In this document: piece after piece, positions 1-5,340 of the stretch | How the letters are laid out: every line of letters starts with the position of its first letter | How positions within the stretch are numbered: position 1 is the stretch's first letter | From: a virus | Lineage: Duplodnaviria > Heunggongvirae > Uroviricota > Caudoviricetes | Length of the DNA: 5,340 bases | Virus record (IMG/VR): IMGVR_UViG_2541047120_000017 | Direction: 5' to 3' (one strand) | Notes under the pieces: model-generated | Databases searched by the model: none | Told to the model about the DNA's origin: nothing | The model's input: the letters and a program-made list of their open reading frames with translations, nothing else | Made by a program: the position numbers and the translations under genes

Positions 1-101
1 GTTTTGCTTTTGGTATACGTCATCGCGGTGAATGTACCGTCCTGGTTGGGAAACACGCCGTACACCAGAGATTCGTTGTTGCCAAGATCGATAGTATCCA
101 T
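1..101 (-). CDS. Small prophage protein, N-terminal part only (gene continues past window start); N-terminus MDTIDLGNNESLVYGVFPNQDGTFTAMTYTKSK; resembles DUF1391 (YdfA/YdaF-type) small proteins
   Basis: ATG at 101-99 on the minus strand with GAGG 5 nt upstream; frame stays open to the window edge. Not in the supplied ORF track because it is truncated. Family assignment is recalled, not verified. Confidence 0.5.
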   Translation of the reverse strand, partial: MDTIDLGNNESLVYGVFPNQDGTFTAMTYTKSK

Positions 102-287
102 GTTGACCTCATTTCCCCTTAACGCCGGGTAGCGGAACAAAAACCTGCTGCATAGTTATTAAAGTTGAACCCTGCCGTCATGTTCATACGCCTCGGGCTG
201 GCTACTTACCCCCTGACCACTGCTTGGTAACTCGAAGTATTGCCCGGCGTTCTGTGGGGCGGGGTGGGTGGTTGGTGTATGTAATCT

Positions 288-327
288 ACAATAAAAAACT
301 GTTTTTGTGTCAACAGTTTTTAATTGT
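288..327. promoter_or_regulatory. Palindromic operator-like site (OL-like): ACAATAAAAAACTGT (288-302), 10-nt spacer, ACAGTTTTTAATTGT (313-327, one mismatch to the perfect inverse)
   Basis: The 16-mer ACAATAAAAAACTGTT is identical to the one at 1323-1338. The site lies upstream of the minus-strand gene starting at 101 and just past the parE terminator. TTGACA on the minus strand (313-308) sits in the spacer. Confidence 0.5.
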
Positions 328-337
328 TGTTTTGGGC

Positions 338-360
338 AAAAAAATCCCTCGAAAGAGGGA
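338..360 (-). terminator. Rho-independent terminator candidate for the repressor-antitoxin-toxin operon
   Basis: On the minus-strand transcript: 6-bp stem UCCCUC/GAGGGA (345-350 with 355-360) with a 4-nt loop, followed directly by U7 (plus-strand A-run 338-344). It begins about 20 nt after the toxin stop at 379-381. Confidence 0.5.
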
Positions 361-378
361 GTATGAAAATTGTTCAAC

Positions 379-666
379 TCAGATAGAGAAGGGAAATTGT
401 CGCCGAGAATGTGTCACGCTTACAATCTCAATGCTTGAAGCAGCTACTCTGTACAGGATTATGTAGTTAGGGTGGGTCACGATCTCTCTCAATCCAGAAA
501 CCCGTTCGCTTGGTGGATATAAGTACGGATGCTCAGATAGAGGTAATACCGATGTTTCAATGCGTATTTTTAGTCTACGTGCTGCCGGTGGGTTCTCCTT
601 GGCGATGTAAGTTATGATCTGGCGCAAATCATCGCGAGCAGACGGTAGCCATAAAATGGGTAACAT
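379..666 (-). CDS. parE: ParE/RelE-family toxin of a type II toxin-antitoxin system (ParE2-like, 95 aa)
   Basis: ORF track 379..666. Motifs LWLPSARDDLRQIITYIA, LPLSEHPYLYPPSERVSGLREIV and HPNYIILYRV...IEIV fit the ParE fold. Its ATG overlaps the stop of the upstream small ORF (minus-strand TAATG at 668-664). Confidence 0.85.
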   Translation of the reverse strand: MLPILWLPSARDDLRQIITYIAKENPPAARRLKIRIETSVLPLSEHPYLYPPSERVSGLREIVTHPNYIILYRVAASSIEIVSVTHSRRQFPFSI

Positions 667-857
667 TACTCGCTCTTGTTAGTTACAGCAATTTGAGCAA
701 TAAGATTTTCCATTTCAGCCATTACCTCGTCATGTGGAATTGCGGGGCGAGTGTCTGCAAGGCTTGACGTTACTTTAGTGCGCAACCATTCGTTGTAACT
801 GTTTTCTTGTTCGGTAGTTTCGAATTCTGAAACTATCGGAGAAAGGGCTGTACCCAT
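666..857 (-). CDS. paaA: Small acidic antitoxin (PaaA2-like, 63 aa) partnered with the ParE toxin
   Basis: ORF track 666..857. GAGGAG lies 7 nt upstream of the ATG at 857. The stop is coupled to the toxin start. Size and the segment SEFETTEQENSYNEWLRTKV...RPAIPHDEV match the recalled PaaA2 antitoxin. Confidence 0.75.
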   Translation of the reverse strand: MGTALSPIVSEFETTEQENSYNEWLRTKVTSSLADTRPAIPHDEVMAEMENLIAQIAVTNKSE

Positions 858-884
858 GGCATAACTCCTCTTCTTGTACTGTGG

Positions 885-1286
885 TCACGCCCGGCGGCTT
901 TTTTGTGCCGCCAGCCACCTAGCAATGGTTTCTTCCATTGATTTTTTCTTGTCTTTGATTTCTTGAAGCATTTTTTCTTGGTCTTCCTCAGGAAACGCAC
1001 TAAAAGCTTGGAGCAGTTCGCGTTGGCGAGGACCAATTTTCATCGTGTCAGGGGTGAAAATTTGCTCACACTCTTCAGGAGGCAATAAAAACCAATGCAA
1101 TGGATGCCCTGAAACCTCAACCAGTTTATCCAAACTTGAGGCTTTAGGTGTAGCCTTACCGCTGACCCATTGTTGAACAGTTTGTTGTGTCACACCAATT
1201 CTACGGGCAAGCTCAGCCTGGCTCCATCCAGTTTCCTGAAGAAGCTTGCTGATTCTGTACATAGATACTTCTAGGGCGCTCATCAT
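885..1286 (-). CDS. paaR: DicA/cI-type HTH repressor without a peptidase domain (PaaR2-like regulator; likely prophage maintenance repressor), 133 aa
   Basis: ORF track 885..1286. XRE-type HTH (SQAELARRIGVTQQTVQQWVSGK) and a C-terminal part (RELLQAFSAFPEEDQEKMLQE) parallel DicA architecture. It is divergent from the Cro-like gene. Tandem ATGATG start with no SD; alternative start at 1283. Confidence 0.85.
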   Translation of the reverse strand: MMSALEVSMYRISKLLQETGWSQAELARRIGVTQQTVQQWVSGKATPKASSLDKLVEVSGHPLHWFLLPPEECEQIFTPDTMKIGPRQRELLQAFSAFPEEDQEKMLQEIKDKKKSMEETIARWLAAQKSRRA

Positions 1287-1322
1287 TATTCAATTTTACA
1301 GGTAAATACTGTTAAAAGCATC

Positions 1323-1361
1323 ACAATAAAAAACTGTTGATTGCATACAGTTTTTTATTGT
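1323..1361. promoter_or_regulatory. Palindromic operator-like site (OR-like) in the divergent repressor/Cro-like intergenic region: ACAATAAAAAACTGT (1323-1337), 9-nt spacer, ACAGTTTTTTATTGT (1347-1361), a perfect 15-bp inverted repeat
   Basis: Perfect inverted repeat read directly from the sequence, duplicated at 288-327. It sits between the repressor start (1286) and the Cro-like start (1395). Confidence 0.55.
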
Positions 1362-1394
1362 AGGTTTTGCTTATAGTTTTTAGAGGAGGGCAAA

Positions 1395-1667
1395 ATGCTA
1401 GATAGCACTCGCGAAAAAATTAGGCAGAAATACACTCAGGCTGAAATAGGTCGTTATATGGGGGTCGCTCAACAGACTGTTTGGCAATGGTTTAGCTTTG
1501 GCGTTCCCCCAAAGCAGGTAATTCCGTTATGCCAACTAATGAAGTGGGAAGTTACCCCGCATGAAATCCGCCCAGATATTTATCCTAACCCAACCGACGG
1601 TTTACCTGTTGGATGTAAGGTTAACACATCAAATGCGCCGGAGTTGATTCATGAAAATCAAGCATGA
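1395..1667 (+). CDS. Cro-like HTH regulator of the YdaS type (90 aa)
   Basis: ORF track 1395..1667. Strong SD GAGGAGGG 4-5 nt upstream. HTH segment TQAEIGRYMGVAQQTVWQWF and the VTPHEIRPDIY motif are typical of YdaS-type Cro analogues. Divergent from the repressor. Confidence 0.8.
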   Translation: MLDSTREKIRQKYTQAEIGRYMGVAQQTVWQWFSFGVPPKQVIPLCQLMKWEVTPHEIRPDIYPNPTDGLPVGCKVNTSNAPELIHENQA

Positions 1668-2076
1668 ACACATCCGCATGGCGATGAATGCCTGGGCGCA
1701 TCCGGACGGCGAAAAAGTACCGGCTGCGAAAATTACCAAAGCGTATTTCGAGCTGGGAATGACGTTCCCGGAACTGTATGACGACAGCCATCCGGAAGCC
1801 ATGGCTCGCAATACTCAGAAAATTTTCCGCTGGGTGGAGAAAGACACTCCTGATGCGGTTAAAAAAATTCAGGCGTTGTTACCAGCGATCGAAAAAGCGA
1901 TGCCGCCTCCGCTGGTGGCCCGAATGCGCAGCCACAGTTCCGCTTATTTTCGGGAGTTGGTAGAGACGAAGGAACGGCTGGTGAAAGATATTGATGATTT
2001 CGTTGCATCAGCGATCGTTCTGTTCGATCAGATGAATCGTGGTGGCCCGGCAGGAAACACTCTGGCTGTGCATTAA
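1651..2076 (+). CDS. ydaT: YdaT-type protein (CII-like regulator family, 141 aa)
   Basis: ORF track 1651..2076. GGAG 7 nt upstream of the ATG. N-terminus MKIKHEHI and overall size match the recalled Rac YdaT. Overlaps the preceding gene by 17 nt. Confidence 0.8.
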   Translation: MKIKHEHIRMAMNAWAHPDGEKVPAAKITKAYFELGMTFPELYDDSHPEAMARNTQKIFRWVEKDTPDAVKKIQALLPAIEKAMPPPLVARMRSHSSAYFRELVETKERLVKDIDDFVASAIVLFDQMNRGGPAGNTLAVH

Positions 2077-2089
2077 TTGGGTAATAAAT

Positions 2090-2599
2090 ATGAGTAATGA
2101 CAAAAAATTGACACTGAGCGTTTACGAAAACAGTCCGCACATCTGGCGTGGCGGTTTATCTGATGTGGAGCTGGCAGAGTGGTTGATACATAAAGCTAAT
2201 GCGCTGCTCTGGCGTTTGTCAGCCAGAGAACAGCGCAAGGAAACCAGAATAAAGCTGGCTGATGCAGAAGCGTGTGCCGGGCTTATTGAGGATTATACAA
2301 ATCTTGGTATTTCTTCAGCAGAGAGTGATCCCATTCAGCCTCTGAGCAGGGAGTCAATCCAGCACGCTGGTTGTATGGCACATCTTGTAACTGCTCGTCA
2401 ACATGAGGTGGGTATTGGATCACTTCCGGCGGGATATTCGCTGATTCCAGAGCTGGTTGAAGCAAGAAAATCAGTTCAGAAAAAGAGAGATGACGCACTT
2501 CAATTATTGAGAGAGCACTATGGCGCGATACCAGAATGCGAACAGCGTCGATACCCTGAAGGTTATGAATGGATGCAGTCTCTTTTTGAAGTTCGCTAA
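2090..2599 (+). CDS. Hypothetical protein of unknown function (169 aa), start chosen at MSNDKK
   Basis: In-frame ATG at 2090, 13 nt after the ydaT-like stop. Hand-counted first-codon-position base use is coding-like (G about 34 percent), and CAG>CAA, AAA>AAG. The track ORF 2039..2599 would overlap ydaT. It competes with an antisense ORF at 2283-2738. Confidence 0.55.
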   Translation: MSNDKKLTLSVYENSPHIWRGGLSDVELAEWLIHKANALLWRLSAREQRKETRIKLADAEACAGLIEDYTNLGISSAESDPIQPLSRESIQHAGCMAHLVTARQHEVGIGSLPAGYSLIPELVEARKSVQKKRDDALQLLREHYGAIPECEQRRYPEGYEWMQSLFEVR

Positions 2600-2816
2600 T
2601 CAATATGTCGAGACGAAGGTATGTTTCGGCGCGCAGCCAGGCTCTGTAATCCGGGAGCATTTCGGGGCTGTTACACCAGCGGTTTGTTGCTGCAACATTT
2701 AATACATGAGCCTGATAAAGGCTTTTCAAAAAATACATGTCGAACCTCCTCTGGTTCTGTCGATTGGGAACCACAGATTATATCCGGAGGAAGGTTCGGC
2801 ACCAGATGAGGTAGCC

Positions 2817-3908
2817 ATGCGTGATTACGCAAAAGTTTCTCCGCGATTCTGGCTGGGAGAAACGGGGAGAGAACTTAGAAAGGCGGGTGCAGAAGCGCAA
2901 GTTGTTGCTTTTTACCTGATGACATCCCCTCACGCAAATATGCTGGGTTTGTATTACCTGCCAGTTTTATACCTTGCTCATGAAACCGGGCTTGGTCTGG
3001 AAGGGGCTTCAAAGGGGCTTAAAAGGGCTGTTGAAGCTGGTTTTTGTAGCTATGACCATGATGCAGAGATGGTCTGGGTCCATGAAATGGCAGCCTGGCA
3101 GGTTGGGGAAACGTTGAAGCCTGGCGATAACCGTTGTGCAGGTGTCAGGAATGAGTATGCATCATTACCTGAAAACGCTTTTCTGTCAGTGTTTTACGAC
3201 AGATATAAAACGGATTTCCATCTGGATGTGAGGCGGAATAATAGCCGAAATTCGGTAAGGGGCTTCGAAGGGGCTTTTAAGGGGCTTCGAAGCCAAGAAC
3301 AGGAACAGGAGCAGGAGAAAGAACAGGAACAGGACAAAAACACTATGGTTCATGGCAAAAAAAACACCACGAACCAGGCAGGGGATGTTCAGACCGTCAA
3401 TCCTGGTCAGCCAGCAGGCACGACACCGGAAGCCGATTCGGGCGCTGTGCAGCAGGTGATGACCGCAGGGTCGGAGCAATCACACCAACTGCAGCAGCCT
3501 GAAGCCGATTCCGCCATTCAGCGGGAAGCCGATCGGGTAGTCCCGGAAAGCACCGGGCAGTCTGTGGGACGAGTGGATTATCCGGATGTGTTCGAACAGG
3601 TCTGGCGGGAATACCCGTTGCGTGCTGGGGCAAACCCGAAGAAATCCGCTTTCAGTGCCTGGAAGGCCAGATTGCGCGAGGGGGTGCCACCAGAGACCAT
3701 GCTGGATGGTGTGAGGCGTTACGCGAGATACCTGGCGGCGACCGGGAAAGCGGGAACGGAATTTGTTCAGCGAGCGACGACGTTTTTTGGGCCGGACCGG
3801 AATTTTGAAAACCCCTGGTTGCTCCCGGTAAGCGGCACGAACAACCAGCGTTGTGTGAATCATATTTCTGAACCGGATACCGAAATTCCGCCGGGATTCA
3901 GGGGGTGA
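2817..3908 (+). CDS. Replication initiation protein (lambda O-like role; occupies the position just upstream of the DnaC-like gene), about 363 aa
   Basis: ORF track 2706..3908. Start preferred at the ATG at 2817 because GAGG lies 5 nt upstream, whereas the ATG at 2706 has no SD. N-terminal domain, low-complexity E/Q-rich linker and C-terminal domain. Iteron-like DNA repeats lie inside the gene. Immediately followed by the helicase-loader gene. Confidence 0.8.
   Translation: MRDYAKVSPRFWLGETGRELRKAGAEAQVVAFYLMTSPHANMLGLYYLPVLYLAHETGLGLEGASKGLKRAVEAGFCSYDHDAEMVWVHEMAAWQVGETLKPGDNRCAGVRNEYASLPENAFLSVFYDRYKTDFHLDVRRNNSRNSVRGFEGAFKGLRSQEQEQEQEKEQEQDKNTMVHGKKNTTNQAGDVQTVNPGQPAGTTPEADSGAVQQVMTAGSEQSHQLQQPEADSAIQREADRVVPESTGQSVGRVDYPDVFEQVWREYPLRAGANPKKSAFSAWKARLREGVPPETMLDGVRRYARYLAATGKAGTEFVQRATTFFGPDRNFENPWLLPVSGTNNQRCVNHISEPDTEIPPGFRG
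2988..3030. repeat. Iteron-like cluster A: GGGCTT-type motifs at 2988, 3004, 3014 and 3025 (AAGGGGCTTC / AAAGGGGCTT / AAAAGGGCTG)
   Basis: Direct repeats at 10-11 bp spacing inside the initiator coding sequence. Successive copies are read in different codon frames. Confidence 0.4.
3257..3289. repeat. Iteron-like cluster B: three tandem 11-bp units AAGGGGCTTCG / AAGGGGCTTTT / AAGGGGCTTCG
   Basis: Exact tandem repeats with 11-bp period. The three copies are translated in three different frames (RGF / EGAF / KGLR), so the repeat is a DNA-level feature. Confidence 0.5.
3297..3338 (+). repeat. Hexanucleotide tandem repeat (GAACAG)n, 7 units with variants, encoding an (EQ)n linker
   Basis: Units GAACAG GAACAG GAGCAG GAGAAA GAACAG GAACAG GACAAA read directly from the sequence. 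In frame with the initiator gene. Confidence 0.7.
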
Positions 3909-3914
3909 TGTGGC

Positions 3915-4661
3915 ATGAAAAACATTGCGGCAGCCGGGGTTCTTGAACGTATTCGCAGACTTGCACCACAGGCGTCGGTTCCACCGTACCGGACGGTGGA
4001 GGAGTGGCGGGAATGGCAACTTGCTGAAGGACGAAAACGCAGCGAGGAGATTAACCGCCAGAATCACCAGTTGCGGGTGGAAAAAATCCTGAATCGTTCG
4101 GGCATCCAGCCTCTGCACAGCAAATGCTCGTTTGCGAATTATCAGGTGCAGAACGACGGGCAAAAATACGCGCTGAGCCAGGCCAAATCCATAGCTGACG
4201 AACTGATGACCGGGTGCACGAATTTTGTGTTCAGCGGTAAAACCGGCACCGGGAAAAATCACCTTGCAGCGGCGATGGGTAACCGGCTGATGGCGAAGGG
4301 GCGCAGCGTGATTATCGTCACCGTGTCTGATGTCATGAGCGTGTTGCATGACAGCTACGACAACGGCAAATCCGGGGAAAAATTTTTACAGGAGCTTTGC
4401 AGTGTTGATTTGCTGGTCCTGGATGAAATAGGCGTTCAGCGGGAGACGAAAAACGAGCAGGTGGTATTACACCAGATAATTGATCGCCGGACAGCATCAC
4501 TGTGCAGTGTCGGGATGTTAACAAACCTGAATCATGCCGCAATGAGTACACTTCTTGGTGAGAGGATTATGGACCGCATGACCATGAACGGTGGTCGATG
4601 GGTGACGTTTAACTGGGATAGCTGGCGTCCAAATGTCAGCAATATGAGGGTTGTGAAGTAA
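3915..4661 (+). CDS. dnaC: DnaC-type AAA+ helicase loader (phage replication protein; YdaV-position), 248 aa
   Basis: ORF track 3915..4661. Walker A FSGKTGTGKNHLAAA, with the GKN variant characteristic of DnaC. Walker B LLVLDEIG. C-terminal WVTFNWDSWR resembles the DnaC C-terminus. SD GGGGGTGA upstream. Confidence 0.9.
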   Translation: MKNIAAAGVLERIRRLAPQASVPPYRTVEEWREWQLAEGRKRSEEINRQNHQLRVEKILNRSGIQPLHSKCSFANYQVQNDGQKYALSQAKSIADELMTGCTNFVFSGKTGTGKNHLAAAMGNRLMAKGRSVIIVTVSDVMSVLHDSYDNGKSGEKFLQELCSVDLLVLDEIGVQRETKNEQVVLHQIIDRRTASLCSVGMLTNLNHAAMSTLLGERIMDRMTMNGGRWVTFNWDSWRPNVSNMRVVK

Positions 4662-4682
4662 TTTTGTCCGGAGGAAATTTTA

Positions 4683-5340
4683 ATGGAAACCGTATCTGAC
4701 GCACTGAAAGCACTGAAAAAAGCCTCTTCACATGTGGTGGCAGCTCGCCTTGGAATTAGTCGTGAAGAGGCTGTCAACGAACTGTGGAAACTGAAACGCC
4801 GTGGAGAAGCGGATAACAAGGGGGCGATATGGTGGCTGACTCAGGCTGGTGAAAGTGAACCGGTGTCACCGGTACCGAAAGTGACGGCGCAAATGCTGAC
4901 AGAGGCGATTGAACAACATGGCCCACAAACGGCGGATGAACTGGCATTGATGTTCGGAATTACCTCCCGCCGGGCGAATTCATCGCTGGCAATGGCAATC
5001 AGCAAAGGGGGTCTGATTCGCGTGAATCAGGATGGTAAATTTCGTTACTGCATACCGGGCGTTGATTTACCGGCAGAGCCGAAAGCAGCATCCGTAGCTG
5101 AAACGGAGGGTAAAGCCCTTCCTCAGCCAGCTGGTGTTGCGTTACCAGTCCAGGAAACGGCTGCACAGGAAGAAATTAAAACAGAAGCGGTGGAGGACAT
5201 TGTGAAGTTGCAGCAATCGTTCACTGAAGCGAAAGCAGATGACCTGATTCTACCATCGCTGCATGTGGCTAACCGCGAGCTGCGCCGGGCGAAAAGTAAT
5301 GTTCAGAAGTGGGAGCGAGTCTGTGCTGCGCTACGGGAAC
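4683..5340 (+). CDS. Hypothetical protein, N-terminal 219 codons only (runs off the window end); two tandem winged-helix-like units
   Basis: ATG at 4683 with GGAGG 8 nt upstream; no stop codon to the window end (checked codon by codon). Not in the ORF track because it is truncated. Begins [44 protein letters not shown]. Confidence 0.7.

Follow-up and report, generated by a model that had tools for sequence, protein, structure and literature searches.

Two prophages provide the closest described counterparts to the region considered here. In CP-933P, PaaR2 and YdaS each repress the promoter PL933P about 100-fold, and octamer formation is reported for PaaR2 (Jurenas et al. 2021, mBio, PMC8630535). 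In Qin, DicA represses dicBp, and deletion of dicA raises the activity of this promoter 22-fold (Ragunathan et al. 2023, PMC10448788). Escherichia coli O157:H7 is also reported to carry two paaR-paaA-parE systems (review PMC4803016). With regard to the repressor encoded by the DNA described herein, a stretch of 5340 nt (hereafter the window), no paper on its operators was found in the literature.

Positions 283-327 of the window very probably constitute the OL/PL of a lambdoid prophage immunity region in E. coli O157:H7, comprising two 15 bp operators and a leftward promoter. This reading draws on the sequence itself, on statistics, on conservation among relatives and on homology of position with promoters that have been tested, and the features on which it is built are collected in Table 1. 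The arrangement is an ordinary lambdoid one, already shown by experiment in the two sister prophages, and introduces no new principle.

Table 1. Features of the window discussed in the text
Feature	Position	Strand	Description
ydfA, 5′ part (DUF1391)	1-101	-	First gene of the leftward ydfA-ydfB-DicF-dicB-exonuclease-integrase operon
Leader of leftward transcript (predicted)	102-276	-	C-rich 5′ end; placed by alignment, with a putative start site near 276
PL -10 (predicted)	283-288	-	TAGATT; 19 nt from -35 in the window allele, 17-18 nt in relatives
OL1	288-302	-	Predicted 15 bp operator, reads ACAGTTTTTTATTGT on the minus strand; identical to OR1; between PL -35 and -10
PL -35 (predicted)	308-313	-	TTGACA, read from the sequence; the same T-TGAC follows O2 at PL and PR in relatives
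OL2	313-327	-	Predicted 15 bp operator, reads ACAATTAAAAACTGT on the minus strand; 1/15 mismatch to OR2; abuts PL -35
Intrinsic terminator	338-360	-	Stem 360-345, T-run 344-338 (TTTTTTT); ends the repressor-paaA-parE operon
ParE-family toxin	379-666	-	PF05016; paralogue of crystallised ParE2, not identical
PaaA-family antitoxin	666-857	-	PF21217; paralogue of crystallised PaaA2, not identical
CI-like repressor, 133 aa	885-1286	-	434-like HTH, helix TQQTVQQW, PaaR2/DicA-like C-terminal domain
OR3-like	1298-1312		ACAGGTAAATACTGT; more degenerate; overlaps putative PRM -10 (TAAAAT, minus strand, 1298-1293)
OR2	1323-1337		ACAATAAAAAACTGT; abuts putative PRM -35 region and PR -35 (TTGATT, 1337-1342)
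OR1	1347-1361		ACAGTTTTTTATTGT; between PR -35 and PR -10 (TAGGTT, 1361-1366)
YdaS, Cro-like	1395-1667	+	Recognition helix AQQTVWQW
YdaT, CII-like	1651-2076	+	
Replication genes	2706-3908, 3915-4661	+	

Genetic organisation of the locus

The window matches, at 100 % identity, an E. coli O157:H7 prophage integrated next to yccA, which is probably of the CP-933M/Sp4 type carrying paaR1-paaA1-parE1; we infer that the module seen here is probably paaR1-paaA1-parE1 and its repressor PaaR1. The antitoxin and toxin genes lie downstream of, and are co-oriented with, the regulator gene, as in PaaR-PaaA-ParE systems, and the regulator has no peptidase domain, Pfam detecting HTH domains only. The small leftward gene that an earlier note on this DNA had placed from position 101 is real, being a homologue of DUF1391/ydfA (Pfam E = 1.8e-17; RefSeq annotation). 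Within the full prophage, a 19.4 kb locus (L001), it heads an operon of ydfA, ydfB, an ORF, DicF (Rfam, 76.9 bits), dicB, an exonuclease and an integrase, such that the transcription unit downstream of OL begins with ydfA and contains both DicF and dicB, as is typical of the Qin type. The order ydfA, OL/PL, terminator, parE-paaA-repressor, OR and ydaS puts the repressor operon between OR and OL/PL, with OL/PL directed away from the repressor gene, as is the case for OL/PL in lambdoid prophages.

Between the repressor gene and OL, the cargo differs from relative to relative (L004, L007, L012, L013, L015) and includes PaaA/ParE, unknown ORFs of 112-306 aa, DUF2767 and a PLD-family protein; this variable accessory-gene site is comparable to that of lambda rexAB. 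Further along the window, positions 1644-1661 match the published YdaT motif TTGATT-N6-AATCAA exactly (TTGATTCATGAAAATCAA) and span the ydaS stop and ydaT start, which is the position of the PRE933P fragment in CP-933P. Units of GGGGCTT(N)AAAGGGGCTT, in direct and inverted orientation, occur at 2996-3037 and 3252-3304 inside the gene for the 400 aa replication protein and resemble the iterons of an origin lying within an O-like gene; the adjacent (GAACAG)n run (3295-3334) codes for a linker rich in Glu and Gln. On the minus strand, 2283-2738 is annotated in RefSeq as an 'ECs1072 family phage-associated protein', overlapping a plus-strand ORF of 169 aa (2090-2599) without a Pfam match.

Comparison with CP-933P, Qin, lambda and 434

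For the comparison with CP-933P, the 5′ end of paaR2 was rebuilt from published primers, by which a CP-933P-like locus (L019) was retrieved, with the paaR2 gene at 2501-2872. Three other loci (L009-L011) had been considered as CP-933P itself and were rejected, as the rebuilt 5′ end shows PaaR2 to be a third repressor type. CP-933P has the same order of PL, parE, paaA, repressor, PRM/PR, ydaS and ydaT, with paralogous PaaA and ParE, and likewise possesses a YdaT site at the ydaS/ydaT junction. The published PL933P reporter fragment maps to 3365-3484 of L019 and ends exactly where the leader (ACCAACCCACCCCGCCCCACAGAACGC...) begins; in the window, OL/PL is followed by the same leader. The two repressors are 42 % identical over the C-terminal 98 aa, with much higher identity in the last 45, whilst their N-terminal HTH domains are unrelated. 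The operators differ, with a consensus of GTTTAGTAA reported for CP-933P as opposed to ACAR-N7-YTGT in the window, and three OL operators are reported there compared with two here; furthermore, ydfA is disrupted in the CP-933P-like locus but intact in the window prophage. Since the DNA-binding domain of PaaR2 is unrelated, data obtained with this protein carry over by position and architecture only. It looks, from these sequences, as though DNA-binding domains have been swapped on a common oligomerisation domain, with the N-terminal type of L009 as a third, also linked to PaaA/ParE.

The earlier note had likened the arrangement to that of DicA in Qin, and this likeness is supported. Qin (Bejar et al. 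1988; PMC10448788) likewise encodes a short repressor without a self-cleavage domain (28 % identity to that of the window over 111 aa, E = 6e-12), and its own operator, TGTTAGTCATAACTAACA, is present both in the dicA/dicC intergenic region and between the -35 and -10 of dicBp, upstream of ydfA-ydfB-ydfC-DicF-dicB. The operator sequence is, however, different from ACAR-N7-YTGT, three OL operators are reported rather than two, the leader is much shorter than that of the window, and neither a toxin-antitoxin module nor a terminator separates repressor from promoter.

As in lambda and 434, several operators spaced about 24 bp centre to centre overlap divergent early promoters and the repressor mRNA is probably leaderless; accessory genes lie between repressor gene and OL, as rexAB does in lambda, and ACA half-sites are combined with a QQ..Q recognition helix, as in 434. 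Differences are found in operator length (15 bp, versus 14 bp in 434 and 17 bp in lambda), in the number of OL sites (two, versus three in lambda), in the lack of a RecA-sensitive C-terminal domain, and in the short distance of just about 1 kb between OL and OR.

Repeated sites at OL and OR

A 16-mer, ACAATAAAAAACTGTT, occurs at 288-303 and again at 1323-1338, the starts of the two copies lying 1035 bp apart. When aligned as 15 nt arms, ACAATAAAAAACTGT is present at 288-302 (plus strand), 313-327 (minus strand, with one T-to-A mismatch), 1323-1337 (plus) and 1347-1361 (minus), the spacer between arms being 10 nt at OL (303-312) and 9 nt at OR (1338-1346). The earlier description of an identical 16-mer recurring some 1 kb away, with a near-perfect inverse arm that carries one T-to-A change and a spacer of 10 instead of 9 nt, is thereby borne out for the 15 nt arms. 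Allowing up to three mismatches, the 15-mer is found four times in the window, against 0.20 expected, and none of 200 dinucleotide shuffles reaches four. The pattern ACAR-N7-YTGT occurs exactly five times, at the OL and OR sites of Table 1, against 0.45 expected (0/200 shuffles reach five), and the whole 19.4 kb prophage contains the same five sites and no others.

Three of these sites lie between the repressor gene and the Cro-like ydaS, forming OR, and two form OL. The OL operators match those of their own OR, as expected for a lambdoid OL/PL, with OL1 identical to OR1 and OL2 one base in 15 away from OR2; the flanks also match beyond the operators (TTGA.., TAG.TT), in inverted orientation only. 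A third OL operator was sought upstream of OL2 and was not found, the terminator occupying that space.

Whilst the repeats are real, the functional unit is probably not the palindrome as first described but each 15 bp ACAR-N7-YTGT site. In relatives, the complementarity of the long arms decays to 3-6 mismatches in 15, whereas the ACA and TGT ends of the 15-mer stay fixed, and the 40 bp palindrome was therefore rejected as the functional unit. Read in this way, the palindrome of the window is two adjacent, mirror-image predicted operators.

Conservation and co-variation in related prophages

A contig search with the repressor yielded one locus, from Arsenophonus; other relatives were reached via homologous proteins and the contigs encoding them. 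The repressor/ydaS intergenic regions aligned were those of Salmonella (80 % identical), Raoultella, Klebsiella and Pluralibacter (about 68-70 %), a 61 % relative and Arsenophonus (48 %). This alignment reveals three equally spaced 15-mers of the form ACAR-N7-YTGT and no single long palindrome. Prophages of Salmonella, Raoultella and Pluralibacter, whose repressors are 68-80 % identical, have the strict layout of three OR and two OL sites, and in Arsenophonus the strict pattern holds for two sites at OL and two at OR. For the Klebsiella and 61 % loci the layout is kept, but most sites depart from strict ACAR-N7-YTGT. Among 40 sites from eight loci, ACA (positions 1-3) is retained by 39-40 and TGT (positions 13-15) by 37-40. 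When the similarity of each OL to its own OR was set against that to the OR of other loci, the own pairing was lowest, or tied lowest, for five of the eight loci, not for all.

Two further loci, L009 and L015, encode proteins with other helices (AQQSVQKW for the repressor, QQV[VI]SRW for YdaS) and have no ACAR sites at OR or OL. Instead, L009 possesses repeats of its own, TAACTT..GTGT, at both OR and OL; L015 carries L009-like repeats at OR, with no matching OL found. As judged from these sequences, protein and operator co-vary at both places in L009, in addition to being conserved amongst the nearer relatives.

Among 5426 complete E. coli genomes, about 480-510 carry this immunity type. A tblastn search against isolated phages returned no repressor above 60 % identity, and hence the type is seen only in prophages of these collections.

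Promoters, leader and terminator

The PR promoter consists of TTGATT (1337-1342), an 18 nt spacer and TAGGTT (1361-1366). Every PL and PR in the family follows one design, namely O2, T-TGACx, 3-5 nt, O1 and T-AGATT-like. The minus-strand TTGACA that had been placed in the OL spacer is present (313-308), although only five of its bases belong to the spacer, the remaining one being the last base of the 313-327 arm. Together with TAGATT (288-283) it makes a candidate sigma-70 -35/-10 pair, which the OL operators overlap. A scan for consensus promoters makes no call here because the spacer, at 19 nt, lies beyond the limit of 18 (16-18 being usual); at the homologous place in the E. coli allele with a 9 nt OL spacer, and in Salmonella, TTGACA-18-TAGATT is called with 10/12 matches. 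Promoters with 19 nt spacers can still be active, though weaker, and PL in the window allele may be weak.

The site lies directly after the parE terminator, as the earlier note had it: a stem (360-345) followed by seven T's, beyond the end of parE (379-666, minus strand). Terminators of other sequence occupy the same position in L004, L009 and L014; with a terminator preceding OL in several relatives, the leftward operon needs a promoter of its own.

The leader of the leftward transcript (ACCAACCCACCCCGCCCC...) begins 6 nt after the predicted PL -10. It spans about 175 nt ahead of ydfA, and its 5′ end is rich in C and poor in G (ACCAACCACCCACCCCGCCCCACAG). Although missing from Qin, it is highly conserved between prophages whose operators and repressors are unrelated. 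Its predicted structure is not unusual (102-276; z = +0.83), for which reason its reading as a riboregulator was dropped, and Rfam gives no match in positions 1-1500 of the window, leader included. It could be a Rho-utilisation or antitermination-related element.

Upstream of the repressor gene, the putative PRM -10 (TAAAAT, 1298-1293) is followed after 6 nt by the ATG (1286), with no Shine-Dalgarno sequence, and this spacing is kept in all eight of the relatives. Such an arrangement points to a repressor mRNA without a leader, as has been reported for lambda cI and paaR2.

The probable DNA-binding proteins

In a sequence search of the PDB with the repressor, the closest solved relative was the phage 434 repressor; HipB also matched, and no PaaR2 structure was among the matches. 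The recognition helix, TQQTVQQW, aligns with TQQSIEQL of 434, with all three glutamines kept. The operators of phage 434 have the form ACAA-N6-TTGT, which fits the ACA half-sites seen here. Each 15 bp site probably binds one dimer of the 133 aa repressor. As YdaS has a recognition helix (AQQTVWQW) that hardly differs from that of the repressor, it probably uses the same OL and OR sites, in the manner of Cro in lambda and 434.

An allele restricted to part of the E. coli population

This OL is present in 478 E. coli genomes, of which about 250, mostly O157:H7, have exactly the allele of the window. The 00_3230, War and N58 alleles (L016-L018, about 1350-1390) have an OL spacer of 9 nt. In 00_3230 and N58, OL1 is ACAGTTTTTAATTGT, the exact reverse complement of OL2, giving a perfect palindrome and an 18 nt promoter spacer, and in War OL1 is one base away from this sequence. 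No OL spacer of 10 nt was found in the other family members examined. Given this distribution, the allele of the window is, on sequence comparison, derived, with one additional A in the A-run of the spacer (303-312) and an A-to-T change in OL1, and is not a conserved design feature.

Relative to the other E. coli alleles, the PL spacer is 19 rather than 18 nt and the OL1-OL2 distance 25 rather than 24 bp. The earlier suggestion that altered spacing and mismatch give differential affinity is possible; the clearest predicted effect, however, is the suboptimal 19 nt PL spacer. That the change retunes basal or induced expression of the DicF/DicB operon, as well as the stability of an OL-OR loop enclosing paaA-parE, is a tentative proposal and rather improbable. 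Were it true, it would amount to a minor adaptation of regulation, acting on a small RNA of prophage origin that other authors connect with gene regulation in EHEC.

Alternative explanations

The repeats could in principle be chance, or a functionless recombination scar between mosaic prophage modules, given that the sequence is A/T-rich and of low complexity, that mosaic junctions are close by, and that the conserved leader begins right after the -10. Against this, the observed counts are matched by none of the shuffles, and distant genera keep the layout, which co-varies with the recognition helix, such that the comparative data effectively refute it. Scarcely more credible is that the palindrome acts as an RNA hairpin or terminator, for instance a second or bidirectional one after parE, and not as a protein-binding DNA site. 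It does fold at -12 to -14 kcal/mol, and the 9 nt allele is listed by the scan as terminator-like on the plus strand, with the tail TGTTTTGG. The same sequence nevertheless stands between divergent promoters at OR, where a terminator would be senseless; the stem is almost pure A-U, the minus strand has no U-run of the kind a terminator requires, and no plus-strand gene runs into the palindrome. Moreover, the arms decay in relatives (3-6 mismatches in 15) without compensatory changes, whilst ACA and TGT remain invariant.

If the sites are operators, it is still conceivable, though very unlikely, that OL is bound mainly by a protein other than the repressor, such as YdaS alone, the CII-like YdaT or the PaaA-ParE complex. 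The near-identity of the YdaS helix to that of the repressor speaks for the first of these, and PaaA-ParE has earlier been reported to repress the paaR promoter partly (review PMC4803016). The same operators are found at OR and OL in relatives devoid of PaaA/ParE, however, and the toxin-antitoxin complex is therefore not needed as an explanation. For YdaT, the sequence near OL offers just a three-mismatch motif match at 327-344, which is at chance level, as opposed to the exact site at 1644-1661. In the tested homologues both CI-like and Cro-like proteins act at PL, and glutamines of the 434 type, which suit ACA half-sites, are retained in the repressor. A greater, if still small, likelihood attaches to real operators at which PL is no longer effective in the O157:H7 allele, OL then serving mainly as a repressor sink or as an auxiliary or looping site, and ydfA-dicB staying essentially silent with or without repressor. 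The 19 nt spacer, where all relatives and the other E. coli alleles have 17-18 nt, the absence of a promoter call in the window, and the cryptic or mosaic nature of the prophage are all in keeping with this. On the other hand, the -35 matches TTGACA perfectly, A2 and T6 are retained in the -10, spacers of this length are compatible with weaker activity, the downstream leader and genes are intact, and about 250 genomes carry exactly this allele.

Proposed control of the leftward operon and its implications

The preferred reading remains that of an OL/PL region. The claim that an OL/OR-like pair of operators allows one repressor to control both operons finds support in comparative and positional evidence, that is, in the layout, in the matching OL and OR sets of relatives and in the homology to PL933P. 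By analogy with PL933P and dicBp, PL would be a repressor-dependent promoter at which both the CI-like and the Cro-like protein act. Repressor dimers would occupy OL2 and OL1 and, since OL2 abuts the -35 and OL1 fills the gap between -35 and -10, bound repressor would block RNA polymerase at PL, leaving the ydfA-ydfB-DicF-dicB-exonuclease-integrase operon silent. Read-through from the repressor-paaA-parE operon would be stopped by the terminator at 338-360, YdaS would act at the same operators in Cro-like fashion, and transcription from PL would start near 276. As the C-terminal domain of the repressor is homologous to that of PaaR2, for which octamers are reported, a DNA loop could bridge OL1-OL2 and OR1-OR2, about 1035 bp apart; such a loop of about 1 kb, enclosing the toxin-antitoxin module, is plausible by analogy with lambda CI.

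What results is an operator code (ACAR-N7-YTGT, with three OR and two OL sites) and a promoter map for one prophage immunity type, both of use for annotation and for the design of reporter and binding experiments. Within this map, paaA-parE is cargo between the repressor gene and OL, in the position held by rexAB in lambda, and the OL/PL region is the predicted control point of the DicF/DicB operon in O157:H7.

Follow-up and report, generated by a model that had tools for sequence, protein, structure and literature searches.

Three co-oriented genes on the minus strand of the 5,340-nucleotide stretch of viral DNA analyzed here (the window) raise the question of whether a toxin-antitoxin (TA) pair is coupled to the immunity switch of a prophage. 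The original prediction was that a ParE toxin and its acidic antitoxin, resembling the PaaR-PaaA-ParE three-component systems, lie directly behind an HTH regulator which may also be the lysogeny repressor, so that toxin expression would be wired to that switch.

By sequence, the locus is the paaR1-paaA1-parE1 toxin-antitoxin operon of the Escherichia coli O157:H7 prophage Sp4/CP-933M. The ParE, PaaA, PaaR, YdaS, and YdaT proteins are each 100% identical to ECs_1067 to ECs_1071 of prophage Sp4 in O157:H7 Sakai, and positions 1 to 4796 of the window share 99.9% DNA identity with Sakai Sp4. With Sp4 treated as the prophage that in Sakai corresponds to CP-933M of EDL933, the protein identities lead to the assignment. 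The block is present at two places in O157:H7 genomes, in agreement with the two published paralogs, the operon of CP-933M being a paralog of paaR2-paaA2-parE2 (Hallez 2010, as cited in PMC8630535 and PMC4803016). The likeness to the O157 paaR2 system proposed at the outset is real, and the actual locus is the other O157:H7 paralog. Only positions 4797 to 5340 (~540 bp, a DUF1627 gene) diverge from Sakai, and the source is therefore another STEC-like E. coli strain. This operon is published biology that has already been described and is not a new finding. An Rfam search of the whole window (E ≤ 1) gave no match.

The two cargo genes belong to the families proposed for them. ParE1 matched Pfam ParE_toxin (PF05016) at 63.5 bits (cutoff, 23; E = 2.9e-17), with residues 4 to 91 covering model positions 1 to 89 of 89, and was 65% identical over residues 1 to 93 to crystallized ParE2 (PDB 5cw7_B; E = 3e-36); it is a basic protein (pI 9.9). 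The antitoxin PaaA1 (11 D+E versus 4 K+R; pI 4.4) had PaaA2 (PF21217) as its sole Pfam match, at 68.3 bits (cutoff, 27; E = 5.6e-19), exceeded the cutoff of 50 for NCBIfam NF050103 (92.1 bits), and was 62% identical to PaaA2 (PDB 3zbe; E = 1.4e-20). These matches, with the Sp4 identities, bear out both the ParE hallmarks and the three-component match of the original prediction, whose gene coordinates and sizes (133, 63, and 95 aa) agree exactly with the list of open reading frames. Its reading of the junctions was likewise recovered directly on the minus strand: the paaR1-paaA1 gap (858 to 884) is 27 nt long, carries GAGGAG, and reads ...AAGAGGAGTTATGCCATG, and in the string TAATG (668 to 664) the paaA1 stop codon TAA (668 to 666) shares one base with the parE1 ATG (666 to 664). 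The 27-nt gap, the 1-nt overlap, and one terminator past parE1 are compatible with a single operon.

Toxicity of the O157 paralogs and SOS induction or topoisomerase poisoning trace to Hallez 2010, as cited in PMC8630535 and PMC4803016, and ParE2 is described in PMC8630535 as colocalizing with the nucleoid and inducing SOS. PaaA2 is a substrate of the ClpAP and ClpXP proteases (PMC8630535), and PaaA1 and PaaA2 do not cross-neutralize, according to PMC4803016. A single operon repressed jointly by PaaR and the PaaA-ParE complex has been shown for paaR2 only (PMC8630535, PMC4803016).

The regulator PaaR1 is composed of an N-terminal Cro/C1-type HTH (HTH_3, PF01381; 47.2 bits; cutoff, 23), which probably sets immunity specificity, and a conserved C-terminal module of ~47 aa that is kept in 7/7 repressors aligned. 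A scan of 35 Pfam families found no Peptidase_S24 (LexA-like autocleavage) domain in the 133-aa PaaR1, which is therefore a CI analog of the DicA/PaaR2 type rather than a member of the lambda CI family; the Sp4 repressor was listed in 2009 as a CI analog without a peptidase domain (PMC2669165). The DicA profile (NCBIfam NF007257) scored PaaR1 below its cutoff (51.5 versus 101 bits) while aligning residues 11 to 130 with model positions 9 to 131 of 135 (E = 8e-14). A sequence search of the PDB with PaaR1 returned generic HTH domains only (434 repressor, HipB), there being no deposited structure of PaaR2.

For comparison, an O55:H7 genome supplied the true paaR2 locus (L007), which agrees with the published one in its ParE (identical to PDB ParE2 at 92/92 positions), in the start of its regulator (MQKKE), and in the length of its intergenic region (97 bp). 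Two other candidates (L004 and L005; ~76% and ~72% DNA matches) were rejected as the paaR2 locus, as their ParE proteins are 62 to 68% identical to ParE2, and they represent further variants. Between PaaR1 and PaaR2, the C-terminal 47 aa are identical at 30 positions (64%) and the N-terminal HTH at only 15 of 75, and the homology is therefore modular. The idea that the C terminus travels as a unit with the TA genes was rejected, as TA-free repressors of Salmonella, Klebsiella, and Morganella keep the module.

The context of paaR1, read from the FRIK944 and Sakai Sp4 annotations and the open reading frames of the window (Table 1), fits the slot of a CI analog. The gene is divergent from the Cro analog, lies upstream of the CII analog and the replication genes, and has the int/exo/dicB genes on its other side. 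A separate repressor elsewhere in the prophage had been named as evidence that would speak against the proposed role; the Sp4 annotation lists no second repressor.

TABLE 1 Features of the immunity region, in window coordinates
Feature	Position	Strand	Description
OL-like operator pair	283..332	-	288-302 ACAATAAAAAACTGT; 313-327, motif inverted, 1 mismatch
PL-like leftward promoter, candidate		-	Overlaps OL-like pair; -35 TTGACA (313->308), 19-nt spacer, -10-like TAGATT (288->283)
Intrinsic terminator of paaR1-paaA1-parE1 operon	345..360	-	TCCCTCTTTCGAGGGA then TTTTTTTG; 19 nt past parE1 stop
parE1	379..666	-	ParE-family toxin (95 aa); same sequence as Sakai ECs_1067; Pfam, PDB, Sp4 identity
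paaA1	666..857	-	63-aa acidic antitoxin; identical to Sakai ECs_1068; no DNA-binding domain
Shine-Dalgarno GAGGAG for paaA1	865..870	-	7 nt ahead of ATG, within the 27-nt gap
paaR1	885..1286	-	133-aa DicA-like prophage repressor; same sequence as Sakai ECs_1069, annotated "phage repressor protein"
PRM-like -10 hexamer TAAAAT	1293..1298	-	6 nt ahead of paaR1 ATG; no Shine-Dalgarno
OR-like operator region	1298..1361	.	Three ACA-N9-TGT sites: 1298-1312, 1323-1337, 1347-1361
PR-like rightward promoter, candidate	1337..1366	+	-35 TTGATT (1337-1342), 18-nt spacer, -10-like TAGGTT (1361-1366)
ydaS-like Cro analog (90 aa)	1395..1667	+	Pfam YdaS_toxin, 8e-10; PHROG 35, 9e-29
YdaT (CII-analog) recognition box, predicted	1644..1661	.	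TTGATTCATGAAAATCAA, at ydaS/ydaT junction
ydaT-like CII analog (141 aa)	1651..2076	+	Pfam YdaT_toxin, 1.2e-9; PHROG 163 "CII-like transcriptional activator," 4e-46

The palindromes seen originally on both sides of the operon proved to be real. The motif ACAATAAAAAACTGT occurs four times with at most one mismatch (288, 313, 1323, and 1347), confined to the operon's flanks, and none of 200 shuffles gave four or more matches. In the OR-like region, the second and third sites form a perfect inverted pair of ACAATAAAAAACTGT, and the first (ACAGGTAAATACTGT) lies over the PRM-like promoter. A generic sigma-70 scan of the paaR1-ydaS intergenic region (1287 to 1394) called no promoter, and promoters were therefore placed by the layout conserved across loci of four species: the TTGAyy-N18-TAnnnT arrangement of the PR-like promoter recurs at the loci from Salmonella, Klebsiella, and Morganella. 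The -35 elements (TTGACA and TTGATT) fall between operator arms, and the spacer of the candidate PR-like promoter covers operator 1347-1361. For the leftward side, we infer from the sequence a PL-like promoter over the OL-like pair; the loci of those three genera likewise carry a ACAATAAAAAACTGT-type pair on the downstream side of the cargo. The close spacing of TAAAAT and the paaR1 ATG and the missing Shine-Dalgarno sequence predict a leaderless paaR1 mRNA. This geometry (-10 hexamer, 6 nt, ATG) is shared with paaR2 (GATAAT, 6 nt, ATG in L007), for which leaderless translation was shown experimentally (PMC8630535). The ydaS gene is preceded by GAGGAGG (1383 to 1389).

Comparison across loci separates the repressor from its cargo. 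Repressors 68 to 80% identical to PaaR1 occur in Salmonella, Klebsiella, and Morganella, where they are divergent from ydaS/ydaT and adjoin replication genes; PaaA and ParE are absent beside them, and similar operator pairs are kept at the OR and OL positions. A mosaic map against Salmonella showed only paaA-parE (361 to 874) to be replaced, and one against CP-933P showed only HTH, OR, and ydaS (about 950 to 1640) to be nonhomologous. The OR-like sites are conserved where the HTH is PaaR1-like. Where the HTH is of another kind (L004, L007, and phages Tritos and 689R5), these sites are missing, no ACAATAAAAAACTGT-type operator pair was found, and operators and Cro analog both differ. YdaS is only 19% identical to CP-933P YdaS, and the Cro analog therefore covaries with the repressor HTH. 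[quoted passage not shown]

Position, operators on both flanks, this covariation, and the TA-free homologs in the same slot together support the reading of PaaR1 as the lysogeny repressor, or CI analog, which the original prediction had raised and the literature already holds (PMC2669165; PMC8630535 for the paralog). PaaR2 has been shown to be a CI analog that represses PR and PL, the wiring of CP-933P being experimental (Jurenas 2021, PMC8630535). With so few HTH residues in common, function is transferred from PaaR2 to PaaR1 by architecture and C-terminal homology rather than by homology of DNA binding. We consider it very probable that a lambdoid (Rac/Qin-like) prophage, Sp4/CP-933M, has its immunity region here, with a CI-analog repressor that carries a TA pair as cargo. 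Sp4 is defective and its repressor lacks a peptidase domain, and a genuine lysis-lysogeny decision may therefore no longer occur.

In the mechanism that we propose, paaR1 would probably be transcribed as a leaderless mRNA from the PRM-like promoter, with paaA1-parE1 cotranscribed as cargo up to the terminator, placed as rexA-rexB are placed behind lambda cI. As dimers or oligomers, PaaR1 would bind the ACA-N9-TGT operators that flank the operon, with three sites at OR, between paaR1 and ydaS, and two at OL, over the leftward promoter toward the DUF1391/ydfB/dicB genes. Once bound, PaaR1 would repress the early promoters in both directions, rightward and leftward, and regulate its own operon, YdaS would compete as the Cro analog at OR, and YdaT, acting as the CII analog at its box (1644 to 1661), would give rise to a PRE-like leftward transcript. 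The repressed, lysogen-like state would supply labile PaaA1 and stable ParE1 continuously, with ParE1 neutralized in a direct complex with PaaA1. If the immunity region were deleted or replaced by recombination, the supply of antitoxin would stop and free ParE1, which, by homology to ParE2, would act on the nucleoid or topoisomerases and induce SOS. The region would thereby be addictive. Operator occupancy, promoter positions, and addiction are what we infer for the paaR1 locus; for the CP-933P paralog, the roles of repressor, Cro, and CII, leaderless translation, bistability, and postsegregational killing have been shown (PMC8630535).

The same position behind the repressor could suit a different function, in which the TA pair would be abortive-infection or superinfection-exclusion cargo, a functional analog of lambda RexAB made from the repressor promoter of the lysogen. 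Some TA systems act in phage defense, the pair is placed like rexAB behind cI, and the slot behind the repressor carries varied cargo in related prophages. We nevertheless regard this function as improbable: ParE1 and PaaA1 matched 0 families in PADLOC-DB (the repressor gave generic HTH matches only), no phage-defense phenotype was found in the PaaR-PaaA-ParE literature examined, and the published phenotype of the paralog is postsegregational killing (PMC8630535). Of the predicted wiring of toxin to immunity switch, the transcriptional embedding thus stands, addiction is established only for the paralog, and abortive infection found no backing in PADLOC.

A second possibility is that flipping the switch to the Cro/YdaS state itself frees the toxin, with PRM turned off, PaaA decaying, and ParE1 killing, so that induction would be lethal or growth arresting. 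The position of the TA genes downstream of the repressor promoter and the proteolysis of PaaA2 are in line with this scenario. It is made quite unlikely by CP-933P, in which both subpopulations transcribed the TA genes, the SOS-positive fractions were equal (0.88% versus 0.95%), and flipping of the switch led to no toxin activation (PMC8630535). With the paralogous TA genes transcribed in both states and no toxin activated, the wiring to the switch may, by analogy, have little phenotypic consequence.

It is very improbable that PaaR1 is instead a dedicated TA regulator, the DNA-binding half separated from a split antitoxin, its adjacency to a Cro-like gene incidental and the prophage without a functional immunity repressor. 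PaaA has no DNA-binding domain, the classical description is of a "three-component TA" whose operon is regulated by PaaR (PMC4803016), and the idea of a split antitoxin was raised in the discussion of the CP-933P study (PMC8630535). Against this, the TA-free relatives of PaaR1 fill the same slot, the HTH covaries with Cro and operators and not with the TA genes, PaaR2 represses PR and PL, and the operators are repeated at the OL-like site past the terminator, where a TA autoregulator would have no reason to bind. It is hardly credible that the 95-aa toxin acts as a ribosome-dependent mRNA interferase of the RelE type rather than as a ParE, for although its sole NCBIfam match is TIGR02385 RelE_StbE (28.4 bits; cutoff, 27.9) and the antitoxin bears the RefSeq name "RelB family," its match to Pfam ParE_toxin is far stronger and its full-length relative ParE2 is deposited as ParE, colocalizes with the nucleoid, and induces SOS.

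One of the closest known systems is paaR2-paaA2-parE2 with ydaS-ydaT in CP-933P/Sp12 (Jurenas 2021, PMC8630535). The two share gene order, the prophage slot between dicB-side genes and ydaS-ydaT-O, operators at both OR and OL, an identical YdaT box, and the protein identities given above, to which YdaT adds 86%. They differ in repressor HTH, in Cro analog, and in operators (ACAATAAAAAACTGT here, GTTTAGTAA-type repeats there), and by sequence the paaR1 locus is a heteroimmune version of the CP-933P system. Lambda cI-rexA-rexB offers the same plan, a repressor gene followed by cotranscribed host-affecting cargo between OR-like and OL-like operators, a leaderless repressor mRNA (predicted here), and divergent cro and cII analogs followed by replication genes; there is, however, no sequence homology, PaaR1 lacks the S24 autocleavage domain, and a type II TA rather than Rex makes up the cargo. 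DicA of Qin is of equal size, is matched over its full length, and plays the same role as PaaR1 upstream of a dicB-containing leftward operon, whereas the subthreshold score makes PaaR1 DicA-like rather than a DicA equivalog and no TA pair lies behind DicA. The canonical ParD-ParE systems (RK2, Caulobacter) share the ParE-fold toxin, the small, labile upstream antitoxin, and overlapping genes; in contrast, the antitoxin here is PaaA type with no RHH DNA-binding domain, and a separate phage repressor takes over transcriptional control.

The value of the locus as a discovery is small: the system is named, its repressor is already annotated, and the embedding of the paralog in a bistable switch with CI-, Cro-, and CII-like parts has been demonstrated experimentally. 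Three minor additions may be useful for extending the CP-933P work to CP-933M, namely, a concrete set of operators predicted for PaaR1 (ACA-N9-TGT at 1298, 1323, 1347 and 288, 313), comparative evidence for a repressor family that occurs independently of the TA genes, and base-level limits of the TA cargo cassette (about 361 to 874) inside a swappable immunity module.

A more speculative extension concerns YdaT. The box in the window is an exact match to the published motif TTGATT-N6-AATCAA (PMC9986795), and in CP-933P a PRE-like promoter (PRE933P) sits at the ydaS/ydaT junction (PMC8630535). With YdaT conserved as it is between the two prophages and the 18-bp box TTGATTCATGAAAATCAA identical or nearly so, YdaT of one prophage could activate the PRE-like promoter of the other. 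We offer tentatively, as a rather unlikely proposal, that the two heteroimmune O157:H7 switches of CP-933M and CP-933P are cross-coupled in this way and that the interval from the repressor stop to the terminator and OL is an exchangeable cargo site. If so, expression of repressor and TA genes would be coupled between two otherwise independent bistable switches. In other enterobacteria, the cargo site holds uncharacterized, overlapping two-gene cassettes, which may be new TA or exclusion modules.

The three co-oriented minus-strand genes are arranged as originally predicted from the sequence: in the ORF list and the sequence alike, a 27-nt gap (858-884) containing GAGGAG (870->865, 7 nt 5' of the antitoxin ATG) separates the regulator and antitoxin genes, and the antitoxin stop and toxin start share one base in TAATG (668->664). 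A stem-loop followed by a T-run (360->345), 19 nt past the toxin stop codon, closes the operon. The expected ParE identity of the basic 95-aa product (pI 9.9) was borne out by Pfam ParE_toxin (63.5 bits; cut-off 23) and by an end-to-end alignment with crystallised ParE2 of Escherichia coli O157 (5cw7; E=3e-36, 65% identity). The acidic 63-aa product (pI 4.4) likewise scored 68.3 bits against Pfam PaaA2 (cut-off 27) and matched the PaaA2 structure 3zbe (E=1.4e-20, 62% identity), and Pfam profiles detected no DNA-binding domain in it. The 133-aa protein carries a Cro/C1-type helix-turn-helix (HTH_3, 47.2 bits); the NCBIfam DicA model matches it from end to end, although the score of 51.5 bits falls under the cut-off of 101. 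Pfam and NCBIfam profiles found no S24 peptidase domain in this protein. The plus-strand genes beyond it were assigned by profile searches as YdaS-type (Cro-like) and YdaT-type, the latter through the PHROG family "CII-like transcriptional activator" (4e-46); the same searches gave an O-like replication gene and a DnaC-like loader.

Positions 1-4796 match E. coli O157:H7 chromosomes at 99.9% identity, and the Sakai counterpart sits in the annotated "prophage Sp4, lambda-like phage," adjoining yccA. All five of the ParE, PaaA, regulator, YdaS, and YdaT proteins are identical to Sakai proteins. Two sites per O157:H7 genome match the block. The window is the other O157 copy, paaR1-paaA1-parE1, since its toxin and antitoxin share only 65% and 62% identity with crystallised ParE2 and PaaA2, respectively. 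We regard Sp4 as the equivalent of CP-933M in Sakai, a correspondence stated nowhere in the cited literature. No cross-neutralisation is reported between the PaaA1 and PaaA2 systems (PMC4803016). Identity with Sp4 of O157:H7 Sakai and FRIK944 ends at 4796, within a DUF1627 gene, and the last ~540 bp (4797-5340) diverge; full-length matches (96% coverage) reach just 95% identity and lie in E. coli genomes of other strains, 97-3250 among them. The source prophage is therefore a mosaic that none of the complete E. coli genomes in the search carries in exactly this form.

Features of the prophage window and of cargo in related loci
Feature	Locus	Coordinates	Strand	Details
Regulator ORF (paaR1)	window	885-1286	minus	133 aa; Sakai ECs_1069, annotated "phage repressor protein"
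Antitoxin ORF (paaA1)	window	666-857	minus	63 aa; Sakai ECs_1068
Toxin ORF (parE1)	window	379-666	minus	95 aa; Sakai ECs_1067, annotated "plasmid stabilization system protein"
Predicted OR-like inverted pair	window	1323-1337 + 1347-1361		between regulator and ydaS; 100% complementary
Predicted OL-like pair	window	288-302 + 313-327		past operon terminator
Weaker predicted ACA-N9-TGT site	window	1298-1312		adjoins regulator start
ORF	window	2090-2599	plus	169 aa; PHROG 8304, end-to-end match, E=4e-120
ORF	window	2283-2738	minus	151 aa; NCBIfam phage_ECs1072, E=2e-30; RefSeq-annotated
Salmonella cargo	L009	4577-4915		112 aa; EACC1 match just sub-threshold (22.7 vs 23.6 bits)
Klebsiella cargo	L012	4484-5247		overlapping 84- and 170-aa pair
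Morganella cargo	L017	964-1669		overlapping 143- and 95-aa pair

Five independent lines of sequence evidence (operators, promoter layout, leaderless geometry, toxin-antitoxin-free homologs, and mosaic boundaries) argue that the regulator is the prophage repressor, as had been proposed. The predicted operator, ACAATAAAAAACTGT, occurs in four copies in the window and nowhere else in it (at most one mismatch), a number of matches reached in 0 of 200 shuffles. The pair past the operon terminator points to a CI analogue, for which both OR and OL are expected, rather than to a dedicated toxin-antitoxin autoregulator, for which sites past its own terminator would serve no purpose. Each operator pair has a -35 element (TTGATT/TTGACA) between its arms and a TAnnnT hexamer just beyond the distal arm, and since relatives in Salmonella, Klebsiella, and Morganella repeat this arrangement, we infer promoters at both pairs. 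No Shine-Dalgarno sequence was seen upstream of paaR1; TAAAAT stands 6 nt 5' of its ATG, the same geometry as in the experimentally leaderless paaR2 (GATAAT, 6 nt, ATG) and reminiscent of lambda cI. Homologs of the repressor in Salmonella (80% identity), Klebsiella (68%), and Morganella (68%) are found at the equivalent position, where they diverge from ydaS/ydaT and adjoin replication genes, with unrelated genes behind them in place of PaaA/ParE. Those loci keep ACA-N9-TGT pairs at the OR and OL positions, and such sites are absent from the different-HTH loci and phages (L004, a further variant of the locus; L007, a CP-933P-type locus; Tritos; and 689R5). Against Salmonella, the region from OL to ydaS is homologous save for 361-874, which is exactly paaA-parE. 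A separate repressor elsewhere in the prophage would have spoken against this role, and none is annotated in Sp4.

Two intermediate matches, L004 and L005, are not the paaR2 locus but proved to be further variants. The real CP-933P-type locus was found in an O55:H7 genome (L007), where ParE is identical to PDB ParE2 at 92 of 92 residues, the regulator begins MQKKE, and the 97-bp intergenic region carries GTTTAGTAA-type repeats, all in agreement with published paaR2. The C-terminal 47 aa of the window repressor are 64% identical to this PaaR2, whereas the HTH domains share only 15 of 75 residues; YdaS is 19% and YdaT 86% identical. The window and the CP-933P type are homologous throughout, save for about 950-1640 (the HTH domain, OR, and ydaS), a classical immunity-specificity cassette.

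Much of this has precedent. In CP-933P, Jurenas et al. (2021) described PaaR2 as a CI analogue that is translated from an mRNA without a leader. Both PaaR2 and YdaS gave footprints at the intergenic promoters, and both repress, in addition, a PL-like promoter whose OL sites lie beyond the toxin-antitoxin genes; YdaT switches on a PRE-like promoter that lies between its own gene and ydaS, and the locus is bistable (PMC8630535). Asadulghani et al. (2009) listed Sp4 with an antirepressor (Cro) and with a repressor missing the peptidase domain on which SOS induction depends (PMC2669165). The repressor assignment is thus correct, yet it repeats what publications on the paralogue and an earlier annotation of the same gene had already said. 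The literature covers the locus and its components, as well as their prophage context and regulatory logic, and the window proteins are identical to named genes. The new items are small: a set of operators predicted for PaaR1, evidence of covariation and modularity, and a YdaT box identical in the two O157 prophages. The YdaT recognition sequence is TTGATT-N6-AATCAA (PMC9986795), with an exact match at 1644-1661, at the ydaS/ydaT junction; this 18-bp box, TTGATTCATGAAAATCAA, is identical at L007 5252-5269. Since the box is the same in both prophages and YdaT is 86% identical, the two CII analogues might, although the repressor, operator, and Cro modules are unrelated, cross-activate within one O157:H7 cell, a speculative and rather unlikely prospect.

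In the model with the best support, PaaR1 would be produced in the repressed state from a PRM-like promoter together with PaaA1 and ParE1, and PaaA1 would sequester ParE1. Were the immunity region lost or replaced, the antitoxin supply would end and the toxin would act. The paralogue antitoxin, PaaA2, is degraded by ClpAP/ClpXP; the complete ydaST-RAE2 region equals ccdAB in stabilising a mini-F plasmid, and the authors of that study propose that it guards the immunity region from recombinational replacement (PMC8630535). Two observations temper the suggestion that the toxin is wired to the immunity switch. The paralogue toxin-antitoxin genes are transcribed in both states, with equal SOS-positive fractions (0.88% versus 0.95%), and a change of state therefore fails to free the toxin there (PMC8630535). 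Sp4 itself is also defective, and SOS induction through its repressor is absent (PMC2669165). An abortive-infection function, improbable although the position analogous to lambda rexAB would allow for it, found no support, as PADLOC returned no model match for ParE1 or PaaA1 and the cited literature on these systems reports no such phenotype.

Where prophages of Salmonella, Klebsiella, and Morganella carry PaaR1-like repressors, other cargo fills the slot between the repressor stop and OL. The Klebsiella and Morganella pairs gave no Pfam, NCBIfam, or convincing PADLOC matches, and all three cargos may be uncharacterised toxin-antitoxin or exclusion cassettes. Phages Tritos (L002) and vB_EcoS-689R5 (L003) share the window flanks (1-270, 95-98% identity; 1640-2074, 91%) and have another CI and Cro between them and no toxin-antitoxin genes; judged from these comparisons, 271-1640 behaves as a single exchangeable immunity-plus-cargo cassette.

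Between ydaT and the O-like gene, two long ORFs overlap in antisense (2090-2738), each matched by a different family library; this spacer (about 2077-2816) is missing in the L004, L005, and L007 variants. The lambda origin is located within O, and five direct repeats of AAGGGGCTT (3001, 3012, 3257, 3268, and 3279; span 3001-3287) lie within the O-like replication-initiator gene as candidate origin iterons, adjoined by a low-complexity (EQ)n linker at about 3296-3335. In E. coli 23CRST049 (L005 4894-4920, minus strand), TAAAAT-GAATGC-ATG-AAG-CGA-ATG precedes the annotated repressor start, and the in-frame ATG 6 nt past the -10-like hexamer points to a true, leaderless start three codons upstream of the RefSeq start.

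Follow-up and report, generated by a model that had tools for sequence, protein, structure and literature searches.

The switch of prophage CP-933P (Sp12) is the closest described system to the one reported here, and it combines the repressor PaaR2, YdaS and YdaT with the paaA2-parE2 pair (Jurenas et al. 2021, PMC8630535; Prolic-Kalinsek et al. 2023, PMC9986795). The CP-933P switch has been demonstrated by EMSA, DNase I footprinting, 5' RACE and reporters (PMC8630535). Its PRM has the arrangement GATAAT-6 nt-ATG, and the mRNA was proven to be leaderless by N-terminal sequencing together with 5' RACE; PaaR2 is octameric in solution and, at low levels, stimulates PRM (PMC8630535). A homologous system on CP-933M was mentioned by the same authors (PMC8630535), and Sp4 is reported to carry a repressor without a peptidase domain and a DnaC-type loader (PMC2669165).

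A second point of reference is phage 434, in which OR and OL each contain three 14-bp sites (PMC1636474). The outer 5+5 bp of these sites are contacted and the central 4 bp are read indirectly, as in the synthetic site ACAATNNNNATTGT (PMC1636474). On the operators of PaaR1 or CP-933M, the searchable literature holds passing mentions only, which do not describe the sites; an earlier account of the palindrome discussed below is possible.

Results

The immunity region of an O157:H7 prophage

The DNA analysed here, a stretch of 5,340 nt that we call the window, is the immunity region of a defective lambdoid prophage of E. coli O157:H7, to which it is 99.9% identical. In order, this prophage carries integrase, exonuclease, dicB, ydfB and a DUF1391 gene, then parE, paaA and an HTH repressor, and, divergently, a YdaS/Cro-type HTH gene, ydaT, a replication initiator and a DnaC-type loader. 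Judging from the CP-933P report (PMC8630535) and from the features of Sp4 (PMC2669165), the prophage is probably of the CP-933M/Sp4 type and its repressor the CP-933M 'PaaR1'. The genes around the switch are as follows.

379-666, minus strand: parE toxin gene (Pfam ParE_toxin, 3e-17)
666-857, minus strand: paaA antitoxin gene (Pfam PaaA2, 6e-19; PaaA2 structures 3zbe and 5cw7 at 1e-20)
885-1286, minus strand: repressor gene, 133 aa, PaaR1-type (Pfam HTH_3, 2e-12)
1395-1667, plus strand: YdaS-family Cro-like protein, 90 aa, recognition helix AQQTVWQW (Pfam YdaS_toxin, 8e-10)
1651-2076, plus strand: ydaT, cII-like, by Pfam

The 133-aa and 90-aa reading frames on either side of the intergenic region are just as the original prediction had them. 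With paaA and parE directly downstream of the regulator and on the same strand, the locus has the layout of a PaaR-PaaA-ParE module, and the two genes are apparently co-transcribed with the repressor. The gene order parE-paaA-repressor, divergent from ydaS-ydaT-O-DnaC, is that of CP-933P, and the YdaT of the window matches the solved CP-933P YdaT structure 8bt1 over its full length (E ~1e-82).

The repressor has no match to a peptidase family in Pfam, and no 434-type, LexA/S24-like C-terminal domain was found in it. In its AlphaFold model, an XRE domain of five helices (residues 4-67) is joined by a flexible linker of low confidence (75-83) to a C-terminal pair of helices. The C-terminal ~50 residues are ~70% identical to PaaR2, and BLAST aligns nothing before residue 37. 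The combination of a PaaR2-like C-terminal part with an unrelated N-terminal HTH points to domain shuffling between oligomerisation and DNA-binding modules.

The cassette formed by the repressor, OR and cro occurs in 509 of 5426 complete E. coli genomes, O157:H7 among them. In the phage collection, no record with the cassette was found, and only ~60 bases at the end of the query, where ydaS meets ydaT, gave a match. The similarity to other phages and to CP-933P starts at ~1640, which puts the right-hand end of the exchangeable cassette a little upstream of 1644-1661. These latter positions (TTGATTCATGAAAATCAA) hold an exact TTGATT-N6-AATCAA, identical to the published high-affinity YdaT operator OM, which spans the ydaT start codon (1651).

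Further to the right, the O-like initiator gene contains five exact copies of AAGGGGCTT with an 11-bp period, in two clusters at 3001-3020 and 3257-3287. They look like origin iterons within the O gene, as in lambda (6 matches vs 1.4 expected), and the clusters are followed by a Glu/Gln-coding GAACAGGA repeat at 3295-3334. On the minus strand, 2283-2738 corresponds to the RefSeq 'ECs1072 family phage-associated protein' and is nearly fully overlapped by a 169-aa open reading frame at 2090-2599 on the plus strand (no Pfam match).

Five 15-bp sites in two regulatory regions

A repeat search recovered an inverted repeat with two 15-nt arms, 1323-1337 (ACAATAAAAAACTGT) and 1347-1361 (ACAGTTTTTTATTGT), which are 100% complementary and separated by a gap of 9 nt, exactly as the original prediction had claimed. 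At up to 3 mismatches, the 15-mer has 4 copies in the 5,340-nt window against 0.20 expected, a number reached by 0 of 200 dinucleotide-preserving shuffles, so the recurrence is far above chance. Measured from its centre (1342), the repeat is 56 bp away from the start codon of the repressor (A at 1286) and 53 bp away from that of the Cro-like gene (1395), and the earlier figures of about 40 and 50 bp have to be revised; its near edges are ~35-37 bp from these two codons.

Two elements had been overlooked. The first is a second, near-identical pair of 15-mers at 288-302 and 313-327, ~1035 bp to the left of the 1323-1361 repeat, with one mismatch and a 10-nt gap. The second is a complete third 15-mer on the right (ACAGGTAAATACTGT, 1298-1312). 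An additional, half-site-like ACTGTT had been reported at 1311-1316; it is real, its actual position is 1308-1313, and it is in fact the end of this full 15-mer. There are therefore three sites on the right and two on the left.

Each arm of the repeat is itself pseudo-palindromic, with the form ACAAT-AAAAA-ACTGT. The corresponding pattern ACAR-N7-YTGT occurs exactly five times in the window, with starts at 288, 313, 1298, 1323 and 1347, all within the two regulatory regions (0.45 expected; 0 of 200 shuffles reach five), and no further copies were found across 16.8 kb of the prophage. We designate the five as putative operator sites; they are given below with the promoters that we predict around them.

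283-313, minus strand: predicted PL, -35 TTGACA (313-308), 19-nt spacer (18 in most relatives), -10 TAGATT (288-283)
288-302: OL1, ACAATAAAAAACTGT, abutting the predicted PL -10; kept, mostly as ACAATTAAAAACTGT, in 23 OL variants with variable flanks
313-327: OL2, ACAGTTTTTAATTGT, abutting the predicted PL -35; identical in 21 of 23 OL variants
345-360, minus strand: terminator-like hairpin, TCCCTC TTTC GAGGGA followed by T7, between the end of parE and OL
1286-1321, minus strand: predicted PRM, -10 TAAAAT (1298-1293), 6 nt, A of the ATG at 1286; poor -35 ATGCTT (1321-1316)
1298-1312: OR3, ACAGGTAAATACTGT, in the predicted PRM spacer; putative weaker third operator, containing the ACTGTT
1323-1337: OR2, ACAATAAAAAACTGT; invariant in 20 OR variants, at offset 39-40 from the repressor ATG family-wide
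1337-1366, plus strand: predicted PR, towards ydaS-ydaT, -35 TTGATT (1337-1342), 18-nt spacer, -10 TAGGTT (1361-1366)
1347-1361: OR1, ACAGTTTTTTATTGT, inside the predicted PR spacer; invariant in 20 OR variants, at offset 63 from the repressor ATG family-wide

The three right-hand sites lie between the divergent repressor and cro-like HTH genes. Their centres (1305, 1330 and 1354) are spaced by 25 and 24 bp; in lambda, the OR centres are spaced by 24 and 23 bp. As in lambdoid operators, they are pseudo-palindromes ~2.3 helical turns apart that overlap both divergent promoters, these being predicted. On the left, the same sites are combined with a minus-strand TTGACA / TAGATT promoter candidate and are kept in 23 variants. 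In its predicted form, this set of three sites at OR and two at OL has the lambda/434 design.

The hairpin at 345-360 would stop the repressor-paaA-parE transcript just ahead of the PL region, and its stem shows compensatory changes in relatives (TCCCTCGAAAGAGGGA, TCCCTCGAATGAGGGA, TCCCTCGTATGAGGGA).

A footprint of conservation among close relatives

Relatives of the repressor were gathered from genomes and viral contigs. The close set comprises 42 loci with a repressor identity of at least 91%, which give 20 distinct OR sequences. Among these 20 variants, none of the 30 columns of the two arms (OR2 and OR1) and one of the 15 columns of OR3 is variable, compared with 6 of 9 columns in the spacer between the arms and 23 of 45 for the other intergenic columns together, spacer included. 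By Fisher's exact test, the arms reach p = 4e-7 and the three sites together p = 9e-8; both values are approximate because the sequences share descent. The single variable base of OR3 is the sixth, a central one, and OR3 is identical in a Salmonella relative (L092).

At OL, 23 variants were compared. The 15-mers and the hexamers TGTCAA and AATCTA are kept, and both flanks are variable. The OL pair forms a perfect 15-bp inverted repeat in 19 of the 23 (with loci L053-L087 in the comparison), with a compensated change of a central base pair relative to OR (ACAATT...AATTGT vs ACAATA...TATTGT). The single mismatch in the pair of the window is present because OL1 carries the OR-type base. The gap between the two left-hand sites (303-312) is 10 nt in the window, in six loci represented by L051 and in two represented by L059, and 9 nt in most relatives. 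It gives the predicted PL a spacer of 19 instead of 18 nt, which might weaken PL in this lineage.

Sites and recognition helices covary

The wider family falls into four specificity groups. In all of them, three 15-mers are found at offsets of 14-15, 39-40 and 63 from the first repressor ATG, so that the positions are constant across the groups. The automatic register search misplaced the sites in 5 of 44 variants (L002, L102, L107, L119 and L120), which by eye fit their groups. The groups differ in the repressor recognition helix, in the outer bases of the sites and in the sixth helix residue of repressor and Cro.

Group A: repressor helix TQQTVQQW; sites ACAR..YTGT; sixth residue of repressor/Cro Q/Q (L in a Klebsiella/Raoultella subgroup)
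Group B: repressor helix AQQSVQKW; sites ACAY..GTGT; sixth residue K/R
Group C: repressor helix TQQTIQKW; sites ACAAC..GTTGT; sixth residue K/K
Group D: repressor helix SQQTVQRW; sites ACAC or ACTC..GTGT or GAGT; sixth residue R/R

The recognition helix of Cro starts with Gln-Gln in every group. The repressor and the Cro of each immunity type change together with their putative sites.

The best sequence match of the repressor DNA-binding domain in the PDB is the 434 repressor (E = 3e-5), across QAELA..G.TQQ(S/T)(I/V)xQ. In the alignment to 2r63/1per, TQQTVQQ of the window repressor faces TQQSIEQ of 434, with the Gln-Gln and the sixth Gln in common. Foldseek returned many XRE proteins, 434 among them; these matches are to the generic XRE fold, and thus the fold alone is not specific for 434. 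Q34 and Q35 are invariant in the repressor family, and Q39 is the residue that covaries. In co-crystals of the 434 repressor, Gln28 and Gln29 read ACA and Gln33 reads position 4. By analogy, Q34, Q35 and Q39 would be the counterparts of Gln28, Gln29 and Gln33 and may read the same bases.

Predicted promoters keep a fixed register to the sites

The hexamers of the predicted PR are weak (7/12), and their placement follows from the relatives. The predicted -35 shares its first base with the end of OR2, and in the relatives TTGNNN or TTTACA always begins at this base. Nearly all of them also have a TAnnnT-type hexamer whose first base is the last one of OR1; two group-B relatives carry TATAAC and TATAAG. 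TATAGT (1372-1377) was considered as the PR -10 and rejected, since it varies among close variants whereas TAG..T at 1361-1366 is kept.

In the other direction, a -10-like hexamer lies 6-7 nt ahead of the first repressor ATG in every specificity group, a geometry from which a leaderless repressor mRNA is predicted. A repressor start at Met9 (1262) was rejected, both on this position of the hexamer before the first ATG and on the family-wide conservation of residues 3-8 as protein. OR2 is 1 nt from the weak -35 position of PRM, and its centre is ~44 bp upstream of the predicted PRM start. At the predicted PL, which faces the DUF1391/ydfB/dicB genes, both hexamers are identical in 22 of 23 OL variants. 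Transcription would start near 1373 from PR and near 276 from PL. A simple promoter scan of the window called none of PR, PRM and PL and nothing at OR, and thus these predicted promoters are drawn from the comparative register only.

The 15-mer as the probable unit of recognition

The original prediction proposed the repeat as the operator of the immunity switch. Comparative evidence supports an operator, but the 39-bp palindrome is most likely not one operator; it would be OR2 plus OR1. One possible alternative is that the whole palindrome is read as a unit, for example by a symmetric tetramer or by a dimer with widely spaced contacts. Such a unit would account for a mirror that is perfect, central A/T tracts included, in 20 of 20 OR variants, for the compensated inverted repeats in most OL variants, and for the mirrored OR2/OR1 that is also present in group D, at 11-14 of 15 positions. 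However, in one relative (L091) whose OR is identical to that of the window and whose recognition helix is the same, the OL pair is direct (12/15 in direct and 9/15 in mirrored orientation). The OL pairs of L092 and L093 are likewise direct, which argues that the unit is the 15-mer and not the 39-bp palindrome.

Three further observations tell against the undivided palindrome. The complementarity between OR1 and OR2 falls to 8-9 of 15 positions in groups B and C, yet each site is still in place in the three-site layout; conservation of the palindrome in related prophages, which had been suggested as a check, holds for the arms among the close variants, and the mirror is lost in these two groups. 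OR3 has no mirror partner. Finally, every 15-mer has an internal dyad, which becomes perfect at OR1 of the Salmonella relative L092 (ACAGTAATTTACTGT, a 7+1+7 palindrome; the repressor there is 80% identical) and in one site of an Arsenophonus relative, L006 (ACAAGATCATCTTGT). We therefore regard the single 39-bp operator as unlikely. In groups B and C, one half-site per 15-mer is degenerate and the sites look more like direct repeats, so that a reading as symmetric dimer sites is less clear there.

It is very improbable that the sites bind a different protein instead of the repressor and Cro, be it a host nucleoid protein (IHF or Fis, drawn by the A-tracts) or YdaT. The site centres are indeed A/T-rich, and the spacer between OR2 and OR1 contains TTGATT (1337-1342), a YdaT half-site. 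But the full YdaT site TTGATT-N6-AATCAA is present at 1644-1661 only, and the variable part of the OR region is precisely the spacer that holds the bases after TTGA. Furthermore, the sites differ between immunity groups in step with the helices of repressor and Cro, a pattern that binding of a host factor would not generate.

Least probable of all is a role as nucleic-acid structure, either an RNA hairpin (an attenuator or terminator, e.g. in PRE read-through transcripts heading for the repressor) or a cruciform in the DNA. The predicted RNA fold is stable on either strand (-18.5 to -20.2 kcal/mol, z ~ -5.5) and short T runs follow the stem. But the palindrome by itself accounts for this stability, the stem is A/T-rich throughout with no U tract directly after it, and an Rfam search gave no match. 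The repeat is also placed between the start sites predicted for the two divergent transcripts, and its arms are kept base for base and not by compensatory change within OR. In groups B and C, and likewise at the OL of L091-L093, the 15-mers are still present but have lost their complementarity.

Comparison with CP-933P, 434 and lambda

Beyond gene order and YdaT, the putative switch formed by the 15-mers shares several features with that of CP-933P: a leaderless PRM geometry with the -10, then 6 nt, then ATG; an OR between the divergent genes with an OL/PL beyond the toxin-antitoxin genes; and a homologous C-terminal repressor domain. In contrast, PaaR2 starts with MQKKEIRRL and its N-terminal HTH differs from that of the window repressor, there is no detectable similarity between the two Cro proteins, and the CP-933P operators are 18-bp repeats with the consensus GTTTAGTAA, not 15-bp ACAR-N7-YTGT sites. 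With different operators, HTH and Cro, the two prophages should therefore be heteroimmune. That the window is CP-933P itself was ruled out by the MQKKE start of PaaR2 and the GTTTAGTAA-type operators; only ydaT and the repressor C-terminal domain are common to both.

The likeness to 434 concerns the sites and the residues that may read them. The half-site ACAAT is shared with the synthetic ACAATNNNNATTGT, the centre is A/T-rich, there are several sites at both OR and OL, and Cro also has the Gln-Gln. Unlike in 434, the sites are 15 bp (5+5+5) and not 14 bp (5+4+5), with the form ACAR-N7-YTGT and not ACAA-N6-TTGT, the inner half-site is ACAGT, and two sites were found at OL. The 133-aa repressor has a PaaR2-type helical C-terminal domain without a LexA-like peptidase, and a toxin-antitoxin pair is linked to it.

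As in lambda, there are three OR sites, PR is predicted to be occluded from OR1 and OR2 with OR3 in the PRM spacer, the repressor mRNA is predicted to be leaderless, and the predicted OL is beyond accessory genes co-transcribed with the repressor. The lambda sites differ in being 17 bp long and unrelated in sequence, with three at OL, and lambda CI has a cleavable C-terminal domain. In the window, rexAB is replaced by paaA-parE and cII by the unrelated YdaT.

Discussion

Together, our results suggest that the inverted repeat consists of OR2 and OR1 of a lambda-style tripartite OR, accompanied by a two-site OL ~1 kb away. We put the probability of this reading, with putative binding by the flanking regulators, at roughly 75%. 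It is supported by the flanking HTH genes, the invariant arms, the recurrence of the sites at OL, their covariation with the recognition helices and the homologous CP-933P switch that has been demonstrated experimentally.

We then propose a mechanistic model, for which binding, stoichiometry, PRM activation, filling order and looping are what we infer from the arrangement of the sites. The recognition unit would be the 15-bp ACAR-N7-YTGT, with 5-bp half-sites ACAAT/ACAGT around a 5-bp A/T-rich centre. Each 15-mer would be bound by one dimer of the 133-aa repressor through its 434-like helix-turn-helix, and the YdaS-type Cro may bind the same sites. Repressor on OR1 and OR2, whose centres are 24 bp apart, would occlude PR, since OR2 overlaps the -35 and OR1 fills the spacer, and would probably stimulate the weak PRM for the expression of repressor, paaA and parE. 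OR3, in the PRM spacer, could mediate autorepression and, by analogy with lambda, is a candidate for the preferred site of Cro. On the left, OL1 and OL2 would repress the leftward PL with the same geometry. Because the C-terminal domain is homologous to that of the octamer-forming PaaR2, four dimers on OR1/2 and OL1/2 could loop the ~1 kb in between.

The mirror symmetry of OR2 and OR1 extends to central bases that are presumed to be uncontacted, which independent dimer sites do not predict. It is tempting to speculate, although we would give this idea rather long odds, that selection, and not inheritance alone, may maintain the mirror arrangement. The suggestion comes from a mirror that is perfect even at the central bases, is kept at OL through the compensated change and is seen in a second specificity group. 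The opposed A-tracts (A6 facing T6) might bend the DNA symmetrically around a PaaR-type dimer-of-dimers, and such bending might tune cooperativity or OL-OR looping by the octamer. If true, this would be indirect readout between operators, and not only within one.

The sites described here would represent a set of lambdoid operators that serves a PaaR-type repressor and has 434-like half-sites. Current understanding is left unchanged, and a textbook design would be extended to another immunity type. Knowledge of the sites offers direct reagents for the switch, namely defined 15-mers and point mutations at their ACA/TGT ends. The switch also lends itself to a natural comparison with that of CP-933P, with a common oligomerisation domain and a different DNA-binding module, and the four groups form a compact data set on how divergence of HTH specificity creates heteroimmunity. 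Sp4, the most probable type of the prophage in the window, can still be excised and packaged with the help of other prophages (PMC2669165). In E. coli O157:H7, the cassette would control both the early genes of this defective prophage and a toxin-antitoxin pair with ParE as the toxin.

Follow-up and report, generated by a model that had tools for sequence, protein, structure and literature searches.

The DNA at positions 2077-2816 of the window (the whole stretch of 5,340 nucleotides that was analysed) is likely to be a single mobile cassette of two genes, which form a convergent and overlapping coding pair and which, we infer, are expressed in a mutually exclusive manner. The two open reading frames, here called the plus ORF and the minus ORF after their strands, run towards each other and share their last ~105 codons. 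Judged from the conservation of the two frames and from their substitution patterns, both ORFs appear to be protein-coding. Both families are already catalogued as hypothetical, and full-text searches found no account of the obligatory overlap between them.

Two opposed genes behind ydaT

The window is a CP-933P/Sp12-type immunity region of E. coli O157:H7, with ~450 E. coli O157:H7 chromosomes being 100% identical to it across the ORF at 2090-2599. The early operon is of the PR type, in the order ydaS-ydaT-...-rep-dnaC (Table 1). Both paaR2-paaA2-parE2 and ydaS-ydaT of CP-933P/Sp12 have been characterised and reporters exist, with the published map passing from ydaT to 'o' and neither gene of the cassette being drawn (PMC8630535).

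Table 1. Features of the immunity region and of the cassette, in window coordinates
Feature	Position	Strand	Remarks
ParE2	379-666	-	paaR2-paaA2-parE2 repressor operon
PaaA2	666-857	-	repressor operon
PaaR2, CI analogue	885-1286	-	repressor operon
YdaS, Cro analogue	1395-1667	+	PR-type early operon
YdaT operator, published, TTGATTCATGAAAATCAA	1644-1661		exact match
YdaT, CII analogue	1651-2076	+	PR-type early operon
Plus ORF, 169 aa, phrog_8304 family	2090-2599	+	co-oriented with the PR-type early operon
Minus ORF, 151 aa, ECs1072-family phage-associated protein	2283-2738	-	co-oriented with paaR2-paaA2-parE2
Dual-coding segment, 317 nt	2283-2599	both	tail-to-tail; both ORFs
Proximal inverted-repeat arm	2737-2755	-	contains the Shine-Dalgarno sequence and start codon of the minus ORF
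Shine-Dalgarno GAGGAGG of the minus ORF	2745-2751	-	6 nt before the ATG (2738-2736)
Putative sigma-70 promoter of the minus ORF	2777-2805	-	by eye: weak -35-like CTGGTG (2805-2800), 17-nt spacer, -10 TATAAT (2782-2777)
Distal inverted-repeat arm, 5'-TGGTGCCGAACCTTCCTCC	2786-2812	-	complementary to the SD/ATG arm
Replication initiator (rep)	start 2817	+	start from RefSeq and PHROG homologues; ORF-maximal start 2706
DnaC-like loader	3915-4661	+	

The plus ORF opens with an ATG at 2090 and closes with a TAA at 2597-2599, giving the 169 codons that a preliminary description made from the DNA alone had ascribed to it. That description had also called the ORF tightly packed, which is true of its left side, where it begins 13 nt past the stop of the YdaT/CII-like gene, but not of its right side, where 217 nt separate it from the next plus-strand gene; this space, together with the 3' two-thirds of the plus ORF, is filled by the minus-strand gene. 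The view that the ORF is more than a chance opening is borne out by its first 64 codons, which are coding-like, by a profile match and by a family of 45 protein clusters. The match is to phrog_8304, a profile of unknown function, and places residues 1-169 on positions 1-169 (E 4.2e-120), a score which suggests that this PHROG profile is built from near-identical members only. A profile search reaches full-length homologues down to ~30% identity within the 45 clusters, from Escherichia, Salmonella, Klebsiella, Serratia, Yokenella, Izhakiella and Enterobacter, and this wider family (~30-50% identity) is not described as such. Its proteins are 136-276 aa long, with a single cluster shorter than 146 aa (P0056, 136 aa) once the partial 89-aa sequence P0055 is set aside from the count. 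The most conserved motif, TLxVxKxSPHIWxGGL..LAxWL..ANA, lies outside the overlap, and the final 20-40 residues vary in both length and sequence. In most lineages the conserved start is preceded by a GGAGG-type Shine-Dalgarno (SD) sequence, of which the copy in the window is weak (ttgggtaataaatATG).

As the preliminary description had it, the plus ORF shows no helix-turn-helix, no transmembrane segment and no functional family, with searches of Pfam, NCBIfam and PADLOC empty and the protein soluble and acidic (pI 5.9). The AF2 model is all-helical (pLDDT 74.1, pTM 0.53), with a long helix at 25-70 followed by confident helices at 87-102 and 120-144 that run through the overlap; the hyper-conserved N-terminal 24 residues are poorly ordered and the pLDDT is ~50 after residue 150. 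In the two records inspected RefSeq/PGAP leaves the plus ORF un-annotated.

The minus ORF is WP_000273724.1, the sole CDS at the locus in the same two RefSeq records, and it matches NCBIfam NF033230 with 105.3 bits (cutoff 70, E 2.7e-30) over model positions 3-141 of 142. NF033230 is a 'hypothetical equivalog' that consists of a name only, without function, structure or paper, and its annotation is silent on any overlap with a second conserved gene; the term 'ECs1072' has a single match in the full-text literature, a microarray table. An exhaustive HMMER search takes the family to 18-24% identity with 23 representatives, and a scan of the genome contigs with the family found no locus. No match was found for the minus ORF in Pfam or PADLOC. 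Its product is acidic and soluble, with an AF2 model that is a compact all-alpha domain (pLDDT 90.4, pTM 0.86) even from an input of only 20 sequences, and its most conserved motif, PDYRAWLRAExYLRLDxLI, also lies outside the overlap. The minus ORF is the better-supported gene of the pair.

Searches for the function of the two proteins gave little to go on, with PDB sequence profiles returning nothing meaningful for either, the predicted models of both showing no resemblance to solved structures or to viral predicted structures, and no homologue of either in 50,697 GenBank phage records. The anti-defence, superinfection-exclusion or host-takeover role suggested in the preliminary description gains no direct support, as there is no defence or anti-defence model match in PADLOC and no structural analogue for either protein. 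A type II toxin-antitoxin pair was considered and rejected, the genes being convergent and without any toxin or antitoxin domain in Pfam, NCBIfam or PADLOC; the true toxin-antitoxin system of the window is paaA2-parE2 at 379-857.

Joint conservation and substitution patterns

For both proteins homology searches found relatives of full length, and the two diverge in step, from 99% to ~50% identity in Salmonella. In the 15 distinct lineages whose DNA was examined (L085 belongs to the L074 lineage and is not counted separately) both ORFs are present, convergent and in the same phase, the first codon positions of the two frames facing each other and the second position of each facing the third of the other. 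The overlap is 257-323 nt in these 15 and 239-323 nt over all the lineages, and the frames stay open down to ~30% protein identity. Sampling was unbiased from either side; the plus ORF is intact in all five lineages that were found through minus-protein patterns only (L092, L093, L094, L095 and L106), and the minus ORF is intact in all six that were found through the plus protein only (L074-L077, L089 and L090). There are two exceptions; in L073 a 1-nt deletion breaks the plus ORF, a recent frameshift beyond which the rest of the frame is still open, and L083a is a solo minus copy with the plus ORF missing opposite it. A second pair in the latter lineage, L083b, has the same kind of leader and architecture and was dropped from the family, its proteins being without detectable homology to those of the cassette (hhalign probabilities 1.6% and 0.3%).

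These two losses are in keeping with a reading in which the minus ORF alone is a gene and the plus ORF is its shadow, kept open fortuitously or through the amino-acid make-up of the minus protein. The same reading may draw on the annotation by PGAP of the minus ORF alone, on the difference in pLDDT between the models (90 for minus, 74 for plus) and on the finding that long antiparallel ORFs in prokaryotes are usually without selection (bioRxiv 10.1101/724807), which therefore sets a prior against dual coding. It is countered by the 64 plus codons that lie outside the minus gene, where no shadow is possible and where the top conserved motif of the plus family is found, and by the presence of the SD sequence at the conserved plus start in most lineages. 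It is also countered by a shuffle test, in which the protein was kept fixed, its synonymous codons were redrawn 20,000 times and the opposite frame was scored as open or closed. The opposite frame was open in 0.3-30% of the draws per lineage, and multiplied over 8 lineages sharing <~65% identity these probabilities come to 8.6e-12 for the plus frame given the minus proteins and 1.5e-13 for the minus frame; both frames are conserved in diverged relatives beyond chance.

Substitutions were pooled over four phylogenetically independent pairs (window/L070, L077/L081, L075/L089 and L074/L090). Outside the overlap both genes have the position pattern 3 > 1 > 2 of ordinary coding sequence, with rates of 0.27/0.21/0.48 in plus codons 1-64, and the pN/pS is 0.44 for those plus codons (250 codons, pS 0.575, pN 0.253, p=7e-14) and 0.49 for the minus frame (202 codons, pS 0.562, pN 0.275, p=3e-9). 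For the plus ORF, whose N-terminal 62-64 codons are free of the overlap, the comparison of the window with L070 gives Sd 10, Nd 5 and a pN/pS of 0.14. Inside the overlap the three-base periodicity of substitution collapses, and the pN/pS is 0.53 for the minus frame (364 codons, pS 0.402, pN 0.213, p=6e-9) and 0.93 for the plus frame, a value not different from 1 (363 codons, pS 0.274, pN 0.257, p=0.57). Third-position divergence is lower inside the overlap than outside it in both frames (plus, 0.231 against 0.484, p=1e-10; minus, 0.335 against 0.455, p=0.005), and synonymous divergence drops with it (plus, p=2e-9; minus, p=0.003). As a control, shadow frames of the same phase were scored opposite those parts of each gene that do not overlap, and such true shadow frames have a pN/pS of 1.36-1.65, with stop codons in 5-8% of their codon columns, as against 0.93-0.96 and zero stops within either ORF for the frames of the overlap.

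The plus-frame value of 0.93 could be claimed for the shadow reading, yet the absence of the stops that control frames acquire and the depressed synonymous rate of the minus frame argue against it, although constraint at the RNA level could be an alternative source of that depression. On balance a plus ORF that is merely a shadow seems quite improbable. The shared DNA is dominated by the minus gene, and the plus gene is under strong constraint in its first 64 codons and weak constraint beyond, the latter weak because its pN/pS in the overlap does not differ from 1. A weak case for plus-frame constraint in the overlap may be made, mainly from the avoidance of stops and the depressed minus-frame synonymous rate.

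Polymorphism within O157 gives a further view, with 19 SNPs in 2077-2816 over 14 haplotypes. In the minus frame 7 are synonymous and 6 non-synonymous (P=0.013), with one allele nonsense, and in the non-overlapped minus part all three are synonymous. In the plus frame 3 are synonymous and 11 non-synonymous, which is the neutral expectation (P=0.64) with no constraint visible and again is what a plus-frame shadow might give. These plus-frame SNPs would fit a gene of the lytic operon that is under relaxed selection within a cryptic prophage, and would fit equally well a plus ORF of little importance.

It is also conceivable that both genes are real and that the plus protein depends on no more than its N-terminal ~65-100 residues, with the overlapped C-terminus a tolerated run-on; the shared DNA would then be translated from both strands but functional as protein from one. 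The near-neutral pN/pS in the overlap points this way, as do the variable last 20-40 residues, the wide range of protein lengths and the low pLDDT after residue 150. Truncations should then be common, yet P0056 is the one cluster among 45 that falls below 146 aa. Furthermore P113, Y/F at 116 and L122, which lie far inside the overlap, show little or no variation among 43 sequences, two confident AF2 helices lie within this part of the protein, and 0.93 is still below the pN/pS of true shadow frames. A tail that is simply tolerated is unlikely.

The reverse of the first reading, with the plus ORF the only gene and the minus ORF its shadow, can hardly be credited. It would explain the phrog_8304 match and the orientation of the plus ORF with the operon, but not a minus ORF which has a curated family model, an invariant SD sequence, an AF2 model at pLDDT 90.4, a pN/pS of 0.49-0.53 (p<1e-8 in the overlap as well as beyond it), only synonymous O157 SNPs in its non-overlapped part and a joint probability of 1.5e-13 of being open by chance. 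The preliminary description had named evidence that the antisense ORF is the real gene as grounds for refuting its own view, and this has come about by half. The minus ORF is indeed a real gene, as NF033230, WP_000273724.1, the confident model and purifying selection all indicate, but the plus ORF survives this because the two are co-conserved.

Leader, inverted repeat and putative promoter

Upstream of the minus ORF is a leader block, '...GAACC(N)(A)AGGAGGTTCGAC ATG' (also written '...GAACC(N)AAGGAGGTTCGAC ATG'), that is near-invariant in the window, L070, L073-L077, L080, L081, L083a/b, L089, L090 and L092, in contrast to the ~30% protein identity among the lineages that bear it. Variants are found in L093-L095, and L106 has the SD sequence alone. 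A second invariant block, TGGTGCCGAACCTTCC on the minus strand, is located ~35-55 nt farther upstream and is complementary to the SD/ATG block. In the window this distal arm stops 4 nt short of the rep ATG (2817), and it is kept wherever the flanking genes differ and is missing in L106. The arms of the inverted repeat pair as 2738-2747/2792-2801 and 2744-2755/2801-2812.

For 11 lineages RNAalifold gives a consensus stem of 13 bp with one compensatory change, the start codon going from ATG to GTG and its partner from U to C, and some changes that preserve G-U pairs. The fold energy is -27.6 kcal/mol (z -2.5) for the minus-strand RNA and -32.5 kcal/mol (z -4.1) for the plus-strand RNA, and covariation is scarce, the arms being almost invariant, so that it neither proves an RNA structure nor assigns the strand. 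The loop, of variable length, includes a TATAAT-like box, and no Rfam family matches the leader. By eye most lineages have in the same place TTGGTG followed after 15-17 nt by TATAAT, GATAAT, TATATT, TATATC or GATATT; a consensus sigma-70 scan of 1900-3000 called no promoter, including none for the minus gene. A terminator scan over the same positions gave no minus-strand site and one plus-strand terminator-like site, inside ydaT.

The leader could be an element that sequesters the SD sequence, it could be a promoter whose transcript is without the distal arm, or it could act as a structure within the rightward early transcript. Control of the minus gene by YdaT is unsupported, as the exact operator is found only at 1644-1661 and none is near the putative promoter; a site with 2 mismatches at 2586-2603 is within chance expectation (6 matches against 3.4 expected).

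Placement, expression and known systems

The conserved block extends from the SD sequence of the plus ORF to 4 nt before the start of the next plus-strand gene, and in most contexts read that gene lies 13-17 nt past the block. The site of the cassette differs between prophages. It follows ydaT in the window and directly follows cro in Klebsiella; Serratia and Izhakiella carry it between cro and a CP76 cII-like gene, and in Salmonella it follows cox within an integrase/Cox/Ash/RecE element. In every case it lies within the early lytic operon and next to the immunity switch; the plus gene always runs in the direction of that operon and the minus gene always in that of the repressor. Comparison of the loci indicates that the pair, usually with its leader and inverted repeat, is conserved as a unit among Enterobacterales prophages with differing flanks. 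The accessory module is mobile, because it is found after cro, cII or cox in unrelated prophage backbones. The preliminary description had proposed an accessory insertion between the CII analogue and the initiator, and whilst that accessory gene of unknown function stands, the unit is a convergent two-gene cassette with a leader and not one ORF.

This arrangement suggests how the two genes might be expressed. The plus protein would be produced only while the PR-type early operon is being transcribed. For the minus gene, which has a strong RBS of its own and probably its own promoter inside the repeat, expression might require rightward transcription to be off or low, since the two units would collide and their RNAs would be fully complementary over at least 450 nt. 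To reach the replication genes rightward transcription would have to pass through the minus gene, whose own leftward transcript would be antisense to the plus gene and ydaT, and with such opposed crossing transcription both genes therefore could not be well expressed simultaneously. A repressed prophage would in this way make one small acidic helical protein and a derepressed prophage a different one. As there is no DNA-binding or enzymatic signature in either, the proteins most likely bind other proteins, and it is a guess that they are a factor expressed by the lysogen and its early-lytic counter-factor.

In phage lambda the oop/PO unit is leftward and lies between the CII gene and O, giving a 77-nt non-coding RNA with its own terminator. 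The minus unit is like oop in being leftward, between the CII gene and the initiator, and antisense to the early-right transcript, and from this position it could potentially damp early-right expression. Unlike oop it encodes a protein, of 151 aa, has a strong RBS and showed no terminator-like site, and elsewhere the cassette follows cro or cox and not cII. Accessory genes of immunity regions that are expressed from the repressed prophage are known in the form of lambda rexAB and P22 sieB, and the minus gene resembles them as an accessory gene that is oriented with the repressor, beside the switch and dispensable for the core cycle. It differs in having no similarity to them in sequence, fold or defence model, and in being inside the lytic operon on the opposite strand rather than in the repressor operon.

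A more far-reaching reading is that the cassette is ancient and co-evolving, usually with a structured leader in common, and that ~90-105 codons of two unrelated small acidic proteins are shared in a dual-coding, two-state and mutually silencing arrangement in which the minus unit holds down read-through towards the replication genes; this can be put forward only tentatively, and we regard it as rather doubtful. Tail-to-tail overlapping gene pairs are rare in bacteria, and long antisense coding overlaps in bacteria are disputed, with most candidates lacking evolutionary support. If the two-state cassette is real, then its overlap would be one of the longest and most broadly conserved antisense coding overlaps known in bacteria or phages, and one that rests on evolutionary and not only on expression evidence.

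Annotation pipelines keep one gene per locus, and therefore RefSeq retains the minus ORF and PHROGs the plus ORF, with phrog_8304 having no model in Pfam, NCBIfam or PADLOC, and the pairing has been invisible. Antisense overlapping genes have been reported from E. coli O157:H7 itself, namely ano/ECs2385 (PMC5960689) and three further genes (PMC9927249), which are reported to be short ORFs lying wholly within a conserved 'mother' gene and backed by expression data. The cassette is like them in that one organism, E. coli O157:H7, carries protein-coding ORFs on both strands of a single piece of DNA. It is unlike them, as they are reported, in that neither partner is embedded, each having a non-overlapped N-terminal part, and in that the cassette is conserved across genera with support that is evolutionary rather than experimental. 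The likely two-gene cassette makes for a clean test case because the non-overlapped parts serve as internal positive controls and the overlap is deeply conserved, and since the CP-933P/Sp12 region is characterised and reporters are at hand (PMC8630535), strand-specific expression and effects on the switch and on replication are directly testable.

Operator-like sites around the cassette

The stretch carries an immunity region of the CP-933P/Sp12 type, a type that has been studied experimentally. Published descriptions of the region pass directly from ydaT, the CII analogue, to 'o', and the genes lying in 2077-2816, those of the cassette (the convergent, overlapping plus and minus ORFs), are absent from them. 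The OM operator of YdaT is found as an exact match at 1644-1661. A further site resembling this operator, TTGAAGTTCGCTAATCAA, is present with two mismatches at the end of the plus ORF, and with six matches of up to three mismatches in the window, compared to 3.4 expected, it is within chance expectation. The repeats of TTGCTTATAGTTT between the divergent paaR2 and ydaS genes, the analogues of CI and Cro, are probably the operator repeats of PaaR2 and YdaS.

Features of the immunity region, cassette and initiator gene
Feature	Position in window	Remarks
CP-933P/Sp12-type immunity region	379-2076	parE2, paaA2, paaR2, ydaS, ydaT
13-bp repeat unit TTGCTTATAGTTT	1341-1381	about 3.2 copies; divergent paaR2/ydaS promoter region
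YdaT-operator-like site TTGAAGTTCGCTAATCAA	2586-2603	two mismatches; straddles plus-ORF stop codon
Initiator long ORF, 5' stretch	2706-2816	opens at 2706
Inverted repeat	2737-2812	both strands; brackets minus-ORF SD and ATG
11-bp repeat AAGGGGCTT(NN)	3001-3027 and 3257-3292	2.5 and 3.3 copies; within initiator gene
GAACAG-repeat stretch	3297-3342	after AAGGGGCTT(NN) repeats; encodes QEQEQEKEQEQ linker

The minus-ORF start and the initiator gene

The inverted repeat at the start of the minus ORF is near-invariant, being kept in most lineages despite unrelated flanks and protein identity of about 30%. Its consensus stem is 13 bp with one compensatory change, there is a TATAAT-like box within the loop, and Rfam gave no match for it. 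The repeat could be a leader that sequesters the SD, it could serve as a promoter or as an operator, or the structure could belong to the rightward transcript.

The minus-ORF start and leader are overlapped by the first 37 codons of the initiator long ORF, which are probably untranslated. The RefSeq CDS start is 2817 as against 2706 for the long ORF, and the alignment to PHROG homologues begins at residue 38. Further into the initiator gene, the AAGGGGCTT(NN) repeats resemble origin iterons.

Occurrence and variation

Both families occur commonly within Enterobacterales prophage regions, but tblastn against 50,697 GenBank phage records gave no match for either protein family. Cryptic elements, or ones that are seldom induced, may be the only carriers of the cassette. 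L083, a Salmonella element, has two units in tandem (2213-2909 and 3001-3462, reverse-complemented coordinates). One is a convergent overlapping pair with a 239-nt overlap, and with phase and leader DNA as in the cassette, its proteins having no significant similarity to the plus or minus family. Adjoining this pair, a minus-family gene stands alone; it starts with GTG and lacks a plus partner.

Among 14 O157 haplotypes, one has C>A at position 2447, a nonsense change (E>*) for the minus ORF that reads as P>T in the plus frame. At position 2430 the window has the rarer allele, C, with T in the other 13.

Follow-up and report, generated by a model that had tools for sequence, protein, structure and literature searches.

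The window, a stretch of 5,340 nucleotides from a virus of the class Caudoviricetes (IMG/VR record IMGVR_UViG_2541047120_000017), carries two genes that lie on opposite strands and converge tail to tail between ydaT, a cII-like gene (1651-2076), and an O-like gene (2817-3908). The rightward gene encodes a protein of 169 amino acids; the leftward gene, which encodes a protein of 151 amino acids, is preceded by a promoter located between the same two flanking genes (Table 1). This leftward-pointing location, which an earlier note on the sequence had likened to that of lambda Po/oop, was confirmed. In all cases the 169-residue gene is oriented like the early operon, whereas its leftward partner is directed against that operon.

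Table 1. Features of the convergent gene pair and its control region (positions in the window)
Feature	Position	Strand	Details
169-residue protein gene (phrog_8304)	2090..2599	+	after ydaT, early rightward operon; without RefSeq annotation
ECs1072-family gene, 151 residues	2283..2738	-	RefSeq WP_000273724.1; NCBIfam NF033230; related to phrog_5286
Tail-to-tail overlap, 317 bp	2283..2599	both	codon positions: 1 opposite 1, 2 opposite 3
-35-like hexamer CTGGTG	2800..2805	-	sequence; 17 nt 5' of the -10
-10 hexamer TATAAT of the ECs1072-family gene promoter	2777..2782	-	sequence
Transcription start of the leftward mRNA	2769	-	published Cappable-seq, EDL933 position 1,257,177
Shine-Dalgarno AGGAGG	2745..2750	-	6 nt ahead of ATG 2738
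Internal leftward start within the ECs1072 reading frame	2365	-	Cappable-seq, EDL933 position 1,256,773
Weak leftward start at the ECs1072 stop codon	2284	-	Cappable-seq, EDL933 position 1,256,692
Divergent control region, imperfect inverted repeat	2739..2800	both	GTCGAACCTCCT 2739-2750, GGAGGAAGGTTCGGC 2786-2800

The leftward promoter and the ECs1072-family gene

All of the minus-strand elements listed in the earlier note were verified: the TATAAT (2782-2777), which lies 35 bp from the ATG of the O-like gene (2817), the GGAGG at 2749-2745 (AGGAGG once position 2750 is counted), the spacer of 6 nt (TTCGAC, 2744-2739) and the ATG at 2738, which opens a frame of 151 codons with its stop codon at 2285-2283. 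By themselves these motifs are not beyond chance; the window contains two copies of TATAAT on its two strands, versus ~2.6 expected, and three occurrences of GGAGG-N4-9-ATG. A consensus promoter scan of the window did not list the leftward promoter, because its -35 element (CTGGTG) is poor. We consider the motifs to be real because they are conserved in 22 lineages and because a transcription start has been mapped to 2769 by Cappable-seq. The alignment of the 22 lineages indicated that the -35, the position of the -10, the AGGAGG, the TTCGAC spacer and the ATG are all conserved. TTGGTG is the version of the -35 in most other lineages, and the block TGGTGCCGAAC at this site is nearly invariant. 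The place of the -10 is taken in other lineages by the similar hexamers TATTCT, TATATC and GATAAT or by TGnTAGCCT, and AGGAGG(T/C)TC..-ATG is kept in 22 of 22.

The start sites come from published data on E. coli O157:H7 EDL933, which is identical to the window at this locus; its coordinates were mapped onto the window. The start at 1,257,177, given in the supplementary tables as the main one of the ECs1072-family gene, was detected in six of eight culture conditions with read scores of 19-52 (PMC10469882, tables S6 and S7). It lies 8 nt 3' of the TATAAT and leaves a leader of 31 nt, in agreement with the minus-strand start near 2770 that had been predicted. The leftward unit has a working promoter with its transcription start at 2769.

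The same study contains two more leftward starts. The internal one was found in all eight conditions with scores of 8-69, a strength similar to that of the main start, while the one at the stop codon had low scores of 1-7 (PMC10469882). The former is preceded by TTGACG-18-TGnCATACA and yields an RNA that is antisense to the 5' half of the 169-residue gene; the latter is preceded by the second TATAAT of the window (2297-2292). The promoter elements of these two starts, for the internal one its -35, are not conserved beyond the closest lineages. A weak pR-like start at 1373 of the window is the sole sign of plus-strand transcription (PMC10469882).

The inverted repeat in the control region is conserved in all lineages, with one arm over the Shine-Dalgarno and the other in the promoter spacer. 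We considered and rejected the idea that leader and repeat form a riboregulator: the Shine-Dalgarno is enclosed by a hairpin of only 5 bp, compensatory changes are lacking, z is -1.0, and no covariation support was found for an RNA hairpin in the repeat. Control by YdaT was rejected as well. The published YdaT operator site was found at 1644-1661; a copy with two mismatches (2586-2603) is not kept even in the closest lineages, and such sites are overall no more frequent than chance predicts.

The leftward protein matches the whole-protein HMM NF033230 with 105.7 bits (E 2e-30, profile positions 3-141 of 142), the curated cut-off being 70 bits, and the RefSeq entry, an identical protein, is named ECs1072 family. 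Homologues of 151-159 amino acids occur in Escherichia, Salmonella, Klebsiella, Enterobacter, Raoultella, Serratia and Yokenella, all of them in prophage contexts. The 151-codon frame is uninterrupted in 24 of 24 lineages (Escherichia, Salmonella, Klebsiella, Serratia), down to an identity of 29%. Outside the overlap (residues 1-46) dN/dS is ~0.19, which indicates purifying selection, and divergence at the three codon positions of this unique part is 0.31/0.21/0.52. AlphaFold2 predicts the protein with confidence over its whole length (pLDDT 89.5, pTM 0.86) as a compact all-helical single domain, which takes in the overlap-encoded residues 47-151. An EWDH motif near the C-terminus stays even where the rightward gene is absent. 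The earlier note had preferred an antisense RNA with a short translated start; the open frame, the family match, the dN/dS and the predicted fold speak against this, and the leftward unit is to be read as a gene and not as an oop-like RNA. These comparative data identify it as a probably genuine gene for a conserved prophage protein of 151 residues. Its mRNA may have a regulatory antisense role besides coding.

Searches for a function gave little. The leftward protein matched no toxin, antitoxin or defence model (PADLOC, Pfam), and no fold relatives of either protein were found. A tblastn search of cultured phages with the leftward protein of the window gave no match, and with a diverged family member it gave distant matches in SfIV-like phages only. 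The literature searched contains a single mention of ECs1072, in a microarray table. A terminator scan of the minus strand found no intrinsic terminator between 2769 and 1914, and Rfam, scanned against the whole window with permissive thresholds, produced chance-level matches only, with none that was sensible at the locus.

The 169-residue gene and the shared coding DNA

The rightward reading frame had been taken as a gene in the earlier note, and our results are in line with this. Residues 1-64 of its product, which lie outside the overlap, have a dN/dS of 0.08-0.15, and the codon-position divergence of this part is 0.27/0.19/0.46. An exhaustive profile search of 1.8 billion representatives found 22 clusters of the family at 50% identity. 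Most lineages have a GGAG-like Shine-Dalgarno ahead of the start, and two family-wide motifs, LGLSxxESDPIxPLSxEAIQFD and PVGYSLLPDL, fall within the overlap part of the protein. This pattern of conservation points to a real coding gene and family, and yet NCBIfam and RefSeq cover the leftward family only. Two lineages carry a frameshift in the gene and a third lacks it, with the leftward gene intact in all three; hence the 169-residue gene is dispensable. Its product is predicted poorly by AlphaFold2 (pLDDT 55, pTM 0.26) and matched no known defence-system model.

The 317-bp antisense overlap at 2283-2599 was verified. An overlap of 257-323 nt in one constant frame relation is present in 20 of the 20 lineages analysed in detail. 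Across these lineages the identity to the window ranges from 0.30 to 0.89 for one protein and from 0.29 to 0.87 for the other, and the two proteins diverge in step.

We estimated by synonymous randomisation, lineage by lineage, how many stop codons the overlap should contain. Neither frame has any in the 20 lineages, versus 1-5.5 expected per lineage; for the plus frame alone, which is stop-free over 83-105 overlap codons in every one of them, the expectation is 1.1-5.5. The probability of an open frame in a single lineage is 0.0007-0.26 for the plus and 0.004-0.09 for the minus frame, values that are not independent since the lineages are related. Three stops have arisen in the lineage that lacks the 169-residue gene, and the same antisense frame beyond the overlap, which served as a control, has stops at the expected rate.

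Synonymous sites tell a similar story. The synonymous p-distance (pS) is 0.43-0.52 inside the overlap versus 0.74-0.78 outside, and in the leftward frame the drop occurs exactly where the plus frame is present. The reduction is found in both frames, and in the overlap only. The base counts at first codon positions in that note were correct (plus strand G in 36/105, 34%; minus strand G in 29/105, 28%, and C 34%); as an argument for the plus frame they are uninformative, since in the overlap either frame is under constraint.

Inside the overlap dN/dS is near 0.6-1.2 in each frame, with values of 0.4-1.3 overall, as this frame relation leads one to expect; standard tests are uninformative on selection there, and for this reason the randomisation and a reciprocal-conservation test were used instead. 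The identity of the plus frame in the overlap is 0.356, whereas the leftward protein by itself would account for 0.179 +/- 0.006. The reverse test gave 0.408 versus a null of 0.168, and the controls from the non-overlapping parts were near the null and contained stops. Conservation in either frame is thus about double what the protein sequence of the other frame explains.

The absence of stops, the drop in pS that is limited to the overlap, the reciprocal conservation and the null-like behavior of the controls argue for coding on both strands. On this comparative evidence the pair would be a rare well-supported case of two genes that share DNA in opposite directions. The supplements of a ribosome-profiling paper on overlapping genes of EDL933 contained no translation evidence for the locus. 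Taken jointly, a real promoter, a full-length leftward protein, a second coding gene and a dual-coding overlap seem to us the probable state of affairs.

Convergent transcription and the readings of the locus

The gene pair, the leftward promoter and the leader travel together as a cassette of ~0.75 kb among lambdoid and P2/P4-like prophages of Enterobacterales. In other prophages the same promoter/leader cassette drives different leftward genes in this slot, which are unrelated cargo. Scans of genome contigs added no confirmed loci. Rightward transcription has to traverse the whole unit in order to reach the O-like and DnaC-like genes.

This arrangement suggests how the pair could be expressed. 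A sigma-70 promoter (CTGGTG, 17 nt, TATAAT) starts the mRNA at 2769, and the Shine-Dalgarno and the ATG at 2738 would direct translation of the whole ECs1072-family protein. The leftward gene converges on the 169-residue frame of the early operon, the last 317 bp being common to both. As long as the rightward promoter is repressed in the lysogen, the leftward gene would be on from its own promoter. After induction, transcription towards the replication genes would cross the entire leftward gene and could silence it by promoter occlusion, polymerase collision and double-stranded RNA; conversely, leftward transcription could damp leaky rightward read-through, much like lambda oop. That the overlap acts in this manner as a reciprocal switch, which makes the two genes mutually exclusive via convergent transcription, is a tentative proposal that we regard as somewhat less likely than not. 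We give nearly even chances to the fuller reading in which both overlap frames are translated into functional proteins. The locus would then be a mobile cassette of two ancient co-evolving proteins, with the overlap doubling as a one-at-a-time switch between a lysogen and an early-lytic protein; a factor for exclusion or defence, paired with its antidote, would be one example.

A bifunctional unit is compatible with this reading. The leftward mRNA, above all the transcripts from 2365 and 2284, would also be antisense regulators of the 169-residue gene, ydaT and the replication genes, and the protein would be a separate cargo, e.g. for exclusion or defence in the lysogen. Three leftward starts are seen in lysogen cultures, with the internal one present throughout and near the main start in strength; the passage of rightward transcription through the whole unit and the use of the promoter/leader cassette by unrelated cargo genes are also what one would expect. 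Since the elements of the two downstream promoters are poorly conserved, no terminators or processing sites were identified and neither protein matches a defence-system model, we consider this version somewhat unlikely.

Another explanation is that only the leftward gene codes across the shared stretch and that the plus frame is a shadow ORF, or a protein of ~65-100 residues with tolerated C-terminal read-through. The recognition of the leftward gene alone by RefSeq and NCBIfam, the poor AlphaFold2 model of the 169-residue protein and the loss or frameshift of its gene in three lineages would fit, as would the dN/dS of ~1.0-1.3 in its residues 101-169. Furthermore, phages SfIV and Kati have a distant relative of the leftward gene with just a 68-residue convergent partner and an overlap of 29 nt. 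However, the plus frame is free of stops in the overlap in all 20 lineages, whereas stops appear in the control frame and in the lineage that lacks the gene; its identity is far above the value expected from the leftward protein, the family-wide motifs of the plus protein lie inside the overlap, and leftward synonymous divergence drops exactly at the plus frame. Together, these results make the explanation improbable.

Hardly credible is a minus transcript that is mainly an oop-like regulatory RNA, with a short translated start at most and an overlap that codes on the plus strand only: its location and orientation match lambda Po/oop, all three starts are antisense to the plus gene and the plus-frame coding signature dominates 2283-2390, but the whole frame and the strong Shine-Dalgarno with its ATG are kept in every lineage aligned, the unique part evolves as coding sequence, the confident fold spans overlap-encoded residues, EWDH survives loss of the plus gene, and neither a terminator nor an Rfam family was found.

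Comparison with known systems and significance

The oop RNA of lambda is a non-coding RNA of 77 nt that stops, inside the 3' end of cII, at an intrinsic terminator. The present locus resembles Po/oop in that a leftward promoter between cII-type and initiator genes works under repression of the rightward early operon, and in that the transcript is antisense to early-operon RNA. It differs in that the transcript is an mRNA for a conserved protein for which no terminator was found, and in that it lies antisense not to cII itself but to a different protein gene; the complementarity to the 169-residue gene is certain.

Coliphages 186 and P2 have face-to-face promoters with transcriptional interference between convergent lytic and lysogenic promoters; in these phages the overlapping stretch between the regulators is short and either non-coding or a 5' region. 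By analogy, the overlapping convergent lysogenic and lytic units described here could enforce mutually exclusive expression. A difference is that the units here share 317 bp, which belong to the coding sequences of two proteins that do not resemble regulators.

Antisense overlapping coding genes have been reported from E. coli O157:H7 and Pseudomonas, for example ano, asa, three EDL933 genes, olg1 and olg2 (PMC5960689, PMC6294744, PMC9927249, PMC8850804). Our pair likewise has two predicted proteins encoded on opposite strands, and the kinds of evidence coincide in part: avoidance of stops, purifying selection, and a promoter and Shine-Dalgarno that belong to the gene itself. The reported pairs are mostly reading frames embedded in an older gene, and the Pseudomonas pair was described as evolutionarily novel (PMC8850804). 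In contrast, the two families here are similar in size, diverge in step to ~30% identity across several genera of Enterobacterales and overlap tail to tail over 257-323 nt, each partner having its own non-overlapping N-terminal domain. According to a survey of 929 genomes, negative selection does not in general act on long antiparallel ORFs (bioRxiv 10.1101/724807), and the ECs1072/169-residue pair would be an exception to this conclusion.

The window also contains, at 379-1286, counterparts of the paaR2-paaA2-parE2 unit that was described for prophage CP-933P (PMC8630535). Similar to accessory genes of this type, the pair is a small cassette with its own promoter directed against the lytic operon. 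Lysogen cultures transcribe it, and it is exchanged among prophages whose backbones are unrelated. The difference is that it has no toxin, antitoxin or defence match and that the cassette includes a lytic-strand partner gene with which it shares DNA. The two proteins belong to the uncharacterised families NF033230, phrog_5286 and phrog_8304; as far as seen, these entries treat the families as separate and do not record their overlapping encoding on opposite strands.

Long coding overlaps on opposite strands are disputed in bacteria and phages, and annotation pipelines drop one of the partners. The present pair is a clean comparative case, in which each partner's own domain is clearly under purifying selection, the overlap outlasts divergence to ~30% identity and the controls behave like the null. 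It lies in a well-studied prophage immunity region, beside YdaT and PaaR-PaaA-ParE, and offers a tractable test bed. The analysis also identifies a conserved gene (2090-2599) that has been left without RefSeq annotation in hundreds of E. coli genomes, and a conserved leftward promoter/leader cassette behind which the cargo gene in this slot varies. If both frames are functional and the switch exists, the pair would surpass in depth of conservation every other antisense overlapping gene pair so far described from bacteria or their phages, and its presence in prophages of E. coli O157:H7 and Klebsiella would make it experimentally tractable.

Genes of the immunity and replication region

The window corresponds to the immunity and replication region of an E. 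coli O157:H7 lambdoid prophage; many O157:H7 chromosomes match it at 99.9-100% identity. The match to EDL933 (NZ_CP008957.1) starts at 1,254,409 and contains one mismatch as far as window position 4756. Past this point (4757-5340), inside a DUF1627 gene, the window departs from EDL933, which indicates a mosaic junction. A perfect copy of the YdaT operator, TTGATTN6AATCAA (PMC9986795), is present at 1644-1661, the ydaS/ydaT junction, and links the window with the published regulatory circuit of prophage CP-933P (PMC8630535). A second operator-like copy (2586-2603), where the 169-aa gene ends, has two mismatches and is not kept in the closest relatives; in total, such copies are about as frequent as chance predicts. 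In the O-like protein a low-complexity linker, QEQEQEKEQEQ (window 3290-3345), joins two conserved halves.

Genes of the window with coordinates and strands
Feature	Coordinates	Strand
ParE-like toxin	379-666	-
PaaA/RelB-like antitoxin	666-857	-
cI-like HTH repressor	885-1286	-
cro/YdaS-like	1395-1667	+
YdaT (cII equivalent)	1651-2076	+
169-aa ORF	2090-2599	+
151-aa ORF	2738-2283	-
O-like initiator	2817-3908	+
DnaC-like ATPase	3915-4661	+

RefSeq has an entry for exactly the leftward 151-aa ORF ("ECs1072 family phage-associated protein"), and the protein scores 105.7 bits against NCBIfam NF033230 (cut-off 70). The locus was gathered from 24 distinct lineages with the use of encoding contigs, IMG/VR contigs and annotated genomes; the 151-aa frame is intact in all 24. 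Named genera with family members are Escherichia, Salmonella, Klebsiella, Enterobacter, Raoultella, Serratia and Yokenella. The 139 nt outside the overlap diverge by 0.31/0.21/0.52 at the three codon positions, with a dN/dS of ~0.19. AlphaFold2, with only eight sequences, predicts a compact all-helical domain (pLDDT 89.5, pTM 0.86), in which the overlap-encoded residues 47-151 are mostly >85. The earlier note had favored an antisense RNA with a short translated start. Its promoter and antisense geometry stand; the non-coding reading is contradicted by the intact frames, the NF033230 match, the dN/dS and the confident fold. Over its full length, the minus-strand frame is a protein gene.

The plus-strand frame, too, is a gene. 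In the O157:H7 genomes examined, 2090-2282 has no RefSeq annotation and counts as intergenic; residues 1-64 of the 169-aa protein, its strongly conserved N-terminus, are encoded here, and the stretch shows, in the plus frame, a typical coding divergence (0.27/0.19/0.46; dN/dS 0.08-0.15). Searched exhaustively with a profile, 1.84 billion representatives yielded 22 clusters of the family at 50% identity; members typically have 146-163 aa, and their alignments span profile positions 4 to about 145. The protein belongs to phrog_8304, there is no Pfam or NCBIfam model for the family, and most lineages have a GGAG-type Shine-Dalgarno sequence ahead of the start. One lineage carries an identical frameshift in the N-terminal part of the gene in two independently assembled loci (L008, about 2553-3058, and L009), and another lineage (L052, about 2071-2771) has a frameshift there too; a third lineage (L006, L007) lacks the gene. 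The low confidence of the AlphaFold2 model (pLDDT 55) likewise speaks against this frame as a gene. Given the frameshifts and the loss, the plus gene is dispensable. The downstream overlap portion of the frameshifted genes still contains no stops (5.1 expected in L008), which suggests either that the inactivation is recent or that a recoding event has gone unrecognised.

Evidence for coding of the overlap in both directions

Wherever both genes are intact (20 of 20 lineages) they are convergent, overlap by 257-323 nt and have one frame relation, position 1 facing position 1, for which the standard dN/dS in the overlap (~0.4-1.3) is uninformative. The divergence of the two proteins runs in parallel over these lineages. 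We held one protein fixed, randomised its synonymous codons and counted stops in the opposite frame of each lineage. All 20 lineages were free of stops in both directions, against 1.1-5.5 expected per lineage; a lineage without the plus gene has three stops in the plus frame. Among 13 clade representatives the synonymous p-distance (pS) is saturated in the unique parts of the genes (0.74 and 0.78) and only 0.43-0.52 in the overlap, with bootstrap intervals that do not overlap; it is also saturated (0.76) in the part of the minus gene that is not overlapped in most lineages. Conservation of each frame was then compared with a null in which identity is predicted from the conservation of the other protein alone.

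Reciprocal conservation in the overlap and in control frames
Frame	Identity	Null identity	Stops/sequence	Null stops/sequence
Overlap, plus frame	0.356	0.179 +/- 0.006	0	2.65
Overlap, minus frame	0.408	0.168 +/- 0.006	0	2.90
Control, opposite unique part of minus gene	0.19	0.16	1.3	2.1
Control, opposite unique part of plus gene	0.25	0.19	3.0	3.75

In a sliding window, plus-frame constraint leads up to ~2390 and minus-frame constraint leads rightward from ~2375; over 2283-2360 all three codon positions are strongly conserved. Judged by these sequence comparisons, the overlap appears to be read in both directions. The most probable anatomy, which we hold with good though not full confidence, is a gene that has its own promoter, encodes a conserved 151-aa protein and has 317 bp in common with a second conserved gene on the opposite strand.

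The leftward promoter and its transcription starts

The elements described in the earlier note, TATAAT at 2782-2777, GGAGG at 2749-2745, a 6-nt spacer, an ATG at 2738, 151 codons to 2283 and the 317-bp overlap, are all correctly placed, and recounting gave the same base counts. By themselves the promoter motifs are within chance: TATAAT occurs twice in the window, and the -35 (CTGGTG) is poor, which is why a consensus scan missed the promoter. Two independent lines indicate that the promoter is genuine. The block of TTGGTGCCGAACC, a -10-like hexamer and GAACCnnAGGAGGTTCGAC-ATG is kept in 22 lineages with coding sequences down to ~30% protein identity. In addition, published Cappable-seq mapping in EDL933 contains a minus-strand start at 1,257,177 in six of eight culture conditions, assigned as the main start of the leftward gene (PMC10469882, supplementary tables). 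This is window position 2769, 8 nt downstream of TATAAT and next to the start predicted near 2770.

An imperfect inverted repeat, GTCGAACCTCCT (2739-2750) and GGAGGAAGGTTCGGC (2786-2800), flanks the promoter and is conserved. One arm lies over the Shine-Dalgarno sequence, the other in the promoter spacer, and GAACC/GGTTC half-sites occur four times. An RNA hairpin is unsupported, as covariation was looked for and none was seen; the repeat could be a protein-binding site.

The same data set contains a further leftward start inside the ECs1072 ORF, at 2365, found in all eight conditions with a strength similar to the main start, and a weak one at 2284 (PMC10469882). The former is preceded by TTGACG-18-TGnCATACA and the latter by the only other TATAAT of the window (2297-2292); neither promoter showed conservation beyond close relatives. 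RNAs from these starts would lie antisense to the 169-aa gene in its 5' half, perhaps also to ydaT, and would be nearer to an oop analogue than the leftward mRNA itself. The leftward unit matches lambda Po/oop in position and orientation; however, oop is a short terminated non-coding RNA, and the unit lacks these defining features.

Other leftward starts are at 2902, inside the O-like gene (six of eight conditions), and at 1610, just upstream of the YdaT operator (eight of eight; PMC10469882); the latter is probably the PRE-like promoter described for CP-933P. The strongest start of the region in these tables, at 1286 (-) with scores of about 360-650, is the first base of the start codon of the cI-like repressor, so that this mRNA is leaderless. 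The lambda cI mRNA from PRM is leaderless as well.

A mobile gene pair and its possible role

Both genes and the leftward promoter/leader travel together across different backbones. In Rac-like E. coli prophages the pair is flanked by ydaT on one side and the replication genes on the other; it lies directly after cro in Klebsiella and Serratia lambdoid prophages, and between Cox- or integrase-side and Ash/RecE-side genes in Salmonella elements. In all contexts the plus gene follows the direction of the surrounding early operon, the minus gene runs against it, and another plus-strand gene starts 10-15 nt past the leftward -35. The ~70-nt promoter/leader (window 2739-2810) also fronts unrelated leftward cargo in other prophages: a second 151-aa gene in a Salmonella element (L006, 3470-3555) and, at the same ydaT-to-replication slot of other E. 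coli prophages, a 131-aa and an 83-aa gene (loci L053, about 2501-2602, and L054, about 2501-2583). The promoter/leader thus behaves as a portable expression cassette, for which this slot looks like a cargo hot spot.

Shigella phage SfIV (gp36 region, L113 2345-3005) and E. coli phage Kati (L114) encode a protein distantly related to the leftward one (E 1e-17). It faces only a 68-aa convergent ORF with an overlap of 29 nt; the resemblance of this ORF to the 169-aa family is weak (14 bits) and confined to the N-terminal part. The long overlap may have arisen by C-terminal extension of the plus gene across an older leftward gene; the 14-bit match is only a lead in this direction.

For the 151-aa and 169-aa proteins we found no match to a family of assigned function, a defence system or a fold. 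The leftward gene is transcribed in the lysogen state, when pR-like activity is only weak (PMC10469882). Rightward early transcription would have to traverse the entire leftward gene before reaching the replication genes, so the two programmes should interfere, via promoter occlusion, polymerase collision and double-stranded RNA. The two proteins would then be expressed reciprocally, and leftward transcription would damp leaky early transcription in an oop-like manner. We infer only tentatively that the overlap acts as such a reciprocal expression switch; that a lysogen factor is paired with an early-lytic antagonist seems less probable still.

The leftward gene was already annotated (NF033230) and its start was in a published table; ECs1072 has a single mention in the literature searched, in a microarray table. 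What appears to be new is that its convergent neighbor is a second conserved gene and that the two families always occur as overlapping genes on opposite strands, on which our literature search found no paper. The known antisense overlapping genes of EHEC and Pseudomonas are for the most part embedded ORFs (PMC5960689, PMC9927249, PMC8850804), and in a survey of 929 genomes long antiparallel ORFs were generally without negative selection (bioRxiv 10.1101/724807). Among known antisense overlapping genes, this pair is an unusually deep and clean case.

Follow-up and report, generated by a model that had tools for sequence, protein, structure and literature searches.

Repeated 9-bp boxes within an uncharacterised phage initiator gene: candidate iterons of a bipartite, lambda-style origin

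The DNA analysed here (5,340 nucleotides, hereafter the window) matches a chromosomal prophage region of E. coli O157:H7 with 100% identity, and its early-region gene order is of the Rac-like lambdoid type. A ParE/PaaA2 toxin-antitoxin pair (379-857) and a cI-like HTH repressor (885-1286) lie on the minus strand. They are followed by a YdaS-like Cro (1395-1667), a YdaT-like protein (1651-2076), an unknown ORF and the initiator gene that is the subject of this study (2817-3908, plus strand, 363 aa). Directly 3' of the initiator, on the same strand, is a gene for a DnaC/IstB-like AAA+ helicase loader (3915-4661; Pfam IstB_IS21 3.9e-19, Bac_DnaA 3e-8), and after it a DUF1627 gene. Since a gene 2 kb downstream is truncated by an IS element, the prophage itself may be defective. 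Of 5,426 complete E. coli genomes, 469 contain the 5' region of the initiator (2706-3400) at a coverage of at least 80%, and 432 E. coli records carry it at 99% identity or more. An Rfam search over the whole window returned no match.

A start at 2817 was preferred for the initiator, and a 400-aa ORF from the start at 2706 was rejected. The protein matched no family in Pfam or NCBIfam, and the Pfam replisome-organiser model matched neither this initiator nor that of phage Tritos. PHROGs assigned its halves to phrog_25210, phrog_1701 ("DnaD-like helicase loader") and phrog_3729 ("replication initiation protein"); phrog_1701 matches both halves (2e-68 and 5e-59), with no Pfam model match. AlphaFold2 models the N-terminal domain (about residues 1-140, nt 2817-3236) with confidence as a winged helix of topology H1-S1-H2-H3-S2-wing-S3 that ends near residue 140 and has structural matches to known winged helices; its predicted helix 3 covers residues 60-73 (nt 2994-3035). 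Disorder begins at residue 145 and a disordered repeat linker extends over about residues 145-185, followed by the C-terminal domain (about nt 3381-3908). The gene is an uncharacterised phage replication initiator and not a lambda O homologue.

Two arrays of one short box, both on the plus strand, lie within this gene. The downstream array (cluster 2, 3257-3294) has three copies of AAGGGGCTT, at 3257, 3268 and 3279, with an 11-bp period. Written out as full units it reads AAGGGGCTTCG, AAGGGGCTTTT and again AAGGGGCTTCG, followed by a half unit, AAGCC (3290-3294). Tandem Repeats Finder reported the same array as period 11 at 3257-3292, with 3.3 copies and consensus AAGGGGCTTCG. The initial annotation had described three exact 11-bp units; this is correct for the 9-bp core, exact in all three, but only units 1 and 3 are identical over the full 11 bp. 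Its observation that the motif is read in three codon frames was borne out, since the units start at gene offsets 440, 451 and 462 (mod 3 = 2, 1 and 0). Cluster 2 encodes V-R-G-F-E-G-A-F-K-G-L-R-S (residues 147-159), the start of the linker, and the model places residues 145-160 in disorder after the confident N-domain. The box is palindromic in part only (AAG-GGG-CTT), and the sites are 9 bp at an 11-bp period rather than the inverted repeats of about 19 bp expected of dimer sites.

The upstream array (cluster 1, 3001-3037), located 256 bp upstream of cluster 2, had been overlooked. Only the downstream array was first described, but the element is bipartite. It carries AAGGGGCTT at 3001 and 3012, again 11 bp apart, and reads AAGGGGCTTCA (3001), AAGGGGCTTAA (3012), a degenerate third unit and then GAAGC up to 3037. 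Its translation, E62-G-A-S-K-G-L68, falls within helix 3 of the predicted winged helix. It was also observed that cluster 1 overlaps the codons of the putative recognition helix.

The repeats are not due to chance. The 9-mer occurs six times in the window with one mismatch or less, five of them exact, against a mean of 1.4 in shuffled sequence, and none of 200 dinucleotide-preserving shuffles of the window reached six copies.

Immediately downstream of cluster 2 is a purine-rich tract (3297-3338, plus strand) that encodes EQEQEQEKEQEQDK. The seven GAACAG-type hexamers previously noted are present there (GAACAG, GAACAG, GAGCAG, GAGAAA, GAACAG, GAACAG, GACAAA), four of them exact, and Tandem Repeats Finder gave a period of 6 at 3297-3334 with 6.3 copies of GAACAG. 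At 88% purine, positions 3295-3334 have the strongest purine/pyrimidine strand asymmetry of the window. The tract is 53% AT, with a stacking energy of -53 kcal/mol per 40 bp (window mean -55), and the weakest 40-mers of the window are intergenic (around 2072, 1279, 1345 and 286). An AT-rich unwinding element adjoining the arrays was therefore rejected for the window. Beyond the hexamers, 3339-3366 (plus strand) is moderately A-rich and forms part of an exchangeable C-terminal module. The initial annotation had extended the element through this stretch to a terminal A8; the A8 run does exist (3357-3364), but conservation is lacking and the AT content of the stretch is only about 55-60%; Tritos, 92% identical over the C-module, has GGCGTAAAAAACGCC in its place. 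The A8 run was accordingly rejected as part of the element. Sequence after the hexamers also differs among homologues of the N-domain.

Among phage records, tblastn located homologues of the N-terminal half with 57-78% identity in phages of Klebsiella, Acinetobacter, Ralstonia and Escherichia (Fraca) and in two Shigella Stx phages, 75/02 and POCJ13; of these, 75/02 and Fraca are complete phages. A further scan, with each species represented by one genome, yielded 79 loci in Enterobacterales, Acinetobacter, many Burkholderiales and MAGs of other phyla. It was queried with peptide patterns located elsewhere in the domain, outside the repeats, and the sample of homologues is therefore unbiased towards the motif. 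Viral contigs contain more than 560 further homologues. A codon alignment was made of 67 homologues, with 43-78% protein identity and host GC3 from 0.31 to 0.89. Nearly every homologue has two plus-strand boxes at gene nt 185 and 196, and 2-3 boxes (up to 8) at the place of cluster 2, nt 430-465. Outside the initiator gene, the motif occurs in these loci at about the rate expected by chance.

Comparing the repeats with synonymous drift in homologues had been proposed as a check, and in the 67 homologues synonymous sites are frozen precisely where the 9-mer cores lie, while the 2-nt spacers vary freely. In cluster 1, E62 is encoded by GAA in 61 of 61 sequences, G63 by GGG in 60 of 63, A64 by GCT in 58 of 64, K66 by AAG in 58 of 58, G67 by GGG in 60 of 65 and L68 by CTT in 62 of 66. 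Ser65, whose third base is spacer, is free, with a codon entropy of 1.6 bits. Box codons have entropies of 0-0.5 bits, compared with a median of 1.76 and a minimum of 1.09 for other conserved 4-6-fold codons (Mann-Whitney p = 9e-6; for 2-fold codons, p = 0.011).

Cluster 2 carries the complementary observation. In 52 of the 67 homologues it is inverted to the exact reverse complement, AAGCCCCTT, which is translated as EAPSKPL. The remaining arrangement, AAGGGGCTT, occurs in 14 homologues including the window and gives EGASKGL or, with an extra unit that shifts the frame, VRGFEGAFKGL. Both orientations precede the same CGAAGCC-A(A/G)-GAR-CAR continuation, and about eight changes of orientation are required on a rough NJ tree. 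Palindromic CTTCGAAG junctions between units would, we infer, ease small inversions of this kind. Loss of the DNA repeat with conservation of the peptide had been named as an outcome that would refute the candidate origin; cluster 2 shows the opposite, keeping the DNA motif and changing the peptide.

The hexamers behave differently from the boxes. Of 69 homologues, 65 have a similar tract after cluster 2, and over 60 loci it has an AT content 0.05-0.11 above the locus mean and a mean purine fraction of 0.76-0.81. Its codons vary freely (GAA/GAG, CAG/CAA), and among E. coli copies the hexamer number is polymorphic whereas the 11-mers are fixed. The peptide depends on the lineage: it is of QE or KE type (QEQEQE, KEKEKE) in 61 of the 69 loci, whereas three loci read the tract in another frame (RARAGAG, EAGTGAG, REGEREG) with the C-domain intact downstream, and one has the purine hexamers on the other strand (PAPAPA). 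This varied reading hints at a role at the DNA level, but a tolerant linker explains it equally well. A second AT excess common to the family, at -110 to -80 (about 3180-3220 in the window), coincides with F/Y/K/D-rich codons around "FLSVFYDRYKTDFHL", and amino-acid composition could account for it.

Linkage points to the N-domain as the partner of the boxes. Each of the 66 other loci has it, and no other protein element is present throughout; the C-domain occurs in 5 of them, the DnaC-like gene in 22 and the upstream genes in 0-4. Homologues of about 30% identity (L080-L085) have the same layout but a joint change in both arrays: cluster 1 carries GAAAGGGTTTC and cluster 2 GAAACCCTTTC. Covariation of box and domain is not strict, because two viral contigs (L170 and L174) have an N-domain only 33% identical and yet the same AAGGGGCTT box, and because some low-GC viral contigs carry 4-8 AAGGGGCTT boxes at the end of an ORF without detectable similarity to the N-domain. 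In those low-GC contigs the arrays abut strongly AT-rich DNA, an arrangement that, going by its sequence, is the classic iteron-plus-unwinding-element layout.

Many other initiators of E. coli phages are homologous to the C-terminal half (about 92%) from 3337 onwards, just after the hexamers. Tritos is one such case: its C-domain is shared (92%), and in a profile comparison its N-domain has no detectable similarity to that of the window. The same comparison with the ORF of locus L175 gave no homology. Tritos has its own box, GTCACG, in four copies at gene nt 124-175 and five at 385-440, some 255 bp downstream, followed by ACAGAT/AAAGAT hexamers and then the shared C-module. The architecture of two arrays plus hexamers therefore recurs with different pairs of box and domain.

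Frozen synonymous sites, inversion, covariation and linkage together identify the boxes as DNA-level sites. The homologue comparison indicates that they are under selection as DNA, not as peptide, across very distant bacteria; the initial annotation had argued this from the reading frames, to which are now added the frozen synonymous positions and the inversion of the array in most homologues.

Location of an origin within the initiator gene is an already known arrangement. In SPP1 (G38P/oriL) and in the rep genes of lactococcal Tuc2009 and TP901-1, initiators of the replisome-organiser type use a winged-helix or DnaD-like N-domain to bind direct repeats in their own gene. Two separated clusters of one short initiator box are found in P4 (ori and crr), whose initiator is a primase-helicase and whose clusters are separated by kilobases. 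The window resembles P4 in having two separate clusters of the same box, here 256 bp apart. The Tritos-type initiator shares the C-domain and the two-arrays-plus-hexamers layout and differs in its N-domain and in its box, GTCACG instead of AAGGGGCTT. In the iteron plasmids pPS10, F, RK2 and P1, phased direct repeats are bound by a winged-helix Rep, and initiator and iteron specificity co-evolve (PMC4980987, PMC5043065). Plasmid iterons, however, are 17-22 bp long, intergenic and accompanied by AT-rich 13-mers and DnaA boxes, whereas the sites in the window are 9 bp and lie within coding sequence.

The closest known systems are ori-lambda, in gene O, and the six-iteron origins of Stx phages 933W and P27, which likewise lie in the middle of the initiator gene (PMC7466680, PMC5043065). 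As in ori-lambda, the repeated sites are at the boundary between N-terminal and C-terminal parts, the gene for the helicase-loading partner is directly downstream, and the adjacent tract consists of nearly all purines on one strand. Such purine/pyrimidine asymmetry beside the iterons is a property of ori-lambda (PMC5043065). The number of iterons alters protein length, and the N-terminal part and its sites form one exchange module, as in the lambda and Stx origins. The parallel with lambda O that the initial annotation had drawn from the linker position is thus supported by repeats at the boundary of folded N-domain and disordered linker and by the adjoining helicase-loader gene. There are also clear differences from lambda. 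The window initiator is not a homologue of O (it has no Pfam match); its boxes are 9 bp at an 11-bp period instead of 19-bp inverted repeats; there are two arrays, one of them within the codons of a folded domain; the adjacent tract is not AT-rich; and the loader is DnaC/IstB-like and not lambda P.

Considering these data, the protein encoded by the gene most likely binds the repeats, at an origin of the lambda style, and the boxes are most plausibly iterons of a bipartite origin that lies within the initiator gene itself. The AAGGGGCTT boxes are probably double-stranded DNA sites of the N-domain, with the two arrays nucleating an O-some-like complex. The data above show selection on the boxes as DNA, their exclusive linkage to the N-domain and covariation with it, and the winged-helix fold; from lambda and iteron replicons (PMC7466680, PMC5043065, PMC4980987) we infer how the initiator would bind and oligomerise or loop the DNA, where the strands would open, and how the helicase would be loaded and the origin fire. 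The boxes recur every 11 bp and therefore lie on one face of the helix. The N-domain would bind these phased 9-bp boxes, and both arrays would build the O-some-like complex, possibly looping out the approximately 225 bp between them. By analogy with lambda, this complex would stress and open the adjacent purine/pyrimidine-asymmetric hexamer tract (3297-3338), and the C-terminal domain would bring the host DnaB through the DnaC-like loader encoded by the adjoining gene. As in lambda (PMC5043065), transcription running rightward across the gene may activate the origin.

A more ambitious version of this proposal is possible but doubtful. The initiator gene could be a doubly coded, self-referential origin in which the recognition-helix codons are the protein's own sites and the hexamers are selected as DNA. 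The array that encodes the recognition helix (E62-L68) would then be recognised by that same helix. Helix and site would be the same nucleotides, and specificity and site would therefore change together. The hexamers would serve in unwinding or in single-strand capture, following a logic similar to that of the DnaA-trio, with their translation into linker being incidental.

Returning to the proposed iteron origin, several observations weigh against it: the window has no AT-rich, weak segment beside the arrays, the boxes are unlike the 19-bp inverted repeats of lambda, box and domain do not covary strictly, and the prophage may be defective. In addition, cluster 2 inverts freely relative to cluster 1 and the hexamers, which is unusual for an oriented origin. 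The same freedom of orientation would suit boxes that serve only for control (autorepression by roadblock, titration, handcuffing or incompatibility), with initiation elsewhere, for example in an AT-rich intergenic segment. This would also fit with the lack of an AT-rich unwinding element beside the arrays and the intergenic location of the weakest duplex segments, and with a truncated copy of the gene at one locus (L062) that has seven tandem boxes beside an intact gene and resembles a sites-only element. However, the lambda ori has the same layout (PMC7466680, PMC5043065), in which repeats at the boundary of the initiator's domains are followed by a tract with strand asymmetry and by the gene for a loader, and in low-GC relatives the same arrays do adjoin AT-rich DNA. 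In addition, no other repeat array fit to serve as an origin was seen within the window. A purely regulatory role is judged unlikely.

The boxes could instead be sites for another protein, either a host factor or a different phage protein, or conserved module-boundary sequences that aid the swapping of initiator halves by recombination. In agreement with this, the mosaic junction with other initiators falls directly after the hexamers (around 3337), and the same box is present with a 33%-identical N-domain and in ORFs that have no detectable similarity to the N-domain. Against it, the loci come from hosts as different as Enterobacterales, Acinetobacter, Burkholderiales and others, and neighbouring genes differ, the N-domain alone being constant. 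Cluster 1 is far from the junction, and a recombination role leaves a phased 11-bp array in two places unexplained. We regard these options as quite improbable.

Slightly less credit still can be given to action of the arrays as RNA or single-stranded DNA, in which a long-range helix of about 20 bp would regulate translation or mRNA stability or form a single-stranded DNA hairpin. Cluster 1 (plus) and cluster 2 (minus) are indeed complementary in 52 of 67 homologues, and 2990-3300 folds somewhat better than shuffled sequence (z = -3.0). Yet the window and 13 other homologues carry both arrays in one orientation, which precludes such a helix, and motif and synonymous sites are kept nevertheless. 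The predicted fold pairs each array locally and not with the other, there is no Rfam match, and no structure is common to both orientation classes. Long-range pairing was rejected as a general explanation because of the same array orientation in the window's lineage.

Finally, a peptide repeat or slippage product devoid of DNA function, to which the low-complexity linker peptides and the variable hexamer copy number between E. coli isolates (as slippage predicts) would lend themselves, is hardly credible and is contradicted for the 11-mers by synonymous sites frozen over GC3 0.31-0.89 next to free spacers, by inversion with complete change of peptide and by an 11-bp period that cannot be a peptide repeat, but is possible for the hexamers.

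A literature search with the motif string retrieved unrelated primer and siRNA matches only, and no paper mentioned the motif; literature on Rac oriJ/ydaU and on replisome-organiser origins contained nothing about this initiator family. What sets this case apart is the uncharacterised initiator family itself, its 9-bp boxes at an 11-bp period, the bipartite layout with one array in recognition-helix codons, the tolerated inversion of an array, and a purine-rich tract where an AT-rich one would be expected. To our knowledge, the origins of temperate phages are mostly unmapped beyond lambda and a few models. In this regard, a simple sequence rule (AAGGGGCTT boxes at an 11-bp period, two arrays, purine hexamers) flags a candidate origin within a family of initiators that Pfam does not describe and whose members occur in prophages of E. 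coli O157, Shigella Stx phages, Klebsiella, Acinetobacter, Burkholderiales and beyond. The gene is also an unusually clean natural case of a coding sequence constrained by a DNA-level function. If the proposed origin is true, standard dN/dS or other codon-based analyses would be misleading at the box sites of such genes, and the family would provide a test case for the opening of an origin without an AT-rich element. It would also give a handle on replication compatibility and module exchange among these prophages.

The tract of seven GAACAG-type hexamers directly after the downstream array of 11-mers in the initiator gene (window 3297-3338) differs in length among near-identical E. coli copies of the region (L086-L117, NC_013008). 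The variants have one hexamer fewer or three more, and the lengths measured between fixed anchors are 78, 84 and 102 nt. The same copies kept all three 11-mers, the sole variant being one C-to-T substitution in a spacer. The homologue in an Acidobacteriota MAG (L073) carries a downstream array of 8 units at gene nt 470-555, and two viral contigs (L170 and L174) have four tandem boxes (9-mers) plus more single boxes spaced by 33 bp (3 x 11), together with hexamers of the CAGTAT type.

A parallel arrangement was found in phage Tritos (L166), whose initiator has the same C-domain as that of the window and a different N-domain. At 1149-1200 and 1410-1520, GTCACG boxes are grouped in a pair of arrays lying about 255 bp apart, after which come ACAGAT/AAAGAT hexamers. 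Array spacing and layout are the same as in the window. Arrays of 4-8 AAGGGGCTT boxes with the 11-bp period were also present in six uncultivated viral contigs (L171, L172, L175 and L177, and also L169 and L176), in which no homologue of the N-domain was detectable. In the first four of these, very AT-rich DNA (TATAGTATAGTATATATTAGTATTAATAAAG...) lies immediately after the array. In L175, a 172-aa ORF for which no family match was found has the array (793-847) as its 3' end, and the ORF downstream encodes an RNA-polymerase alpha-CTD-like domain.

The Burkholderiales MAG locus L062 contains, 1.2 kb upstream of its intact initiator gene, a second, 5'-truncated copy (920-1365). In this copy the upstream array has grown to 7 exact tandem AAGGGGCTT units that disrupt the reading frame; the downstream array, with one box oriented as in the window and three inverted (+ - - -), and the hexamers are retained. 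The truncated copy looks like a sites-only element, perhaps acting in titration or incompatibility, or like a remnant.

Upstream of the initiator gene, two long ORFs overlap on opposite strands. The minus-strand ORF (2283-2738) is the one annotated by PGAP ("ECs1072 family", NF033230, 2e-30). The plus-strand ORF (2090-2599) has an end-to-end match to phrog_8304 (4e-120), and its orientation agrees with the direction of the operon.

In the repressor region, a palindromic, operator-like element of about 39 bp, ACAATAAAAAACTGT-N9-ACAGTTTTT(T/A)ATTGT, occurs twice, at 288-327 and 1323-1361, 1035 bp apart. The cI-like and cro-like genes, which are divergent, have one copy between them; the other is located past a toxin-antitoxin pair, and together the two copies look like an OR/OL pair for the prophage repressor. 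The toxin-antitoxin genes (ParE/PaaA2, 379-857, minus strand) directly adjoin the prophage repressor gene and are flanked by the two operator-like copies.

In the chromosomal context of the window (L001), an ISEc8 element of the IS66 family (7039-8695) lies downstream. The DUF977 gene located some 2 kb downstream of the loader is truncated by this element, so that this copy of the prophage may be defective.

Follow-up and report, generated by a model that had tools for sequence, protein, structure and literature searches.

A repeat cluster in the predicted recognition-helix codons of a prophage replication gene, possibly the distal part of a two-part origin

In an E. coli O157:H7 prophage, the gene of a putative replication initiator contains two clusters of the same 9-bp repeat. 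The upstream cluster (cluster A) lies within the codons of predicted helix 3 of the DNA-binding domain, is conserved as DNA among relatives and changes its motif together with the downstream cluster (cluster B). On balance, the comparison of relatives and the structure prediction lean towards a two-part origin with cluster A as its distal part; the origin would lie inside the initiator gene, and the gene's own product would bind cluster A. Positions refer to the 5340-bp stretch of DNA analysed (the window), in which the following features are discussed.

2817-3908, + strand: putative replication initiator gene, 363 aa; ATG at 2817 with GAGG 6 nt upstream; RefSeq WP_001205823.1 has this start
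2817-3248, + strand: N-terminal predicted winged-helix DNA-binding domain, residues 1-144 (AlphaFold2, pLDDT 82.7)
2988-2993, + strand: GGGCTT, first copy in the initial annotation, with 0.20 and 0.22 bit at its third codon positions (2990, 2993)
2994-3035, + strand: codons of helix 3 (residues 60-73, GLEGASKGLKRAVE), at the recognition-helix position of the winged-helix fold in the secondary structure of the model; contains cluster A
3000-3020, + strand: cluster A core, two exact AAGGGGCTT sites (3001-3009 and 3012-3020), encoding E62 G63 A64 S65 K66 G67 L68
3022-3037, + strand: degenerate third unit of cluster A, AAAGGGCTGTT, with a GAAGC half-site (3033-3037), within the 42-nt repeat shared with cluster B
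3257-3294, + strand: cluster B, three exact AAGGGGCTT sites (3257, 3268, 3279) and an AAGCC half-site (3290-3294), in a disordered linker
3290-3341, + strand: purine-rich (CARGAR)n tract, AAGCCAAGAACAGGAACAGGAGCAGGAGAAAGAACAGGAACAGGACAAAAAC, encoding SQEQEQEQEKEQEQDKN, at the junction between protein modules; recognised by AT skew and in relatives
3346-3376, unstranded: inverted repeat TGGTTCATGG ... CCACGAACCA, directly after the purine tract
3867-3905, + strand: C-terminal tail SEPDTEIPPGFRG, 13 residues, almost the same as in the C-terminus of DnaT, the primosomal protein of E. coli
3915-4661, + strand: DnaC-like helicase loader gene, directly downstream (NCBIfam PRK12377, Pfam IstB_IS21, PHROG 50)

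The position of the gene upstream of the loader, its PHROG matches, the predicted winged helix and the DnaT-like tail together point to a replication initiator. The PHROG families matched are 1701 (E 1e-148) and 3729 (E 1e-125), both of uncharacterised replication proteins, and a match to PHROG 6251 ‘replisome organizer’ is weak (E 2e-4). Pfam gave no family for the protein at E<=0.01, NCBIfam gave none beyond a match to the DnaT tail, and a sequence-profile search of the PDB gave no match. The longer open reading frame from 2706 is unused: RefSeq starts at 2817 and all homologues begin with MRDY. In the AlphaFold2 model, helices at residues 25-36, 50-57 and 60-73 and strands at 45-47, 77-80 and 85-88 agree with the winged-helix order helix-strand-helix-helix-strand-strand. 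The top Foldseek matches are all winged-helix proteins (MarR, CRP, GntR and RepA_N initiators), none of them significant (best E 0.05). The N-terminal domain matches 4083 representatives of 50%-identity clusters at E<=1e-3. It is followed by a linker (residues 144-161, pLDDT <50) and, from ~3337, by a shared C-terminal module; ‘protein O’ occurs solely as a label in the annotation of relatives of this module. A PDB sequence search with the tail found 6aep, 2ru8 and 9zbt at E 0.008-0.03, with hits confined to the last 21-25 residues. The NCBIfam DnaT model NF002770 scored 17.7 bits against a cut-off of 201 (E 0.002) and covered residues 377-400 of the 400-aa translation from 2706. Some relatives are annotated as DnaT; the protein here matches that family in the tail only and fails against the full-length model. 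The loader scored 509 bits with PRK12377 (cut-off 389) and 299 bits with the DnaC equivalog, which is below the cut-off of 357.

The window contains five copies of the heptamer GGGGCTT, where 0.80 would be expected on both strands of the 5340 bp, and none of 200 shuffles reached five. Two copies (3003, 3014) are in cluster A and three (3259, 3270, 3281) in cluster B, with none elsewhere in the window. The extended 9-bp unit AAGGGGCTT likewise has five exact copies, found only at 3001, 3012, 3257, 3268 and 3279. The unit can be written as AAG-SSS-CTT, with palindromic arms around a G/C centre. It recurs with a period of 11 bp, about one helical turn, and more than 70 relatives keep the same phasing. 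The window thus contains, as iteron arrays do, several helically phased copies of one short sequence (AAGGGGCTT). Because of the 11-bp period, successive copies fall in different frames (GAA GGG GCT TCA AAG GGG CTT). Clusters A and B are 226 bp apart from end to start and 256 bp from start to start. A 42-nt direct repeat (2996-3037 and 3252-3293, 79% identical) makes cluster A a paralogue of cluster B. In two complete phage genomes (43.6 and 45.4 kb) and a 12.6-kb O157 prophage stretch, the GGG/CCC-centred site is confined to the initiator gene or to the sequence directly upstream of it.

The initial annotation had described cluster A as a further set of GGGGCTT-type motifs, in shifting reading frames within the coding region of the N-terminal domain and about 230 bp before cluster B. 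All of its coordinates agree with the sequence, the cluster does lie in the codons of that domain, and the frame shifts and the gap agree with the period and distance given above. It counted four copies at spacings of 10-16 bp. The four are present at 2988-2993, 3003-3009, 3014-3020 and 3025-3030 (the last as GGGCTG), spaced by 16, 11 and 10 bp, but only the middle two are exact and conserved. At the first copy relatives use GGA TTG, GGC TTA and similar codons; with third-position information of about 0.2 bit it is probably a chance occurrence and no part of the element. The fourth copy belongs to the third unit, which is weakly conserved. The GAAGC half-site at 3033-3037, which the initial annotation did not include, is conserved, and with the third unit it mirrors the end of cluster B.

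Cluster A lies 184 bp into the coding region, inside the codons of the folded N-terminal domain, and cluster B lies in the linker. We compared 77 relatives from several bacterial phyla, down to ~45% protein identity, among which synonymous sites are saturated. In these relatives the four degenerate codons of cluster A are GGG in 96%, GCT in 91%, GGG in 93% and CTT in 93%. GAA encodes E62 in all 71 sequences and AAG encodes K66 in all 68, and E73, in the GAAGC half-site, is GAA in 63 of 66 sequences. The codon entropy of the four degenerate codons is 0.29-0.51 bit, compared with 1.6-2.4 bit at other conserved G, A, L, P, T and V codons. By third-position information, the 7-codon window 3000-3020 ranks first of 163 (1.45 bit; median 0.53), and in the 77 relatives no stretch of the N-terminal domain is under stronger synonymous constraint than cluster A. 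Its core copies vary less than the copies of cluster B, be it in sequence, number, position or orientation. The initial annotation had named a lack of DNA-level conservation in relatives as a sign against its reading of cluster A; the opposite was found in the 77 relatives. These comparisons and the joint motif change described below support the view that cluster A, like cluster B, is an element at the DNA level and not a by-product of coding. Conservation of this strength at the DNA level is unusual for phage DNA.

Exceptions were found among distant relatives. Four lack cluster A (L144, L157-L159) and three keep a single copy (L145-L147), so cluster A is not indispensable everywhere. L157 has two separate arrays in the linker instead, a single case that hints at a need for two clusters. 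In L151 and L154, enlarged cluster A arrays insert residues into the helix region, which suggests that selection on the DNA can override the protein.

Cluster B is present in nearly all relatives, mostly in inverted form (AAGCCCCTT). Its orientation in 73 loci is inverted in 47, direct in 11, this window included, and mixed in eight; Klebsiella, Citrobacter and Fraca provide examples of the direct form. Inversion switches the encoded peptide between EGASKGL and EAPSKPL, and by this comparison the motif is kept as DNA and not as peptide. Divergent initiator subfamilies have another motif, which has changed in both clusters together. In L162-L166 (Janthinobacterium, Kaistia, Paraburkholderia), cluster A consists of two copies of GAAAGGGTT and cluster B of two to three copies of AACCCTT or AACCGTT, with an AAACC anchor replacing AAGCC. 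In L161 both clusters contain GAAACCSTTTC. The repeats thus resemble iterons also in being conserved as DNA and in changing motif along with the cognate initiator subfamily. Gene conversion between the clusters, rather than a common binder, could in part lie behind the shared change. In the subfamilies with AAGGGTT or GAAACCCTTTC sites, the sites are still in the helix-3 codons. The distance from cluster A to cluster B in relatives is 254, 266, 278 or 302 nt, in steps of 12 nt. We rejected helical phasing of this distance as evidence for looping: it is set by protein length and the number of cluster B units. Because the size of the protein domain largely determines it, a constant distance is no separate indication of looping.

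The purine-rich tract beside cluster B is a candidate DNA-unwinding region. The AT skew in 3290-3370 is 0.72-0.87 with a GC content of 40-50%, so the region is purine-skewed and not markedly AT-rich. Almost all relatives have the tract, though its length varies and KEKE, QKQK or LELE versions occur now and then, and S159 is AGC in 65 of 65 sequences. A scan of 2600-3500 for promoters and terminators stayed at chance level except for the hairpin at 3346-3376. In the alignment, Shigella phage 75/02 Stx has a similar inverted repeat, with changes on both arms. There is no IHF consensus between the clusters that could help looping, and DnaA boxes are at chance level, none of them notable. A programmed frameshift at CTT AAA AGG was discarded: a canonical slippery heptamer is missing, and the site is not kept in relatives, which read CTT CAA AGG.

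We infer the following arrangement for the two-part origin. The winged-helix N-terminal domain of the initiator probably recognises the 9-bp AAG-SSS-CTT unit. Cluster B would be the proximal array, with three sites and a half-site abutting the purine-rich tract, which would open. The phage DnaC-like loader, recruited by the C-terminal domain and DnaT-like tail of the initiator, would then place host DnaB on the opened tract. Initiator molecules on cluster A, ~245 bp upstream, may come together with the proximal complex if the DNA in between is looped or wrapped, and this distal complex may stabilise or shape the initiation complex. Transcription from the early promoter would also run into an occupied cluster A, because the cluster lies 184 bp into the coding region, and a side effect on expression of the initiator itself is therefore possible.

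More tentatively, and with slightly less than even confidence, we propose that the predicted DNA-reading helix of the initiator is encoded by the initiator's own binding sites, the 21 nt for E-G-A-S-K-G-L being two of the sites that helix 3 recognises. A mutation in cluster A would then alter reader and site at once. Evolution of origin specificity would be coupled to the protein in a way undescribed for lambda, P1, SPP1 or plasmid initiators, and the overlap of helix 3 and site would have been kept in a family of more than 4000 sequence clusters from several bacterial phyla, even when the motif changes. The origin would then be a genuinely two-part, looped structure.

Cluster A may instead be bound by the initiator and act negatively, as an intragenic roadblock that limits transcription of the initiator and loader genes, or by titration or by pairing with the proximal array, and be unneeded for firing. 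Control iterons in plasmids restrain firing in this manner. The evidence for initiator binding serves this explanation as well as the two-part origin, and the cluster sits inside the gene on the early transcription path. Any self-control would have to be intragenic, because the promoter region contains no motif copy. A few relatives without cluster A keep cluster B, which fits an accessory role. Nothing in the data separates a negative from a positive role, but the strongly conserved number and position in nearly all relatives and the relocated second array of L157 are no less well explained by a structural requirement, and we consider a negative site unlikely. Alternatively, the two clusters could pair as RNA or single-stranded DNA in a long-range stem, for translation control or as a structural signal, with the joint motif change as covariation. 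Such a stem would have ~20 potential base pairs in most relatives, where clusters A and B are exact reverse complements of each other, and the divergent subfamilies retain complementarity (AAGGGTT versus AACCCTT). Against this, cluster A is still frozen at synonymous sites where cluster B is direct, as here and in 10 other loci, or mixed, as in eight. The predicted RNA fold of 2985-3300 (z = -3.6) derives from local self-pairing of each cluster, as any palindromic array would show, with no pairing between A and B. The constant orientation of cluster A has a simpler reason: it cannot flip because helix 3 would acquire prolines from a CCC centre. A stem between the clusters is already contradicted for this window, and as an account of cluster A we regard it as highly improbable.

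Two further explanations deny cluster A a function. The initial annotation had suggested that it might be a degenerate duplicate of the origin, and a decaying, functionless copy would be in line with the 79% identity of the 42-nt repeat and the degenerate third unit. Synonymous drift would then be expected, yet the core units are the most constrained DNA of the domain down to 45% protein identity, and they are steadier than cluster B in orientation and number. Unless the alignment-based statistics are an artefact, the conservation refutes a decaying copy, which we rate a shade less credible even than the stem. The repeat could also be a by-product of codon preference and the peptide EGASKGL, which is indeed conserved and part of a structured helix. 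However, other Gly, Ala and Leu codons of the same genes vary freely while these four stay GGG, GCT, GGG and CTT, and at a distance of 256 bp the 9-mer is found again although the peptide there is not conserved. The hosts, moreover, span a wide range of G+C content, from ~39% to above 65% (Acinetobacter and Burkholderiales genomes). The codon data refute this explanation, and of all those considered we give it the least credence.

Lambda and its relatives offer one of the closest known parallels to the two-part origin. In lambda and the lambdoid Stx phages 933W and P27 the origin, ori-lambda, is inside gene O, and the Stx phages have two extra distal iterons, weakly bound and needed for replication (PMC7466680). 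These provide a precedent for a required distal site. Here as there, the origin would lie inside the initiator gene, where the N-terminal DNA-binding domain adjoins a C-terminal domain for recruiting the helicase-loading partner; cluster B occupies the linker, with the C-terminal junction at ~3337. Repeats, here putative initiator sites, beside a strand-asymmetric tract, here a candidate for easy opening, and a helicase loader gene next in order are also shared. In contrast, the initiator is not a homologue of lambda O (it has no Pfam family and belongs to other PHROG families), and its loading partner is of the DnaC type and not lambda P. Lambda has four or more contiguous 19-bp iterons in one array, whereas here two arrays of two to three 9-bp sites, with an 11-bp period, are ~245 bp apart and the distal one is in the codons of the folded DNA-binding domain. 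The adjacent tract is AT-rich in lambda and purine-rich here, with 40-50% GC.

In the Bacillus phage SPP1, oriL is located within gene 38, which encodes the replisome organiser gp38, and a second repeat set forms oriR (PMC6316719). SPP1 resembles the arrangement here in having direct repeats for the origin-binding protein in that protein's own gene, beside an unwinding element, with loader and helicase genes downstream, and in having a second set of the same repeats. Its second set, however, is a separate origin ~13 kb away, whereas here one gene contains both sets at a distance of ~250 bp, and apart from the weak PHROG 6251 match we detected no sequence relationship. The same initiator-binding repeat in two separated arrays is also a feature of P1 and P4, although their proteins are unrelated and their arrays either lie outside the initiator coding sequence or are separated by kilobases. 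In P1, incC and incA flank repA, and incA is a control locus; P4 has ori and crr, and crr is required in cis. E. coli DnaT is comparable through the near-match of the C-terminal tail and the dnaC-like gene that follows, as dnaC follows dnaT. The match is limited to the tail, and DnaT has neither an origin-binding winged helix nor iterons.

An origin of initiator-binding repeats inside the initiator gene is textbook knowledge, and three aspects are distinct here: the initiator belongs to a large family that has no Pfam family and for which we found no experimental study, the putative origin is split into two clusters, and the codons of the predicted recognition helix contain the distal cluster. 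Our literature searches found no published description of this arrangement, and no binding, footprinting or origin-activity work on the initiator family. In papers, AAGGGGCTT and its variants occurred in unrelated primer and gene sequences only, and further searches returned only the lambda and SPP1 analogues. The family includes Eru4-type Shiga-toxin phages such as Shigella phage 75/02 Stx. Two papers on Stx-phage replication regions (PMC8044961, PMC8951638) place phage 75/02 in Eru4 and mention neither iterons nor an origin.

The natural variants could be used for studying how the specificity of the initiator and the sequence of the origin evolve jointly; among them are proximal arrays of direct, inverted or mixed orientation, two alternative motifs, and distal clusters that are enlarged or absent. 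In many prophages for which current annotation gives only ‘hypothetical’ or ‘DNA-binding protein’, the repeat signature shows where the origin probably lies. In a plasmid collection 10 records match, none of them a studied replicon; several are chromosome-sized or very large, and the matches in such large ‘plasmid’ records may be prophages.

Cluster A lies in the inferred replication-initiator gene and consists of the repeat pair at 3001-3009 and 3012-3020, a weak third unit and a GAAGC half-site (3033-3037). This cis element is real and deeply conserved. In a 77-sequence codon alignment, conserved Gly, Ala, Leu, Pro, Thr and Val codons elsewhere in the domain served as control; the aligned sequences are related to one another, and these codons from the same gene take account of that kinship only informally. 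The control codons have an entropy of 1.6-2.4 bit, indicating that synonymous sites are saturated. The values for cluster A are as follows.

Codon use in cluster A (residue, codon, frequency, codon entropy)
G63, GGG, 96%, 0.29 bit
A64, GCT, 91%, 0.51 bit
G67, GGG, 93%, 0.36 bit
L68, CTT, 93%, 0.40 bit

Glu62 is GAA in 71/71 sequences, Lys66 is AAG in 68/68 and Glu73, in the half-site, is GAA in 63/66, while both codons occur in the remaining Glu and Lys columns. Third-position information in a sliding 7-codon window peaks exactly at residues 62-68 (nt 3000-3020; 1.45 bit versus a median of 0.53). The next peaks are cluster B, the three repeats at 3257, 3268 and 3279, and its AAGCC half-site, or anchor (3290-3294). 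Judged by these alignments, cluster A is conserved as DNA, beyond the protein. The initial annotation had made its reading depend on such conservation in relatives, and it is present, with frozen synonymous codons and the top third-position peak.

The full repeat unit is AAGGGGCTT, with palindromic AAG...CTT arms, a G/C triplet in the centre and an 11-bp period. This period is not divisible by 3, so each copy is in a different reading frame from the one before, as the initial annotation had noticed. The core GGGGCTT occurs five times in the window, always on the plus strand (3003, 3014, 3259, 3270 and 3281), versus 0.8 expected, and none of 200 shuffles reached five. Segments 2996-3037 (terminal GAAGC included) and 3252-3293 form a direct repeat with 79% identity, so cluster A is built like cluster B; it comprises two good units, one degenerate unit and the half-site. 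All four copies originally assigned to cluster A exist, with those at 2988 (GGGCTT) and 3025 (GGGCTG) being weaker. The copy at 2988 is probably a chance match, because third positions 2990 and 2993 carry only 0.2 bit each in the codon alignment.

In E. coli O157:H7 strain Z1486 (L167 among the L-numbered loci of relatives), exactly one 11-bp cluster A unit is deleted (compare window 3012-3022). The deletion frameshifts the initiator gene, a pseudogene according to RefSeq; the tandem repeats are thus a hotspot for slippage, and the gene directly bears the cost. In strain RM6067W, the purine tract is longer by one GAACAG unit.

The N-terminal domain of the initiator matches 4083 representatives of 50%-identity clusters (E<=1e-3), with hosts in Enterobacterales, Acinetobacter, Burkholderiales, Legionellales and alphaproteobacteria, and MAGs labelled Planctomycetes, Acidobacteriota and others. 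We compared six phage loci (Klebsiella, Shigella 75/02 Stx, Acinetobacter, two coliphages and Ralstonia) and 79 bacterial-genome loci, one per species; 80 viral-contig loci, nearly all close copies, were left out. Almost all relatives carry two AAGGGGCTT at gene offsets 185 and 196, and a further two or three copies at offsets of ~430-465, followed by AAGCC and a (CARGAR)n tract. The GGG/CCC-centred site is confined to the initiator gene or just upstream in three longer sequences, namely two complete phage genomes and 12.6 kb of the O157 prophage. Cluster A arrays are expanded in L151 and L154, adding residues to the protein. A few distant loci (L144 and L157-L159) lack cluster A; in L157, the linker holds two separate arrays instead. 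Acinetobacter phage YMC/09/02/B1251 (L171) has an extra AAGCCCCTT at 5611-5619, 38 bp upstream of the initiator start; its deposited annotation starts the gene at 5916 and omits the N-terminal 89 codons (5649-5915), cluster A among them.

The cluster B copies are all inverted in 47/73 loci, all direct in 11, including the window, and mixed in 8. The inverted unit, AAGCCCCTT, is the exact reverse complement. At the protein level, cluster B alternates between EGASKGL and EAPSKPL, and GGC or GCC centres are also seen (L154 and others). At the sequence level, this shows that in cluster B the motif matters and the peptide does not. No complete flip of cluster A was seen in the main family; a simple reason is that a CCC centre would put prolines in a helix, whereas cluster B lies in a disordered linker. 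As read from the divergent loci below, both clusters switch motif together.

Motifs in divergent loci (protein identity, cluster A, cluster B)
L162-L166: ~30-34%; GAAAGGGTT x2; AACCCTT or AACCGTT x2-3, anchor AAACC
L161: ~30%; GAAACCSTTTC x3; GAAACCSTTTC x4, mixed orientation

In L088-L166 (gene offsets 185-480), cluster A and the AAGCC anchor are 254, 266, 278 or 302 nt apart, in steps of 12. Gain or loss of an 11-bp unit seems to be accompanied by that of one extra base, keeping the reading frame. Because the protein and the number of cluster B units fix this distance, looping cannot be deduced from spacing.

In the most probable reading, the origin lies inside the gene and has two parts, of which cluster A is the distal one. 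Other origins inside genes are ori-lambda (gene O) and SPP1 oriL (gene 38) (PMC7466680, PMC6316719). By analogy, cluster B and the purine-rich tract (3290-3341) would form the core origin, and cluster A would be a distal site pair for the same protein. Its likeliest role would be to help assemble a larger complex of initiator and DNA in which ~245 bp is looped or wrapped, possibly with a secondary effect on transcription through the initiator gene. A useful precedent is provided by Stx phages, in which distal iterons are bound weakly and are still required (PMC7466680). Our literature search found no experiment on this initiator family.

Cluster A could also act purely negatively, as a roadblock or by titration, which we consider less likely. 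A long-range stem between the two clusters would fit most relatives, but it fails in the window and in the remaining loci whose arrays are direct or mixed, since cluster A stays frozen there all the same; we regard it as highly improbable. That cluster A is a degenerate, decaying duplicate of the origin, the alternative offered in the initial annotation, is contradicted by its synonymous-site conservation in relatives, seen in both codon entropy and third-position information. The same two measures contradict the repeat as a by-product of coding.

The purine-rich tract has an AT skew of up to 0.87. A purine-rich hexamer repeat that encodes QEQEQE makes up the linker after cluster B in nearly all of the loci L088-L166. 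Some lineages have KEKEKE, QKQKQK or LELELE in its place, which suggests that what is conserved is repetitive DNA with a strand bias, not any one peptide. C-terminal modules (DnaT-like, Phg_2220_C or partners of a primase-helicase) are also exchanged at this tract, which serves as the junction. Right after it, an inverted repeat (3346-3376) has 10-bp arms, TGGTTCATGG and CCACGAACCA, around an A8 run; Shigella phage 75/02 Stx has a similar one with both arms changed. This repeat may belong to the origin as an additional element, or form a terminator-like hairpin on the minus strand.

The initiator starts at ATG 2817, not 2706, with the MRDY start found in RefSeq and every homologue. No Pfam family was found for the protein, which matches the replication-protein PHROG families 1701 (E 1e-148) and 3729 (E 1e-125). 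An AlphaFold2 model of residues 1-161 (pLDDT 82.7, pTM 0.76) has a winged-helix order: helix 25-36, strand 45-47, helix 50-57, helix 60-73 and strands 77-80 and 85-88, with residues 144-161 disordered. Cluster A (codons 62-68) is therefore predicted to lie in helix 3, the recognition-helix position. All structural matches are DNA binders with a winged helix, plasmid RepA_N initiators among them, and none is significant (best E 0.05). The C-terminal half, from ~3337, is a separate module, 91-92% identical to 'protein O' or 'primosomal protein I' genes of other coliphages, which do not share the N-terminal half. The C-terminus, SEPDTEIPPGFRG (3867-3905), nearly matches in its last 13 residues that of E. 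coli DnaT, SEPDNHIPPGFRG. An initiator gene with a DnaT-like tail followed by a dnaC-like gene resembles the chromosomal dnaT-dnaC pair.

The window comes from a lambdoid prophage of E. coli O157:H7 and represents its immunity and early-replication region. Its segment 2700-3345 is present in 477 of 5426 complete E. coli genomes, at an identity of at least 99% in 436. The genes are arranged as follows.

379-1286, minus strand: ParE toxin, PaaA2 antitoxin and HTH repressor (885-1286) genes
1395-1667: YdaS-like Cro
1651-2076: YdaT-like protein
2090-2599, plus strand, and 2283-2738, minus strand: disputed overlapping ORF pair
2817-3908, plus strand: initiator gene, between the disputed pair and the helicase loader
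3915-4661: DnaC-like helicase loader
after the helicase loader, last in gene order: DUF1627 gene

The plus-strand ORF of the disputed pair matches PHROG 8304 (E 4e-120), and the minus-strand ORF, the one annotated in RefSeq, matches the NCBIfam ECs1072 family (E 2e-30); likely at most one is a real gene. The 15-mer ACAATAAAAAACTGT has four copies in the window (0.02 expected), arranged as two inverted pairs at 288-327 and 1323-1361. The divergent promoter region that separates the repressor from the Cro-like gene holds one pair, and the other is beyond the ParE toxin gene. The pairs resemble two operator sites on either side of the repressor-antitoxin-toxin module.
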